A stretch of DNA of 64,000 nucleotides from an uncultured delta proteobacterium (GCA_963771465.1 CAVYTU010000013.1:436000-499999), one strand, 5' to 3'. Positions 1 through 64,000 are shown, counted from the stretch's first letter. The notes: generated from the sequence alone by a model not told the origin. Translations and numbers: made by a program.

Positions 1-16
1 GACCTTTTGTTGCGGT

Positions 17-418
17 GTGTTCTTCGGCGCGGCGCTCTACATCTCGCTCGTGCAGCACCCGGCGGCGCTGGAGATCGGTGACGAGTTCGCGGCGCGTTTC
101 TTTCGCCCGATGTATCGGCGCGCTGCTAGGCTGCAGGCGAGCCTTGCTCTAGTTGGGTGCGCAAGTGCGAGTGTGGCCTGGCTCAGCGGGGCCGGCGCGC
201 TATGGTTGGCCGCTGCCGTTCTCATCGGCAGCGTGGTTCCGTTCACGCTCATTGTGATTAAACCCGTCAACGATGCTTTGCTTCAGAATCGTGACGCTGC
301 GTCGGAAGTCGCTGTCCTGTTCACACGCTGGGGTTATCTTCACTGGGCTCGCACCGTCGCCAGTGGACTGGCGTTCCTATTGTGCCTCATCGGTTATGAC
401 GTGCGAGCACAATTCTAA
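17..418 (+). CDS. DUF1772 / anthrone oxygenase-like membrane protein (start probably upstream of the window)
   Basis: Hydrophobic helices; motifs FFGAALYISLVQHPA, PFTLIVIKPVN and RWGYLHWART. Confidence 0.8.
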   Translation: MFFGAALYISLVQHPAALEIGDEFAARFFRPMYRRAARLQASLALVGCASASVAWLSGAGALWLAAAVLIGSVVPFTLIVIKPVNDALLQNRDAASEVAVLFTRWGYLHWARTVASGLAFLLCLIGYDVRAQF

Positions 419-506
419 CGGCCGTCGCGGGTGTTAGACTAAACTCAGCCAACTTTTAATCCGCAGTGTAGTCCGGGAAGACCAGACGTCACCGAGATGA
501 ATTTGC

Positions 507-650
507 TCATGCGTTTTTCTGCTTCTTGATGACGATGCCACGCGGTTCTCTTAGCTTCTGGTTACACTTTGTACACCGGTAGCGGTAGGGTGGTTCGTTG
601 ATTTCTTCCAATAGGTGATAGCAAATCTTTTTCCTCGTCTTGCGATTCAT
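507..650 (-). CDS. Small basic Zn-ribbon-like protein
   Basis: MNRKTRKKICYH...YRCTKCNQK; C/H ligands; GGAGG-like RBS upstream (ttggaag). Confidence 0.4.
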   Translation of the reverse strand: MNRKTRKKICYHLLEEINEPPYRYRCTKCNQKLREPRGIVIKKQKNA

Positions 651-848
651 CACTACTTCCAACGCCGACATCGGATGACGATTTCCCATCCGATGTCGCA
701 ACCTAAAAATATTTCAGTTGGCCCGATGTATTGATAGACGAAACTGCGATGCGTTCGTTACAGATCGAGTATCAAGAGAAAGTTCTACGAGGCAGAAATG
801 GAGATTGGCGAGATTTGAACCGGCGCTCTCGAAGGTAATGCCAGGCAA

Positions 849-1067
849 CTATGAGTTGATCGGAGTGGAGTGATTCTGTGGTGCTCTCTTTATTCTCCAG
901 AACCGATATTTGCATTCCGTACAACGGAAAGGCTGAAGGTACGCAAGACGCAAGAGCGCCGGAATCAGTGGAAAGCGACGAGATGCCCTCACTGCGGCGC
1001 TGTCGCAGCGTGGACAAATTGGGGGATTTTGATAGGTTTCTGATGGCATCTTTACCGGAAACGCCAT
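849..1067 (-). CDS. Zn-ribbon protein (CPRC...CTEC) carrying the N-terminus of the MAVLVKMP small-protein family
   Basis: MAFPVKMPSETYQNPPICPRC...FRCTECKYRFW; paralog at 4826-5023. Confidence 0.65.
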   Translation of the reverse strand: MAFPVKMPSETYQNPPICPRCDSAAVRASRRFPLIPALLRLAYLQPFRCTECKYRFWRIKRAPQNHSTPINS

Positions 1068-1559
1068 AACCAATAATATCTGAAGTCCCTTGCAATAATG
1101 GCTTTGGATAAAGTTAGAGCAAGCAGTAGGCCACTTCCACCAATCCCTTTCCATCGCAGCGACTGATAAGGGAAATTACTCAGAGTAAGAGGGTCTGTGG
1201 GGTAAAATGTGTCTCAATTTTGGATGATGTTTTTCCGCCGTATTCCCAAATGTCCGACCACTGTAACCCAATAATATTTTTTTATAGTTGATCCTTTCTT
1301 GCTAACGACCGACGCCGCGGTTCGTCAAACCGAACAAAGCAGAGTGGACTGCCAAAATGTATCCTCTACGAGGCGGGCGAGGGAAGTAAGCCGCGCGCAG
1401 GAGTGCAGAATGGGTTTGGGGCTTGATCGTCAGCGGGGCGATACTGGTGTCCCTTTTTTTCGTATTTAACTCACTATCGTTTTGCATCGTTAGCGAGTGA
1501 AATTCAGCTAAAATTTAATATGGGGCTTGAACATTGGAAATCTCAACTTAATTTCCGCC

Positions 1560-1813
1560 GTGAAAATCCTGATTGAAATGTCTACCGAGCAATTCGACGA
1601 CTTCTTGAACAAGTGTCGGGATACATGGTTGCTCGAAGCCTCGATTTTAAAAAGAGGCGTACCGATCCTTCGGAAGATCGAAGGTGTCCACAACAGCGGA
1701 TCGCAATACTCTGTGAAGGACACCAGGCGCATAACCTCTTCGTCATAGCGCGATCGTTGAGCCTACCGGTAGCTGACGATATTAGGAAGGTGCTCAGCTC
1801 CTGCGACAGGTAG
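1560..1813 (+). CDS. Small-protein family A member, frameshifted near 1695
   Basis: VKILIEMSTEQFDDFL...SILKRG continues in another frame as RIAILCEGHQAHNLFVIARSLSLPVADDIRKVL, aligning with 7140-7400 and 14707-14961. Confidence 0.5.
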
Positions 1814-2289
1814 GGCGGTCATTTTTTCTCTTGTTTTTTCTGGAAGCACCGGACTTCGACCTGCAAAGTCAGGTGTTGATTCAATCTGAAGTAAGAATAA
1901 TGAGCGTCAGCACGCTAGAAAATTATCCGTTTGAGTGCCTCGCGTTTCACCTGCTGCTGCCGTAGGGACTATTCTCTACATATCAACTCATCTGGCCTGG
2001 GAAACCCGCAATAAAAAAATCGTATCCCAGCCGGATACAACTGATGACCGGGTGCGGGTCATGGTTAACATCTTTTCCGCGGTCGTCCTCGGATACTTAG
2101 AAATCGACGATTGGACGCTGGCTGTTATTGTCAGCGATGGCGAGTCATGCCGTCATCCTTGTCTAATAGCGACCAACAATAGAAGCCTACCACCTGCGGC
2201 GGTAAAACTTCGGGTAACTCCCACGCAGTTGCCCCCCTTCATGGCGGATTTTATATAGCGGCTCGTCGCTTGCTCTACCTGATAGCTAA

Positions 2290-3480
2290 ATGAAAAATCC
2301 ACTAGAGTTAAGCGATGTCCAGGGCAGTAGCGGTCATAGCACCGGAACACTAAAACCTCTGATCTCCTTCGCGACCTTCGTTCTGATCATTGCATCCCTC
2401 TATTGGGGGCAAGCTGTTCTGATTCCGGTCGCTCTGGCGATTTTGCTGACATTCTTGTTAAGTCCGGTTGCTGATACTCTGGAACGGATAGCCCTTAAAC
2501 GACTTCCTTCGGTCATCGTTGTCGTGATTCTTACATTTGCCATCCTGGGAGGAATCGGCTGGATCGTCACACTTCAATTTGTCAGCCTGGCTAACGAGCT
2601 GCCCAAATACAAAGGTAACATTAAGCAAAAAATAGCCGACGTGCGCGGTGCCGGTAAGGGGGGTGCCCTAGAAAAAGTCCAAAATACCGTTGAGGAAGTG
2701 AAGACCGAAATTCAGAAAAGTGACGAGCCCACAAAGGCCAAAGATCAGCGACGTCCAGTCATCGTGCAGCCTGTGGAATCTACTGCGTTTTGGCTCGATG
2801 AATCGGCCGTCGGGCCGATGGTGGAGCCGCTCGCCCGCGCCGGCCTCGTGATTTTGTTGGTGATCCTAATGCTCATTCAGCGCGAAGACCTGCGCAACCG
2901 TTTGATCCGTCTCGTCGGCTATGGGAGTTTTACAGTTACGAATCAGGCGCTCGAAGAAGCGGGTCAGCGCATAAGCCGCTACTTGCTCATGCAGACCATC
3001 ATTAATTCCTCGTTCGGGTTAGCGGTGGGTTTCGCGCTTTATCTCATCGGTCTACCTTATGCCATTCTCTGGGGTTTTCTTGCTATGGTATTGCGTTTCG
3101 TTCCCTATATCGGACCTTTTGCTGCGGCGATCATGCCCAGTGCCCTCAGCCTGGCGGTTTTTGATGGTTGGTACTGGCCGATGGTCGTTGGTGGACTCTT
3201 TTTGGCGTTGGAACTTCTTATTAATATGGTTTTGGAGCCGCTGCTCTATAGCGAGAGTGCGGGCGTCTCGGGAGTCGGACTCGTAATTGCCGTTGCGTTC
3301 TGGACATGGCTTTGGGGGCCGGTTGGACTCGTCCTCGCCACCCCACTGACGGTCTGTGTTGTCGTGCTAGGCAAGTACGTACCCGGGATGGATTTCATAG
3401 GAGTGCTGATAGGCGATCGGTCGGCGAGGGATTCAACTGTAGTTGTTTTGGAAGAAATAGATCGGCCCCTGTTAGTTTAG
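2290..3480 (+). CDS. AI-2E family transporter
   Basis: VLIPVALAILLTFLLSP, LRFVPYIGP, FWTWLWGPVGLVLATPLTV motifs. Confidence 0.9.
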   Translation: MKNPLELSDVQGSSGHSTGTLKPLISFATFVLIIASLYWGQAVLIPVALAILLTFLLSPVADTLERIALKRLPSVIVVVILTFAILGGIGWIVTLQFVSLANELPKYKGNIKQKIADVRGAGKGGALEKVQNTVEEVKTEIQKSDEPTKAKDQRRPVIVQPVESTAFWLDESAVGPMVEPLARAGLVILLVILMLIQREDLRNRLIRLVGYGSFTVTNQALEEAGQRISRYLLMQTIINSSFGLAVGFALYLIGLPYAILWGFLAMVLRFVPYIGPFAAAIMPSALSLAVFDGWYWPMVVGGLFLALELLINMVLEPLLYSESAGVSGVGLVIAVAFWTWLWGPVGLVLATPLTVCVVVLGKYVPGMDFIGVLIGDRSARDSTVVVLEEIDRPLLV

Positions 3481-3876
3481 GCGTGATTCCGCCGGCCCAG
3501 GCTGGAAAACAAATGAACACAAGTTGGAGGTGATCCTGGGCGTCTTGCGGGTCGAAGCGAAGACAGTTTTGGCGGCATACAAGTGGCCCCAGGCTAGTCG
3601 CTCATCGGCTTAGGCAAGAACGAACCTACCTCCGCTCCTCACCTGCTATGGTAGAAGAGCGCAAGCGCGAAACGAAATCGTTATCAATCAAGTGCTGTAC
3701 GGCTGAATTCAAAACTCATATTTCCGCCGAACCTGCCGTGGCACTTTATCATCCTGGAGGTTACGACGCGTGATTGTGTTGATGGGATTTGGAAATTTGA
3801 TTTCGCCGACTGGGTTCAGCCATCAATTCCTCAATTATCGGTTGATAAACTGATTAAAGCTAGGAATGCGGAAGCT

Positions 3877-3919
3877 GATTGTCAAGCCGGTTGACAGTCG
3901 GGAAATCCGTACTTAGTTT
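3877..3919 (+). promoter_or_regulatory. sigma70-type promoter of hsp20 with overlapping inverted repeat
   Basis: TTGACA(3891)-17 nt-TAGTTT; GATTGTCAA-N5-TTGACAGTC palindrome over the -35. Confidence 0.55.
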
Positions 3920-3961
3920 TCCCTCATCTTAATAAACACCCTTAAAAAAGGAGGGGCAATT

Positions 3962-4408
3962 ATGGAACTAGTAAGATGGGAACCGTTTGACGGCATGAGC
4001 CGGCTGCACAGCAGAATTAACGATCTATTCGATGAGAGCGTCGGGCGGGCACGCACGCTGCCGTCAGCGACCGCGGGTGCATGGCTACCGCCGGTGGACA
4101 TTCTCGAAAGCAAAGAGGCGTATCTGATTCGCGCTGAGTTACCGGGGATGAAAAAGGAAGATTTCAACTTGGAAGTCAACGACGGTACTTTGACGCTGAG
4201 CGGCGAGCGCAAATCCGAAGGCTTGAACAACGATGTCGAGTATCACCGAACCGAGCGGGTGCATGGCAGGTTTTCGCGATCCTTCTATCTGCCGCAGACC
4301 GTCAAGCAGGACGGTATCAAGGCCACCTATCGCGAGGGGATTTTGGAGATCCACGTGCCCAAAGTCGAGGAAGCGAAGCCTCGCCAAATCTCCATCAGCG
4401 TGAACTAA
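3962..4408 (+). CDS. Hsp20/alpha-crystallin small heat-shock protein
   Basis: PPVDILE, AELPGMKKED, ERVHGRFSRSFYLP, ATYREGILEI; AAGGAGG RBS. Confidence 0.95.
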   Translation: MELVRWEPFDGMSRLHSRINDLFDESVGRARTLPSATAGAWLPPVDILESKEAYLIRAELPGMKKEDFNLEVNDGTLTLSGERKSEGLNNDVEYHRTERVHGRFSRSFYLPQTVKQDGIKATYREGILEIHVPKVEEAKPRQISISVN

Positions 4409-4432
4409 TCCGTCTGCACTAGAATTGGCGTC

Positions 4433-4462
4433 AAAAGGGGAAGCAAACCGCTTCCCCTTTTT
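4433..4462. terminator. Intrinsic terminator after hsp20 (bidirectional shape)
   Basis: AAAAGGGGAAGC-aaacc-GCTTCCCCTTTTT. Confidence 0.85.
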
Positions 4463-4825
4463 CATTTGCGTTCAACCGCGCCTCCTACGTACCTGATGGC
4501 GGCGCGTTGCGAAGTTATTGCGATTTTTCATTTGATCCCAATTGGGCGACACATTGCCGAAATGTTGTCGCATCAATCGGACGTATCCCGTATAGTTCGT
4601 TGCTTTCGAGGGCAGATTTCGCGCTGGCACGTCCTTTGTATCTTGTAGGTTCAAAAATAGTCAATAACTCCATTCAAAAACATCGTTGCGTTTCTCGGAC
4701 AGATTATAGCGAAGCCGCAACCGTGGCGAAAATTCATCGGACCAAGGGCCGATATTTCGGCGCCTAAACATTCAATGACATCATTTCAAAGATTTCGGCG
4801 CGTTGGCCACCACAACAATTCGGAA

Positions 4826-5023
4826 ATGCCTAATAGCCAAAGGCTGCCAATCTGCCCCCGTTGTGACGGCGTCGCGGTGAGGCCGTCTCGTAGCTCGCCA
4901 GTAATTCGAGCGGTCTTCAGTTTGGTTTACCTTCAGCCCTTCCGTTGTCGGCAATGCGCCTATCGATTCTGGAGGATAAAAAGAACACTGCTGCCACAAA
5001 ATCCCTTCACACCGGTTAACTGA
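4826..5023 (+). CDS. Zn-ribbon protein (CPRC...CRQC)
   Basis: Clear paralog of 849-1067: PICPRCD.AVR.SR...YLQPFRC..C.YRFWRIKR. Confidence 0.65.
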   Translation: MPNSQRLPICPRCDGVAVRPSRSSPVIRAVFSLVYLQPFRCRQCAYRFWRIKRTLLPQNPFTPVN

Positions 5024-5219
5024 ATGTTGGCTGGCGCTACTTTGTGCGAAAGAGGAAGCCCGTAAAGTGGACTGGGATCATAGTACGTGTTGCTGCCATA
5101 AGACCTTTAATGGCAATTTAAGATTAGGATTCTCTGAGTTTTTGGAATGGCAAGACCGGGTAATAGAATTCAAGCCGCAGCATCGGATTTCCTATCGCGG
5201 CAAAAATCAAACTTAGGAC

Positions 5220-5459
5220 TTACCAAGTAGGCACAAGAAAAAGTTGATCATCATTTTCTAACTTAAATTTCTTGCCCGTTTTTAGGCATAGCGCATCATG
5301 TCCTCGAATCGCCAGAATCTGGGGTGGCACGGAACCGTCGGGGAAATACTCCCCAACAGTTTGCTTACGATCGGGACCAGCGTCGAGGTGGACCTTCATA
5401 AGAAGGGGATGTTCGCCCCGACAAAACACGCAATGAATGTAGACTTCGTATGTTGGCAT
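5220..5459 (-). CDS. Small hypothetical metal-binding protein
   Basis: CVFCRGEH...CLKTGK; globular-looking 79 aa ORF. Confidence 0.65.
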   Translation of the reverse strand: MPTYEVYIHCVFCRGEHPLLMKVHLDAGPDRKQTVGEYFPDGSVPPQILAIRGHDALCLKTGKKFKLENDDQLFLVPTW

Positions 5460-5643
5460 GGACTTTTTCAGCGTTTGACCACGGACAGGATCGCTGCTGC
5501 CTTGATAGTGCTGTGGCGATCAACGCTCATTTCAGCTTACCAAAAGAATTTCGACCTAACCATCCGGTCAGTCAATTTAAGCCCACTACTTGAATGACCA
5601 AATTCTTGGACGATAATAGAAATTAGTCGGAATCGTATTGGAT

Positions 5644-5943
5644 ATGGACAGAGCGTTCGAATCGATCCATACCTTGTCTGAAGCGGACTTTCTCGCCGTT
5701 TATGAAACTCGCCCAACTCTGCCTGAGAAGAGACTCATGTTTGCGATATTGCTGGATGCCGTCGAGTGCTTTCAACAATACGCAGGACACGAGGACAATC
5801 GTCTCTTCCTGGAAACAGAGGACTGGGTTTCTGAAGACGATCGTGGGTGGATTTTTTCATTTATCAACGTTTGCGAAGCTCTAGAAATCGACCCGCAGTA
5901 CTTGCGACAAGGTCTCTTGCATGGAAGGAAAAAAAGATCTTAG
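5644..5943 (+). CDS. Conserved hypothetical protein (EKRLM.A.L.DA...W....D....FSF.NVC family)
   Basis: Recognisable motif pattern; decayed second copy near 10024. Confidence 0.7.
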   Translation: MDRAFESIHTLSEADFLAVYETRPTLPEKRLMFAILLDAVECFQQYAGHEDNRLFLETEDWVSEDDRGWIFSFINVCEALEIDPQYLRQGLLHGRKKRS

Positions 5944-6111
5944 AATCGGAATACCGCTAGTCAAAGATGGTCTACGCAAAATCGAACGAGGCCGGCAAAA
6001 ATTCGCCGATGCGTAATCTATTCGCACGCAGCTAAATAACTCGGCTCGCCAATGGTGGGAACTTGTTGATGGCGACGCTAATCACCAAGGCCCATACAAG
6101 GAGGTAAACCT

Positions 6112-6333
6112 ATGGAGTCGCTATTTGAAACGAAGGCTTCCGGCAACCTAGAGAAAGAACCAAATTTTCCCGATGAGTGGGTTGCTATTGCGGCGTACTA
6201 CAGCTGGAAGAATGATGGTCAACCGGAGGGAAAGGATGCTGATTACTGGGATAGGGCCCGAGCTGAGCTAATTCAGCTCTGGAGCGAAGGAAATCTCCCG
6301 ACAGGATGGCAGACCTCTGACGAAGAGCGCTAG
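6112..6333 (+). CDS. DUF2934 domain protein
   Basis: AAYYSWKNDGQPEGKDADYWDRARAEL; AAGGAGG RBS. Confidence 0.8.
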   Translation: MESLFETKASGNLEKEPNFPDEWVAIAAYYSWKNDGQPEGKDADYWDRARAELIQLWSEGNLPTGWQTSDEER

Positions 6334-6382
6334 AAGTCACCGCATTTTCAAGAAAAAACATACCGATGCAGAAAGCGGAGAC

Positions 6383-6417
6383 GCGAAGGGACCGCCGTTT
6401 AATGACAGTCCCTTCGC
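6383..6417. terminator. Hairpin between convergent genes
   Basis: GCGAAGGGAC...GTCCCTTCGC inverted repeat. Confidence 0.55.
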
Positions 6418-6444
6418 GCCGCGCGAAACCGTCAGGTTAAAAAC

Positions 6445-6771
6445 TTAGTCAGATTCATGAAGGCGATACCGTCGTTCAGAATGCCATCCGCCATCATTAT
6501 CTCTATATAACTCTCTCCAGTCTCTGCGAACTTCTCTCCTCTGGTCGCGGATCTTCTGATCGTATTCACGGGCTTCGCGGAAATCGCCTTGGCGTAGCTC
6601 GCGATTACGTTGCATGGTTAATCGATCGAGCTGCTGCATGTCTTCGCGAAGTTCCTGACGCTCCCTCTTATTGCCGGGCGGGTCGAGGTCGGCGTGAGCA
6701 TGTCCCATTGGGATCGCCAGAGAAGCCGCCAACAGACCGATAGATAATGGAGCTAGTGATTTTTTTTTCAT
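6445..6771 (-). CDS. Secreted R/E/D-rich helical hypothetical protein
   Basis: Signal peptide ending AHA; strong AAGGAGAGG RBS. Confidence 0.75.
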   Translation of the reverse strand: MKKKSLAPLSIGLLAASLAIPMGHAHADLDPPGNKRERQELREDMQQLDRLTMQRNRELRQGDFREAREYDQKIRDQRREVRRDWRELYRDNDGGWHSERRYRLHESD

Positions 6772-6803
6772 TGTCGTCCCCTCCTTTTCCTATAAGGAAG
6801 AAA

Positions 6804-6820
6804 CGCAATCACCGTACCAA
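6804..6820 (-). promoter_or_regulatory. sigma54 -24/-12 promoter
   Basis: Minus strand TTGGTACGGTGATTGCG (GG-N10-GC), about 33 nt upstream of the 6771 start. Confidence 0.6.
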
Positions 6821-7139
6821 AATGTAAATGGCAGATAACTCTAAACTTCTCACATGCAAAAACTGAATTACGGAAGAGAAACTCTTGCAGATTTTTTGAG
6901 AATTTCATTCGTCCCAATTGGGCGACAGCAGCGTGACGGGATTTAATGCTCTTGCCTTCGCCATGTTTCGCGTCAGTCGCCACGTTTTGTCGATCTGATC
7001 GCTCACGATGTTTGCCGTTGCCTGCTGTGCCTCCTCCTCAGTCGAGAGGCCGCCGAACTGTCGCGTGATTCGGACGCCCCTGTAAGTCCAAACTGGCAAT
7101 TAGCCCTCTAGTGACTCCGCATTCTCTTAATGTCGATAT

Positions 7140-7400
7140 TCAAACCTCGCCAATCTCTTCGACGCCGCTTACGACGGATAACGCGTCCTCTATGTAGGGA
7201 GCAGCGCCGGGATAGAATTGGTATGCACGATCAAGGATAAGTTTCGCGTCCTCAATCTGGCAGAGTATTTCGACGATGGAAGAATCTCGCGTTCGCTCGA
7301 TTACGGAATTTTTCAGGATGGCATAGCCACGGCTGGGTAAGGGTAACCTACCGAGAAAACATCGATAGGTGTCTAACGGCATCTTTACGAGAACCGCCAT
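7140..7400 (-). CDS. Small-protein family A member (single domain)
   Basis: MAVLVKMPLDTY...YAILKNS...IVEILC...A...YP.AAPYIE.AL; paralogs elsewhere in window. Confidence 0.8.
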   Translation of the reverse strand: MAVLVKMPLDTYRCFLGRLPLPSRGYAILKNSVIERTRDSSIVEILCQIEDAKLILDRAYQFYPGAAPYIEDALSVVSGVEEIGEV

Positions 7401-7529
7401 AGCTAAATTGTATTACGAGGAAATGGGCAATCAACGGGTAGGCGAAAATAAACATGTATTTCGTGCCATCATCTGATGGCCCTGAGTATACGCTCGACCC
7501 CGCCAATTTGCTTTTGCCGACCCTCAAGC

Positions 7530-7686
7530 CTAAGGCAACTATCAAGTAAAAAGTCTTCGGCTGGACGCGCGAGCTGGAGGCGCTTTTCAACGTTCCGATT
7601 TCGCCGGTTACATCGATGTCGCCGTCACGTTCAATCCTGGTCCCGGTTGGCGGCCATTTAACAAATGGGCAATTACGGAGCTGCAT
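7530..7686 (-). pseudogene. 5' fragment of a WPP-motif small hypothetical gene
   Basis: MQLRNCPFVKWPP...GEIGTLK...FYLIV resembles 10703-10963; similarity is lost downstream. Confidence 0.35.
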
Positions 7687-8031
7687 TACTGGGGGTTCGA
7701 GCTCCTAGTCCTGTGGCCCCGGTAAGGACAAGAACCGGACGGTCAGTAGATGGGCGGACGTTGGGGCGAGCTCTTACATGGGCCGGTTTGTGTGTGACCT
7801 CGCCGAGACTAAGGGAAATCGTATCAAGGATCAGTAAAGCCCCGGTGTTCAGCAAAGAGTGAGTCCGTTAAACTTGCAACCCTGAGTTATAGTGATAGAT
7901 CAGAAAAAAAGGTTGTTTAAATTTCCCAGCGACCATGCTGGATGGTCGGATCAGATCGGGCCACGGCAGGAACTCCTTTCTGTGCTAGGTTCGCACTGAG
8001 AGAACTCTCAAGATGTAGTTGGCGTTGGCTA

Positions 8032-8367
8032 ATGAAGTTCACGTACACAAACTGTGATGCTGAAATCAAAGCCATCTTTGCTGCACGGCCTCGCAAAGAC
8101 TTTACACCCGTCGTTACAATAACTGGCTCCCAAGGTTTGAGAACGTTGATTCTCACCTCGCTGTATTTCTCAACCCGCGAGCAAGCCGAGCTTTACGGTA
8201 TGGTACTAACTCGGAAGTGGATTAAAGAGAACTCCGCCGAGATGCGGCGTAAAAGGACATTGGTCGAGGCAGCCGACCCGGCAGCAAACGTAAGAGCCAA
8301 AGCGCGCCGCAAGGATCGAGCCCCATCGCAAAACGCCATGATAGCCGCGCGCCCACCTTCCATCTAA
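8032..8367 (+). CDS. Hypothetical protein
   Basis: MKFTYTNC...YFSTREQAELYGMVLTRKWIKE; pattern seen in small uncharacterised proteins. Confidence 0.5.
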   Translation: MKFTYTNCDAEIKAIFAARPRKDFTPVVTITGSQGLRTLILTSLYFSTREQAELYGMVLTRKWIKENSAEMRRKRTLVEAADPAANVRAKARRKDRAPSQNAMIAARPPSI

Positions 8368-8419
8368 CTACTACCCAGGCCAGACCTGAGCATCAGGCGA
8401 TAGGGAAATGAAATGAGGC

Positions 8420-8818
8420 TTAGATTTCCCCAAGCTGTTTTTTGACGATGCATTCATTACAGATCGTGGAATTATCCGGCGCGTCTTGGGTCGACACGTA
8501 ATCGTCCATCGGCCACTGAGAGCAATCCGAACAGAGGTGCCAAGTATCGCCAGTTCTGGTTTTTCGATATTCGCCGCTGATTACCGAGCTTAGCGCTTTC
8601 TCTAAGTAAGGAGCAGCGAGGGGATAGAATCGGTTTGCGCGTTCAAGGATGAGGTTCACATCGTCGATTCGGCAGAACACCTCTACGATGGAGTAATTAT
8701 CAGTGAGCCTTCGCTCGATTATAGAATTTTTCAGGACGGCGTATCCACGGCTGGATAAAGGGAACCTACCCAGAAAACCTAGATAGGTATCTAACGGCAT
8801 CTTTACCAGAACCGCCAT
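8420..8818 (-). CDS. Family A domain fused to a WH-CxxC...CxxC Zn-binding domain
   Basis: Near-identical to 11713-12111; tail DTWHLCSDCSQWP...ICNEC. Confidence 0.85.
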   Translation of the reverse strand: MAVLVKMPLDTYLGFLGRFPLSSRGYAVLKNSIIERRLTDNYSIVEVFCRIDDVNLILERANRFYPLAAPYLEKALSSVISGEYRKTRTGDTWHLCSDCSQWPMDDYVSTQDAPDNSTICNECIVKKQLGEI

Positions 8819-8994
8819 AACCAAAAACCATATTTAGGTCACGTTTGGAGAGCTTTTAATTTCCAGCTCGCCCGCGGACGCATTTGCCGAGCTGCTCATA
8901 AAAAAAAGTGTTCATTACGCAGGAGAAGTGCTTGTAGAACTCGCCGAAGAGAGCGAGTTGCATACAAGCCCTTCTCAAGCATCAACACACTAGG

Positions 8995-9549
8995 CTAGGG
9001 TTTAGGTTGGCTCGGTGCTCCGCCCCATGTAAAACCGATGCCTAAATTGATCACATGATTGCCACTGCTGGAGTTGTTGTCGATGGCTTCAATACGATTG
9101 AAAAACCATTCATAACGATAACCGATATTCAAAAACGTGCGGTCGTGCACGAAGAACTTGGCGCCCACTTGCGGTCCTAGGGTGCCGGTAGCGTCGCGGT
9201 CGTTCCACACCAAACCCATGAACCCACCCACGTATGGAACAATGATGTCGGTTACGTGAAAATGATAATTGAAGAAAGGCGTGGTGCTAGCAAGCCAGAA
9301 ATCGCGACTATCGTCGATAAAATTGTAGTTCAACCCTTGTCGTATTCCGATCTGCCAACCCGGCGTTAAGTAGTAACCATAGCCCAAATCGAGGTTCAGA
9401 CTTCCACTGTCGGAACCCTGCGCATGAAACAAACCCCCCGAAAGCTGCCACTCGCTCGCGCCGTCAGTGGGCGCGGCAATCGCTGGTGCGTCACTTAACA
9501 ACCACCCGGTCAATATTGCCGTCGCAAATAATCTCACCACGTTTCGCAT
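8995..9549 (-). CDS. Outer-membrane beta-barrel protein
   Basis: Signal peptide, alternating aromatic strands, C-terminal NLGIGFTW; AGGAGG RBS before 9549. Confidence 0.8.
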   Translation of the reverse strand: MRNVVRLFATAILTGWLLSDAPAIAAPTDGASEWQLSGGLFHAQGSDSGSLNLDLGYGYYLTPGWQIGIRQGLNYNFIDDSRDFWLASTTPFFNYHFHVTDIIVPYVGGFMGLVWNDRDATGTLGPQVGAKFFVHDRTFLNIGYRYEWFFNRIEAIDNNSSSGNHVINLGIGFTWGGAPSQPKP

Positions 9550-10023
9550 ATGGAAAAACCTCCTACTAACAATTTTTTGTTCCAGTTCGTTCACGGACTC
9601 CACAGTTAGTTTCGTCCTAGCCGAGAACATGAGCAATTTAATGGCCAGTCGCCATAAAAAACGTTTTGCCCGCCGCTAAATTCTACTCTTCAGACTCGTC
9701 CCCGCAGAACTCGACCGCTACCCAGGTGGCGACAATTACGATCACTAGAGTCCAAAGTGAAATGTTCCATTTCAATTGCCTCCAGTACAACTCATCATCG
9801 TAAGATTCATCCCAGTGCATTGCGGGCACATTACTAACTACCCTAAGTCGTACTACGCCTGCTCTTCCCACCACCGCCAGACAAAGAAGCCGCTATGGAC
9901 GATCAATGGTAGCGCTCGCTGACCTTCGAAAGTTGCCGCGTTAATTGATAGGCAATGTCGTTTACGGATGACGCAAAACTAGCGCCATTAATTAGGCATT
10001 AGAAAAAATTATCTAATAAGATG

Positions 10024-10116
10024 ACGCAGGACACGAGGACAATCGTCTCTTTAAAGAACGGAGGAATGGATTTTTTCAAGACGCCGTAGATATAGATGCG
10101 CAGTATTTGCGAAAAG
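10024..10116 (+). pseudogene. Decayed partial copy of the 5644-5943 gene
   Basis: acgcaggacacgaggacaatcgtctctt identical to 5780-5807; gcagtatttgcga matches 5895 region after an internal deletion. Confidence 0.7.
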
Positions 10117-10702
10117 ATTTTCTTGCACTGGAGGGAAAAGAAAATTTCAGGAAGCCGTTACTGCGAGCCAATGTGAACCCCATCCAATGCGGTTTTCGTC
10201 CTAACGGCGGGACACCCAAGATGTTGTTATGTTGCAAAATTGCGACACATCGAAGAGCCAAACCCGATAAAAGATTCAGACGTTGTCCTGATTTTCTCTG
10301 CTGTTGGCTCGATTCTCATACTTGCAACATCATGCTGATTTCATGGATTCAGATTTGCTCCTACTTTTTTGCCCAGTCACATAGCGCTAATGCCCAGAGG
10401 AGTTGCAACAATGATATTCTCCCTCCGAAATTATCCTCGGTTCGGCCCAGCCTGGTTGTCGATTCTCGGCTTAGTTACCATTCTTCACAGCACCCCATCG
10501 CAGGCTTATCCGGTCCTCGTCGAGCATTAAGGCTATTACCATGGCGGCCCTTCAGTTTGAGATTTTGCCTTCCGACTGGCCAAATAAATCTTCTAAGCCA
10601 ATGACCGCGATATGGCCGGAGAGGTAGTTGACCGCGGCGGACGGATCTTTTTACGGTGCAGCTCACAATCGAACATAGGACAGACGCAAATAGGATATCT
10701 CT

Positions 10703-10963
10703 ATGACAATCAGAGAACACGCCAGAGAATGGCCGCCCCAAGTAACTGGCGGAGGCGGAGACGCGGCAATTGCTGATCCAACCGATAAGCTTCTGAACGC
10801 GCAGCGACACGCGGGAGTGATTACTCTCAAACTCCGTAAAAAAGACGGGATCGAATACACAATGGTTTTGGTTCTCCCGTCACATCTATACGGAATGGCG
10901 ATTGTCGCGATCGTGCTTGCGAAAGAGCTAACCCTCGGAGAACTCGGCGAGCTGGGCTTTTAG
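10703..10963 (+). CDS. Small hypothetical protein (WPP-motif family)
   Basis: MTIREHAREWPP...TLGELGEL. Confidence 0.6.
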   Translation: MTIREHAREWPPQVTGGGGDAAIADPTDKLLNAQRHAGVITLKLRKKDGIEYTMVLVLPSHLYGMAIVAIVLAKELTLGELGELGF

Positions 10964-11297
10964 CGAACTCCCTCAGGCGGCATGTCTCTGAAAATGACTC
11001 CAATGGCTAGCTCGTAGTATAAAAATGTCTCATCTTCGCCTCTGGAATTGAGCCAAGCTAATAAACATTGGAAACCCATGGGCTCCCGCCGATCACGGTT
11101 GATATCAGTCATCTACAAAATTAGGTGTTAAGCGGAAGTGAGTCAGGTGTGGGCCAAAGGGTACTGCGCCGCTGTGGTTATAGTCGCGCTTGGATTGATC
11201 TCGCCTCGATCAATCGTTCTGATTAAAAAAATCACTCGACGCCAGGGAAAGAAAAGTACTACACGGACGATCAGCAAAACAGTGAGGGTCAAGGCAA

Positions 11298-11525
11298 ATG
11301 CGGACAAGGAACACAAAACCTCCTGCGGAGAGAAAAGAGCCACCGTCACCGAGAAAATCTCCCGTGAGGGAGCCCAAGACGCCGAAGAAGCCCATCGGCG
11401 ATCCGCCATCAAAGAAACCGCCAAAACGAGTTACGCCCACCAAGGAAAATACCAGCTTCCAGGAAAGGCCATTCGACGAGTTCCGTACTCCTGAAAAGAA
11501 ACTTCTGTCTAATAGCACAAGTTGA
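11298..11525 (+). CDS. Pro/Lys-rich low-complexity small protein
   Basis: Repeated (K/R)EP and PPxKxP units; GAGGG RBS. Confidence 0.45.
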   Translation: MRTRNTKPPAERKEPPSPRKSPVREPKTPKKPIGDPPSKKPPKRVTPTKENTSFQERPFDEFRTPEKKLLSNSTS

Positions 11526-11712
11526 CTCGCCGGTGTCCGTGAGACGCGTTCGTCGGCACTTATTCAAACGCTACATCTCGCGCATCAGACTACGCAGGCT
11601 TCACCGCTTTTGGCAAAACCTTGGGGTCCGGTAGATGTGGAAATAGTACGCGGGAAAGAAAGATGGTTGCGCCGCCTGACATGTGTCTCGCCGAATTGGG
11701 AATGAATTACGC

Positions 11713-12111
11713 TTAGAACTCCCCAAGCTGTTTTTTGACGATGCATTCATTACAGATCGTGGAATTATCCGGCGCGTCTTGGGTCGACACGTAATCATCC
11801 ATCGGCCACTGAGAGCAATCTGAGCAGATGTGCCAAGTATCGCCAGTCTTGGTTTTTCGATATTCGCCGCCGATTACCGAGCTTAGCGCTTTCTCTAAGT
11901 AGGGAGCAGCGAGGGGATAGAATCGGTTTGCGCGTTCAAGGATGAGTTTCAGGTCGTCAATTTCGCAGAACATTTCTACGATGGAGTAATTGTCTGTGAG
12001 CGTTCGCTCGATTATGGAATTTTTCAGGACGGCATATCCACGGCTGGATAAAGGGAACCTACCCAGAAAACCTAGGTAGGTATCTAACGGCATCTTTACC
12101 ACAATACCCAT
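11713..12111 (-). CDS. Family A domain plus Zn-binding domain (duplicate of 8420-8818)
   Basis: Protein and DNA align end to end with few substitutions. Confidence 0.85.
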   Translation of the reverse strand: MGIVVKMPLDTYLGFLGRFPLSSRGYAVLKNSIIERTLTDNYSIVEMFCEIDDLKLILERANRFYPLAAPYLEKALSSVIGGEYRKTKTGDTWHICSDCSQWPMDDYVSTQDAPDNSTICNECIVKKQLGEF

Positions 12112-12293
12112 AACCAAAACTATATTACGAAGCACTGGGCAATCAATGGGTTTCTGAAAATGGCAACAAACCAGTCTTACCTAATCAAATATTGAAAAAA
12201 GTGCCATCACGCAGTAGGAGTTCTTGCAGAACATCGCGGAGAGTTGGCAACGTATCGGCGGTGCTCAAATCCAACCTCCATCGGGTCAGGTAA

Positions 12294-12572
12294 ATGCCAA
12301 AAGTTGGAAGCATTGTCATGTACAGTTGGGGTTTAATTTCGGGCCTTGTTAGTCTCGTGTATTCGGTTCGTTCTAACACTCCCGATGATAGTTGCTTAAT
12401 CGCTATGGGGCTGGTTATCACGACGTTTGCTTTCGGTTTCGGCTTCATTCTTCAGGCAATGACCCAAAGCGATCAATTGCCCGCCGCTGGTCGCAATCAG
12501 GGTCGCCAGCCTAAAGACGGACCAGACCTCATTATGCAAAGCGCGCAATCACCAAAGTTCTTTGATGACTGA
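12294..12572 (+). CDS. Small two-TM membrane protein
   Basis: Two hydrophobic segments. Confidence 0.45.
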   Translation: MPKVGSIVMYSWGLISGLVSLVYSVRSNTPDDSCLIAMGLVITTFAFGFGFILQAMTQSDQLPAAGRNQGRQPKDGPDLIMQSAQSPKFFDD

Positions 12573-12648
12573 GAGAGTGTCAAGATTCGAAACGTTCTGC
12601 CAACCACAAATTTCAGTTAGATACGGATGGAGCAAGGACTTTCTCGCC

Positions 12649-12777
12649 TTAACAACTGCGCAGATCGTTGAACCGCCGGCTGCTGGAGAGCAACTCCCGT
12701 AACACCAGCAACGTCCAGCGCTCGGTGAGAATCTCTGCCGCCTTAGCGACGGGACAGAACTGACCGTAACCTTTCAT
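12649..12777 (-). pseudogene. Truncated HxlR-family winged-helix regulator
   Basis: Manual translation MKGYGQFCPVAKAAEILTERWTLLVLRELLSSSRRFNDLRSC*; divergent from the FAD oxidoreductase. Confidence 0.85.
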
Positions 12778-12890
12778 GGCAAAAATACTAACGTTAAAGC
12801 CGTGCGAGAACTAGTCCATTTATTGTACTTGATTGAAAGGATGACGAGGAGTAACTCCTAATCAAGAAAATTTTAAACACGAGGTGCAAG

Positions 12891-14279
12891 ATGCTCGAGC
12901 GAAATATTATCGATAGCTTCAAAACGCGCTTGCGGGGTCCGCTCCTGCTCCCCGGCGAGCCCGGCTACGACGAGGGGCGCGCGATCTGGAACGCCATGAT
13001 CGACCGTCGGCCTGCACTGATTGTGCGCTGCCTCGGCGTTGCCGACGTCATATCGGCCGTGAACTTCGCGCGCGAACACGGCCTTTCCTTGTCCATCAAA
13101 GGTGGCGGTCATAACATCGCGGGCCTTGCCGTGTGTGACGGCGGAGTGATGCTCGACATGTCGCTCATGCGCGGCGTTTGGGTAGACCCGAACGCGGGCA
13201 CGGCCCGCGCCCAACTCGGCTGCCTCTTGGGTGACGTGGACCGCGAGACGCAGATTCACGGTCTTGCCGCAGTACTCGGTTTCGTTTCGATGACGGGCAT
13301 AGCCGGCCTCACCCTCGGCGGCGGTTTCGGTTATCTTACGCGCCGATTTGGTTGGAGCTCCGATAACGTCTTGTCGATGGATGTGGTCACCGCGGACGGG
13401 CGCGTGGTGCGGGCAAGCGAAAAAGAGAACAGCGATCTTTTCTGGGGCCTTCGCGGCGGCGGCGGCAATTTTGGCGTCGTGACGAGCTTCGAGTATAAGC
13501 TCTATCCCGTCGGGCCCGAGGTCATGGCAGGCGCCATCGCGTGGTCTGCTGAGCACGCTCGTGATGTGATCGAGATGTACCGCGCTCTCACCGAGCAAGC
13601 GCCGCCCGAGCTCGCTTGCGTCTTGGGACTTCGCATGGCTCCGCCGGCACCGTGGCTTGCGAAAAATATTCATGGCAGACCCATCGTCGCGATGTTCGTT
13701 TGCCATACCGGCGCAATCAAGGAAGGAGAAAAACTAGTCGCCCCGATTAAAGCTTTCGGCTCGCCGGTGGGCGACATTATCCAGCCAAGATCCTATGTGT
13801 CGCAGCAGAGCCTGTTGGATGGGACCCAGCCGAAGGGCCGGCGCTACTACTGGAAATCCGAATATCTGCCCGGGCTCGAGCCGGAAATGTTCGCCACGGC
13901 AATCGAGCACGCCCAACGGATCGTGTCGCCGCACTCGGCGATCCTGCTCTTTCCTGTCGACGGAGCACTCAACCGGCTCCCGGAAGATCATTCCGCCGTG
14001 GGAAACCGGGACGCTGGGTTTGTGCTCAACATCGCGGCTTCGTGGGAGAAGGCCGAGGACGATCAGGCGAACATCGACTGGTCGCGTGCGGCTTGGCGCG
14101 ATATGCGCCGTTTCTCGACGGGCGGAACCTATGTCAATTTCCTCACCGAGGAGGAGGGTGACGAGCGCATCCACGCCGCCTACGGTAAGAACTACGACCG
14201 GCTCGTTGACGTCAAGACGAAGTGGGACCGGGAGAACTTGTTCCGGACAAACAAGAACATTGCGCCGGCGAAACCTTGA
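12891..14279 (+). CDS. FAD-binding oxidoreductase (BBE / 6-hydroxy-D-nicotine oxidase-like)
   Basis: KGGGHN, GLTLGGGFG, DLFWGLRGGGGNFGVVT, YVNF and KTKWDRENLFR. Confidence 0.95.
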   Translation: MLERNIIDSFKTRLRGPLLLPGEPGYDEGRAIWNAMIDRRPALIVRCLGVADVISAVNFAREHGLSLSIKGGGHNIAGLAVCDGGVMLDMSLMRGVWVDPNAGTARAQLGCLLGDVDRETQIHGLAAVLGFVSMTGIAGLTLGGGFGYLTRRFGWSSDNVLSMDVVTADGRVVRASEKENSDLFWGLRGGGGNFGVVTSFEYKLYPVGPEVMAGAIAWSAEHARDVIEMYRALTEQAPPELACVLGLRMAPPAPWLAKNIHGRPIVAMFVCHTGAIKEGEKLVAPIKAFGSPVGDIIQPRSYVSQQSLLDGTQPKGRRYYWKSEYLPGLEPEMFATAIEHAQRIVSPHSAILLFPVDGALNRLPEDHSAVGNRDAGFVLNIAASWEKAEDDQANIDWSRAAWRDMRRFSTGGTYVNFLTEEEGDERIHAAYGKNYDRLVDVKTKWDRENLFRTNKNIAPAKP

Positions 14280-14294
14280 GAAGGAGTATGACGA

Positions 14295-14488
14295 CGCAGT
14301 CATGACCCACGCTTCGATTCCCAAACAAGAACGCAAGAAGGCGGGACTGGATGATGGACTGATCCGTTTGTCGTGGGAATCGAGCACGTTCAGGATCTTC
14401 TTGAAGACCTGAAGCGAGGCCTGGGCCGGTAAGGCGGGCTGGCCGCGATCGTCCAAAGCGAAAGTGAACGGACTCCCGACTCCTTTTC
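14295..14488 (+). repeat. Orphan copy of the 3' end and downstream region of cystathionine gamma-lyase
   Basis: Direct repeat of 17614-17807 with a few substitutions. Confidence 0.95.
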
Positions 14489-14706
14489 TCCGCGCGCGTC
14501 GTTTGCGAACCGAGACGAAGGAGCGGACCGAAACGCGTGGCTCTGCTTCTACAATCCCATCACGGTTAGGTTAGTTAAATCGTGTCAGCGAACACCTCCT
14601 ATGAGGGCTTTCTTGTCAGAGTCTTCAAGATCGTCTGTTCACCCGGTGCTACCGTCGATCAGGATGACTACTTGTACTTCCACTGAAAACTGCCTAGCTT
14701 CAATAG

Positions 14707-14961
14707 GTGACAACCCTCATGATCCAACTACCGCCCGAGCACTACGACCTGTTCGTAGCCGCGTGCGAAATTACGTCTCCCGAATATACGATCCTCAAAA
14801 ACAATATAGTCGCCAGGCATCAAAGTAGTGAGGAGCCGCCGATGATCGAGATCATGTGTGACATGGAAGAGGCGAAGCTGCTCCTTGAAACTGCGAGGCG
14901 GCTCTATCCTGAGTCGGTGCCTTTCCTCGAAGACGCGATGAGTGTCGCACCCGAAATTTAG
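14707..14961 (+). CDS. Small-protein family A member
   Basis: EYTILKNNIV...MIEIMCDMEEAKLLLETARRLYPESVPFLEDAM aligns with 7140-7400. Confidence 0.8.
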   Translation: MTTLMIQLPPEHYDLFVAACEITSPEYTILKNNIVARHQSSEEPPMIEIMCDMEEAKLLLETARRLYPESVPFLEDAMSVAPEI

Positions 14962-15207
14962 AGTCGCGGTTTTCTGAATCGCCATTTCTCCTATCCGCAG
15001 AAACTCACGACTCCGGCGCGAGATCTATCTGGCAACCATGAGCCTGCGCATCGTACCGCGTTGAATTGCCGAACCGTCAACAAATCAACTCCGTAAAATA
15101 TGCAGCCTGGGAAAGAAATTCGGAAAACCGCGGTGTATACTCATGGTGGCTGGATTGGAAGGTAAAAAAATTCCCAATTCAATTTTGAAATTCGGGAGAG
15201 AATCAAA

Positions 15208-16585
15208 ATGAAGATCTCCGCCAACGTGCTCGAAGCCGTCGGTAACACTCCGCTCGTCCGTCTCAACCATATTACCGCGGGAATTTCCGCGACGGTCTGT
15301 GCGAAACTCGAGGCGTCCAATCCGGGACAGGAGCGTTAAGGACAGAATCGCGCTCGCGGTGGTCGAGGATGCGGAGAAGAAGGGATTGCTCAAGCCGGGA
15401 GGCACCATCGTCGAGCCCACTTCGGGGAACATGGGAGTGGCGCTGGCGATTGTCGCCGCGGTCAAGGGTTACAAGTGTATCTTTACGATCCCCGACAAAA
15501 TGAGCATCGAAAAGATTCGCCGCCTGCGCGCTTTTGGCGCGGAGGTCGTCGTGACTCCCACGGCGGTGCCGCCGGAATCGCCCCAGTCCTACTATTCGGT
15601 TGCCAGACGTCTTGCCGACGAGATCCCGGGCGCCTATATGCCCATGCAGTACGATAACCTCGCCAACCGGGAAGCTCATTACGCGTCCACGGGTCCTGAG
15701 ATCTGGAAGCAGACCGACGGCAAGATCACTCACTTTGTCGCTGGGATCGGAACCGCAGGGACCATCTCGGGAATTGCCAAATACCTGAAAGAAAAAAATC
15801 CCCAGTGCACGGTTGTCGGAGTCGATCCTGAGGGATCGATCCTCGCCAAGGCTTTCAAGCGCGAGAAATGGTCATGGAGCGACTCACACCCGTACAAGGT
15901 CGAAGGGATCGGCGAGGACTTTGTGCCGAAGAACCTGCTCGTCCAATACATCGACGACGTCGTAACCGTTTCCGACCGCGACTCGTTTCTGATGGGCCGA
16001 CGGCTTACACGGGAAGAGGGTCTCTTCTGTGGAGGATCTTCCGGTTCAGCCGTTGCCGGCGCGCTTGAATACGCTCGCCAGCGGCAGCTCGGCAAGGACA
16101 GCCTTGTCGTCGTCATACTTCCCGACGCGGGAGAAATTTATCTTTCGAAGATGTACTCCGATGAATGGATGCGGCAAAACCAGTTTCTCGGCAAAAGCGC
16201 CCGCGTCGGCGATATTCTCCAATCGAAGCGGCGAAAGCTTCCCGAGCTGCTGTCGGTCGAGATGACATCCAGCGTGCGCGATGCGATCACCACCATGAAC
16301 CGATTCGGCGTCTCGCAACTGCCCGTATTCGATAAGGGGAATCTCGTCGGGTCGCTGTGCGAGAGCGTGCTCTTTCAGAGGTCTATGGAGACTCCCGAGG
16401 TGATGGAGCTTACGGTTGGATCTCTGCTCGAGCCGCCGTTTCCCACCATCGGCCCGGACGAAGATATTTATGAGGTCGTGCAGCTCCTCAAGTCTGCCCC
16501 GGCTGTTCTCGTCCGCGACGCGGAGAAGTACCAGGGAATTGTCACACGATTCGACGTCGTGGGTCACATAGGCGGACAGCCCTGA
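15208..16585 (+). CDS. cbs: Cystathionine beta-synthase with C-terminal CBS domains (frameshift near 15328)
   Basis: GNTPLVRL...AKLEASNPG / SVKDRIA, EPTSGN, GIGTAGT, VEGIGEDF; CBS pair. Confidence 0.9.
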
Positions 16586-17752
16586 TGGCACGAAAGAAGG
16601 GCGGCGAGCTTCAGGCAATTTGCCACGCGCGCCATCCACGCCGGACAAGAACCCGAATCCGCGACCGGAGCGATCACTGTTCCGATCTATCAGACCAGCA
16701 CTTTCGCTCAGAGCGCGCCTGGCATCCACAAAGGTTACGACTACTCGAGGACCGACAATCCGACGCGCAGCGCGCTCCAGACCGCGCTCGCGAGCTTGGA
16801 GTCGGCCGAATACTGCCTCGCGTTCTCCTCCGGTATGGGCGCGGCGACCACGGCGATGCTCCTGTTCAAAAAGGGCGATCACGTGGTCTCCTCGCGCGAC
16901 GTTTACGGCGGCACCTATCGGCTCTTCAGGGCGGTGCTGGAAAACTTCGGGCTGACATTTTCCTTCGTCGAAACTTCCAGCGTCAGAGAAATCGAGCGCG
17001 CCGTGACACGGCACACCCGGCTTGTCTGGATCGAGTCGCCGACCAACCCGCTGCTCCGCATCACCGACATCAGAGCGGCGGCGAAAATCGCCCATCGCCA
17101 CGGCGCTCTCTGTCTGGTCGACAACACCTTCGCGTCGCCGGTTTTCCAACGGCCCCTCGATCTCGGCGCCGATCTCGTGCTGCACTCGACGACAAAATAT
17201 CTGGCGGGACACGCGGACGTCGTCGGCGGAGCGATCTGTCTCAATGAATCCGCGCTCTACAAGCGGCTCAAGTTCCTGCAAAATGCCGCCGGCGCGACGC
17301 CTTCTCCCTTCGACTGCTTCCTCACGCTGCGAGGGATAAAGACTCTCGCGCTGCGCATGCGGGAGCATGAAAAGAACGCGATGCAGATCGCGCGGTTTCT
17401 GCAGGAGCATGCGCGTGTGCGGCGGGTCTATTATCCCGGGCTGGACAATCACCCGGGCCATGATGTCGCGGCTGCGCAAATGGACGGCTTCAGCGGCATC
17501 GTCTCGTTCGAGGTGAAGGGAGGACTCGCGGAAGCGCGCCGCGTTCTAGCGCGCTTGCGCCTCTTCAAAATCGCCGAGAGTCTCGGCGGCGTCGAGTCGC
17601 TCGTCGAGTTGCCCGCAGTCATGACCCACGCCTCGATTCCCAAACAGGAGCGCAAGAAGGCGGGACTGGATGATGGACTGATCCGTTTGTCAGTGGGAAT
17701 CGAGCACGTTCAGGATCTTCTTGAGGACCTGAAGCGAGGACTGGGCCGGTAA
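16585..17752 (+). CDS. Cystathionine gamma-lyase/synthase (frameshift near 16600)
   Basis: FATRAIHAGQ, PIYQTST, DNTFASP, HSTTKYLAGH, AESLGGVESL. Confidence 0.92.
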
Positions 17753-17866
17753 GGCGGGCTGGCCGCGATCGTCCGAAGCGAAAGTGAAAGACTCCCGACT
17801 CCTTTTCGATCGCTTGCTTTGATAATGATCGTGATTCATCCATCAGCTGGCGCCGGCGTGTCGAAC

Positions 17867-18713
17867 TCAACGTCGACGACCGGTGAATACACGTCCAGAT
17901 TTGCAGACAGGCTGCTTACGGCGACCGGATCGTTCTAGTGCAAGGCGGGAAAAGAAAAGGGAAGTTGGAAAGGTGAACGGAACTAATAGACCGATGTGTA
18001 TTCTCGAACAGCCTAATCTCGATGTTTGAGTTGTCCCCAATTTAGTCGCTTGCGCCACACGTCCGGACGCCGGTGCGTTTTTGTGTTCCCTATAGAATTC
18101 ATAATCTTTTATGTATCGATCAAGCTCCTGCGTTAGGAAGTTATTCTTCTCCGCAAATGCCCTGATTTCGCCCGGTGTAGCGGGTCGCTCAAGTCCTCCT
18201 TGGTTCAGTGCGTGCCATCCTTTGTAGACCTCTTGGCTCGCGTCGTCAGGGGCATAATGCCCACCGAGAATTAAATAGGAATAGTCAAACTCTGTGACCT
18301 TGTGCCAGTCGCGCTGGATATGTGGAAACTCGGACTCGGATACGCCAATTTTTGTCAAAACCCCAAGCACAGAGTCCTTAAATGCGGTCTCCTCGTCATC
18401 CGTATAACCGCCCATCCTTCCGCTGCGTTTTAGGAGAGACAGCGTCAACTCGGCGATCTGAACAGCCAGTAATCGAAGCTCGGCTATGGCTGTTTCCGCT
18501 CTCGCGCGACAACGTCACGAGTACGAGCTTCTATTCCCTTACTCGAAGCTTTGAATTCTGGGTTCGGTCAAGATTTGCCGCGACAAGCATTGCCAAAAAT
18601 CCAGCGCTGCCGGTCCACGTCACTGCTAAGTGCCCTAGAAATCCCGCTGCCAAACCGCCGCACAAAATTACAATACCCACAATCGTGAGAACCCAGCTCA
18701 TCCAGCTATGCAT
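17867..18713 (-). CDS. Hypothetical membrane-anchored protein, frameshifted (3' end uncertain)
   Basis: Two-TM ORF 18531-18713 with GAGG RBS continues after a frameshift near 18560 (FKASSKGIEARTR...) into the 17867-18448 frame. Confidence 0.55.
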
Positions 18714-19534
18714 TTGCGTACCTCAATTCGGTGTTTCCTACTTATCACCTGATGTATTCGAAGCTTTGGTTTCGACGATTGATCATGTCGCTTTCAGCGG
18801 CCTCAGTCAGAGGCACTCCGGTGAAAACCCTCTCACTTGCGCGAGGGCTTTCCGGTATCCGGACAAGGTGTCAATTGGCTGAATGCTGCAAGCCTAGTGC
18901 ACGCCGCGATGTGTGCCAAATGCGTGGATGTGTGATCGGGCGCGGGCTTGCGTGATTACGTCTGCTTGGCTCGTTTACGCGGGAATTAGAATTATGTGTA
19001 CCATCGTCCAAGAGTCCTGTTGTGGTGGTAGTTGCTTGACTGGTTACGCGTCGACCCTTAGCGTCAAGGCCCGTACTAAAGACTTGTACGCCGTCCGTAG
19101 TTACACCGATCACTGTGGTCGGTTGGGTAGTCGTAGAGCTTGCCATGAAATCCTCCTGAACTTTGACATTTTTAGAGGTCACGCCGACGGCTCTTTCACA
19201 GATTGCAGTACGTCTAGCTCTCCGAGCTTCATGGAGAGCCGGATCGTAGGTTCGACAGCCTATATGTCAATCGAATTACCGTGCCGGGGGCGCGGATCGG
19301 TAAATTCTTCCTCTCGGTTCCGTCCCGGTTAATCAGAGGTGCACTTTCCCGCCGTTTGCACGTTGTATGCAAAGACGTGAACAAAAGGAACAAATCAGAG
19401 CCGTGAGAATAAAATCAGCTTTCTGAGGGAATCGATAATCGCAAAAAAAATCGGGAGTGCAGACTGAATCAGAAGAGGAAACGGCCGGCTCGACGGATCT
19501 GCAATTCGCCGCCGGGTTCGAGCCGCCAACATAA

Positions 19535-21238
19535 TCAATACATCGGGCTTTTCACTCGCCACTGAAACGCCGCCATGCGCGTCAGCAGCGCACCAATCAA
19601 GACGATTACGATTGCCAGAGAGATTTCGGTCGGATCGTAGTCCAGGCGATTCGCGTACCACATCAGAAACACCGATAAGATCAATCCCCAGACCAAGGCG
19701 ATTTCCGCGTAGAACGTTCCTTTGAGAAATGGGTTGTTGGCGTCGCCGCGAATGGCGTCGCGGACGATGCCGCCGCCGGCACCTGTAAGCGCGGCGAGCA
19801 CCGGGCCCCAGAGCCACAAGGGATTTGACTTGGTCTCCACCGCAACGACCACGCCGATCACCGTGAAAGCTGCCAGGCCGAGCGCATCGAAAAAAGCAAT
19901 CGCCGCATTCAAACTGATGGTGCGCGCGATCCAATCGTCGTCACCGCCGCCGTGATTTTTCGGCCCCCCAGGCCGGTCCAAGCCGGCGAGTTGAAAGCCG
20001 AGATAGCCGGTCAAAACCGTTACGATCACAGCCACCAGATAGGCCGGGTTGGCCAGCACGCCGACGGTGTCGCGGTTGACCACCAGGTCGCGCATGATGC
20101 CGCCGCCCATCGCCGGCAGCGAAGCGAGAACAAAAGCGCCGAAGAGGCTGTAGTGTCCCTGACGCGCCAAAAGAATCCCCGAGATCGCAAACGCAATCGT
20201 GCCGATGATATCGATCACCAAAAACCAGCGCTGCGCGACCGTCACCTCCAACAGGACGGGAAAAAGATATTCCCGGATGATGCGCGCGTACTGTCCGTTG
20301 GCCTTGAGCTGCTCCAAGCTGCGGTTGAATTCCTCGACCAGAGCGGGACTGGTGGTTTTCTTGCTGAACAGGACGTAAACGTCTTCCGCATAAACCGGCG
20401 GCGACAGCTCCTCGACCGCATGTTGCCAGCCGTGGCGCCACGCCAGAGTCGCTCCGACAAGCCGGTCGACGATGAACGCATCGATCCGATGACTCAACAG
20501 GTTTTCGAAGTTGGCGACGTCGTCGGCGACGGCGATCACACGCGCCTTGTGCGCCGGATCGTTGACGAAGCGCATAATGTCGGGGCCGTAGTAGAATCCG
20601 TTGACTACGCCCAAACGAAGCGACCGCTCCTCGAGTCGGCGCGCCAGCTGGCGCGCGTCTCTCAACGACCAACGCGATGCTTCACCCTTGCGCATGTACA
20701 GGACATCGGTCTCCTTGCGATAGGGCGCCGAGAAATACGCGTACACGGCGCGCTCGGGATTTTTAAACGCTCCGGCGGCAATGTCGCGCACGCCGTTGCT
20801 GACGTCCAACTGGTGCTGCTTCCAACTTACCTCTTCATAGGAAACCTCGTAGCCCATCTGCGCGAAAACAGTTCGGATCAGTTGCACGTCCAAACCCGTC
20901 AGCCGTTTGACGTCGTGTTGGACGACCACGTGCTGGTACGGGTCCCAGGGATACCAGCCGGACTTGAGCCGTCGATCTTGCGCGACGGTGTCGGGCGGTA
21001 ACAACAGAGCTACGGTGAGATGCGCCGCGGCGAGCAGAAACACAAGCAGCCTGAGTGGAACGACAGGTATCGCAGGACCGGTCGGCGCGCCAATGGCTGT
21101 GCCATCATGGCTGCAGCCACGGTTCGCGCACGTGGTGCGAACTCCACATCCAGTTTGCTCAAGCGCTTTGTGGGCAGGCATACCAATGAAAAGTGCGGCC
21201 TGTTTTTTCGCACAGGCGCGGGCTGGATACAAGGACAC
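19535..21238 (-). CDS. Periplasmic solute-binding (family 3) domain fused to a TRIC/UPF0126 membrane domain; start uncertain
   Basis: WDPYQ, GLDVQL, AGAFKNPER; then DIIGTIAFAISG, GGGIMRD, DALGLAAF, GGGIVRD. Confidence 0.88.
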   Translation of the reverse strand: MSLYPARACAKKQAALFIGMPAHKALEQTGCGVRTTCANRGCSHDGTAIGAPTGPAIPVVPLRLLVFLLAAAHLTVALLLPPDTVAQDRRLKSGWYPWDPYQHVVVQHDVKRLTGLDVQLIRTVFAQMGYEVSYEEVSWKQHQLDVSNGVRDIAAGAFKNPERAVYAYFSAPYRKETDVLYMRKGEASRWSLRDARQLARRLEERSLRLGVVNGFYYGPDIMRFVNDPAHKARVIAVADDVANFENLLSHRIDAFIVDRLVGATLAWRHGWQHAVEELSPPVYAEDVYVLFSKKTTSPALVEEFNRSLEQLKANGQYARIIREYLFPVLLEVTVAQRWFLVIDIIGTIAFAISGILLARQGHYSLFGAFVLASLPAMGGGIMRDLVVNRDTVGVLANPAYLVAVIVTVLTGYLGFQLAGLDRPGGPKNHGGGDDDWIARTISLNAAIAFFDALGLAAFTVIGVVVAVETKSNPLWLWGPVLAALTGAGGGIVRDAIRGDANNPFLKGTFYAEIALVWGLILSVFLMWYANRLDYDPTEISLAIVIVLIGALLTRMAAFQWRVKSPMY

Positions 21239-21582
21239 CGTATGTACTTTCGCCAGTTGGCGGGGTGCGAAGAATTGCCACCGCGGTTTGATAAATCTGA
21301 TGGCTGCCCGTATTCAGCGGTTGCGGCCGCGGGAATTTGCTATCGTCGGACTCTAGCTGCAAAGGAGCGCATTCGTCATGCTGCTCGCCTTATGGCTTGT
21401 CATGCCGCTTTGTTTCGTTCAGCCCGCACGGCCTGTCTTGAATTCAACTCCACAACTTCTTGCTTGCGATCTCTACCGTTTTGAACCGCTATTCCAAAAC
21501 GATCACGCAGTTGAATCCGGTGCGGCGGGCGTTAAGGTAAAAATAAGTCCAGCTAATGGGTTTACTTGGAAGGGAGCGGATA

Positions 21583-22137
21583 ATGGCCAAATGGATTTTC
21601 GAACCGGGACATACGGCGGCGGAGTTTTGTGTGCGTCACATGATGGTGACTTTTGTCCGCGGCCATTTCAAAGATATTCACGGCACGCTTGTCTTCGATC
21701 AGGCGGACCCGGGCGCGACTTCCGTCGAGGCCACGATCGAAGCTTCGGGAATCTGGACAGGTGAAGCGGCGCGCGATGCCCACCTCAAGAGCGAGGACTT
21801 TCTCGACGTGGAGAAACATCCGACGATTACTTTCGCGGGGAAGCACGTCGAACTGGCGGGCGCGAACGAAGCGGTTCTCAGGGGCGAGTTGACGATTCGA
21901 GGTATAACCCGGACGGTGCCGCTCCGCGTCCACTATCTGGGAGAATGGCAGACTCCATGGTGGGAAGATGGCGTGGATAAGGGACCGAAAACTAGGGCGG
22001 GCTTTGCCGCCACCACCACAATCAATCGCCACGACTTCGGCGTGAGCTGGAATAGCACTTTAGACAGGGGTGGCGTCGTCGTCGGCAACATGGTTGAGAT
22101 CACCATCGACGCGGAAGCGATCCTGCAAGACGGATGA
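21583..22137 (+). CDS. YceI family protein
   Basis: F.VRHMMVTFVRGHF, RDAHLKSEDFLDVEKHPTITF, INRHDFGVSWN. Confidence 0.95.
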   Translation: MAKWIFEPGHTAAEFCVRHMMVTFVRGHFKDIHGTLVFDQADPGATSVEATIEASGIWTGEAARDAHLKSEDFLDVEKHPTITFAGKHVELAGANEAVLRGELTIRGITRTVPLRVHYLGEWQTPWWEDGVDKGPKTRAGFAATTTINRHDFGVSWNSTLDRGGVVVGNMVEITIDAEAILQDG

Positions 22138-22202
22138 TCTGCACAGCTTCTTCGAATCGAAATCGGCCTGCTGTAATTGAATCTTCTTCTCACGGCTTCT
22201 TT

Positions 22203-22257
22203 CTCCGGCGCATACACCACGATGCATCCACGGCAGGCCAACTCCTTCGCTGTGGTG
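22203..22257 (-). repeat. Orphan 3' tail copy 1 of the YncE-like gene
   Basis: Encodes TTAKELACRGCIVVYAPE, matching 25664-25718. Confidence 0.9.
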
Positions 22258-22410
22258 TTCGGCTTCACCTCGGCGGCGCTCTATGTGATCTGTACCTCTT
22301 GACGTTTACAGCCCAACGGAAGTAGAAGGAGGCCATGAGCGATCAGAAACACGGCCGCATTTATGGCCGTGCCAGCGTACGACCTCAGTGCCGGAAACTG
22401 GGGAAAGACC

Positions 22411-22590
22411 ATGGCGGAACCAAGGACGTGCGAAGAAATTGGCCTACGCCTGAACGATCTCGCGAATGAATACACCCAAACACTGAACGAAGATCCGCGC
22501 CACGTTGAGATCGAAAACGAGATATCAGTCCTGTACCTGCAGCGTTACATCTTGCAAAGACTGATAGAGCGCGATCGCCGGGAACACTGA
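22411..22590 (+). CDS. Small helical hypothetical protein
   Basis: MAEPRTCEEIGLRLNDLANEY...; GGGAAAG upstream. Confidence 0.45.
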   Translation: MAEPRTCEEIGLRLNDLANEYTQTLNEDPRHVEIENEISVLYLQRYILQRLIERDRREH

Positions 22591-22694
22591 ACCTCGACGC
22601 AGGTTTGTTCGTCTCGCGCGCCAAATGTGCAGTCAGCTTCTGACCCGCGATCCTACACGGGCTTCACGCTCCACGGGCGCCCGCTGATACGAAC

Positions 22695-22952
22695 CTAACA
22701 ATATTGCTTGAGCACTCGTGCCATTTGTTCCAATGCCCGGTCGAGAGCCTTTTGATTCATCAAACAACGGCGACATAGACAAGCAGCGCAGTGGCTTTGC
22801 ATTGGAAAGGCGTGCTGTGGTTGCCATACCACGGCGTGGGAGAAGCACCAACAATCTTGAGCTCCTATTGCGAGGCCGCACTCGTTCCTGGCGCCACAGA
22901 GCGGACAGCGAGTTTGATCGATAGGGGATTTCTTGATCAAGCTTAGTGTCAT
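22695..22952 (-). CDS. Cysteine-rich CWC family protein
   Basis: CPLCG..NEC.....CWCF...CLCRRCL; GAGAGG RBS. Confidence 0.85.
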   Translation of the reverse strand: MTLSLIKKSPIDQTRCPLCGARNECGLAIGAQDCWCFSHAVVWQPQHAFPMQSHCAACLCRRCLMNQKALDRALEQMARVLKQYC

Positions 22953-23132
22953 CGATTTTTCCTCTCATTTTTATGCAGATCGATGAACGAAGGGGACAAT
23001 GGCACAAGGCGAACTTCGCCCCTTCAAGCAGGACTCGAATTTCCCGAAGGAATAGACTCTGTCAGAATGTCGGGCTTACTTCCCGCGTCTCCCCTTCGGA
23101 GGTCCGGGTCATGTTCCGTGCGGTTGCACGGC

Positions 23133-23323
23133 CCGTCGGCAGGTCTTCGGACTTGTAGGCGGCAGCCCTTGCCGGGCTAATTTCTACTCGCCGTCGCTTC
23201 CCAGCCCCTAAGAGAGCCAGTGCTTATGACGGCTTTCGTTCCTACTTACCGCTGCGGGGCAGTCCCGGATTTCCACCGGGTTCCCTCTTTCAACGCTTTT
23301 AAACAAAGCGTACCGACAGCAAC
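23133..23323 (-). ncRNA. Cobalamin riboswitch
   Basis: Minus strand AGGGAACCCGGTGGAAATCCGGGACTGCCCCGCAGCGGTAA...CACTGG...CTGGGAAG...AAGTCCGAAGACCTGCC (B12 box). Confidence 0.95.
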
Positions 23324-23652
23324 TTCTACATATAGAACGAAGCGTGATGTTGTCAACCCGGAAAAATTCGCCTTTGGGCAACGGGCGAGGATCGGCGCCG
23401 CAAGTGTGCTAGGTTTTCGGCAACGTGTGAGTGCATCCTGGGTGGCAAGTCTTGAATCTTGACATTTCTAACTTCAGAATTTTGTTTCGTTCACACCGCA
23501 CAGGCACTTTGAATTGACAATTACGTCCACGCCGCCCTCCGTTGCTCACTCGCACGATTTGGGCGCGCTGACCCTCGTGCTGCTGGAGTGATGCTGCGCT
23601 CCGAAGCAAGGTCACAAGTTTGAATCTTGTCGGGTGCGCGAGACTCAAAGCC

Positions 23653-23742
23653 TTACTCGGGCGCATACACCACGATGTATCCACGGCAGGCCAACTGCTT
23701 CGCTGTCGTGGCCACATCGACGCGATTGTTGGCGAGACTCAC
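23653..23742 (-). repeat. Orphan 3' tail copy 2 of the YncE-like gene
   Basis: About 90 bp matching 25661-25750 including the stop codon. Confidence 0.92.
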
Positions 23743-23784
23743 GATCGAGCACGCAATAAAAGACTAGATTCCTTGCGGGACGTA

Positions 23785-24351
23785 CTACTTAATTCGCTTC
23801 GGGATACGGCCCGCGTCAACCTCCGCCTTGAGTAGCGGCAGCATGCCACCGGCTGCCAATTTCTTGATGATAAAGGGCGGCATGGGCTCGAACTTGAGTT
23901 CGACGCCCGAGGAAATGTTGCTGAGGCGTCCGTTTTCGAGATCGACTTCGAGCTCATCGCCTTGTTTAACCGCATCGAGAATCCCGACAAGCTCAACTAC
24001 CGGAAGCCCGCGTTCTATCGAATTTCTGAAAAAATAGGGAGACGACGTGTCGCAAAGCACGGCGGCTACGCCCGCCCCGAGGATGGACAGACAGGCATGA
24101 TCGTGATCATGTCCGAACCCCATGAATTCGCCGACGATGAAATCTCCCTTGCGAACCTTCTTGGGAAAATCGGGATCCAAATTGACCATACAGTACTTAC
24201 CGATCTCCTCCGCCGTATACATGCCTTTTTCCTGCAGCCCCTGATAAGTCCGATAACCGCATATCTCCCAGTCGACGTCCAAAACACCGCGAAACACCCA
24301 GGCGTTTCCTCTCATCGGCTTCATCTGTCCCAGCTTCCCATCCTCCGTCAT
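23785..24351 (-). CDS. LeuD/DmdB-like aconitase-family small subunit, atypical
   Basis: DPDFPKKVRKGDFIV, FFRNSIERGLPV, GGMLP; GCGSSREHA replaced by GFGHDHDHA; ATGA overlap with the large subunit. Confidence 0.88.
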   Translation of the reverse strand: MTEDGKLGQMKPMRGNAWVFRGVLDVDWEICGYRTYQGLQEKGMYTAEEIGKYCMVNLDPDFPKKVRKGDFIVGEFMGFGHDHDHACLSILGAGVAAVLCDTSSPYFFRNSIERGLPVVELVGILDAVKQGDELEVDLENGRLSNISSGVELKFEPMPPFIIKKLAAGGMLPLLKAEVDAGRIPKRIK

Positions 24352-25616
24352 AGATATTTTCTCGGATCGGTGATTTGCCCCTCCAAACACGAGGCGGCCA
24401 CGGTCATCGGGTTAGCCAAATAGATTTGCGCTTCTTCGCTGCCCATGCGCCCGGGATAGTTGGTTTGACCCGAGGCGATGCACACCTCGTCGGCCGAGAG
24501 CGGTGTATTGCCGCCCCATTCCATGCCCTCGTTGGGAATGGGCACGACACACTCGGCGTCGATGAAGGTGCCTATCAGGCCTTCATCCAGCGCCTGGCGC
24601 AGTATGTTGGTCGTGCCTGGAGTGATGTTGAGCACGACGCGCGGATGGATTTTTTTGCCCTTCAAGATCCGCGCGGCCATGCGCAAGTGTTCGATCCAGC
24701 TCCCGGCGTCGCTGCCGATGAATCCGCGGTCGATGGCGGTTCCTTCGAGTTCCTTGATCGATTTGACCAGATGGCGCTTCGGCGGCGGCACGACTTGCGG
24801 CTCCAAGCGGCTGACGTCGAGCTCAAAAACTTTGACATAATGCGCGTCCGGATCGCTTACTTGAGGCTCAAAATTCTCGTTTGTGCGCGCGCGCACGTAG
24901 TCAAGCGTCTTTTGATCCGGATTGATGATCGCCGTCCAGGCGCCGGTGAAAAGCGCCAGGGAGCAGAGCGAAAAACGCTCGCCCATACTCAAATCATTAA
25001 TAACCGGGCCCGTCCATTCGAGGGCGCCGCCACCTGCCCCCGTCGGCCCGATCCGGGATAAGAAATGTTCGAACACGTCGCGCGCGCAGGTGCCGGCAGG
25101 CAAATCTCCATTGACGACGATCTTGATGCTGCGGGGAACTCTCATCCAGGTTTTGCCGGTCATGAAATATTCGCCGCGGCCGTAAGAAAGCGTCGTGGCG
25201 AAGGCGCCCAACGCGCCGCTGCCGCTCGAATGCCCGTTGACGGCTTGTAAGTAAACCTCCCCGGGCAACGCCCAAGCCCTTTCGGCGGAAAACATGTTTT
25301 CAATGCCGGATCTACCAAGAGAATAAATATTCTCTTGGGGAATGCCGACCGCTTTGGCCCATTTTCTCGCGCGCATGCGTGAGCGCGCCGCACTGTGCGA
25401 AGCGGTGGCGCCGAGATGACCGTCGATGATTCGGATGAGCTTGGGGTCGAAAACGCCGACTTTCCATTCGGCGCAAAATTCTACGCCGCCGCGCAAGCTG
25501 CCGGCGTTTCCCATGGGCGTCGGACATCTGCTGCCAACTTCGATGTAGTCACCAGGCGAAACCTCTCCGCGGCCGGCGGCTTTGGCGAGAATTTTTTCGG
25601 TGATGGTTTTTCCCAT
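24348..25616 (-). CDS. LeuC/DmdA-like aconitase-family large subunit lacking Fe-S cysteines
   Basis: MGKTITEKIL, EPQV..P, NYPGRMG, AAS..G.ITDPR; GSC replaced by GSD, CxxC replaced by ExxE. Confidence 0.88.
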   Translation of the reverse strand: MGKTITEKILAKAAGRGEVSPGDYIEVGSRCPTPMGNAGSLRGGVEFCAEWKVGVFDPKLIRIIDGHLGATASHSAARSRMRARKWAKAVGIPQENIYSLGRSGIENMFSAERAWALPGEVYLQAVNGHSSGSGALGAFATTLSYGRGEYFMTGKTWMRVPRSIKIVVNGDLPAGTCARDVFEHFLSRIGPTGAGGGALEWTGPVINDLSMGERFSLCSLALFTGAWTAIINPDQKTLDYVRARTNENFEPQVSDPDAHYVKVFELDVSRLEPQVVPPPKRHLVKSIKELEGTAIDRGFIGSDAGSWIEHLRMAARILKGKKIHPRVVLNITPGTTNILRQALDEGLIGTFIDAECVVPIPNEGMEWGGNTPLSADEVCIASGQTNYPGRMGSEEAQIYLANPMTVAASCLEGQITDPRKYL

Positions 25617-25660
25617 GCACGTCGTCCGATGCGCCCCGAGCGTATGTCGACGAGAGGATC

Positions 25661-26731
25661 TTACTCCGGCGCATAAACCACGATGCATCCACGGCAGGCC
25701 AACTCCTTCGCGGTCGTGGCCACATAGACGCGATTGTTGGCGAGACTCACCGCGAGCGAGCGCGCGCCATTGGACGTCGGGATTTGTTGCAGGCCCTTTT
25801 TCGTCTTGGTGTCGACCACCATCAAAGTTCCACCGGAGGTGGAATGGTAGTACTGGCCGAGCTTGCGATTCATCGTCGAGCCGCCGTTGCCGCCGTATCC
25901 CGCGAGAACGGTTTCCACCTTGCCGGCCGCGATATCGAAGATCGCCATGTTGCCGCCGGGCTTGGAAGACGGGCCGTGGGCGCTGCTGCAACCGAGGAAA
26001 ATGGTCGAGTCCGAGACGATGGAGAGACTATGCGGATAACAGTCGAGTTCGTGCAGCTTCACGAGCTTGCCGGTTTTGGGATCGGTCTGCGCCAGCAATC
26101 CCTTGGCGGTGTCCGCGCGCGATACCGGAATGGCTGTGTAGAACATGCGGCTTGGCGCGTGATAGGCGGAGCGCTCCAGGTTCTCGCCGGATTCCGGAAT
26201 AGGGATCTTTGCGAGGATTTTGTGATCGGGCGCCGTCGAGATGAAGCTGAGGTACGGCGGATCCTCGTTCGAATTGGCGACGATGACGACGCCGATGTCT
26301 TCGCCCAAGGCCATGCCGTTGGCGCGCTTCTTTCCGCCGGTGGCGATCGTCGCCGTGATTTGGTTCGTCTTGGTGTCGACCACCTTGATCGTGCTGTCGC
26401 CGTCGCTCACCCATAGTTCGGCGCCGCCCTTGACGATCAGGACGCCATTGGGCCCCGAAGCATCGCCATCCTTCACCCGTCCGATGAAGCCCGGTATGCG
26501 CGCGACGAATTTGTCGGTCTTGGTGTCGAAGACGATGACGGATTTGTTGGTCTTGTCGGCGAGATAGCCGAGGCCCGTCGTCTGGTCGATGTCCATGATG
26601 CCGATGTCGGTGACCGGATCACCGGGAACTGAAATTTCTGCGACCTGTTTCAGGCCTGCGGCCTGCGCGGGACTAGCGGCGATCATGGCGGCGAGTGCGG
26701 CAACGATCACGGATTTGGAACGCAACATCAT
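25661..26731 (-). CDS. Secreted YncE/YVTN-like beta-propeller protein
   Basis: Signal peptide (AQA), repeated V.DTKT blades, ELWVSDGDSTIKVVD. Confidence 0.85.
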   Translation of the reverse strand: MMLRSKSVIVAALAAMIAASPAQAAGLKQVAEISVPGDPVTDIGIMDIDQTTGLGYLADKTNKSVIVFDTKTDKFVARIPGFIGRVKDGDASGPNGVLIVKGGAELWVSDGDSTIKVVDTKTNQITATIATGGKKRANGMALGEDIGVVIVANSNEDPPYLSFISTAPDHKILAKIPIPESGENLERSAYHAPSRMFYTAIPVSRADTAKGLLAQTDPKTGKLVKLHELDCYPHSLSIVSDSTIFLGCSSAHGPSSKPGGNMAIFDIAAGKVETVLAGYGGNGGSTMNRKLGQYYHSTSGGTLMVVDTKTKKGLQQIPTSNGARSLAVSLANNRVYVATTAKELACRGCIVVYAPE

Positions 26732-26985
26732 CGGCTCCCTCCCTGTAGCTTTTCTTGGCAAGCATTGGCGTCATATTATTACGATCGGACCCATGGACGC
26801 ATCACTACAACAGAGAGAGCCATAATGAAAGCTCTTTGAGCTACAAGCGAAAGCTGAAGTACGGCTCGTCGTAGTCGAGCCGTCGCCTCTTCTAACTGCA
26901 CACTTCTCCGAGCTTAAGCCTCATCTCTTCCTATTCCGCCTCGGACGGGCGCGCATTGAAATCGACCCAAATATGTTTGATGTTA

Positions 26986-27077
26986 TGCCGACGATTCGGC
27001 AAATGCTGAAATCTCGGCAGTCTCTTTGGTGCTCATTGTAAACATTTCAGAAAGTTACACGTGGTCTTTTCATTGCA
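26986..27077 (+). promoter_or_regulatory. sigma54 promoter with tandem palindromic upstream sites (copy 1)
   Basis: TGCCGAcgatTCGGCA plus TGCTGAaatcTCGGCA; TGTAA-N13-TTACA; TGGTCTTTTCATTGCA. Confidence 0.7.
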
Positions 27078-27109
27078 TTTATCTTCTGTCGTTCACGACG
27101 CAGAAATTA

Positions 27110-27185
27110 CAGATGGGCGAAGACGGCCATTCGTCTGAACATCGGTTGCGAGCGGAGCATCCGATGAATTCAAGACGCAAATAAT
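27110..27185 (+). pseudogene. Decayed remnant of the STAS-like gene
   Basis: cggagcatccgatgaattcaagacgcaaata matches 34085-34116. Confidence 0.7.
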
Positions 27186-27272
27186 GAGGTGTTCCAGCTC
27201 ACTCAAAGGAAACAGGACGATGTACAAAGGAATTGGTCGACAAGCGCTTGATCAATGGGACGGGATATCCAT

Positions 27273-27944
27273 ATGAAAACTGACACGAAGCTCATCTCGG
27301 TCAATGTTGGCCTGCCGCGTACCGTCATGAGCAATGGCGATCCGGTATCGACAGGAATTTTTAAAGAGCCGGTGGCGGGCCGTGTCATGCTTAGAACCCT
27401 CAACCTTGACGGTGACCGGCAGGCTGATCTTTCCGTACATGGCGGACCCAGCAAGGCAGTCTACGCTTATCCCTCCGAACACTACGACTACTGGACGCAC
27501 GAATTTCCTGAGATGAAACTACCTTGGGGCATGTTCGGCGAGAACTTCACGACCGCGGGACTGCTTGAAACGGAGTTAAACGTCGGTGACAAATTTCGCG
27601 TCGGCTCTGCCATCGTGATGGCGACCGAGCCGCGCATGCCTTGTTACAAGCTCGGCATCAGATTCGGCCGCTCCGACATCATCAAAAGATTCCTGGCGAG
27701 CGAGCGCACGGGAATCTATTTTGCGGTGCTGCAAGAGGGCGAAGTCGGAGCAGGCGACCCGATGGAACTCATCGAAAAAAGCCAAGACAGTGTAAGACTC
27801 AGCGATATCACCGCACTTTATACCCGCGAGAAGCATAACGTCGGATTGCTTCGTCGCGCGATCGAAGTGGCGACGCTTCCCGAAAGTTGGAAGGACTATT
27901 TCCGCCAGCGGCTTGCGAAATTGACCGGTTCTTCACGGGAATGA
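27273..27944 (+). CDS. MOSC domain protein (YiiM-like), copy 1
   Basis: GDRQADLSVHGG..KAVY, FGEN, PRMPCYKL. Confidence 0.95.
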   Translation: MKTDTKLISVNVGLPRTVMSNGDPVSTGIFKEPVAGRVMLRTLNLDGDRQADLSVHGGPSKAVYAYPSEHYDYWTHEFPEMKLPWGMFGENFTTAGLLETELNVGDKFRVGSAIVMATEPRMPCYKLGIRFGRSDIIKRFLASERTGIYFAVLQEGEVGAGDPMELIEKSQDSVRLSDITALYTREKHNVGLLRRAIEVATLPESWKDYFRQRLAKLTGSSRE

Positions 27945-28092
27945 CGCGCCACTCGCGATAGTGGCATTAAGGCCGATAGGAGAGGTGCTGGCCGACGATT
28001 TCACCAGGGAAGTTAACGAAGCCTGGGCAATGAGCAGCCGAGGTATTTGAATCCGCCGGAAATCGGCTGAACGCCTTTTGGAAGCATCCATC

Positions 28093-29182
28093 ATGAAAGC
28101 ATACCAGCTCTTGCTCGCCGCAATACTCGCCAGCGCAATCGGCGTCGCCGATCGAGACCTTAGCCGCGGACAAAAGCGTGGCGCAGCAGATGCCGCCCGC
28201 GGCGGTTCGATTACCCATTGAAGGCGAGTTGCCTTCTCTCGGCGGCGCGACCGGATGGCTCAACTCGCCGCCATTGACGGCCGCCGGCCTGCGCGGAAAA
28301 GTCGTCCTCATCGACGTCTGGACCTACACCTGCATCAATTGGCTACGCCAGCTTCCCTATGTCCGCGCGTGGGCCGCGAAATACAAGAATCAAGGATTGG
28401 TGGTGATCGGCGTGCACGCGCCGGAGTTCGCATTCGAGAAAAACCTCGACAACGTGCGCCGAGCCGCGAAGGACATGAGGGTCGATTATCCGATCGCGAT
28501 CGATAATGACTTTGCGATATGGCGTGCTCTCAAGAACCAATATTGGCCGGCGCTCTATTTCGTCGATGCGCAGGGTAAGATTCGCCATCATCATTTCGGC
28601 GAGGGCGAATACGAACAGTCGGAGAGGATCATTCAACAATTGCTCGCCGAGGGCGGCAAGCGCCGGCATCGGTACGGAACTGGTTTCGGTCGATGGCCGT
28701 GGCGTGGAAGCTGCCGCCGATTGGGGCAGTTTAAAATCGCCGGAAAACTATCTCGGCTATGAGCGCACCGAGAACTTTGCCTCTCCCGGCGGCGCAGTGT
28801 TGGACAAGCGTCGCGTCTATGCTGTCCCCGCGCGGTTGAGACTCAATCAATGGGCCCTTTCGGGTGATTGGACGGTGCAGAAACAGGCCACTGTGTTGAA
28901 CCAGGCCAACGGGCGGATCGCCTACCGCTTTCACGCCCGCGATCTTCATCTCGTCATGGGACCGGCAGCGCGAGGAACTTCCGTGCGCTTTCGCGTGCTC
29001 ATCGATGGACAAGCCGCCGGGCGCTGCGCACGGCATTGACGTTGACGACCAAGGCAACGGCACGGTTAGCGAACAGCGGATTGTATCAGCTGATCCGACA
29101 ACCGAAGCCCATCGCCGATCGACAGTTCGAGATCGAGTTTCTCGATGCGGGCGTGGAGGCTTTTGCGTTCACGTTCGGCTGA
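28093..29182 (+). CDS. DipZ C-terminal-like thioredoxin/redoxin protein with several frameshifts
   Basis: WLNSPPL, DVWTYTCINW, GVHAPEF, HFGEGEY, SPENYLGY, FHARDLHLVMGP, AFAFTFG spread over frames. Confidence 0.85.
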
Positions 29183-29442
29183 TCCACGGCAGAGGCTATG
29201 CACTCGATCACGGCGCCCCGGCGGTGGCCTCGATCTGGTGATTAACGGGGAATGCTCAACGGACAGTTCTTGCTCGGCGAACTCAACACCCATCTCCTTT
29301 ACGAAAGGAACCCAACCATGCTCCTCGAGAACCTGCAGCACCTGGCGAAAGTCGGCAGTCTCGTGCCTTCATGTGAGCGCTAGACGGCGTTCGGCAGAAT
29401 CAATACTCCTGACCAAGCGATCTTTCGGAAAGGGGACCAGCC

Positions 29443-30396
29443 ATGACTGAACCAGCACAGATGACAAGTTTTCGCGCAACCTTGGCTGCGGCCGCAGTAG
29501 GCCTGTGCCTGCTCACGCCCGCCAGTGACGCGCAGACCATTATCACCAACGAAACGAAGAGAACACAAAGTGAGATGGCTTTTGAGACGCTCACCGTGCG
29601 CAAGGAAGGCGCCGTTTTGTTCGCGGAAATTGCCGCCCCGCCGATGAATCTTTTGGGCCCAGAACTGGTCCGCGATCTGGTCTCCCTAATCAAGCAAGCC
29701 GAGGCCGACGACGCATTCAAGGTGCTCGTGTTCAAGAGCGCCGACCCCGACTATTTCATTCCCCACGTCGACGTGACCCGGATCAAAGAGTACCGGGAGG
29801 AGGCGGCGAAGCTGACCGGCGAAGCGTCGATCGCCCTCCTGTTTCGCCATCTGAGCGCAAGCCGCCTCGTCACGATCGCGCAGATCGAGGGTCGCGTACG
29901 CGGCGCCGGCAGCGAGTTCGTGCTGGCGTGCGACATGCGCTTTGCCGCGCGGGAGTCAGCGATCTTCAGTCAGCCGGAGCCGGCGTTCGGTCTGATCCCC
30001 GGCGGAGGCGGCGCCCAACACCTCGCGCGCCTCATGGGCCGAGCCAGGGCGCTCGAAGTCATGTTGAGCGCGGACGATTACGACGCGGAGCTGGCTGAAC
30101 GGTACGGTTGGATTAACCGAGCGTTGCCCGCCAAGGCGCTCGGCGATTTCGTCAGATCGCTTGCTCATCGGATCGCCGGATTTCCGGCCGCCGGCCAAGT
30201 CGCGGTCAAGGAGCGGGTCAATGCGATCGCTCTCGCGCCGGCCGAGGACTTCCGTCGCGATTCCGATCTCTTCGGCGAGGGCTCGCGCAACCCCGAGGTC
30301 CAGAGCCGGTTCCAAGCCGCGCTAAAGCGCGGCTTCCAGACTCGAGATGCGGAAATGTCCCTGGGCCGGTTGCTGGGCGACCTGGTTGACCGTTGA
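29443..30396 (+). CDS. Enoyl-CoA hydratase/isomerase family protein
   Basis: PPMNLL, RGAGSEFVLACDMRFA, GLIPGGGG. Confidence 0.92.
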   Translation: MTEPAQMTSFRATLAAAAVGLCLLTPASDAQTIITNETKRTQSEMAFETLTVRKEGAVLFAEIAAPPMNLLGPELVRDLVSLIKQAEADDAFKVLVFKSADPDYFIPHVDVTRIKEYREEAAKLTGEASIALLFRHLSASRLVTIAQIEGRVRGAGSEFVLACDMRFAARESAIFSQPEPAFGLIPGGGGAQHLARLMGRARALEVMLSADDYDAELAERYGWINRALPAKALGDFVRSLAHRIAGFPAAGQVAVKERVNAIALAPAEDFRRDSDLFGEGSRNPEVQSRFQAALKRGFQTRDAEMSLGRLLGDLVDR

Positions 30397-30469
30397 TCGA
30401 ATGGAATACATCGCTGGCGATCACTTCGTGCGCATTCGTGGAGTCGCGAATGCTTAGGAGGAAAAAAAC

Positions 30470-31387
30470 ATGGCAAATCCCATTCTGGTCACCGGCGCGG
30501 CGGGCCGCGTCGGCGCGGTAGGGCGCACGGTCACCGAGCTGCTGTTGAAGCAAGGCAAAGCGGTGCGCGCGATGGTGCGAAATGAAGACGAACGCGCGCA
30601 GGCGTTGCGCGACATGGGTGCGGAGGTCGTGGTCGGCGATCTGCTCGATCTCGATTCGATGCATAGGGTGATTGCCGGCTGCGAGACGATGTACTTCGGC
30701 ATGTCGGTTTCGGATACCTATCTGGCCGCGACGGTCAATGCGGCGGCGGTGGCGAAGCATCACGGCGTGAAGGCGTTCATCAATATGTCGCAGATGACGC
30801 TCGCACAGATGAGCATTACCGAAACCACCCCGAGCCCGCAGCACAAGCTGCACTGGCTCGCCGAGCAGGCGCTGAACTGGTCCGGTCTGCCGGTCGTGCA
30901 CGTGCGGCCGACAGTGCTTCTCGAAGGCTTCTTCCTGATTTTCACTGCGGATTCGGTCAGGGAATCAAATCAGATCAGACTACCGTTCGGCGAGGGCAAG
31001 ACTTCGCCGGTCGCAGTGGAAGACGTTGCACGTGTGCTCGCCACGCTGCTCGCCAATCCGCAGCCGCACATCGGCAAGATCTATCACCTGACCGGTCCGC
31101 AGTCGGAGAACATGCATTTCTATGCACAGGAGTATTCGAAGGCGCTTGGCCGCACGATCACCTTTCAGGACATTCCGGTCGAGCCGTGGCGGGACGGGCT
31201 GCTCGAGCGCGGCTTGCCGGTTCACCTGGTGAACCACCTCGCGACGATGGCCGATCTGCACCGCGCGGGACGCTACGACCGGATGTCGGACGACGTGCGC
31301 ACGCTAACGGGGCAAGGGCCGCTGAGCGTGCAGGAGTTCGTCAGGAAGAATGCGGCGACATTCACCGCGTCGGCAAAAGCGGCCTGA
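30470..31387 (+). CDS. NmrA-like NAD(P)-binding protein
   Basis: ILVTGAAGRVG, YHLTGP. Confidence 0.9.
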   Translation: MANPILVTGAAGRVGAVGRTVTELLLKQGKAVRAMVRNEDERAQALRDMGAEVVVGDLLDLDSMHRVIAGCETMYFGMSVSDTYLAATVNAAAVAKHHGVKAFINMSQMTLAQMSITETTPSPQHKLHWLAEQALNWSGLPVVHVRPTVLLEGFFLIFTADSVRESNQIRLPFGEGKTSPVAVEDVARVLATLLANPQPHIGKIYHLTGPQSENMHFYAQEYSKALGRTITFQDIPVEPWRDGLLERGLPVHLVNHLATMADLHRAGRYDRMSDDVRTLTGQGPLSVQEFVRKNAATFTASAKAA

Positions 31388-31462
31388 GTGTCTGCGGATG
31401 CCATGCGCCCACATGGTTGCGCGCGCATCTGCATCGCACGCCGGCGAATAGGAGGAAAAAAC

Positions 31463-32248
31463 ATGGCAAAAGTGACGTATGACAAAGAGCTCACCGCACT
31501 TCTGGTGATCGATCCGTACAACGATTTCATTTCCGAGGGAGGCAAGGTATGGGATCGCTTGAAGGCGGTTGCAGAACAAAACGGTTGTGTTCCTCATATG
31601 TTGCAGGTCCTGAATGCGGCGCGGAAGGCGGAGCTTCGCGTCTTTTATGCGCTGCATCGTCGATACCGTCCAGGCGACTACGAGAGTTGGAAGTACATTG
31701 CGCCTGTCCAGAAGGCAGCGTGGTCGCGGAAGACCTTCGAATACGGCACGTGGGGCGGCGAGATCCGCAGCGAATTCGTACCGCAAGCCGGCGACATCGT
31801 GGCGCTCGAGCATTGGTGCTCCAGTGGTTTTGCCAATACTGATTTGGATTTGCAGCTCAAGAAACACGGCATCCATCAGCTCATCGTCATGGGACTCATC
31901 GCACACACCTGTGTGGAGGCAACTGTTCGTTATGCCGCTGAGCTTGGCTACGAGGTCACGATGGTAAAAGACGCGACCGCGAGTTACTCGGATGAGGAGA
32001 TGCATGCCGCTCTCGACATCAATATCCCGAACTACGCCAGTGCCATTGTGACTACAGATGAAATCATTGACTCGATCTGCTTCTCTCTCAACAATCGGCT
32101 GGAAATTTATAGGAGGATTTATGGAAACTACCAAAATCGCAAAAGTCGAGTCGGTCGACATGAAGCTCGAAGTCGTGGTACTCGGCGTTTCCGACGTCGA
32201 CCGCGCCAAGGCGTTCTATCAAAATCTCGGCTGGCGGCTCGACGCTGA
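31463..32248 (+). CDS. Isochorismatase-family cysteine hydrolase (true end probably near 32110)
   Basis: ALLVIDPYNDF, SGFANTDL, HTCVEAT; overlap with the next gene suggests an indel. Confidence 0.88.
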   Translation: MAKVTYDKELTALLVIDPYNDFISEGGKVWDRLKAVAEQNGCVPHMLQVLNAARKAELRVFYALHRRYRPGDYESWKYIAPVQKAAWSRKTFEYGTWGGEIRSEFVPQAGDIVALEHWCSSGFANTDLDLQLKKHGIHQLIVMGLIAHTCVEATVRYAAELGYEVTMVKDATASYSDEEMHAALDINIPNYASAIVTTDEIIDSICFSLNNRLEIYRRIYGNYQNRKSRVGRHEARSRGTRRFRRRPRQGVLSKSRLAARR

Positions 32249-32819
32249 CTTCACGGCGGGCGACGACTTTCGCGTCGTGCAGCTGACGCCGCACAACTCG
32301 CCAGCCTCGATCATCTTCGGCAAAGGAGTCACGGCGGCGAAGCCCGGCTCGGCGGAGAGCCTGACCCTCGCCGTGAACGACATCGACGCCGCTCGCGACG
32401 AGTTGATCGCCCGCGGGGTCGACGTGAGCGAGGTCTTCCACTATGCCGGCGGCCCCTTCAACAACGCCGTGGAGAACCCGCGCGTCGGCGGGCCCGACCC
32501 GCAAGGTCGTTCCTACTACTCATTTGCCTCGTTCGAGGACCCGGACGGGAACGGCTGGCTGCTCCAGGAGATCCAGACGCGGCTCCCCGGCCGCGAGTGG
32601 AAGTCGCCGGCACAAGCCGTGGACGTTGCAACCCTTGCAGAGCTCCTCCACGAGACGGCGGAGCACCACGGCAACTTCGAGAAAACGCACGCCGAGCATC
32701 ACTGGTGGGACTGGTACGCGCCCTATCTGAGCGCGCGTCAGAACGGCAGCAGTCCGGAGATGGCAGAAGCCTCCGCCGATCGCTACATGGAGGAGATCCT
32801 TCATGTGCTTAGCCGATGA
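32121..32819 (+). CDS. VOC/glyoxalase protein with C-terminal extension
   Basis: VSDVDRAKAFY, FEDPDGNGWLLQE; tail HHWWDWYAPY; AGGAGG RBS. Confidence 0.9.
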   Translation: METTKIAKVESVDMKLEVVVLGVSDVDRAKAFYQNLGWRLDADFTAGDDFRVVQLTPHNSPASIIFGKGVTAAKPGSAESLTLAVNDIDAARDELIARGVDVSEVFHYAGGPFNNAVENPRVGGPDPQGRSYYSFASFEDPDGNGWLLQEIQTRLPGREWKSPAQAVDVATLAELLHETAEHHGNFEKTHAEHHWWDWYAPYLSARQNGSSPEMAEASADRYMEEILHVLSR

Positions 32820-32820
32820 T

Positions 32821-33002
32821 GTGTCCACCATTACCCTCGAAGATGATGCCAATGGTGCACCACACTCTGACGGCAGTTAATATGCCAAGAAATTCACGGG
32901 CAAGCGGACGCACCGTATCTCATCAAGGGCGTAGGGCACAATCTGCCTCAAGAAGCGCCGCAGGCCATTGCCTAAGCTGTCGTCGGAGTCGATGGTTACT
33001 GA
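32821..33002 (+). pseudogene. Decayed 3' fragment of an alpha/beta hydrolase
   Basis: Manual reading TITLE.DANGAPH...YAKKF.G...GVGHNLPQEAPQA with internal stops. Confidence 0.75.
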
Positions 33003-33139
33003 TCGGCGTTAATTTTCATAGGGCAGCCTATTTTCCAATTGGAAAGAGATAAGTGTCTGAAGAAATCTCTTCGTGTAAAGACATAACGGTTATCCCATGA
33101 TCCCATGCCGGAACTCGATTACCGGAACAAGAGGTCCGT

Positions 33140-33811
33140 ATGAATTCTGCCACGAAAATTATCTCCGTTAATGTCGGTCTTCCGCGGGTCGTCATGAGCA
33201 ACGGCGATCCGGTATCGACGGGAATTTTCAAAGAGCCGGTAGCCGGCCGTGTCGTGCTGAGAACGCTCAATCTCGACGGCGACCGTCAGGCCGATCTCTC
33301 AGTTCACGGCGGACCGAGCAAGGCAGTCTATGCTTATCCCTCCGAACACTACGAATACTGGAAGCGCGAATTGCCCGAGATCAAACTCCCCTGGGGCATG
33401 TTCGGTGAGAACTTCACGACCAAGGGAGTGTTGGAAGCCGAACTAAACATCGGCGACAAGTTTCGCGTCGGCTCTGCCACCGTGATGATAACCGAACCGC
33501 GCATGCCTTGTTATAAGCTCGGCATCAAGTTCGGCCGCTCTGACATGGTTAAGAAGTTCATGGCGAGCGCGCGCACGGGGTTTTATTTTGCGGTGCTGCA
33601 AGAGGGTGAAGTCGGAGCGGGTGACGCAATCGAACTGATCGAAACAAGCAAAGACAGGTTCAAGCTCAGCGACATCACCGCCCTCTATACTCACGAGAAG
33701 CACAACATCGGATTGCTTCGCCGGGCAATTGAAGTCGAGGCTCTTCCCGAAAGTTGGAAGAACTATTTTCAGCAGCGACTTGAGAAATTAACTGGCCCTT
33801 CACAACATTGA
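33140..33811 (+). CDS. MOSC domain protein (YiiM-like), copy 2
   Basis: Highly similar to 27273-27944. Confidence 0.95.
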   Translation: MNSATKIISVNVGLPRVVMSNGDPVSTGIFKEPVAGRVVLRTLNLDGDRQADLSVHGGPSKAVYAYPSEHYEYWKRELPEIKLPWGMFGENFTTKGVLEAELNIGDKFRVGSATVMITEPRMPCYKLGIKFGRSDMVKKFMASARTGFYFAVLQEGEVGAGDAIELIETSKDRFKLSDITALYTHEKHNIGLLRRAIEVEALPESWKNYFQQRLEKLTGPSQH

Positions 33812-33886
33812 CCATGTAGGGCGGCTCGACGCCTATCACTTCAGCGCTCGGCTGATTTAGCGATGCGTCGAACGGCCATGGCCATC

Positions 33887-33979
33887 TGCCGATATTTCAG
33901 CAAATGCTGAATATTCGGCAGTCTCTTTCATCCCTGAGTGTAAATATTTCAGAAGGTTACACGCGGTCTCTTCATTGCA
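33887..33979 (+). promoter_or_regulatory. sigma54 promoter with tandem palindromic upstream sites (copy 2)
   Basis: TGCCGAtattTCAGCA plus TGCTGAatatTCGGCA; TGTAA-N13-TTACA; CGGTCTCTTCATTGCA. Confidence 0.7.
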
Positions 33980-34014
33980 TTTCTGTTTTGTCGTTACCGT
34001 CACAGAAATCGCAG

Positions 34015-34278
34015 ATGACTTTGAAAATTGAAAAAGTTTCCGCCGGGCCAAAGACGATCATCCGCCTGAGCGGTCGGCTGCGCTCGGAGCATCTCGATGA
34101 ATTCAAGACCCAAATAGAAGGCGATCAGTCGATTGCGTTGGATCTGGACGGCGTGACTCTCGTCGACGTGGAGGTCGTTCGCTTTCTCAATGGCTGCAAA
34201 GAGAACAACGTCGAACTGCTCCACTGCTCGCCCTTCATACGAGAATGGATGCTCCGTGAGCAAGACAGAAAAGAATAA
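34015..34278 (+). CDS. Small STAS-like protein
   Basis: IRLSGRL, LDLDGVTLVD.EVVRFL, SPFIREW. Confidence 0.8.
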   Translation: MTLKIEKVSAGPKTIIRLSGRLRSEHLDEFKTQIEGDQSIALDLDGVTLVDVEVVRFLNGCKENNVELLHCSPFIREWMLREQDRKE

Positions 34279-34333
34279 GCCGAATAGCAATTTTTGCTAA
34301 TAAAATTAGGACACAGGTAAAGGAGATTTTCCA

Positions 34334-35168
34334 ATGCCATTTATATCTGTCGGGAAGGAAAATTCCCAAGACATCGAAATTTACTACAAGGACTGGGGCA
34401 GCGGGCAGCCCGTGGTGTTTAGCCATGGCTGGCCGCTGAGCGCGGACGCCTGGGAAGACCAGATGTTCTATCTGACATCGCGCGGCTATCGCTGCATCGC
34501 CCATGATCGTCGCGGCCATGGCCGGTCGAGCCAACCGTGGAATGGCAATGAAATGGATACTTACGCTGACGACCTGGCGAAGTTGGTCGATGCGCTCGAC
34601 TTGAAGAATGCGATCCACGTCGGCCACTCGACAGGCGGCGGTGAAGTCGCTCGCTACATCGGCCGCCACGGCACCAAGCGCGTGGCCAAGGCTGTGCTGA
34701 TTGGCGCGGTGCCGCCGCTGATGTTGAAGACCACCGCCAACCCTGGCGGACTGCCGATGGAAGTCTTCGATCAGCATCCGCGCCGGCGTCGTCGCCGACC
34801 GCTCGCAATTCTTCAAAGAGCTGACGTTGCCATTCTACGGCTACAACCGGCCGGCGGCGAAAGTTTCCGAAGGGGTTCGAAACTCGTTCTGGTTGCAGGG
34901 GATGATGGCCGGATTTCCCGCGGCCTACTTTTGCATCAAGGCATTCTCCGAGACCGACTTCACCGAAGATTTGCAGAAGATCGACGTGCCGACGCTGATC
35001 ATGCACGGCGACGACGACCAGATCGTGCCGATCGGCGCGTCGGCCATGCTCTCGTCCAAGCTCGTCAAAGGCGCCGCGTTGAAAGTCTATCCCGGCCTGC
35101 CGCACGGCATGTGCTCGACGCACAAGGATCAGGTCAATGAGGACCTGCTCGCATTCATCAAGTCGTAG
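34334..35168 (+). CDS. Non-heme chloroperoxidase-like alpha/beta hydrolase (frameshift near 34778)
   Basis: [35 protein letters not shown]. Confidence 0.92.
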
Positions 35169-35246
35169 ACGAGCGCGCCTCGCCGATTTCCGAGGGCAGA
35201 TTGACCACAACTAGCAGAAAACCTCCGCGCATGACCAACGAAGGAG

Positions 35247-36287
35247 ATGCACATGCGATATCGACTTTTGGGCAACAGCGGACTTAGAGTTTCGGAGGCA
35301 GCGCTCGGCACCATGACCTTCGGCGATGACTGGGGTTGGGGCAGCGCGAAGGACGAGGCGCGAAAGGTGTACGACGCTTTCCGCGAAGCCGGAGGCAATT
35401 TCATCGACACTGCTAACATGTATACGAACGGGACGAGCGAATCGTTCCTCGGCGAGTTTATGCAAGGCCACCGCCAGAGCGTGGTGTTGGCGACGAAGTA
35501 CACCAATGCCGCGCCAGGAACAGACCCGAACGCAGCCGGCAACCAGCGCAAGAATATGGTGCAGTCAGTAGAAGCGAGCCTCAAGCGGCTGCGAACCGAT
35601 TATATCGATCTCTACTGGGTCCACGCCTGGGATCAGTTGACGCCAGTAGAAGAGGTCATGCGTGGTCTGGATGACCTGGTTCGCCAAGGCAAGGTGCTCT
35701 ACGTCGGCATCTCTGACGCCCCGGCCTGGTGGATCGCGCAGGCGAACACGCTGTCGCAGCTGCGGGGATGGTCGCCGTTCATCGGGTTGCAGATCGAATA
35801 CAGCCTGATCGAGCGAACCGTCGAGCGGGAACTGATCCCGATGGCCAAGGCGCTGAACCTCGGCGTGACCGCGTGGTCGCCGCTAGCCTATGGCGTGCTG
35901 ACGGGCAAGTACCACGGCCACGGATCATCCGAGTCGGGCCGTATGAGCAGCGACATGATGAAGGGGTTGATGCCGGAGCAACAGCGGACCGAGCGCATCG
36001 TCGCTGGCCGTTAAGACTGTGTCCGATGAGACCGGTCGCAGCATGGCGCAGGTCGCGTTGGCGTGGCTTCGCTACCGCCCCGTGCCGGTCATCCCCATAT
36101 CGGCGCGCGAAAACTTTCTCAATTGCAGGACAACCTCGCGAGCTTCGACCTGACCCTGTCAGCGGACCAATTAAAGACCCTTGATGAAGCAAGCCGGATT
36201 GAACTCGGATTCCCGCAGGACTTTTATGCCAAAGAGTTGCCCCGTGCATTTATCTACGGCGGTTTGCGAGATCAGATCTTGGCATAG
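35247..36287 (+). CDS. Aldo/keto reductase (frameshifts near 36008 and 36100)
   Basis: LGTMTFG, DTANMY, TDYIDLYW, WSPL, GARKLSQL. Confidence 0.92.
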
Positions 36288-36305
36288 GACGTCATAAGAG
36301 GGCGT

Positions 36306-37100
36306 ATGCAAATTGAAACGCAGACACGAGAAGCAGATTTTGACGGCAGACGAATTCTGGTTACGGGTGGAACCAGGGGCATTGGCGAAGCTCTTGTCGA
36401 GCGCCTCATTCGCGGCGGCGGAAAAGTTATCTGCACCGCACGATCCCTGCCTGCCGGCGGCGTGAACGATCGGTTCGTCCAAGCAGACGTCAGCACGCGC
36501 GAAGGGATCGATCAGGTCGTCAAGGCCACGGTGGATCGTCTCGGCGGCCTCGACATCTTGATCCACAACGTGGGCGGTTCTGCGGCGCCGGGCGGGGGCG
36601 CATTAGCGCTGTCCGATGACGATTGGCAACATGCGTTCGACACGAATTTGTTCGCCGCCGTCCGACTGGATCGCGCCTTCCTTCCAGCGATGTTGAAGCA
36701 AGGCTCGGGGGTGATCATCCATATCTCTTCCATCCAGCGAACGCTGCCGCTCTATGAAGCCACCTTGGCCTACGCCGCCGCAAAGGCCGCCCTGACGAAC
36801 TACAGCAAGGGTCTCTCCAAGGAGGTCGGTTCCAAGGGCATTCGCGTGAACTCGGTTGCGCCCGGTTACACGGAAACCGAGGCCGCGCAGGGAATGGTCA
36901 ATGAAATCGCGCAACGAACGGGTATCAGCAAGGATGCCGCAAGGCAACGCATCATGGACTCTCTCGGCGGCATCCCGCTAGGCAGGCCGAACCGACCTGA
37001 GGAAGTCGCCGAACTGGTCGCATTCCTGGCATCGGACCGAGCTTCTTCCATCACCGGAAGCGAGTACGTCATCGACGGCGGGACAATCCCGACGATTTAA
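36306..37100 (+). CDS. SDR family oxidoreductase
   Basis: TGGTRGIG, YAAAK, IDGG. Confidence 0.95.
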   Translation: MQIETQTREADFDGRRILVTGGTRGIGEALVERLIRGGGKVICTARSLPAGGVNDRFVQADVSTREGIDQVVKATVDRLGGLDILIHNVGGSAAPGGGALALSDDDWQHAFDTNLFAAVRLDRAFLPAMLKQGSGVIIHISSIQRTLPLYEATLAYAAAKAALTNYSKGLSKEVGSKGIRVNSVAPGYTETEAAQGMVNEIAQRTGISKDAARQRIMDSLGGIPLGRPNRPEEVAELVAFLASDRASSITGSEYVIDGGTIPTI

Positions 37101-37121
37101 GCCATGGGAAGGAAAAATATT

Positions 37122-37334
37122 ATGCCGATCAAACAGCACAGAGTCATCAAGACTACTTTGGGAGAGCTCGTCGTTGCGGTGACGGACGAAGTCATGACTT
37201 TTGTCCGCGAACCATCAGCCCTGTACCCGGTGGCGTCGAGTATCATTAATGATCTCTTAGCACGCCATCGTCTGCGCGTTCACAAGTGGTCACGAGGAAA
37301 ATACTCAAGTTGTTTGTCTAGAGCGCTGCATTGA
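37122..37334 (+). CDS. Small hypothetical protein
   Basis: KTTLGELVVAVTDEV; AAGGA RBS; sits within the operon. Confidence 0.6.
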   Translation: MPIKQHRVIKTTLGELVVAVTDEVMTFVREPSALYPVASSIINDLLARHRLRVHKWSRGKYSSCLSRALH

Positions 37335-37404
37335 TTGCTACTCGGCCGAAGCGATATGCCCTCAGAACCGAGAGGCCGTTGAGATTTGGTCAAGGAGAAA
37401 TCTC

Positions 37405-38463
37405 ATGCGATACAAGATTTTCGGACGGCGAACCGGATTGCGCGTATCTGAACTCGCTTTGGGCGCCGGCAACTTCGGCACGCGCTGGGGGCATGGGGCG
37501 GAGCGCGCGGAAGCGAAAAAAGTCTTCGATGGCTACGTCGAAATCGGTGGCAACTTTATCGATACCGCCGATAGCTACCAGTTCGGCGAGTCCGAGGAAT
37601 TGGTCGGCGACTTTATCGCGTCGGATCGCGATTATTTCGTCGTCGCGACCAAATATACGCTGGGAACGACCGCGACCGATGGTATCCCGCGCACGGGCAA
37701 CAGCCGGAAGAACATGATTCGCTCCGTCGAAGGAAGTCTTAAACGGCTCAAGACGGATCGCATCGATCTTTACTGGGCTCACTTCGCCGACGGCATGACG
37801 CCGATGGAGGAAATCCTCCGTGGCTTCGACGATCTGGTGCGCGCCGGCAAGATTCTCTACGCCGGCCTTTCCAACTTTCCCGCCTGGCGTGTTGCCCGCG
37901 GCGATCTCTTGGCGGAATTGCGCGGCTGGTCGCCCATCGCCGGCATTCAGATCGAGTATAGCCTCGCCGAGCGCACGGCGGATCGCGAGTTATTGCCGAT
38001 GGCCGAAGCGCTCGGCTTGGGAGCCGCGCTATGGTCGCCGCTCGGCGGCGGATTTCTCACCGGAAAATATCGCCAGAGCGACGCGGGGCGCATCAACTCG
38101 GTTCTTGCCAGGTTGGTCCACACCGAGAAGACGGCGCGCGAGAGCGCGATCCTCGATGCGGTGATGGCGGTGGCAAAGGATGCCGGAGCGTCGCCGACAG
38201 AGGTCGCCATCGCCTGGCTGCTGCACAAAGCGCGAGAATCCACGACGGCGCTGATTCCAATCCTCGGTCCGCGCACGCCGGAACAACTGGCGGGGACGCT
38301 AAGCGCCCTTAACCTACATCTCGCGGAAAATCAGATCGCGCGACTCGATGAGACCAGTCAGATTGCGCTCGGCACACCGCACGAGCAGATCCAGGGTTCT
38401 AAGGCCGCCATCGCGGGCGGCAAGCCCGAGTTGCTCGACGTGGCAAACATTCCGGCGGCGTAG
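37405..38463 (+). CDS. Aldo/keto reductase
   Basis: DTADSY, TDRIDLYW, WSPLGGG. Confidence 0.95.
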   Translation: MRYKIFGRRTGLRVSELALGAGNFGTRWGHGAERAEAKKVFDGYVEIGGNFIDTADSYQFGESEELVGDFIASDRDYFVVATKYTLGTTATDGIPRTGNSRKNMIRSVEGSLKRLKTDRIDLYWAHFADGMTPMEEILRGFDDLVRAGKILYAGLSNFPAWRVARGDLLAELRGWSPIAGIQIEYSLAERTADRELLPMAEALGLGAALWSPLGGGFLTGKYRQSDAGRINSVLARLVHTEKTARESAILDAVMAVAKDAGASPTEVAIAWLLHKARESTTALIPILGPRTPEQLAGTLSALNLHLAENQIARLDETSQIALGTPHEQIQGSKAAIAGGKPELLDVANIPAA

Positions 38464-38502
38464 ACGTGAAAGAGAATAAGCAGACATAGCATAGGAGGAC
38501 AG

Positions 38503-39525
38503 ATGGCAAAGATGCGTGTAGCGCAAGTCACTCGTCCCAAGGGACCTCTGGAAATTGTTGAACGCGAAATCCCCGAACCCGGCGTCGGTTCGGTGCGTCT
38601 CAAAGTCGAAGCGTGCGGCATCTGTCACAGCGATGCGATGACCAAGGAAGGAACCTGGCCGGGCATCGAATATCCGCGCGTTCCGGGGCATGAGGTCGCC
38701 GGACTAATCGACGCGGTTGGCGCGGGCGTCGTCGGCTGGGTCGAGGGGCAGCGGGTGGGAGTCGGCTGGCACGGCGGCCATTGCGGCTACTGCGACTCCT
38801 GCCGCCGCGGTGACTTCGTCACCTGCCAGGTCGCGCCCAAAGTTCCCGGCATCGCCTATGACGGTGGCTACGCCGAATACATGATCGCGCCGGCCAGCGC
38901 GCTGGCGTCCATCCCCGAAGGACTTTCCGCGGTGGACGCGGGGCCGTTGATGTGCGCGGGCATCACTACGTTCAATTCCCTGCGCAACAGCGGCGCCCGG
39001 CCCGGCGATCTAGTCGCTGTACTCGGTATCGGCGGCCTCGGCCACCTGGGCGTGCAGTACGCGGCGAAGATGGGTTTCAAAACCGTTGCGATTGCCCGCG
39101 GCTTAGACAAGGAACCACTGGCGAAAAAACTCGGTGCTTGTGCCTACATCGATAGCAAAACCCAGGATCCCGCAGCGGAGTTGCTGAAGCTGGGCGGCGC
39201 CAAGGTCGTGCTAGCGACGGCAACGAGCGGCGAGGCGATGAGCGCGACCCTGGGCGGTCTGGCAGTGAACGGAAATTTGATCATCCTCGGCGCCACCGAC
39301 GAACCACTGACGATTCCCGCGATACCGCTGATATTAGGGCGGCGGTCGATCATGGGCTGGCCGTCCGGCAGCTCCATCGATTCGCAGGATACGCTCTCCT
39401 TCAGCGTGCTCACCGGCGTGCGGGCCATGAATGAAATTTTTCCGCTGGAGCGCGCCGCCGAAGCCTATGAACACATGATGAGCGGCAAGGCGCGTTTTCG
39501 CGCCGTGCTCACCACCGGCCATTAA
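38503..39525 (+). CDS. Zn-dependent alcohol dehydrogenase
   Basis: CHSD, GHE, CGYCDSC...C, GIGGLG. Confidence 0.95.
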   Translation: MAKMRVAQVTRPKGPLEIVEREIPEPGVGSVRLKVEACGICHSDAMTKEGTWPGIEYPRVPGHEVAGLIDAVGAGVVGWVEGQRVGVGWHGGHCGYCDSCRRGDFVTCQVAPKVPGIAYDGGYAEYMIAPASALASIPEGLSAVDAGPLMCAGITTFNSLRNSGARPGDLVAVLGIGGLGHLGVQYAAKMGFKTVAIARGLDKEPLAKKLGACAYIDSKTQDPAAELLKLGGAKVVLATATSGEAMSATLGGLAVNGNLIILGATDEPLTIPAIPLILGRRSIMGWPSGSSIDSQDTLSFSVLTGVRAMNEIFPLERAAEAYEHMMSGKARFRAVLTTGH

Positions 39526-39563
39526 TTGAGGGACAGGATCAAGTTGAGAATGGTGCATCGTCT

Positions 39564-41243
39564 ATGATTGATACAGATATTCCGAGTCCGCTGACGCTTT
39601 CCTCGGGCGCCGAGCGCATGTTTCCAACCTTGACGCCGGCGCAGATTAAACGCATCGCCGGGCATGGACGGGCGCGTTCGATCCAATCTGGAGAGGTGCT
39701 CATCGAGGCGGGAGCGCAAGGTGTGCCGTTTTTCGTCGTGACCGCAGGTCGGCTCGAGGTTGTCCGGCCATCCGGCAGCACCGAGACGCTCGTCGCGGTC
39801 CATGGACCGGGTCAGTTCACCGGCGAGGTCAATATGCTTTCCGGCCGCCCCGCACTGGTCCGATCGCGCGCCAGCGAGCCGGGCGAAGTGATCGAGCTGG
39901 ATCACGAACATTTTTTAACCCTGGTTCAGACCGACAGCGAACTCAGTGAGCTGATCATGCGGGCCTTCATCATTCGCCGAGTGGAGTTGATCGCGCATGG
40001 GCTCGGCGATGTCGTGCTGGTCGGATCGAATCATTGCTCTGGAACGCTGCGCGTCAAAGAGTTCCTGACGCGCAACGGCCATCCCTACTCCTACATCGAT
40101 CTCGACCGCGACGCCGACGTTCAGGAATTGCTGGACCGATTTCATCTCACCGCCGCAGATGTGCCGGTGCTGATCTGCCGCGGCGAAGCGGTGCTGCGCA
40201 ACCCAACCAACCAGCAGATCGCGGCATGCCTCGGCTTCAACGAGGCCATCGACCAGACCCAGATACGCGATGTGATCATCGTCGGCGCGGGACCCGCGGG
40301 ACTGGCGGCGGCCGTGTATGCCGCATCGGAAGGACTCGATGTACTGGTGCTGGAAACCAACTCGCCAGGAGGACAGGCCGGTTCGAGCTCGAAGATCGAG
40401 AACTATCTTGGCTTTCCAACCGGGATCTCGGGTCAAGCCCTCGCCGGACGGGCTTATACCCAGGCGCAGAAGTTCGGCGCCCAGGTGATGATCGCGAAGG
40501 ACGCTAAACGCCTGGTGTGCGAGCGCAAGCCCTACGCCATTGAGATCGACGATGAGGTGCGCGTATTAGCGCGCTCCGTCATTATCGCGACTGGAGCCGC
40601 GTATCGGACACCTAACCTCGATAACCTGTCGCGCTTCGAGGGTGCGGGTGTTTACTACGGCGCGACATTTATGGAAGCGCAGTTGTGCCGAAATGAAGAA
40701 GTCGTTGTCGTCGGCGGCGGTAACTCGGCCGGCCAAGCCGCGGTGTTTCTGGCGCAGACCGCAAAACGGGTGCACATGCTCGTGCGCGCCAGCGGGCTGG
40801 CGGAGAGCATGTCGCGCTATCTGATCCGCCGCATCGAACAGAATCCGGCCATTGTCCTCAGAGCCGACAGCGAAATCGTCGCCATCGACGGGAGCGATCA
40901 CCTCGAACGGGTGCGCTGGCGAGAAGGTCAGACCGGCAAGATCGAAACCCATGATATCCGGCACCTATTCGTCATGACCGGCGCCATTCCCAGCACTCAG
41001 TGGCTTGCCGGATGCGTCGCCCTCGATGCCAAAGGCTTTATCAAGACCGGACCGGAACTGTCGCAGGACGATTTAACGGCCGCGCATTGGCCGCGCGCCA
41101 GGCCGCCCCATCTTCTCGAAACCAGTCTGCCCGGCGTGTTCGCGGTCGGTGACGTTCGCGGCGGCAATATCAAGCGCGTCGCATCGGCCGTGGGCGAGGG
41201 CTCCATCGCGATCTCTTTTGTCCATCAGGTGCTATCCGAATAG
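39564..41243 (+). CDS. cNMP-binding domain plus thioredoxin reductase-like flavoprotein
   Basis: GQFTGE; GAGPAG, SSKIENYLGFP, GGGNSAGQ, FAVGDVR; CxxC position reads YGAT. Confidence 0.92.
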   Translation: MIDTDIPSPLTLSSGAERMFPTLTPAQIKRIAGHGRARSIQSGEVLIEAGAQGVPFFVVTAGRLEVVRPSGSTETLVAVHGPGQFTGEVNMLSGRPALVRSRASEPGEVIELDHEHFLTLVQTDSELSELIMRAFIIRRVELIAHGLGDVVLVGSNHCSGTLRVKEFLTRNGHPYSYIDLDRDADVQELLDRFHLTAADVPVLICRGEAVLRNPTNQQIAACLGFNEAIDQTQIRDVIIVGAGPAGLAAAVYAASEGLDVLVLETNSPGGQAGSSSKIENYLGFPTGISGQALAGRAYTQAQKFGAQVMIAKDAKRLVCERKPYAIEIDDEVRVLARSVIIATGAAYRTPNLDNLSRFEGAGVYYGATFMEAQLCRNEEVVVVGGGNSAGQAAVFLAQTAKRVHMLVRASGLAESMSRYLIRRIEQNPAIVLRADSEIVAIDGSDHLERVRWREGQTGKIETHDIRHLFVMTGAIPSTQWLAGCVALDAKGFIKTGPELSQDDLTAAHWPRARPPHLLETSLPGVFAVGDVRGGNIKRVASAVGEGSIAISFVHQVLSE

Positions 41244-41250
41244 GAGAACG

Positions 41251-41526
41251 ATGACAATGGCACAAGCAACCTGCTCGCATATCGACGCTATTACCACCGT
41301 CAACGACGCCAAGCACCGGAGATGCGATGAGTGCGTGAAAATGAGCGGCCGGTGGGTCCATCTGCGGGTCTGTCAGGAATGCGGCGCGACCGGCTGTTGC
41401 GATGACTCGCCGAACCGCCACGCGACCGCGCACGCGCGCGCAAGCAAACACCCCGTGATCGCATCGGCAGAGCCGGGGGAACGTTGGCTGTACTGCTATC
41501 CGGACGATGCCTTTGCGGAATATTGA
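41251..41526 (+). CDS. UBP-type zinc finger protein
   Basis: CSH, CDEC, W.HLR.C..CG..GCCD.S..RHA..H, W.YCY. Confidence 0.92.
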   Translation: MTMAQATCSHIDAITTVNDAKHRRCDECVKMSGRWVHLRVCQECGATGCCDDSPNRHATAHARASKHPVIASAEPGERWLYCYPDDAFAEY

Positions 41527-41555
41527 ATCACCAGCCGTCCGCATGAAGTAAACAC

Positions 41556-41970
41556 ATGGAGGAAAAGCATATGATCGAGGACAACGAGAAGCGCGTTCGC
41601 GCTTTCTACGAAGCTACCGTGCCGGGCCATCGAGAGTCCTTGCGCGGTCTCCAATCGCCGCAGGTCGTCTACGATATGCCAAAAGGGATGCCCATCGGCT
41701 GCGGCCATTTCGAAGGGCCTTCAGGACGTGCTCGAGCGCTTTCTCACCAGCTTCTATGCAGCTCTCGACGTGCACTTCGTCGCCGAAGAATTCATCGCCC
41801 AAGGCGATGAGGTCGTCGCGCTCGGTCGCATCCAGGGAAAAACGCGAAAAGGCGGCGTGCCCGTCGATGTGCCTTTTGCCCATGTCTGGACCGTTCGCGA
41901 GGGTTATCTGCAACGAATGCGTGCATTCACCGACACCGCGCTGTTAGCCGACGCCCTGGAGAAAGACTGA
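41556..41970 (+). CDS. SnoaL/NTF2-like protein (frameshift near 41718)
   Basis: EEFIAQGDEVVALG, FAHVWTVREG, FTDT. Confidence 0.8.
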
Positions 41971-42130
41971 ACCGCTGCAGATGAGTTCCCATACCGGCGG
42001 GTTTGATCGGGAGCGCGCGGCGATCGTGGTTTTTTGCCGGATCAGACAGGACTTTTGAAAATACCGAAGAAGAAGTATTTCACATGCCGCAGTTTTAATA
42101 GTGTTAACTAATTTTCTCTAGGAGGAATTT

Positions 42131-42832
42131 ATGGCTCAAAACAGTAGGCGCGCGAAGCGCAGCGAAAAAGGATTGCTCACGCCCGAGAACTGTGTGGTGG
42201 CGATTATCGATCTGCAACCGCAGATGCTTTTTGGCGTCGCCAATTTCGATCGTCAAACGATCATCAACAACAACGTCGCGCTTTTGAAAGCGGCGAAGGT
42301 TTTCGACGTGCCCGTCGTCCTCAGCACGGTGGAAACCAAGAGCTTCAGCGGCAATATGTGGCCGCAGATCCAGGCGATCTTTCCGAATCAGACGCCCATC
42401 GAGCGCTCGTCGATGAATTCCTGGGACGATAAGAATTTCGTCGCCGCCATCGAAAAAAGCGGCAAGAAAAAAATTGTCCTGTCCGGATTATGGACGGAAA
42501 CCTGCGTGGCGCTGCCGACGGTCCAGGCGATTCACGACAGTTATGAAGTATACGTCGTCGAGGACTGCTGCGGCGACGTGAGCCAGCTGTCCCACGACAA
42601 CGCCATGAAGCGGGTGATTCAGGCGGGCGCCAAGCCGGTCACCGCGCTCTCAGTGATGCTCGAATGGCAGCGCGATTGGGCGGAGCGCGACAGTTATGAC
42701 GCGATCATGGACATCGTGAAGAGCCACTTCGGCGCATACGGCGTGGGCGTGGAGTACGCCTACACGATGGTGCATGGCGCGGCAGCGACGAAGTATCCCG
42801 AATACGTCGTGCCGGCGGCTGCGCACAAGTAG
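42131..42832 (+). CDS. YcaC-like hydrolase (isochorismatase family)
   Basis: IDLQPQM, GLWTETCV, LEWQRDW. Confidence 0.93.
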   Translation: MAQNSRRAKRSEKGLLTPENCVVAIIDLQPQMLFGVANFDRQTIINNNVALLKAAKVFDVPVVLSTVETKSFSGNMWPQIQAIFPNQTPIERSSMNSWDDKNFVAAIEKSGKKKIVLSGLWTETCVALPTVQAIHDSYEVYVVEDCCGDVSQLSHDNAMKRVIQAGAKPVTALSVMLEWQRDWAERDSYDAIMDIVKSHFGAYGVGVEYAYTMVHGAAATKYPEYVVPAAAHK

Positions 42833-42867
42833 CATCCTGCGGAGAACATTCCCCGCCGGTTAACGCG

Positions 42868-44773
42868 ATGGAACAGACGCGAAGAGACATTCTGAAACTC
42901 GCCGCATTGATGGGAGTAGACCATCTGTTCGGAGGATGCAGTATGGCGACAAATGACATAACGCCGAATGTGATACTGATGAACGGGCGTATTGCGACTC
43001 AGGATGAGCGCCGTTCGTTCGCCCAGGCCGTCGTTATCCAGGACGGGCGGTTCGCCGCGGTTGGAGCCAATGAAGAGATCATGGCTCATCGCGCCGCTAG
43101 GACCGAAATCATCGATCTTGGCGGCCGGACGGCGATTCCAGGTCTCAACGACTCGCACATGCATCCGATCCGCGGCGGGCTCAACTACAACATGGAGCTG
43201 CGTTGGGACGGCGTGCCGTCCCTCGCCGACGCGCTGCGCATGCTCAAGGAGCAAGCCGCGCGCACGCCGCCGCCGCAGTGGGTGCGTGTGGTCGGCGGCT
43301 GGACGGAGTTCCAATTCGCCGAGCGGCGCATGCCGACTCTCGACGAGATCAACCGAGCCGCGCCCGACACGCCCGCGTTCGTGCTGCATCTCTACGATCG
43401 TGCTCTTCTTAACGGCGCAGCCTTGCGCGCTGTCGGTTATACCAAGGACACGCCTGCGCCGATCGGCGGCGAGATTCAACGCGACAAGCAAGGCAATCCC
43501 ACAGGCCTGCTGATTGCCAGACCGAGTGCGAGCATTCTCTATTCCACGTTGGCTCAGGGACCGAAGCTATCGCGAGAAGATCAGCTGAACTCGACGCGCC
43601 ACTTCATGCGTGAGCTCAATCGCTTCGGCGTTACCAGTGCCATCGACGCCGGCGGCGGCTTTCAGAATTATCCGGACGACTACGCAGTCATCAATGAACT
43701 GCACAAACGCGGCGAGATGACGCTTGCGGTTGGCTTACAACCTGTTCACACAAAAACCGAAGGAGGAGTTGGCGGACTTTCGTCAATGGACGCAGCTGAC
43801 GAAGCCGGGAGCGGGCGATGACTTTTACCGGGTCAACGGGGCGGGCGAAATGCTCGTCTATTCGGCGGCGGATTTCGAGGACTTTCTCGAACCGCGCCCC
43901 GACATGCCGCCGGCAATGGAATCCGAGCTCAAGGCTGTCATCCGCCATCTGGTCGAGAATCGTTGGCCGTTTCGCCTGCATGCGACTTACGATGAAACCA
44001 TCACCCGCGCGCTCAACGTCTATGAAGAAATCAATCGCGACATTCCATTCGCAGGCCTGCACTGGTTCTTCGATCATTGTGAAACCATCTCCGACCGCAA
44101 CATCGAACGGATCAAAGCGCTCGGCGGCGGCATCGCCATCCAACACCGCATGGCTTTTCAAGGCGAATATTTCGTCGACCGCTACGGCGCCAAGCAAGCC
44201 GAGCGCACGCCGCCGATTCGCCGGATGTTGGAGATGGGCGTGCCGGTGGGAGCCGGAACGGACGCGACTCGTGTCGCGAGCTACAATCCTTTTGTCGCGC
44301 TGTACTGGCTCGTCACGGGGAAGACCGTCGGCGGCACCGCGCTCTATCCGGAAACCAACCGTCTCGAACGCATGGAAGCGCTCCGGCTCTTCACAGTGGG
44401 CAGCAGTTGGTTCTCCAGTGACGACGGCAAGAAAGGCTCGATTGTCGCCGGCCAGATGGCCGATCTGGCAGTCCTGTCCGCGGATTATTTTTCCATTCCG
44501 GAAGAACAGATCAAGCGGCTCGAATCCGTGCTGACGATCGTCGGCGGCAAAGTCGTGTACGCGGCAGCGCCGTTCGGCCGACTCGCCCCGCCGCAATTGC
44601 CGGTGGCGCCGGATTGGTCTCCGGTTAAAAGTTATGGCGGCCATTGGCCTGCCGCACAATTGACAGGAAACAGTAACGCCGTGAGCTCGGCCAAAGTTGC
44701 TGGCACACGCATTCGTGTCGCCGACCACGACAGCCGGCGCCCTTGGTGGTTCGGCTGTGAATGCTTTGTCTGA
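42868..44773 (+). CDS. YtcJ-like amidohydrolase 3 (frameshift near 43722)
   Basis: PGLNDSHMH, RLHATY, DHCE, GAGTDATRV, GQMADLAVL. Confidence 0.92.
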
Positions 44774-44808
44774 CGCTGATTGCAGCGCACCATTAGAAGA
44801 GGACGACC

Positions 44809-45327
44809 ATGCCAATCCATGTGGCGATTACCCGTAAAGTAAAACCCGGATGCGAGCGGGCTTTCGAGGAAAGTCTGCGAGAATTGTTCCAGGATTCGCT
44901 CGCCCGCGAAGGCGTCTTAGGGGTGCATCTCATTTCTCCGCCGCAGGGTTCGAACACTCGCGAGTACGGCGTTCTGCGAACTTTCACCAATGAGCATGAA
45001 AGAGACCAGTTCTATAGCTCGGAGCGGTTCGGACAGTGGCAGAAGCAGGTAGCCACATTGACCGAAGGAGAACGCACTTATCGAGAACTGCATGGTCTCG
45101 AGGCTTGGTTTCACGCCGCCGGTTCGCCGCCGCGATGGAAGATGGCGCTTTTGACCTGGCTCGGTGTCTGGCCGACCAGTGCGCTTGTCGCGATTGTCCT
45201 GGTGCCGAATCTCCCCAGTCTGCCGTACCCCGTGAGCTCGGCCGTCGTCGCCGCGGCGATTGTTCTCTGTCTTACTTGGATTGTCATGCCGGCGTTGGTG
45301 CAGCTTGCTCATTCATGGCTTCACTAA
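44809..45327 (+). CDS. ABM-superfamily membrane protein
   Basis: GLEAWF...PPRWKMALLTW, LTWIVMP. Confidence 0.85.
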   Translation: MPIHVAITRKVKPGCERAFEESLRELFQDSLAREGVLGVHLISPPQGSNTREYGVLRTFTNEHERDQFYSSERFGQWQKQVATLTEGERTYRELHGLEAWFHAAGSPPRWKMALLTWLGVWPTSALVAIVLVPNLPSLPYPVSSAVVAAAIVLCLTWIVMPALVQLAHSWLH

Positions 45328-45436
45328 CTCGAGGACTGGTAGAAACTATGCGTAACAACTTACTCACTTGGATTGTCCGAGCGGCGCTGCTGTCAGACAA
45401 CGAACGTGAACGAAATCATTCTATCAGGAGGCTCAC

Positions 45437-46136
45437 ATGATCCAACTCCGCCGCGGTAACGATCGGGGACGAACAAAACTGAATTGGCTCGACAGCCGTC
45501 ACACCTTTTCGTTCGGGGACTATCACGACCCGCACCACATGGGCTTCAGCGATCTCAGGGTGATCAACGAGGACCGCGTCGTTCCCGGCGCTGGGTTCCC
45601 GACTCACTCGCACCGCGACATGGAAATCATCACTTACGTGCTGGAAGGAGCGCTTGGCGCACAAGGACAGCACGGGCACGAGCTCGGTCATTCAGGTCGG
45701 CGATGTCCAACGGATGAGCGCGGGAACGGGTATCAGTCATAGCGAGTACAACGCGTCGCAAACCGATCCCGTGCATTTCCTGCAGATCTGGATCATGCCC
45801 AACCAGACAAGGTTAAAGCCGGGATATGAGCAACGCTCGTTTGACCTTAAGAAAAACCGCGGAAGCTGGATGCTCGTGGCCGCGCCGGATGGCCGCGATG
45901 GAGCGGTCAAAGTCCATCAAGATGCCGAGCTATCCCTCGCCGTCCTGCCTGAAGGCGAGAAGCTTACTTATTCCCTGAAGCCCGGCCGGCGCGCATGGTT
46001 ACAGGTTGCGCGAGGAAAAGCGACTCTCAATGGATCGGCGCTCGAGACCGGCGACGGCGCGGCTGCAAGCGAAGAAAACATGTTGGCGATTCAAGCCCAC
46101 GACAACGCGGAGATTCTTCTATTCGATTTGGCTTGA
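45437..46136 (+). CDS. Pirin family protein (YhhW-like; frameshift near 45654)
   Basis: [41 protein letters not shown]. Confidence 0.93.
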
Positions 46137-46177
46137 TAGCGTTTGCTACGCAGGAAGGAATCCGAGGAGGCACGCCG

Positions 46178-48019
46178 ATGTCTTATCAGCCTATCGAAAA
46201 CTACGGAATCATAGGCAACATGCGCACTGTTGCCCTGGTGGGCATGAACGGTTCGATCGACTGGTATTGCTACCCCCACTTCGACTCGCCCAGCGTCTTC
46301 GGGGCGATTCTCGATGACAACAAAGGAGGCCGCTTCCAGATTTGCCCGGTAGGCGATCAGGTTCGGCACAAACAGTTCTATTGGCCGTCCACGAATATTC
46401 TGGTGACGCGATTCTTGCTTCAAGATGGAATCGCCGAGCTGGAAGATTTCATGCCCGTAGGGCTTGCTGCCGATTCACCCTGGTACCACCACCTCTGTCG
46501 CCGTATTCGCTGCGTCAGAGGTGCGATACGCATTTCGCTAATTTGCCGACCTGCTTTTGACTATGGCCGTAAGAGTCACGAGACCCTGGTAGAAGCCAAC
46601 GGCGTGAGCTTTAAATCAGGCAGTTTGAGCATCTCTCTTTGTGGCGCCGTGCCATTCACCCAGGACGGACAGGGAGGAGTGGCCGCCGAGTTCACACTGG
46701 AAGAGGGGAAGTCGCAGGTCTTCATTCTACGGGCCCAGGGCACCGAAAGCAGTGTTTCTTACCCACCTCCAGAAAAAGAAGCCGATGAGTTGTTTCAGGG
46801 CACGGTGAAATTCTGGCACAACTGGCTCTCTAGCTGCACGTACCACGGACGCTGGCGCGAGCAGGTGCAGCGATCGGCATTGGCGTTGAAGCTTCTTACC
46901 TTCGATCCCACGGGGGCGATCATTGCCGCTCCCACGACCAGCTTGCCTGAAGTGATTGGCGGCACTCGGAACTGGGACTACCGTTACACCTGGTTACGGG
47001 ACGCAGCCTTCACGGTTTATGCGTTTCTTCGCATCGGCTTTAGAGACGAAGCGGCGGCGTTCATGAATTGGATCGAGAAGTACCCAGCGAAGCACTTCGA
47101 TCCGAAAGCGCCAATGCCGGTGCTGTTCACGATCCAGGGCGACAGCCCGATTCCCGAGTATACTTTGGCACACTGGGAAGGATACCGGGGGTCCGGTCCC
47201 GTGCGCATCGGTAATGCCGCCGCTTCGCAGTTCCAGCTCGATGTTTACGGCGAACTGATGGACTCGCTTTATCTTTACAACAAGTACGTGAGCCCGATCT
47301 CATACGATATGTGGGTAAAGATCCGCTCTCGGATGGAGTGGCTCTGCGAGAACTGGCAGCGTCCTGACGCAGGCATTTGGGAGATGCGCAATCGCCAAGA
47401 GCATTTCATTTATTCGAAGGTCATGAATTGGGTTGCGCTGGATCGCGGCGCCCGGCTGGCGGACAAACGCGCGTTGCCGGCGGATCGCGCGAAGTGGATC
47501 CACGAGCGGGATTGCATCTACGAGGAAGTGATGACCCGCGGCTGGAACGAGAAGCATCGCGCCTTTACCCAATTCTACGGCAGCGAGGACCTCGATGCCT
47601 CGCTTCTGGTCATGCCGCTGGTTTTTTTCATGGCTCCGAACGATCCGCGGATGCTCAGCACGATAGCGGCTATCCTCGACAATCCACGCCGGGGCGGTCT
47701 GGTCAGCGATAGCCTCGTGTACCGCTACCCGCCGGAGCCGCGGATTGACGGACTTCCGGGTGAAGAGGGCACCTTCAACATGTGCTCCTTCTGGCTCGCG
47801 GAGGCGCTGACGCGGGCGGGCCAGACAATCCCGGAAAAGCTCGATCAAGCCAGGCTGCTGTTCGAACGTATGCTGGGTTATGCCAATCATCTCGGACTCT
47901 ACTCCGAGCAGACAGGGCCGCAAGGCGAAGCGCTGGGCAATTTTCCCCAGGCCTTCACACATCTTGCATTGATTAGCGCCGCATTCAATCTCGATCGGAT
48001 ACTGGGCGCTCAGAATTGA
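46178..48019 (+). CDS. Glycoside hydrolase family 15 (trehalase/glucoamylase-like)
   Basis: [36 protein letters not shown]. Confidence 0.95.
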
Positions 48020-48084
48020 ATGAAGCTGAAGCAAGAATAACTCGCTCGATGGGCGGGCCAAAGCATGCCTCTGACGGTGGATTC

Positions 48085-48235
48085 AGTCCAAGCGGACGTC
48101 GACACAATGCTCAATGCTCTCAATGCGGACCAGGATCTGTTCGTCGCTGAATTGAGCCTGGCTCAAACCGGACTTGACGAGTTGTTGTCGCTGGTTCAGC
48201 TCTACAAAGCTCTCGGCGAAGGATGGCAGGAATGA
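48085..48235 (+). pseudogene. 3' fragment of an RND outer-membrane factor (NodT/OprM-like)
   Basis: Manual translation DLFVAELSLAQ...LLSLVQLYKALGEGWQE*, the OMF C-terminal LYKALGGGW motif. Confidence 0.75.
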
Positions 48236-48314
48236 GATATTTAGCAGGCGATTGCCGCAGCAACGATTGCACGATACCGCCAGAATCAAAATCGCAGGGC
48301 GAAGGCGCGACTAT

Positions 48315-48779
48315 ATGATGACGCTACTTCTGGTATTTTTCATCGGATTCTTTGGCGGGTTGCGCGCGCTGACGGCTCCTGCAGCGACGGCCTGGGCGGT
48401 GTACTTGGGTTGGCTGAAACTCGACGGCTGGCTCGCGCTCATCGGTTCGCTCTCCGCCGTAGTAATTTTTACTGTGCTCGCAATCGTCGAGCTGGTGGCC
48501 GACAAGCTGCCGCGGACGCCGAACCGCACAGCGCCGCCAGGTTTGATCGCGCGCATCGTCATGGGTGGGTTGACGGGAGCATGCATCGCCGCCGGCGCAG
48601 CGCAAGGAGTTTTTATTGGCGCACTACTCGGCGCCGTCGGAGGCATCGCCGGTTGTTTCCTGGGTTACCGGGCGCGCAGCGGACTCGTGCATGCGCTGGG
48701 CATACGGGACATCTACGTCGCATTGGCCGAGGATATCGTGGCGATCGCCGGCAGCCTGTGGGTGGTTTCGCGGTTCTAG
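48315..48779 (+). CDS. DUF4126-family membrane protein
   Basis: GLRALTAPA, ELVADKLP.TP.R, ALAED. Confidence 0.85.
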   Translation: MMTLLLVFFIGFFGGLRALTAPAATAWAVYLGWLKLDGWLALIGSLSAVVIFTVLAIVELVADKLPRTPNRTAPPGLIARIVMGGLTGACIAAGAAQGVFIGALLGAVGGIAGCFLGYRARSGLVHALGIRDIYVALAEDIVAIAGSLWVVSRF

Positions 48780-48948
48780 GTTTGGCGTCAATCTCCATCA
48801 CCGCCGATGAAGAATCAGGCCTTTCGAAAACAAGATCTGGCGGAAACGCGGGTTTAGAATCTGAAATGTGCATGATAGTCGCGATCGAAAAAAAATCTTT
48901 GCATAGAGATGAATGGCTTCGCGGCGTTTTGCCGCAGCATTGGAGAAG

Positions 48949-49893
48949 ATGATGACCTCAATCTCAACTTTGTCTCGCTGGCTCTATTTGGCTCTTCCGG
49001 CCTTTGTGCTGACGCTCATCAGCGTGCCTGCTTCTGCCCAGGGGACCCCAGCGCGGCTGCCTGAGGGATTCACCGAGAAGATCGCCAATGTCGATGGCGT
49101 AAAGATTAATTACAAGACCGGCGGACGTGGCCCGGTGGTGGTCTTGGTGCATGGCTACACTCAAACAAGCCACATGTGGATACCTCTGATGCCTTTGCTC
49201 GCAGCTTCCCACACCGTGATCGCCCCGGACTTGCGCGGCGCGGGTAACTCGGAGCGCGCGAAAGACGGCTACGATAAAAAGACCCTGGCGAAAGACATTA
49301 GAACTCTCGTGCGCCAGCTCGGCCATGAACAGGTGAAACTGGTTGGACATGACATCGGCTTGATGGTGGCCTACGCATACGTCGCCCAGTACCCGAAAGA
49401 GGTCAGCAGGGTCGTCTTGATGGATGCGTTCTTGCCGGGCGTCGGTAATTGGAAAGACGTCTGGCTTCTGCGCGACCTCTGGCACTTTCATTTCTATGGC
49501 GATGTGCCGCTGGCGTTGGTGAAAGGGCGTGAGCGGATTTACTTCGAGCATTTTTGGAACGACTTTGCCGCCGACAAAACCAAGTCCGTGCCCGAGGCCG
49601 ACCGGCGCATCTACGCCGCCGCCTACGCGCGTGCCAACGGCATGCGCGCCGGCTTCGAATACTTCAAGACTTTCGAGCAGGACGCCAAGGACTTCGCGGC
49701 GTTCTCGACGACCAAGCTGGAGATGCCGTTCCTCGTGCTTACGGGTGAAAAAGCTTCGGGCACCTTCCTCATCGATCAAACCAAGCTGATTGCCACCAAC
49801 GTGACCGGCACCGTGGTGAAGGGTTCGGGCCATTGGCTGATGGAGGAAGCGACCGGCCAGGTCATCCCGGCGATCGTCGCGTTCCTCAAATGA
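48949..49893 (+). CDS. Secreted alpha/beta hydrolase (epoxide hydrolase-like)
   Basis: Signal peptide; HGY, GHDIG, GHWLMEE. Confidence 0.92.
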   Translation: MMTSISTLSRWLYLALPAFVLTLISVPASAQGTPARLPEGFTEKIANVDGVKINYKTGGRGPVVVLVHGYTQTSHMWIPLMPLLAASHTVIAPDLRGAGNSERAKDGYDKKTLAKDIRTLVRQLGHEQVKLVGHDIGLMVAYAYVAQYPKEVSRVVLMDAFLPGVGNWKDVWLLRDLWHFHFYGDVPLALVKGRERIYFEHFWNDFAADKTKSVPEADRRIYAAAYARANGMRAGFEYFKTFEQDAKDFAAFSTTKLEMPFLVLTGEKASGTFLIDQTKLIATNVTGTVVKGSGHWLMEEATGQVIPAIVAFLK

Positions 49894-50148
49894 GGCGACG
49901 GGTAGTATCGATGGTATCCTATAGATATTGACTCTTTTCGACGATTTTGTCGGTCCAATCTAATGGCAATCAAATATCACGCTATCATTGTTCATCCGTT
50001 CTTTAGCCCCGGTTGTCACGTCGGTTTGAATCGATCTATTGCCTAAAATCCCGCCGGTGTTGTTTGTGAAATCGCACCGGCGCGCTAATGTTTAATTTTT
50101 GGACGGGGATTTTTCACATTTGCCCGTCCGCGGGGTTTAAAGAGACAT

Positions 50149-50667
50149 ATGGCGCGCGAGAAGTTACAAATACCGCTTCCCTTCGAGCAGATCATGCAAC
50201 GCCACCAACGGGAGATCCTGCGCTATCTGCTGCGCGTGTCGGGCAACCGCGCCGACGCCGCGGACTTGTTCCAGGAAACCTGGCTGCGCGCCTATCGCGC
50301 CTATCCGCGCCTTGAGCCGGACAGTGAGGTCAGGCCGTGGCTGTACGCCATCGCCGTCAACCTGTGTCGTAATCGGGCACGTGACGGTGCGCGCCGATCG
50401 CGGGTGATCGTCGCCGTCGAGGAGAAAAATCCGCCTCCGGATCGGCTCGGCAAATCTCATCGTGGGTTTAGTGAAAATGACGGTTACGCGATTGTGCGCA
50501 TGCGCGAGCTGGTGGCCTCACTGCCGCCGAAACAACGCGAAGCGCTGCAGCTGCGCTGCTTCGCCGGTCTGGACTACGCGGAGATAGCTGCCGCGATGGA
50601 CTGCTCGGCACAGGGCGCGCGGGCGAATGTTTCCCAGGCGATAAGAAGAATCAAGTCAATGTGGTGA
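50149..50667 (+). CDS. ECF sigma factor
   Basis: DLFQETWLRAY, WLYAIAVN, LPPKQREAL, LDYAEIA. Confidence 0.92.
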   Translation: MAREKLQIPLPFEQIMQRHQREILRYLLRVSGNRADAADLFQETWLRAYRAYPRLEPDSEVRPWLYAIAVNLCRNRARDGARRSRVIVAVEEKNPPPDRLGKSHRGFSENDGYAIVRMRELVASLPPKQREALQLRCFAGLDYAEIAAAMDCSAQGARANVSQAIRRIKSMW

Positions 50668-50672
50668 TGTTT

Positions 50673-51477
50673 ATGAAAATCGAAAAGCTCATCGGGTCAA
50701 TCGGCAGAAACCGCGAAGAACAGGGAATCGACGCATTGTTGCGTCAATCCCGCAGCCGGGTCGATCATGCGCTGAAGCATGTTCGGCGCCCGGACGCCGC
50801 AGTGGGCATTGTGAAATCATCGTTGGGTGATCTGCTCGTGGCCATGACTGGCCGCGGCATCGCACTCAATCATTACTTGCTCGACGGTGACGACCTCGCG
50901 GTTACGATTGCAAAACTTCGATGCGAACTCGATCTCGTCGACGATCGACGGACGATTAGCGAGGTCGGCGAAGAGATTCGCCGTTATCTCGCCGGCGAGG
51001 CAAAAGCGCTGCGTCAGAAAGTCGACTTGACACTGGCGGCCACTACGTTCCAAAAGAAAGTTTTGCATAAGCTCCAGGAAGTCCCGCGCGGCGCTGTGGT
51101 CAGCTACCAGGCTTTGGGCGCCGCCGCCGGAGCGCCCAAGGGAGCGAGGGCCGTCGGTAACGCCATGCATAACAATCCGGTGCCGATCTATGTTCCATGT
51201 CACCGCGTGATCGCCTCGGACGGCGGGATCGGTGGCTATGGCGGCGGCATCCCGCGTAAGTTGCAACTATTGCGAAGCGAGGGTTTTGCGCTGGCAGCAG
51301 ACTGCCGTGCGCCTTCCCGACAACGTCGTCTGGGGCCACAAGGGAAGCAAAATCTATTGCCGGGTCAATTGCCGGACCGCCGCGCGCGTCGACCGGGCGC
51401 GCATCTTGTATTTCGCCGATCCTAGAGAGGCGAGACGAGCCGGCATGCGCCCGTGCAAAAGCTGTCAGCCGGATTAG
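50673..51477 (+). CDS. O6-alkylguanine methyltransferase with C-terminal Ada Zn-binding domain (frameshift near 51300)
   Basis: RAVG, VPCHRV; then IYCRVNC...GMRPCKSC. Confidence 0.88.
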
Positions 51478-51480
51478 AGA

Positions 51481-52533
51481 TTGACCTTGAGACGGCAACG
51501 AACAGGACGAGCGAAGCGCTCCAAGGTTGGTGACACGGACGGCAGCGAGATCGACCTGCCGTTTAAATCACCCTACGATTGGCAGACGATCATGCGATTT
51601 TACCAGTCGCATTCGATTCCCGGCCTGGAACGAGTCACGGCAAACTCCTTCGAGCGAGTGTTTCGTATCGAAGGCAGAACCGGAATTGTTCGCATAGAAA
51701 AAATGGTCGGCGTGCCTCAGCTCAAAGTTCGCATCGCACCGGATCAGCCCGAGATAAGAGCCGATGTCGTCGAGCGAGTAAGAAAAATGTTCGATTTGGA
51801 CTGCGATCCCATATTGATTAGGAAAAGCTTTAGGCGAATTCCTCTGCTCGCAGCTCTTTGCCAACGCTCTCCGGGTTTGCGACTGCCGCGAGGATGGGAT
51901 CCGTTCGAAACGGCAATCTGTTCGATCCTGGGCCAATTGGTTTCAGCACCGCAAAGGGCAAATCTGATCGGCCAACTCGTGCAGAATTATGGAGCGGCGA
52001 TCGCGCATCCGTCGTCGGGAGAAAATATGCGCCTGTTTCCCGAAGCCGCGGTCTTGGCGCAAGCCGATCTGAACGCGGTTAGAACCACGATCGCGCGCCG
52101 GGAGGCGATACGCGACTTCAGCCGGCGCGTGCTGAGCGGCGCTATTTCTCTTTCCGAAACTCAAGATCGCGCAGCATTCCGCAAGGCGCTACTCGACACG
52201 AAAGGTCTCGGCCCCTGGTCGGCTGAATATATCAGCCTTCGGGCCATCGGTGACACGGACGCGTTTCCCAAGACGGATTTGATTCTTAAGCGCGCGCTTT
52301 TGCTTCATCCGGAGCTGGATTTGGCACTGATCAAACCCTGGCGAGCCTACGCGGCGACTTATCTGTGGCAGGAATTCGCCCAAAGCCTGTCGAAAAGCAA
52401 AAAGGAGAATAACCTTGAAGCTACTTTACAAAGAGTTCGAATCCCCCGTCGGCAAGCTCAAACTGGTGGCAAACTCCAACGCGTTGGTCGCGGTGCTCTG
52501 GGAACGCGACCGCCCAAACCGAGTAAAGCTTGA
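51481..52533 (+). CDS. alkA: AlkA-type 3-methyladenine DNA glycosylase (3' end uncertain)
   Basis: AlkA N-terminal domain (PYDW), WDPFE, GLGPWSA, DAFP..D, PWRAYA. Confidence 0.9.
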   Translation: MTLRRQRTGRAKRSKVGDTDGSEIDLPFKSPYDWQTIMRFYQSHSIPGLERVTANSFERVFRIEGRTGIVRIEKMVGVPQLKVRIAPDQPEIRADVVERVRKMFDLDCDPILIRKSFRRIPLLAALCQRSPGLRLPRGWDPFETAICSILGQLVSAPQRANLIGQLVQNYGAAIAHPSSGENMRLFPEAAVLAQADLNAVRTTIARREAIRDFSRRVLSGAISLSETQDRAAFRKALLDTKGLGPWSAEYISLRAIGDTDAFPKTDLILKRALLLHPELDLALIKPWRAYAATYLWQEFAQSLSKSKKENNLEATLQRVRIPRRQAQTGGKLQRVGRGALGTRPPKPSKA

Positions 52534-52906
52534 TACTGCAACGTTGGCGCCGCAGCAGCCGATCTTGCTCGAGACCGAGCGCCAGCTTACGGAATATTTC
52601 TCCGGCACAAGAACCGGCTTCGATCTTCCGCTTCAGCCCGGCGGCAGCGAGTTTCAGAAGAAGGTCTGGCGCGCCTTGAGAGAGATACCGTTCGGTCAAA
52701 CCAGGAGCTATCTCGATCTGGCAAAGGCGATCGGCTCCGCCAAGGCCGCTCGCGCCGTTGGCGCCGCCAACGGCAAGAATCCTTTGTCGATCATCGTGCC
52801 CTGTCATCGGGTCGTCGGCGCGGACGGATCGCTTACCGGCTTTGCCGGGGGGATCGCGACGAAAGCCGCGCTTCTGGCTCTCGAAACCCGTTCCACTGTT
52901 GTATAA
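52415..52906 (+). CDS. ogt: Methylated-DNA-protein-cysteine methyltransferase
   Basis: SPVG.L, IPFGQTRSY, VPCHRV; AAGGAG RBS with TTG start. Confidence 0.93.
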   Translation: MKLLYKEFESPVGKLKLVANSNALVAVLWERDRPNRVKLDTATLAPQQPILLETERQLTEYFSGTRTGFDLPLQPGGSEFQKKVWRALREIPFGQTRSYLDLAKAIGSAKAARAVGAANGKNPLSIIVPCHRVVGADGSLTGFAGGIATKAALLALETRSTVV

Positions 52907-52931
52907 ATGAATTGCGGCGAGAAATTTTCCG

Positions 52932-53648
52932 ATGAGAATGCCATCGACCATTGGCGAGCGCGATATTGATTGGGAATATTCGCTGTCCCAGCTCGATGAT
53001 CGCGGCTTCGTCTTGATCTCCAGCGTGCTCGCGAAGAATATCTGCCAAGATCTAGCCGGCTATTACGCCGAGGATCATCGGTTCCGCTCGCGCATCGAGA
53101 TGTCGCGCTATTCGTTCGGCCGGGGCGAGTACAAGTATTTCAATTATCCGTTGCCCGGGATCGTGCAACAGCTTAGAGCTTCTATCTATCCGCAGCTCGC
53201 GCTGCTGGCCAATCAATGGAGCGAACGGCTCGGCGGTAAAACGGTTCGCTATCCTGAAAAGCTAGCCGACTTTCTTGAGCAATGTCATCGTGCCGGCCAA
53301 GAGCGCGCAACACCCTTGCTGCTCAAATATGGCGCCGGGGACTTCAACCGTCTGCATCAGGATTTATACGGCGAAGTCGTTTTTCCTTTTCAGGTTACTT
53401 GCTTCTTAAGTCAGCGCGGCAAAGATTTTGACGGCGGCGAATTTGTCCTTGCCGAGCAACAGCCGCGCCGGCAATCCCGCGTTGAAGTGCTCACTCCCGA
53501 GCAGGGCGATGCGGTCATCTTTTCAGTTCATCATCGACCCGTTCGCGGCGCGCGCGGCTACTACCGGGCCAACCTTCGTCACGGTGTCAGCACCGTGCGT
53601 TCCGGCGAGCGATACACCCTGGGAATTATTTTTCACGATGCAAAATGA
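52932..53648 (+). CDS. 2OG-Fe(II) oxygenase (DUF2086-type)
   Basis: FGRGEYKYF, LHQDLYG, EQQPR.QSR, RHGVS, LGIIFHDA. Confidence 0.9.
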   Translation: MRMPSTIGERDIDWEYSLSQLDDRGFVLISSVLAKNICQDLAGYYAEDHRFRSRIEMSRYSFGRGEYKYFNYPLPGIVQQLRASIYPQLALLANQWSERLGGKTVRYPEKLADFLEQCHRAGQERATPLLLKYGAGDFNRLHQDLYGEVVFPFQVTCFLSQRGKDFDGGEFVLAEQQPRRQSRVEVLTPEQGDAVIFSVHHRPVRGARGYYRANLRHGVSTVRSGERYTLGIIFHDAK

Positions 53649-53837
53649 CAAGCTTGACGGGACCACGCTGGTTGCCACCACGGCGACGGACAGCGTAGAC
53701 GACCGGAGGGGCATCGATTCCATTGAAGATTTTTCGTTCATGCTGAGGCTCTCGAAGCATTCCGAACTTTTTTCAGTAGCGTGCTAGGCATACCGTAGAG
53801 ATATTGACTCTGTTCGACGAATTGGAGGTTCAATCCA

Positions 53838-55217
53838 ATGGCAACTAAATATGACGCTATCATTATCGGCACTGGCCAGGCCGGTCCATCGCTCGCCGGG
53901 CGATTAGCCGGCGCCGGAATGAAAGTGGCGATCATCGAACGCAAACGCTTCGGTGGCACCTGTGTCAACAACGGCTGCATTCCGACCAAGACGCTGATCG
54001 CCAGTGCGCGCGCGGCATATATCGCGCGGCGGGCCGGCGATTACGGCGTGACGATCGATAGTTCCATCACTGTCGATATGAAGAAAGTCAAAGCGCGCAA
54101 AGACGCTGTCGTACGGCGCTCCAACGAAGGCCTCGAGCAGTGGTTGAAGACCACCGAGCGTGTGACGGTCTATGAAGGCCACGGAAGCTTTGAAGCGGCG
54201 CATCAGGTACGCGTCGGCGATGACATTCTCGAAGCCGAGAAGATTTTCATCAATGTCGGCGGGCGCGCCGCGACTCCTGCGTTGCCCGGCCACGATCAGG
54301 TCAGTTATTTCAACAATTCGACCATGATGGAAGTGGACTTTGTGCCCGAGCATCTGATCGTCATCGGCGGCAGCTACATCGGTTTGGAGTTCGCGCAGAT
54401 GTACCGCCGTTTTGGCAGTGAGGTGACCATCGTCGAAATGGCGCCGCGCTTGATACAGCGTGAGGATGAGGACGTTTCCCAAGCGATCTGCACAATCCTT
54501 GAAGCCGAAGGCATCAACCTCCGGCTGAGCGCCCAATGCATCGCCTTGGAAAAACGCGGCGACAGGGTGGCCGTCAATGTCGATTGCAGCGCCGGCGATA
54601 AGACCGTCATCGGTTCGCATTTACTTCTCGCCATGGGCCGGGTGCCGAACACCGACGACCTCGGCCTGAAAAACGCCGGGGTCAGCGTTGATCAGCGTGG
54701 CTACATCGAGGTGGATGATCAACTCCGCACCAATGTGCCTGGCATCTTCGCCCTGGGCGATTGCAACGGGCGAGGCGCTTTCACGCACACGGCATACAAC
54801 GACTACGAGATCGTCGCTGCCAATCTCCTGGACGGCGACCCGCGCCGGGTGAGTGACCGCATCACCGCCTACGCGCTCTACATCGATCCGCCCTTGGGGC
54901 GGGCCGGAATGACCGAGGCGGAAGTGCGCAAAACTGGGCGCAAAGCTTTACTCGGAATACGCCAGATGACGCGGGTTGGCCGCGCGCTGGAGAAAGGCGA
55001 GACACAAGGATTCATGAAAGTTCTTATCGACGCCGAGACCAAAGAAATCCTCGGGGCGTCACTTCTCGGGATTGAGTGCGACGAGGTTATCCATTCGATC
55101 CTGGATGTGATGTATGCCAAAGCGCCTTATACGGTGATCCAGCGCGCCATGCACATTCACCCAACCGTTACAGAGTTGATACCGACCATGCTCGGCGAGT
55201 TGAAACCTTTGGAATGA
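53838..55217 (+). CDS. Pyridine nucleotide-disulfide oxidoreductase (MerA/Lpd-like, no C-terminal CC)
   Basis: GTGQAG, GGTCVNNGCIP, HIHPTV. Confidence 0.93.
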   Translation: MATKYDAIIIGTGQAGPSLAGRLAGAGMKVAIIERKRFGGTCVNNGCIPTKTLIASARAAYIARRAGDYGVTIDSSITVDMKKVKARKDAVVRRSNEGLEQWLKTTERVTVYEGHGSFEAAHQVRVGDDILEAEKIFINVGGRAATPALPGHDQVSYFNNSTMMEVDFVPEHLIVIGGSYIGLEFAQMYRRFGSEVTIVEMAPRLIQREDEDVSQAICTILEAEGINLRLSAQCIALEKRGDRVAVNVDCSAGDKTVIGSHLLLAMGRVPNTDDLGLKNAGVSVDQRGYIEVDDQLRTNVPGIFALGDCNGRGAFTHTAYNDYEIVAANLLDGDPRRVSDRITAYALYIDPPLGRAGMTEAEVRKTGRKALLGIRQMTRVGRALEKGETQGFMKVLIDAETKEILGASLLGIECDEVIHSILDVMYAKAPYTVIQRAMHIHPTVTELIPTMLGELKPLE

Positions 55218-55346
55218 ACCGACGTGGAAAATCTTTGGCGATTTCTAGCAACCAATTTGTTCGTCAAGCGATCAAGAGCCGATCATGCAGGACACTTCGG
55301 CAAGCGAAAACTCTTTCATTTGTGAGATTTGCAATAGGAGGATGAT

Positions 55347-55622
55347 ATGGCCGTGTCTTGTGAACATCTGTCAGGTTTGAGCCCAGCGGACTTTCCCCAG
55401 CAAACGACTCCCAACGCATGTGAGGAGTGTCTGACGGAGGGAACGTTTTGGGTCGCGCTGCGCGAATGCCAATCCTGCGGTCACGTCGGCTGTTGCGATT
55501 CCTCGACCGGCAGGCACGCGACCAAACACTTCCATGAGACGCAGCATCCGGTCATGCGCGCGCTGCCGCCAGCGGCTTGGGTTTGGTGCTATGTGCACGA
55601 GGCACAGGGTACGCTGGGTTAA
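55347..55622 (+). CDS. UBP-type zinc finger protein
   Basis: CEH, CEEC, CQSCGHVGCCDSS..RHATKH, W.WCY. Confidence 0.92.
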   Translation: MAVSCEHLSGLSPADFPQQTTPNACEECLTEGTFWVALRECQSCGHVGCCDSSTGRHATKHFHETQHPVMRALPPAAWVWCYVHEAQGTLG

Positions 55623-55680
55623 CTTCCACTTGCATCACGGTCAACCGGCGAGCGAAGCACCCAACTCCTGATCGCTGGAG

Positions 55681-57036
55681 CTATTTCGCGTCGAGCGGCA
55701 GTGGCTTGTCCAATGCGATGACCAGGATCTGACTCACCTTGCCCTTGCCGATATTATTGCCCTGCTCGTCGTACTTGCTTTCTTCACTATCGAAATCGTT
55801 ATCGTTGGCAACCGCGATGGTATTACGGTCGATGACGGTAACGCCCTCGATCTTCTCCGGCATTTCTTTGAATTGGTTCAAGTCGAGTACCAGCGTTTTC
55901 GGCAGCACACGAATTCCCCCACTGGCGGGATCGTCCAGTGCTTCTAAACTCGGCGAGGTATTCGGATCGTCCCACTTGGTCTTGAGAACATTGGTCGCGC
56001 CAGCTAGGTCAACGGTGTAAAGTTTCGCGACCCAGTCGGTGCGCTCCAAGATCAGTAGTGTCGTTGGATTCAGATAAACCACGGCGGATAGTTTCATCTC
56101 ATCTGGGCTCATCTTGGGTCTTGGATCGAACTCCGCGGCAACGTCGAAACGATAAACATATTCAGCCGTCACTTGCTCTTTATCCCGATCAAAAACTATG
56201 ACGCGGGTGTTGCGCGAGGCATCGCCGATCTTGCGGTCGGGATTGGCCAGCGGGCTTTGCAGCACGGCATAGAGAGTTTTTTCATCGGCGCTCACCGCCA
56301 GCCCCTCGAAGCCGCGGTTGATTTTTCGTTTGCCGAAAATCGCCGGCAACGATTCTTGCACCGGATAGTCCGCGCCGGGCAGCTTGACACCCGCCGGCAC
56401 GTAACGCTTGATTACCTTGCCGGTTTTGTCGGCGTGAATCAGCGACGGGCTATACTCATCGGCCAACCAGAATTCGCCGGATTTCGTTCGGATCAACCCT
56501 TCGGTATCGAGGCCATTGACGTTGAAACCGAATTCCTTTTGCGCCGTGTAATCGTAGGGAGTTTCATCGATGGTTTTGGCATTCGGCAGGCCGGTGATCG
56601 GCTTGCCGGAACGGCCGACAATCGGCACCGCTTCGACGATTTTGACCGCGCTGCCCTCCAACTTTACTCGAACAATGGTGGGATTAAACTCGGGTACCCA
56701 GAATGTGCGTCGGTTAGCGCCATCGACTCGGATCTGGCCATTGGGGCCGCGGTCGGTGACCATCCAGAACTCGCCGGCGGCATCGTTGGAGCCGCGCCAC
56801 AGATCGCTGCCAACCGAACCTAAAAGCACCTTGCGATCGTTAGGCACGCTCCCGGCAAACTTAGCGTTCTGAAATTCTTTGATCGGTATTGCTGGGAACT
56901 GGTGAGTCCCGACAATTCGCGCCTGGGCAAAGGCTTGATCAACCCCAGGGGAGACCAGACACCCGGCGATACCCACGCAAACCATTAGCCGCCGAACTCG
57001 GACAGAAAGTAAATTCATTGATGCGTACCTCCCCAC
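55681..57036 (-). CDS. Secreted esterase-like activity of phytase family protein
   Basis: TDRGPN, DTEG, DEYSP, NRGFEG, KIEG, NDNDF. Confidence 0.9.
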   Translation of the reverse strand: MGRYASMNLLSVRVRRLMVCVGIAGCLVSPGVDQAFAQARIVGTHQFPAIPIKEFQNAKFAGSVPNDRKVLLGSVGSDLWRGSNDAAGEFWMVTDRGPNGQIRVDGANRRTFWVPEFNPTIVRVKLEGSAVKIVEAVPIVGRSGKPITGLPNAKTIDETPYDYTAQKEFGFNVNGLDTEGLIRTKSGEFWLADEYSPSLIHADKTGKVIKRYVPAGVKLPGADYPVQESLPAIFGKRKINRGFEGLAVSADEKTLYAVLQSPLANPDRKIGDASRNTRVIVFDRDKEQVTAEYVYRFDVAAEFDPRPKMSPDEMKLSAVVYLNPTTLLILERTDWVAKLYTVDLAGATNVLKTKWDDPNTSPSLEALDDPASGGIRVLPKTLVLDLNQFKEMPEKIEGVTVIDRNTIAVANDNDFDSEESKYDEQGNNIGKGKVSQILVIALDKPLPLDAK

Positions 57037-57188
57037 TGCAGGTCCCCGGAAGGTATCGGCGATTGGTAAACTGGCGGTTAAGAATAGGTTAAGGAATGGT
57101 TAAGAACAAAATCGAAGCCGATCGGCTTTACCGCGGAGGATTTGTCCCCCGTGCTCGCAGCATTGTCATTCTCGAGCGGCATCGGAGA

Positions 57189-57400
57189 TTATTGCATGCG
57201 AAATTCTTTCTGTACTTCGCGCAAGAGCGACAGGTCGCGCACTTGAGATAGCGGGATCGGCTTGTCCGTGCGCACCGTCGCTTTGCGCGACTCGATGGCG
57301 AATTCGTAGGTCTTGTCGACGGTGCCGCCATCGAGGCTGAACGAGGGCAGGATCGAATCGTAGGAGTCCCGCGCGACATCGGGCGTTTGGCTCAACCACT
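57189..57400 (-). pseudogene. 3' fragment of a NitT/TauT-type ABC substrate-binding protein
   Basis: SY...FSLDG...SQVRDLSLLREVQKE-type C-terminus with no N-terminal part; abuts bioD. Confidence 0.6.
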
Positions 57401-57409
57401 TGCTCCTGA

Positions 57410-58115
57410 TCATGTTTTCCCTATCCACAACTCGATGTTTCTCAAATCTAGCTCCGCCTCGAAAAGATCGGCGATCGCACTACCGGACTCTTGGAACGGC
57501 AACTCGGCGAGACAAGCGACTCCGGTCAGGCCCGCCAACACTTCGCGGTTGGTGTCTGCAGCGAGAGAATCTTCATTGGACAGTCGGTTCAAAACATAGC
57601 CGAGCAAGGTCAAATCTTTGCAGCTGGCATGTTCCAAGCTGAGCAGCAGATGATTGATCGCGCCGAGCTTGTTGGCCGCCACGACGATGACCGGCAGTTT
57701 GGCGACGCTGGCGAAATCGGCGAAGGTATAGCTCGGCAAGAGCGGCACCATCAGTCCGCCGGCGCCTTCGACTAAGGTAAGGTCGTGAGCCGCCTTGATC
57801 TCGTCGAAGACCGTGAGCAAGTGGTCGATGTCAATTCTTACCCCCGAGCGTTCCGCGGCGATACTCGGCGCCAAGGGTTCGGGTAAACGGTACGGGCATA
57901 CCTTCTCAATGGGCTCGGCACACTCGGACGCTTCCTTGAGACGCCATGCGTCCTCGGGATAGAGCGCGCCATCGCGCATGACGCAGCCGGTCTCAGCCGG
58001 CTTCATGACACCGACGCGTATAGCCGTAGGACCTCAACAACCGCGCCAGGCCGCAGGTAAAAAACGTTTTGCCGACGCCGGTGTCCGTGCCGGTGATAAA
58101 GATCGCTTGGCCCAT
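57410..58115 (-). CDS. bioD: Dethiobiotin synthase (frameshift near 58020)
   Basis: IFITGTDTGVGKT, KP.ETG, VEGAGG, LGAINH. Confidence 0.93.
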
Positions 58116-59474
58116 TTATTTTCCCGTCACCGTGACGATGCAGTCGTGGACCACATCGAGCAGAATCGTCAGCTCGCCGTCGCTCATGCTCAACGGCGGC
58201 ATCAGCACGATGACATCGCCGAGCGGCCGGATCATCACGCCGCGCTTGCGCGCTTCGAGAATCACTTGATGGCCGAGGCGCATTTCTGCCGGGTAGCTCA
58301 TTCGGCTCGCCTTGTCCTGCGCCAACTCGATGCCGATCATGTAGCCCCACTGGCGGATATCGCTGACATGGGCGAGCGGCAGAAACTCGTCGCGCAAGCG
58401 CTGCTGCAGCATAGACACACGCGGTTGCATTTTCTCGACGATAGCGTCTTTGGCGAACAGTTCGAGATTGGCGATGGCGACCGCGCAACCGAGCGGATTG
58501 CCGGTATAGGTGTGGCCGTGAAAGAAAGTTTTGAAATCTTTGTAGTCGCCGAGAAACGCCGCGAAGACATCCTCGGTGGCAAGTGTCGCCGCCAGCGGCA
58601 AATAACCGCCGGTGATGCCCTTGGCGACACAGAAAATATCCGGCGTCACGCCGGCATGGTCGCACGCGAACATTTTTCCGGTGCGGCCAAAGCCGGTGGC
58701 GACCTCGTCGACAATGAATAGAATCCCATGGCTGCGGCACAGTTCGCGGATCGCCTGCAAATAAGCCACCGGCTGCGCCCACATGCCCGCCGCCCCCTGC
58801 ATGAGCGGCTCCATCGCCACAGCCGCTAGCGTTGGCCCATGTTCAGCGAGTTTTTCCGTGGCATCTTTGATCGCCGCAGCTAGGGCATCGGCTTCGCTCA
58901 TGCCTTGGTAATAGCGATACACATGGGGCGGCGTGATGCGAATCACTGGGAACAGCAGACTCTTGTGATAGCGATGAAAAGTCTCCGAGTAACCCAAACT
59001 CATGGAGCCCACGGTGTCGCCATGGTAGGACTCCGCCAGCGTGGCAATTCTTACACGCTGCGTGGCGCCTTTGAGTTGCCAGTATTGCACCGCCATCTTC
59101 ACGGCGATCTCGACCGCGGTGGCGCCGCTGTCGGAATAAAAAACCCTTTGCAGCCCCTTGGGCGCGATCTCGATCAGCTTCTGCGCCAGATTGATTCCCG
59201 GTTCATGACTCAAGCCGAGAAAGGTCGAGTGCGCCAAGCGATCGATCTGTTGCTTGAGCGCGTCGTCCAATTCCTTCTTGCGATGGCCATGGACGTTGCA
59301 CCATAGCGACGACACGCCGTCCAAATATTTCCGGCCTTGATCGTCGATCAAATAATGACCATCGCCGCGACTGATGATCACCGGGTCCTCGCTCATCCAA
59401 TCCTGCATCTGCGTGAACGGATGCCAGAGATAGCTATGGTCGAGCTGTTTCAGCTTGTCGTGATCGCTGGCCAT
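58116..59474 (-). CDS. bioA: DAPA aminotransferase
   Basis: WHPFTQM, SLWCNVHGH, DEVATGFGRTG, FFHGHTYTGNP. Confidence 0.96.
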   Translation of the reverse strand: MASDHDKLKQLDHSYLWHPFTQMQDWMSEDPVIISRGDGHYLIDDQGRKYLDGVSSLWCNVHGHRKKELDDALKQQIDRLAHSTFLGLSHEPGINLAQKLIEIAPKGLQRVFYSDSGATAVEIAVKMAVQYWQLKGATQRVRIATLAESYHGDTVGSMSLGYSETFHRYHKSLLFPVIRITPPHVYRYYQGMSEADALAAAIKDATEKLAEHGPTLAAVAMEPLMQGAAGMWAQPVAYLQAIRELCRSHGILFIVDEVATGFGRTGKMFACDHAGVTPDIFCVAKGITGGYLPLAATLATEDVFAAFLGDYKDFKTFFHGHTYTGNPLGCAVAIANLELFAKDAIVEKMQPRVSMLQQRLRDEFLPLAHVSDIRQWGYMIGIELAQDKASRMSYPAEMRLGHQVILEARKRGVMIRPLGDVIVLMPPLSMSDGELTILLDVVHDCIVTVTGK

Positions 59475-60631
59475 CGGCGTTTAACTTCCTCGAAGATGTT
59501 CAATGCGCGCTCGATCTGCGCTTCGCAATGAGTCGCCATCAGGGTTATGCGCAAGCGCGACGTCCCCACCGGCACCGTCGGTGGGCGAATGCCTTGAGCG
59601 AATACACCTTGTTCGAGCAACGCCGCTGACAACGCCATGCAGCGACCGGCATCGCCGACCATCAGCGGCAAGATCGGACTTGTGCTTTTGCCCAATTCAA
59701 ATCCCAACCGGCTCAGTCCCTGATTTAGCTTTTGACAGTTATGCTGGAGCGCGGCGCGACGTTCCGGCTCCCTTTGCACCAAATCGATGGCCGCCAGCGC
59801 CATCGCCATCACCGCCGGCGGCAGCGAAGTCGTGAAGATAAAACTGCGGCAGCGATTGATCAACAAATCGCACAGATCCCGGCTGCCGGCGACATAGGCG
59901 CCGAATCCGCCCAGCGCTTTGCCCAGAGTGCCCATTTGAACCAACACTTGCGAGGCCAAACCCCACTTGGCGACGACCCCGGCGCCGTTGGCGCCGAACA
60001 CGCCGGTGCCATGGGCTTCGTCGACCATCACCATGGCGTTGTACTTCTCGGCGAGTTCGACGATCTCTCGAAGCGGCGCCTCATCGCCGTCCATGCTGAA
60101 AATCGTCTCGGTGACGATCATGCGGCGGCGCGCCGATGCCGCTTGTTTAAGCGCAGCTTCGAGCTCATTTAAATCGCAATGCGCGTACACCAAGGTCTGC
60201 GCTTTCGACAGCCGGCAACCGTCGATGATGCTCGCGTGATTGAGCGCATCGCTGAGAATCACATCGCCTTCGCCGGCTAACGTAGAAAGGATGCCAATGT
60301 TAGCTTGGAATCCAGAGTTGAACACCAACGCCGCTTCGGTGTTTTTGAATTGGGCGAGCTTCGCCTCCAACTCCTCGTGCAGTATCATGTTGCCGGAAAT
60401 CAGCCGCGATGCTCCCGACCCGCAACCATAACGGTCGATTGCCGCCTTTGCCGCCGCCGCCAACGCCGGATGGTTGGCGATGCCGAGATAGTTGTTCGAG
60501 GAGAAATTAATCACCTCGCGACCGTCGAGCGTCAATAACGGCCCCTGCTCGCCCTCCACCAGGCGCAGCTGGCGATAAAGTCCGGCGTCTTTAGCCGATT
60601 GCAACTCGGCAGCGATGAATGTGGCGCGCAT
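59450..60631 (-). CDS. bioF: 8-amino-7-oxononanoate synthase
   Basis: SNNYLG, SRL.SG, HASIIDG, DEAH, GTLGKA, IRPPTVP. Confidence 0.96.
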   Translation of the reverse strand: MRATFIAAELQSAKDAGLYRQLRLVEGEQGPLLTLDGREVINFSSNNYLGIANHPALAAAAKAAIDRYGCGSGASRLISGNMILHEELEAKLAQFKNTEAALVFNSGFQANIGILSTLAGEGDVILSDALNHASIIDGCRLSKAQTLVYAHCDLNELEAALKQAASARRRMIVTETIFSMDGDEAPLREIVELAEKYNAMVMVDEAHGTGVFGANGAGVVAKWGLASQVLVQMGTLGKALGGFGAYVAGSRDLCDLLINRCRSFIFTTSLPPAVMAMALAAIDLVQREPERRAALQHNCQKLNQGLSRLGFELGKSTSPILPLMVGDAGRCMALSAALLEQGVFAQGIRPPTVPVGTSRLRITLMATHCEAQIERALNIFEEVKRRWPAITTS

Positions 60632-60707
60632 GGAAGAGGAATTATTGCATCAACGTTACAATTATCAACCTAGCGATGGCCACAGCTTTCCTGCTATAAA
60701 ATCTCCC

Positions 60708-62069
60708 ATGGCCAAAATCAGGTCCGTCTACGCCTGCCAAAATTGCGGCAACCAATCGCCCAAGTGGCTGGGCAAATGTCCCGACTGCAATCAGTGGAAC
60801 ACCTATGCCGAGGAGCATTTTGAAAAAGCTACCTCGACCCGCGGCGAGCTGAGTCTCGGCGGCAAAGAAGAACCCACCTCCATCGGTGACATCAACACCG
60901 CCGAAGAGGGCCGGGTGCAGTCGGGCATCGGCGAGTTCGACCGCGTCCTCGGCGGCGGTCTGGTGCCAGGCTCGGTGATCCTCATCGGCGGCGATCCTGG
61001 CATCGGCAAATCGACGCTGCTGCTCCAAGCCGTCGCCGCGGTCAGCCAGAAAGGGCTCACCTGTCTCTACGTCTCCGGCGAGGAATCCCAGCGCCAGATA
61101 AAAATGCGCGCCGAACGGCTCGGTGTCGCTGCGGCCAATCTCCTCGTCCTCAGCGAAACCTCGCTGGAACGCATTCTCGAACATGTGAAAAAAATCAAAC
61201 CCGGCCTCTTGGTCATCGACTCGGTGCAGACGATGTTCTCGTCGACGATCCCGTCCGCCCCCGGCAGCATCGCCCAGGTGCGCGAAACCTCGGGCTCGAT
61301 CATCGTCCTGGCGAAGAAAACCGGACTGACAACTTTCTTGATCGGCCATGTCACCAAGGACGGCGCCATCGCCGGGCCGCGCCTGCTCGAACATATGGTC
61401 GACACCGTGCTCTACTTCGAAGGCGAGCGCGGCCATAGTTTTCGCATCCTGCGCGCGGTCAAGAACCGCTTCGGCTCGACTAACGAGATCGGCGTCTTCG
61501 AGATGAAAGAAGCCGGCCTCGCCGAAGTCAGCAATCCCTCGGAAATATTTTTAATGGAGCGGCCGCTGCAAGTGCCCGGCTCGGCGGTGGTTTGCAGCAT
61601 CGAAGGCACCCGGCCGATTTTGGTGGAGTTGCAGGCGCTGGTTTGCCGGTCGTTTCTCGCCGTGCCGCGGCGCACCACCATCGGCGTCGACCACAACCGC
61701 ATCGCTCTCTTAGTCGCCGTGCTGGAAAAGAAGATGGGCGCCAAGCTGTTCGATCAGGATATTTTCGTCAACGTCGCCGGTGGCGTCAATGTCGACGAAC
61801 CGGCGGTGGATTTGGGCGTCATCGCCGCGATTAGTTCGAGCAGCCGCGAAGCCGCCCTTGATCCCAAAACAGTTTTCTTCGGCGAAGTCGGCCTCGCCGG
61901 CGAAGTCCGCGGCATCTCCCAAGCGGAAACCCGGGTCAAAGAAGCCGGCAAACTCGGTTTCGAGCGCTGCATCCTGCCGGCCAGCAATGTCGCCCAGTTA
62001 AAACACATCAAACATCCCAAACTCGCCCCAGTCAGCTCGATCCAGGAATGCTGGAAGCTGCTCTTCTAA
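60708..62069 (+). CDS. radA: DNA repair protein RadA/Sms
   Basis: C4 Zn finger, GDPGIGKST, KNRFG, Lon-like C-terminus. Confidence 0.97.
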   Translation: MAKIRSVYACQNCGNQSPKWLGKCPDCNQWNTYAEEHFEKATSTRGELSLGGKEEPTSIGDINTAEEGRVQSGIGEFDRVLGGGLVPGSVILIGGDPGIGKSTLLLQAVAAVSQKGLTCLYVSGEESQRQIKMRAERLGVAAANLLVLSETSLERILEHVKKIKPGLLVIDSVQTMFSSTIPSAPGSIAQVRETSGSIIVLAKKTGLTTFLIGHVTKDGAIAGPRLLEHMVDTVLYFEGERGHSFRILRAVKNRFGSTNEIGVFEMKEAGLAEVSNPSEIFLMERPLQVPGSAVVCSIEGTRPILVELQALVCRSFLAVPRRTTIGVDHNRIALLVAVLEKKMGAKLFDQDIFVNVAGGVNVDEPAVDLGVIAAISSSSREAALDPKTVFFGEVGLAGEVRGISQAETRVKEAGKLGFERCILPASNVAQLKHIKHPKLAPVSSIQECWKLLF

Positions 62070-62191
62070 GCGATCGACTTGGAGATCTGTGCGCGCTTTT
62101 GCATCCCACGCGCACGTTCGTTATTAATAAATTCTCGTGCCGGAGCGGCACCGCCCCGGCGACTGGAGTAGTCCTCCTTCGCGGGTCGATT

Positions 62192-62927
62192 TCATACTAC
62201 GTAGGGCGCCAAACACGAGACCGTCGTCACGAATGACGATGAGTTCATTGGCATATGCGACCATAAACTTATCTTCCGGGTTAAACCCTATCTTTGCCCC
62301 GCTAAAATGAAACACAGATTGAATGTTTCTGGCCACTACGTGTACGTCGGCGCCAAAAACGAGACCGTCCCCACGAATGACGACGAGTCTATTGCCCATT
62401 GCGACCATAAACCTGTCTTCCGGGTCAAAGCCTATTTTTGCCCCGCTAAACTGGAAAACAGGTTGAATGTTTCTGCCCGCTAGCTACGTCGGCGCCAAAA
62501 ACGAGACCGTCCTGACGAATGACCACGATTCTAGTTGCCCATTGCGACCATGAACCTGTCTAGTGGGTCAAACCCTATTTTCGCCCCGCTAAACTGAAAA
62601 ACAGATTGAATGTGCGGACCGTGGATTGTGCCCACGATGTTGGCCCCAAAAACGAGACCGTCCTGACGAATAACGACCAGCGGGTTAAAACCGAGTGCAA
62701 CCATGAACCTGTCTTCCGGGTTAAACCCTATTTTTGTCCCGTTAAACTGAAACACAGGTCTCAGGCTATCGGTTGCGGCCCCGTGAAAAATTTCTGCTCC
62801 AAAAACGAGACCGTCCTGACGAATCACGACAAGTTCATTGCTCCGTTGGACCATGAACTTGTCTTGCTGGGTTAAACCCTATTTTCGCCCCGCTAAACTG
62901 AAACACAGGTTCAATCGTTGTGCCCAT
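62192..62927 (-). CDS. Five-repeat protein, probably a beta-propeller, with frameshifts
   Basis: Five units of VFQFSGAKIGF.P.D.FMV....LVVIR.DGLVFGA; GGAGG RBS before 62927. Confidence 0.75.
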
Positions 62928-63379
62928 GACATTCCTCCAAAATAAGACCGTCTTGCGAGTAGAGAAATCAGTTACTTCCGTCGAACTTTGATACATTCGC
63001 TGTCCGCTCAGCGGCCCGATAGGGTTGCATGGTATTCCATCTGAAGCCGAATCAACTCAATAATAGTAATTTGCTTTTTGAATCTCCCCGCGAATAACTG
63101 AAACCCGCCTCCATCGGCCGCTTGGGAGCCGGCTGTCAATAGCTAGATAGCGAGTCGGGACAGAGAAAAGCAGCCTTCATTCATGACTTTGGGCGGAGAC
63201 TATCCGATAAGTCGTCTTATTTCAACTTAGGCAAGTCAATCAAGTCGCTCAAGGGCGGGTCCAATCATGACACCCCCCTTCGTGAATGCGCCGAAGAAGT
63301 CCAAGGTCAGGAACTTGTCCAACGCGGTGTTCACGGGGCGCGGGGCAAGGCGATACGCTCCGTGGGGAGACGTGGCTCC

Positions 63380-63621
63380 TCGCCGTCGCCGCGGCCGAGA
63401 TCAAGGACGTGAGGCCGCATGACCTCCGGCGCTGGGCGATTACTCATTGGACCTCGGTCGGCATCCCGCGCGACATCGTCATGGTGGCGTCCGGCCACGC
63501 GCCGAACGGCGTGGACGAAATGTACGTCAACTTCAGCGACGAGCAGCTCGTGGGCGCGTTCGCGCGGGCGGGCTTACTACTACCGCCTGAGTCTCGGCCA
63601 GGAAAGACGCTCGCAAACTAG
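63380..63621 (+). pseudogene. C-terminal remnant of a tyrosine recombinase
   Basis: PHDLRR...SGH......Y catalytic motifs; no N-terminal part. Confidence 0.8.
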
Positions 63622-63710
63622 CCAAGAAGGGCATGTAAAAACGGTCTAAAACCGATTTCGCGCGGCGGTGTTGCAAAAGAACATGCTACAAGCTATTGAA
63701 TTTTTGAAGT

Positions 63711-63749
63711 GCCGGAAACGTGGAATGGCAGACGCGCCGGACTCAAAAT
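63711..63749 (+). pseudogene. 5' half of tRNA-Leu(CAA), att-site-like remnant
   Basis: GCCGG...GTGGAATGGCAGACGCGCCGGACTCAAAAT (D arm to anticodon loop); no T arm follows in the window. Confidence 0.75.
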
Positions 63750-64000
63750 AAGCCGGCAGCGCCTCGACCACAACGGATTGAGAGAACCCTCCGCACCACA
63801 TACCATCGCTAGCAGATCGAAACGGCTAAATCGCACCCTTCGCACATAAGGTACCGACAAAACTCATACAGCGAAGCTCACGCTGCGCATCTCGCGCGGC
63901 AGTCGCCTTTCTGCGTCAGATTTCTTTCCGTAGCTGATCATCCCCAACAACAAATTTCGCTCGAGGATATTTCGGTCAGATCGTTAGACCGTGGAACGCT

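Follow-up and report, generated by a model that had tools for sequence, protein, structure and literature searches.

A proposed cation-containing, cluster-free offshoot of an uncharacterised LeuCD-like family encoded by an uncultured delta proteobacterium

The window, i.e. the whole stretch of 64,000 nucleotides analysed here from an uncultured delta proteobacterium, encodes on the minus strand a LeuC/HacA-like large subunit of the aconitase family (24351-25616; 422 amino acids; stop codon TGA at 24348-24350) and a LeuD-like small subunit (23788-24351; 188 amino acids; stop codon at 23785-23787). Neither of the two reading frames is broken and the ATG of the small subunit (24351-24349) shares bases with the TGA of the large subunit, in agreement with the original prediction of two full-length ORFs coupled by an ATGA overlap. 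On the same strand, upstream of the pair, lies a gene for a β-propeller of 356 amino acids (25664-26731) showing weak matches to YVTN/YncE-type repeats, which we judge to stand outside the enzyme. The further neighbours in the window, i.e. YceI, Cys_rich_CWC, MOSC and redoxin genes, give no hint of a pathway. A canonical LeuC with the motifs DSHT, GSCTN, CSMC and NRNF is encoded elsewhere in the same genome (G000:C17:763519-764595), showing that the pair described here is not the genome's leucine-pathway copy and thus not the housekeeping leucine enzyme.

The large subunit matches PF00330 with 162.1 bits (cutoff 28.7) and falls below every NCBIfam cutoff (best 319.8 versus 385 for NF001614; LEU2 276.4 versus 610.65), and the small subunit likewise scores below the NCBIfam cutoffs (leud 98.2 versus 245.85 bits; LEUD_arch 97.9 versus 108.95) and has no Pfam match at E ≤ 0.01, PF00694 included. 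The AF2 model of the large subunit (pLDDT 89.2) superimposes on M. jannaschii LeuC 4kp1 with a TM of 0.92; the subunit has the aconitase-superfamily fold, domains 1-3. The closest known systems are the archaeal-type LeuCD (isopropylmalate/citramalate isomerase) and HacAB (homoaconitase) of M. jannaschii (MJ0499/MJ1277, MJ1003; 4kp1, 4nqy, 3vba, 4kp2, 2pkp), which share the two-subunit architecture, with overlapping genes in the window, and resemble the pair in the large subunit (31-34% identity, TM 0.87-0.92) and in the small subunit (E 1.4e-34, LeuD 3vba). Mitochondrial aconitase (5acn, 7acn) shows the same fold of domains 1-3 (TM 0.82-0.84) and its active-site positions map one-to-one, but it is only 20% identical, carries domain 4 in the same chain, and works with Ser642 as base and with a catalytic [4Fe-4S] cluster in which one Fe site is open.

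The replacements in the large subunit were read off its alignment with M. jannaschii LeuC (4kp1/4nqy, E 1.4e-63), which contains no gaps. At the positions of the three [4Fe-4S] cysteines of LeuCD/HacAB we find D303 (GAC, 24708-24710, minus strand; FIGSD for figsC, the position of aconitase Cys358 in both the LeuC and the aconitase alignments), E363 and E366 (GAG at 24528-24530 and GAA at 24519-24521, minus strand; PNEGME for npsCsaC, i.e. the CxxC of aconitase Cys421/Cys424). E366 stands beside an insertion in the pig aconitase alignment and its placement is taken from the gapless LeuC alignment. The D/E/E substitution that the original prediction had reported at the ligand positions is therefore borne out, as is its count of two to three base changes for each cysteine replaced: read from the sequence, GAC is two and GAG or GAA three changes away from any Cys codon (TGY). 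Its wording "cysteine-free" holds for the ligand positions, not for the proteins, the large subunit keeping seven and the small subunit four cysteines elsewhere. The three Cys ligands (GSC ... CxxC) that serve as a criterion for catalytic members of the superfamily are absent from the large subunit. The alignment equally confirms that GIEN, NGHS and QTNY stand in the place of GICH, DSHT and NRNF of LeuCD/HacAB, all on the minus strand. E106-N107 (GAA AAC, 25296-25301) of GIEN (104-107, for GvCH/GICH) occupy the GICH Cys position, at which Glu is invariant family-wide, and the aconitase His147 position, respectively; N127-G128-H129 (25230-25238) of NGHS (127-130) correspond to aconitase Asp165-Ser166-His167, and Q384-T385 (CAA ACC, 24462-24467) of QTNY (384-387) to aconitase Asn446-Arg447. 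The equivalents of aconitase His101 (His67), His167 (His129), Asn448 and Arg452 (Arg390) are kept in the large subunit, while S219 and F223 are equivalent to N258 and E262 of pig aconitase. In methanogen IPMI/HACN the GICH Cys adjoins the cluster, according to PMC8184944.

In the small subunit, H81-D82-H83-D84-H85 (24097-24111, minus strand) replace S-S-R-E-H in the alignment to LeuD 3vba, confirming the conversion of GCGSSREHA to GFGHDHDHA and leaving the small subunit devoid of the GSSRE serine base, the second criterion for catalytic members. This position corresponds to the Ser642 loop of aconitase. Ser642 is described as serine general base of the aconitase superfamily in PMC8184944. Among 121 small subunits G-x-G-H-D-H-D is at least 95% conserved. 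Structure prediction of the heterodimer yielded an ipSAE of 0.94 (median of three runs) versus 0.00 for the best control, with a partner pLDDT of 91 and contacts agreeing by at least 95% between runs; this lies beyond a pass mark that 58 of 80 solved complexes attain, against 2 of 110 mismatched pairs, although for such a textbook pair the pass may stem from its likeness to solved aconitases. The HDHD loop is predicted to pack against the remodelled pocket, small-subunit residues 79-84 touching large-subunit residues 128, 222-223, 225-227, 279, 281, 385 and 387-390; D303, E363 and E366 are not named in this interface, an unnamed residue being merely uncertain.

Comparison with homologues separates two clades. 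The large-subunit alignment comprises 121 rows, i.e. the query and its 120 best matches, with D/E/E in 73, C/C/C in 46 and "E/T/gap" in two of them, so that among these best matches 72 sequences besides the query, with identities down to 52%, carry the carboxylates. Columns 107, 303, 307, 363, 366, 384 and 385 part the clades almost perfectly, column 303 being Asp in 73/73 rows of the D/E/E clade and Cys in 46/46 rows of its sister. This sister clade consists mostly of Chloroflexota-labelled MAG entries named "aconitase family protein" (P0041, P0043, P0064; L044) of 52-63% identity and shares GIE, NGH, F223, W227, R390 and the GHDHD(H) small subunit, as well as similar gene neighbours, e.g. 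a methylisocitrate-lyase-like gene in L044. Unlike the D/E/E clade it has the three ligand cysteines, His at 107, Arg at 307 (W307 in the query) and a fourth Cys within TCNY (Thr-Cys at 384-385), found in 43 of 46 rows versus Thr in 70 of 73 D/E/E rows, the covariation suggesting that this fourth Cys acts as a cluster ligand. A change from Glu to Arg at column 162 goes along with the loss of the cysteines. An alignment of 24 sequences from both clades shows H67, R102, E106, N127-G128-H129, R281, N386 and R390 to be invariant, and among the remaining cysteines conservation is highest for C218 and C379, reaching at least 90% in either clade. Within the Cys-less clade, P0113 and P0122 carry E/T and a deletion that removes the CxxC loop.

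In a tree of 60 rows rooted on canonical LeuC-like sequences, 17 D/E/E rows and one E/T/gap row form one clade (SH-aLRT 99) nested among C/C/C rows; the D/E/E state is derived, from a Cys-retaining ancestor. At locus L044 a C/C/C large subunit is paired with a GYGHDHDH small subunit, and NGH and GIE are common to both clades. Three pairings of named Chloroflexi large and small subunits are tentative, having been made by matching the lengths of the longest contigs. HDHDH, NGH and GIE are therefore older than the loss of the cysteines and coexist with a cluster site, which contradicts the single concerted switch originally proposed. Selection was assessed by Nei-Gojobori dN/dS on 28 pairs for each subunit, resulting in ω values of 0.029-0.080 in 23 of 28 pairs for the large subunit (four pairs saturated, one identical) and of 0.065-0.172 in 15 of 28 for the small subunit, values that are approximate since most dS exceed 1; in the least saturated pairs ω is 0.065 (window versus L001, large subunit) and 0.15 (window versus L006, small subunit). 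Purifying selection maintains the swap of Cys for Asp/Glu/Glu, which is conserved in many soil bacteria. As for the expected co-conservation of D/E/E and HDHDH under such selection, both are indeed conserved with ω far below 1, but HDHDH also occurs without D/E/E. Full-text literature searching turned up no description of the D/E/E clade, in line with the claim that it is undescribed, and as far as this searching reaches the sister clade is likewise without a characterised member.

The gene pair was detected in 2 of 201 genomes of the same class, and four same-genus genomes (92-99% complete) yielded no D/E/E gene; the distribution of the pair is patchy and accessory. Contigs from RNA libraries cover parts of both genes, a cover which does not show transcription. 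Among 17 related loci, an isopropylmalate/homocitrate-synthase-like gene lies immediately 3' of the small subunit in L002, L007 and L008, a methylisocitrate-lyase-like gene of the PEP-mutase family, scoring under the methylisocitrate-lyase cutoffs, occurs in L044, L049 and L050, Amidohydro_2 genes are found in L002, L008, L043 and L045, and genes for solute-binding proteins lie near the pair in several loci. Each recurrent neighbour is seen in only 3-4 of the 17 loci, several of them short, and some identities rest on BLAST clustering with one annotated member. These neighbours hint at a hydro-lyase or isomerase whose substrates are substituted malates or maleates, and in those other loci they point to malate- or isocitrate-type substrates rather than to wholly new chemistry. 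Fe-S dependent hydro-lyases are employed by dimethylmalate dehydratase DmdAB, which works together with dimethylmalate lyase, and by the methylcitrate cycle at its AcnD/PrpB step, and the pathway logic read from the neighbours resembles theirs, with a LeuCD/aconitase-type hydro-lyase beside a lyase of the isocitrate-lyase/PEP-mutase family.

We infer that the pair forms a functional cytoplasmic LeuC/LeuD-type heterodimer with a catalytic function, and that it belongs to a branch of the aconitase superfamily that is still uncharacterised. It is very likely a functional, cluster-less, non-leucine enzyme. That a cation occupies the D/E/E site seems probable, and the reading we favour, if by a little less, combines the two: the pair would derive from a LeuCD-like family that is itself uncharacterised, would have no cluster and would probably contain a cation. 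It is rather doubtful that this cation would be the catalytic Lewis acid.

The proposed history comprises two steps. In the ancestor of the branch, the active site would have been rebuilt with the three cluster cysteines retained: the small-subunit loop would have changed from GSSRE to G-H-D-H-D-H, and in the large subunit Asp165-Ser166-His167 would have become Asn-Gly-His, Glu262 Phe, Arg447 Cys and the GICH Cys an invariant Glu. Later, in the sub-branch of the window, all four cluster-side cysteines would have been lost (C358 to D303, C421 to E363, C424 to E366, the extra Cys to T385), accompanied by the changes of His147 to N107 and of a neighbouring Arg to W307, and with them presumably the binding of the [4Fe-4S] cluster. 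The resulting oxygen-donor cavity formed by D303, E363, E366, E106, N107, Q384 and T385 may hold a hard cation, i.e. Mg, Mn, Ca or Fe(II), which would assume the role of the cluster; as the cluster site of the sister clade seems saturated by four Cys, this role was probably organising and not redox. His67 (His101) and His129 (His167) would act as acid-base catalysts, with His81 of the small-subunit loop taking over from the serine base, and Arg390 (Arg452) would bind a substrate carboxylate. The likely reaction is a hydration/dehydration or an isomerisation, with a substituted malate, maleate or isocitrate-type acid as substrate. A bolder and somewhat less likely version still would have the all-oxygen site bind a hard cation, which could be Mg, Mn, Ca or indeed a lanthanide, as a Lewis acid replacing the labile Fe of the cubane, with an HDHDH histidine replacing the serine base, resulting in an O2-tolerant, iron-sparing, horizontally moving hydro-lyase module of soil bacteria. 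Characterised members of the aconitase superfamily are Fe-S enzymes according to PMC8184944, and AcnX, described there as a branch whose cluster site is rearranged and whose substrates are non-canonical, differs from the D/E/E clade in binding a [2Fe-2S] or [3Fe-4S]/[4Fe-4S] cluster via three Cys (PMC8184944); AcnX structures reach only a TM of 0.47-0.57 to the large-subunit model. If the bolder version above is true, the pair would be the first active enzyme of the superfamily without need for an iron-sulfur cluster.

A less probable but serious alternative is that D303, E363 and E366 act as a structural plug, i.e. as a network of hydrogen bonds and salt bridges without metal, all catalysis being left to the His/Asp loop, to NGH and to E106, perhaps assisted by a metal bound separately at HDHDH. 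The covariation of the sister clade's fourth Cys with the three ligands fits such a plug, four-Cys ligation implying that the ancestral cluster was already non-catalytic, and so do the identity of about 55-64% and all the other invariant pocket residues shared by the clades, which make it probable that the reaction is the same in both. P0113 and P0122, lacking the triad and the CxxC loop, are also better explained by a structural than by a catalytic role of D/E/E, and the Glu-to-Arg change at column 162 accompanying the switch would suit a plug as well if this column lies near the site. Against it, three carboxylates invariant in 73/73 rows, combined with the loss of an Arg (W307) and a His (N107), would bury negative charge to an extent unusual without a counter-ion.

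We consider it unlikely that the pair is a non-catalytic binding or regulatory protein, i.e. a ligand sensor, chaperone or nucleic-acid-binding factor. The cluster ligands and the Ser base are gone, the pair lies outside any metabolic operon in this window, and there is a precedent in apo-IRP1 and IRP2, which have the aconitase fold without a cluster, as proposed here, and whose structures (2b3x, 3snp, 6vcd) are among the fold matches. IRPs are eukaryotic RNA-binding regulators that retain the Cys ligands, whereas in this bacterial protein of two subunits it is the ligands that have been exchanged, for carboxylates that are conserved. Moreover, the equivalents of His101, His167 and Arg452 are kept, as are numerous polar residues of the pocket that do not vary, the large subunit is under very strong selection, related loci are surrounded by genes for synthases, lyases, amidohydrolases and transporters, and searches with Pfam and NCBIfam profiles found no nucleic-acid-binding domain in the pair.

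Very little weight falls on the full model of the original prediction, in which a concerted carboxylate/His metal site and a secreted YncE-like propeller form one system. Only 44 nt, in which no terminator-like site was found, separate the end of the propeller gene from the ATG of the large subunit, a DNA contig from a soil run (X2 record 26) spans this junction, and the HDHD loop meets the pocket in the predicted complex. HDHDH, however, is present in the Cys-retaining sister clade too, and the propeller scores 34.6 bits against the YncE profile NF052280 (cutoff 400), with only the generic YVTN repeat TIGR02276 passing (37 versus 27.85). Searching the 17 related loci by tblastn gave a propeller match only in L006, where it lies downstream of the pair and not upstream as here, so that adjacency is seen in 1 of 17 loci and there in the opposite order. 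Judged by eye, the N-terminus of the propeller resembles a signal peptide and the LeuCD-like pair lacks one, suggesting an exported propeller and a cytoplasmic enzyme. Direct repeats surround the pair: copy 1 (25660-25750) is the 3' end of the propeller gene and bounds the pair upstream, copy 2 (23651-23754), left over from the 3' end of a propeller gene and sharing 93% identity with copy 1, begins 30 nt past the small-subunit stop codon, and copy 3 (22199-22289) is 68% identical over 91 nt, its first 59 nt being 96.6% identical to the propeller tail of L006; other contigs link the propeller tail to different DNA.

Even less probable is an Fe-S cluster still bound via Asp/Glu or other cysteines. 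There are known Fe-S clusters with a single Asp or Glu ligand, and seven other cysteines are available in the large subunit, but the three ligands and the neighbouring fourth Cys have all changed together, and no natural cubane is known to have three carboxylate ligands. The conservation of C218 and C379 in both clades argues against a new clade-specific cluster site. An engineered AcnX does use a Glu to ligate its [2Fe-2S] cluster, as reported in PMC8184944. Strain-specific decay or an assembly artefact can practically be dismissed, as the closest homologues keep D/E/E (72 further sequences), ω is far below 1 and near-identical contigs are found in soil runs from several studies.

Three consecutive ORFs on the minus strand make up the feature, i.e. 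a beta-propeller ORF of 356 aa (25664-26731), a LeuC-like large subunit of 422 aa (24351-25616, stop codon 24348-24350) and a LeuD-like small subunit of 188 aa (23788-24351), the ATG of the latter overlapping the TGA of the large subunit gene in the ATGA arrangement described by the original prediction. The nearest solved structure of the large subunit is the M. jannaschii isopropylmalate/citramalate isomerase (4kp1/4nqy; E 1.4e-63), and the gapless alignment places carboxylates at all three positions of the [4Fe-4S] ligands (D/E/E), with figsC being replaced by FIGSD (D303) and npsCsaC by PNEGME (E363, E366), as well as GvCH by GIEN, DSHT by NGHS and NRNF by QTNY. The small subunit, aligned to LeuD 3vba (E 1.4e-34), shows GFGHDHDHA replacing GCGSSREHA, the HDHDH segment being encoded by CAT GAT CAC GAT CAT at 24097-24111. 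The three ligand codons lie where they had been predicted, GAC at 24708-24710, GAG at 24528-24530 and GAA at 24519-24521, and require two, three and three base changes from TGY, in agreement with the two to three originally given. The description of the enzyme as cysteine-free is inexact, as seven Cys are left in the large and four in the small subunit, all outside the ligand positions.

The core of the original prediction, an exchange of the cluster ligands for carboxylates, is borne out as a conserved family trait under selection and not a product of decay. In an alignment of the query with its 120 best large-subunit homologues, ranging from 92% down to 52% identity, 73 of 121 rows are D/E/E, 46 retain all three ligand cysteines (C/C/C) and two are E/T/gap. 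D/E/E and C/C/C rows are separated at few columns almost without overlap, the former showing N (or T) 107, M108, D303, W307, E363, E366, Q384 and T385 together with a two-residue insertion at 38-39, the latter H107, V108, C303, R307, C363, C366, T384 and C385. C385 thus places a fourth Cys (TCNY) at the exact position of aconitase Arg447. It is found in 43 of the 46 sister-clade rows and covaries perfectly with the three ligands (e.g. proteins P0040, P0041 and P0043 and the metagenome locus L044:6830-8092); judged from these residues, the sister clade may contain a four-Cys, non-catalytic cluster within the aconitase fold. Omega values, calculated by the Nei-Gojobori method for eight orthologous DNA sequences per subunit gene (28 pairs each), are far below 1, i.e. 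0.029-0.080 in 23 of 28 pairs for the large subunit, with four pairs saturated and one identical, and 0.065-0.172 in 15 of 28 pairs for the small subunit, with one more having dN 0 (omega 0) and 12 saturated. In many pairs dS is above 1, and omega in the comparisons with the least saturation is 0.065 (window versus the genome locus L001, large subunit) and 0.15 (window versus the genome locus L006, small subunit).

A maximum-likelihood tree of 51 family representatives with less than 80% mutual identity and nine outgroups (quick search, LG+G4, trait columns included) unites 17 D/E/E rows and one E/T/gap row in a clade (SH-aLRT 99) nested within the C/C/C rows, and the loss of the ligand cysteines is therefore derived and a single event in the sampled set. 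Its immediate sister, P0037, is C/C/C yet already has W307. A profile search against 1.84 billion 50%-identity representatives recovers the family as two representatives only, P0051 (D/E/E, 692 bits) and P0245 (546 bits), the next match scoring 414 bits, showing that the family is compact at this identity level and adding no new function. Ligand loss is rare across the wider LeuC-like radiation, C/C/C being kept in 143 of the 151 rows aligned from this search. Two LeuC-like 50%-identity representatives outside the family, P0300 (S/A/N) and P0281 (C/V/E), have also lost ligand cysteines; both keep xRNF and only P0300 keeps DSHT (DID-A in P0281). Ligand loss may have occurred independently elsewhere in LeuC-like proteins.

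The idea of one concerted switch is not upheld, as HDHDH (H81-H85 of the small subunit), NGH and GIE predate the loss of the ligand cysteines and occur together with a cluster site in the C/C/C sister clade. The motif G-x-G-H-D-H-D is at least 95% conserved among 121 small subunits, and an HDHD-type loop is also present in small subunits partnering C/C/C large subunits (GYGHDHDH in L044, GYGHDHES in L047, both metagenome loci). The more distant loci L048-L050 (47-48% identity) have a G-C-G-H-D/S-H motif in the small subunit together with three Cys and TTN. Two small-subunit homologues, P0190 and P0212 (322-324 aa), have SnoaL_2 (PF12680) fused to the LeuD-like part.

Residue equivalences were derived from an alignment of the large subunit to pig aconitase 5acn. 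D303 and E363 correspond to Cys358 and Cys421, and E366, matching the second CxxC Cys in the gapless LeuC alignment, lies beside an insertion in the aconitase alignment. N127-G128-H129 is equivalent to Asp165-Ser166-His167, N107 to His147, S219 to Asn258, F223 to Glu262, Q384-T385 to Asn446-Arg447, N386 to Asn448 and R390 to Arg452, and a D65-G66-H67 motif is found at the LeuC D-H position. Of the aconitase active site, His101, His167 and Arg452 therefore have retained equivalents, whereas the Ser base, the cluster ligands and most of the hydrogen bonds around the labile Fe have been altered. PMC8184944 presents the characterised superfamily members as Fe-S enzymes and places the GICH Cys of methanogen IPMI/HACN beside the cluster, a position here taken by the invariant E106. 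The AlphaFold2 model of the large subunit (pLDDT 89.2) superposes with TM 0.92 on 4kp1 and 0.82-0.84 on aconitases.

The two subunits are predicted to form a heterodimer with an ipSAE of 0.94 (median of three runs) compared to 0.00 for the best of three controls, the runs agreeing in at least 95% of contacts with a partner pLDDT of 91. In a calibration made without ligands, 58 of 80 solved complexes and 2 of 110 mismatched pairs attain the pass mark. The heterodimer itself was predicted with two unscored Fe ions, and because LeuCD is a textbook pair, its pass may stem from a resemblance to solved aconitases. Residues 79-84 of the small subunit (G-G-H-D-H-D) are predicted to contact residues 128 (NGH), 222-223, 225-227, 279, 281, 385 (the Thr/fourth-Cys position) and 387-390 of the large subunit, a pattern suggesting that the His/Asp loop would lie on a remodelled pocket beside the former cluster site. 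D303, E363 and E366 are outside the predicted interface list, such absence being no evidence of distance.

To our knowledge, the Lewis acid is an Fe-S cluster in all catalytic aconitase-superfamily members characterised so far, and aconitase-type enzymes are therefore oxygen- and iron-sensitive. In the sister clade the cubane appears to have four Cys available as ligands, in which case no Fe would be open to the substrate, and this suggests a family chemistry independent of a labile Fe. As the D/E/E clade has all other pocket residues of the sister clade, it probably performs the same reaction without a cluster. Because the triad arose alongside the disappearance of a neighbouring Arg and a neighbouring His and the arrival of Asn, Gln and Thr, we infer that the three invariant buried carboxylates form a site which a hard cation would occupy, the metal itself being hypothetical, as is an O2 tolerance of the pair. 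The main rival is a metal-free network in place of the cluster with no cation bound, and it gains support from P0113 and P0122, two rows inside the Cys-less clade which have lost the triad too (E at 303, T at 363, CxxC loop deleted; GAEA, S/ATN) and which by their residues seem to mark a further step of site loss. A lanthanide/PQQ connection was rejected as unsupported, the match of the neighbouring propeller to a 'PQQ-associated propeller' scoring only 34.9 bits with a cutoff of 287.3. Being widespread and strongly conserved, this carboxylate-for-Cys clade is a natural experiment on how a cluster site may be lost or swapped for a simple metal site, the close Cys-retaining sister clade serving as a ready-made comparison. 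It also brings to light a large LeuCD-like family, uncharacterised so far, whose hallmark is a GHDH-type small subunit.

The canonical partners of aconitase-type enzymes are synthases making 2-alkylmalates and lyases splitting isocitrate-type acids. Gene surroundings differ between the loci, with a few neighbours recurring. An HMGL-family gene directly follows the small subunit in L002, L007 and L008, being closest to isopropylmalate/homocitrate synthases (276 bits versus a cutoff of 517; PDB 3rmj, E 1.3e-41), and a PEP-mutase/isocitrate-lyase-family gene in L044, L049 and L050 is closest to methylisocitrate lyase (194 and 128 bits versus a cutoff of 354). The working hypothesis, by analogy to these canonical partners, is that the enzyme probably continues to act on a substituted malate, maleate or isocitrate-like acid. 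Within each neighbour family a single member was checked against Pfam or NCBIfam, and the rest were assigned via BLAST clustering. Amidohydro_2 genes are present in L002, L008, L043 and L045; Cupin_2 domains, solute-binding proteins of several families and, near the distant L048-L050, glycyl-radical and AFOR genes are seen as well. Phosphonate or sulfonate substrates, prompted by the PEP-mutase-family and NMT1/phosphonate-type binding-protein neighbours, are kept only as a speculation since the best match of the lyase-like genes is methylisocitrate lyase, with scores under all cutoffs. Within the window, the genes around the pair (YceI, Cys_rich_CWC, MOSC/YiiM, redoxin, enoyl-CoA hydratase) offer no functional clue.

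The enzyme pair is accessory and not the leucine enzyme. The window's genome (6.9 Mb, 99% complete) has one D/E/E copy and elsewhere a canonical LeuC (DSHT, GSCTN, CSMC, NRNF); both subunits of the pair score below every curated NCBIfam cutoff, and the small subunit has no Pfam match at E <= 0.01. At E <= 1e-120, a sample of 201 genomes of the class contains the D/E/E gene in two, one of them being the window's genome, and none of four same-genus genomes (92-99% complete) has a match; a sample of 151 genomes of the phylum yielded canonical-type matches only, with at most 41% identity. Among the named relatives, the seven D/E/E genome loci belong to MAGs bearing the labels Binatia, 'delta proteobacterium' or Syntrophobacter, two D/E/E rows are labelled Burkholderiales and all 14 named C/C/C rows Chloroflexota. 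A metagenome scan returned 80 loci, family members being L043-L051 only, with one of its two patterns generic to archaeal-type LeuC, and near-identical DNA is present in soil metagenome runs from several studies. A protein-cluster name search for the pair gave generic aconitase/LeuC names only, and the database label '3-isopropylmalate dehydratase' is almost certainly wrong for genes of the GHDH-type family. No account of a Cys-less LeuCD-like enzyme was found in a literature search covering few subscription journals; HDHDH matches concern unrelated metal-binding peptides. A cofactor-independent two-subunit maleate hydratase exists, for which the search returned no match, and it would be a possible lead. 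The cluster-ligand-free clade is real, well conserved and apparently undescribed. The MAG holding L001 has a second, more divergent copy at L008:8001-9830, adjoining an HMGL-like gene, and the tblastn match is split across several frames, pointing to frameshifts or long-read errors.

The proposed system with the co-expressed propeller is unsupported, as the propeller has a tblastn match at only 1 of 17 related loci (L006) and in a different gene order, i.e. large-small-propeller in L006 and, in the window, propeller-large-small with a 104-nt remnant of the propeller 3' end behind it. The 3'-terminal ~60-107 nt of the propeller gene are present as three direct repeats, at 25660-25750, at 23651-23754 (the 104-nt remnant) and, as a partial copy, at 22199-22289. 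These bracket the enzyme pair, which therefore sits between direct repeats, and a second segment of ~1.4 kb with a Cys_rich_CWC ORF (22695-22952). The window's order is cyclically permuted relative to L006, and either recombination at the repeat or a tandem duplication accompanied by deletions could explain this. A soil DNA contig (run X2, record 26) bridges the propeller/large-subunit junction; other DNA contigs (soil runs X1, X2) break away from the window at 25659/25660, continuing from the propeller tail into one and the same foreign sequence, and one RNA-library contig (run X15) joins 23596 to 25660, skipping the pair, with just 20 nt on one side, so related strains may lack the pair at this spot. 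The L001 MAG, whose large subunit is 95% identical to the window's, encodes a 698-aa large serine recombinase (Resolvase, Recombinase, Zn_ribbon_recom; L001:5267-7360) ~640 nt upstream of the pair. These observations together portray the enzyme pair as a small module that is mobile or recombines, next to which the propeller has come to lie by a local rearrangement. By eye, the N-terminus of the propeller resembles a signal peptide; the propeller has generic YVTN-repeat matches only, scoring 34.6 bits against YncE (cutoff 400). In two soil metatranscriptome libraries (X15, X16), contigs cover parts of the propeller and of both subunit genes, this coverage being no proof of transcription and its gaps proving nothing, and a promoter scan of 22000-27400 gave no sigma-70-like site, a result uninformative for this phylum. 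Two MOSC/YiiM-like ORFs (27255-27944 and 33140-33811) have near-identical N-terminal stretches. Within 1-12 kb of the window, where GC is 49-51% versus 55-63% elsewhere, ORFs 8420-8824 and 11713-12135 have one stretch of ~40 aa in common. The region looks like a variable island.
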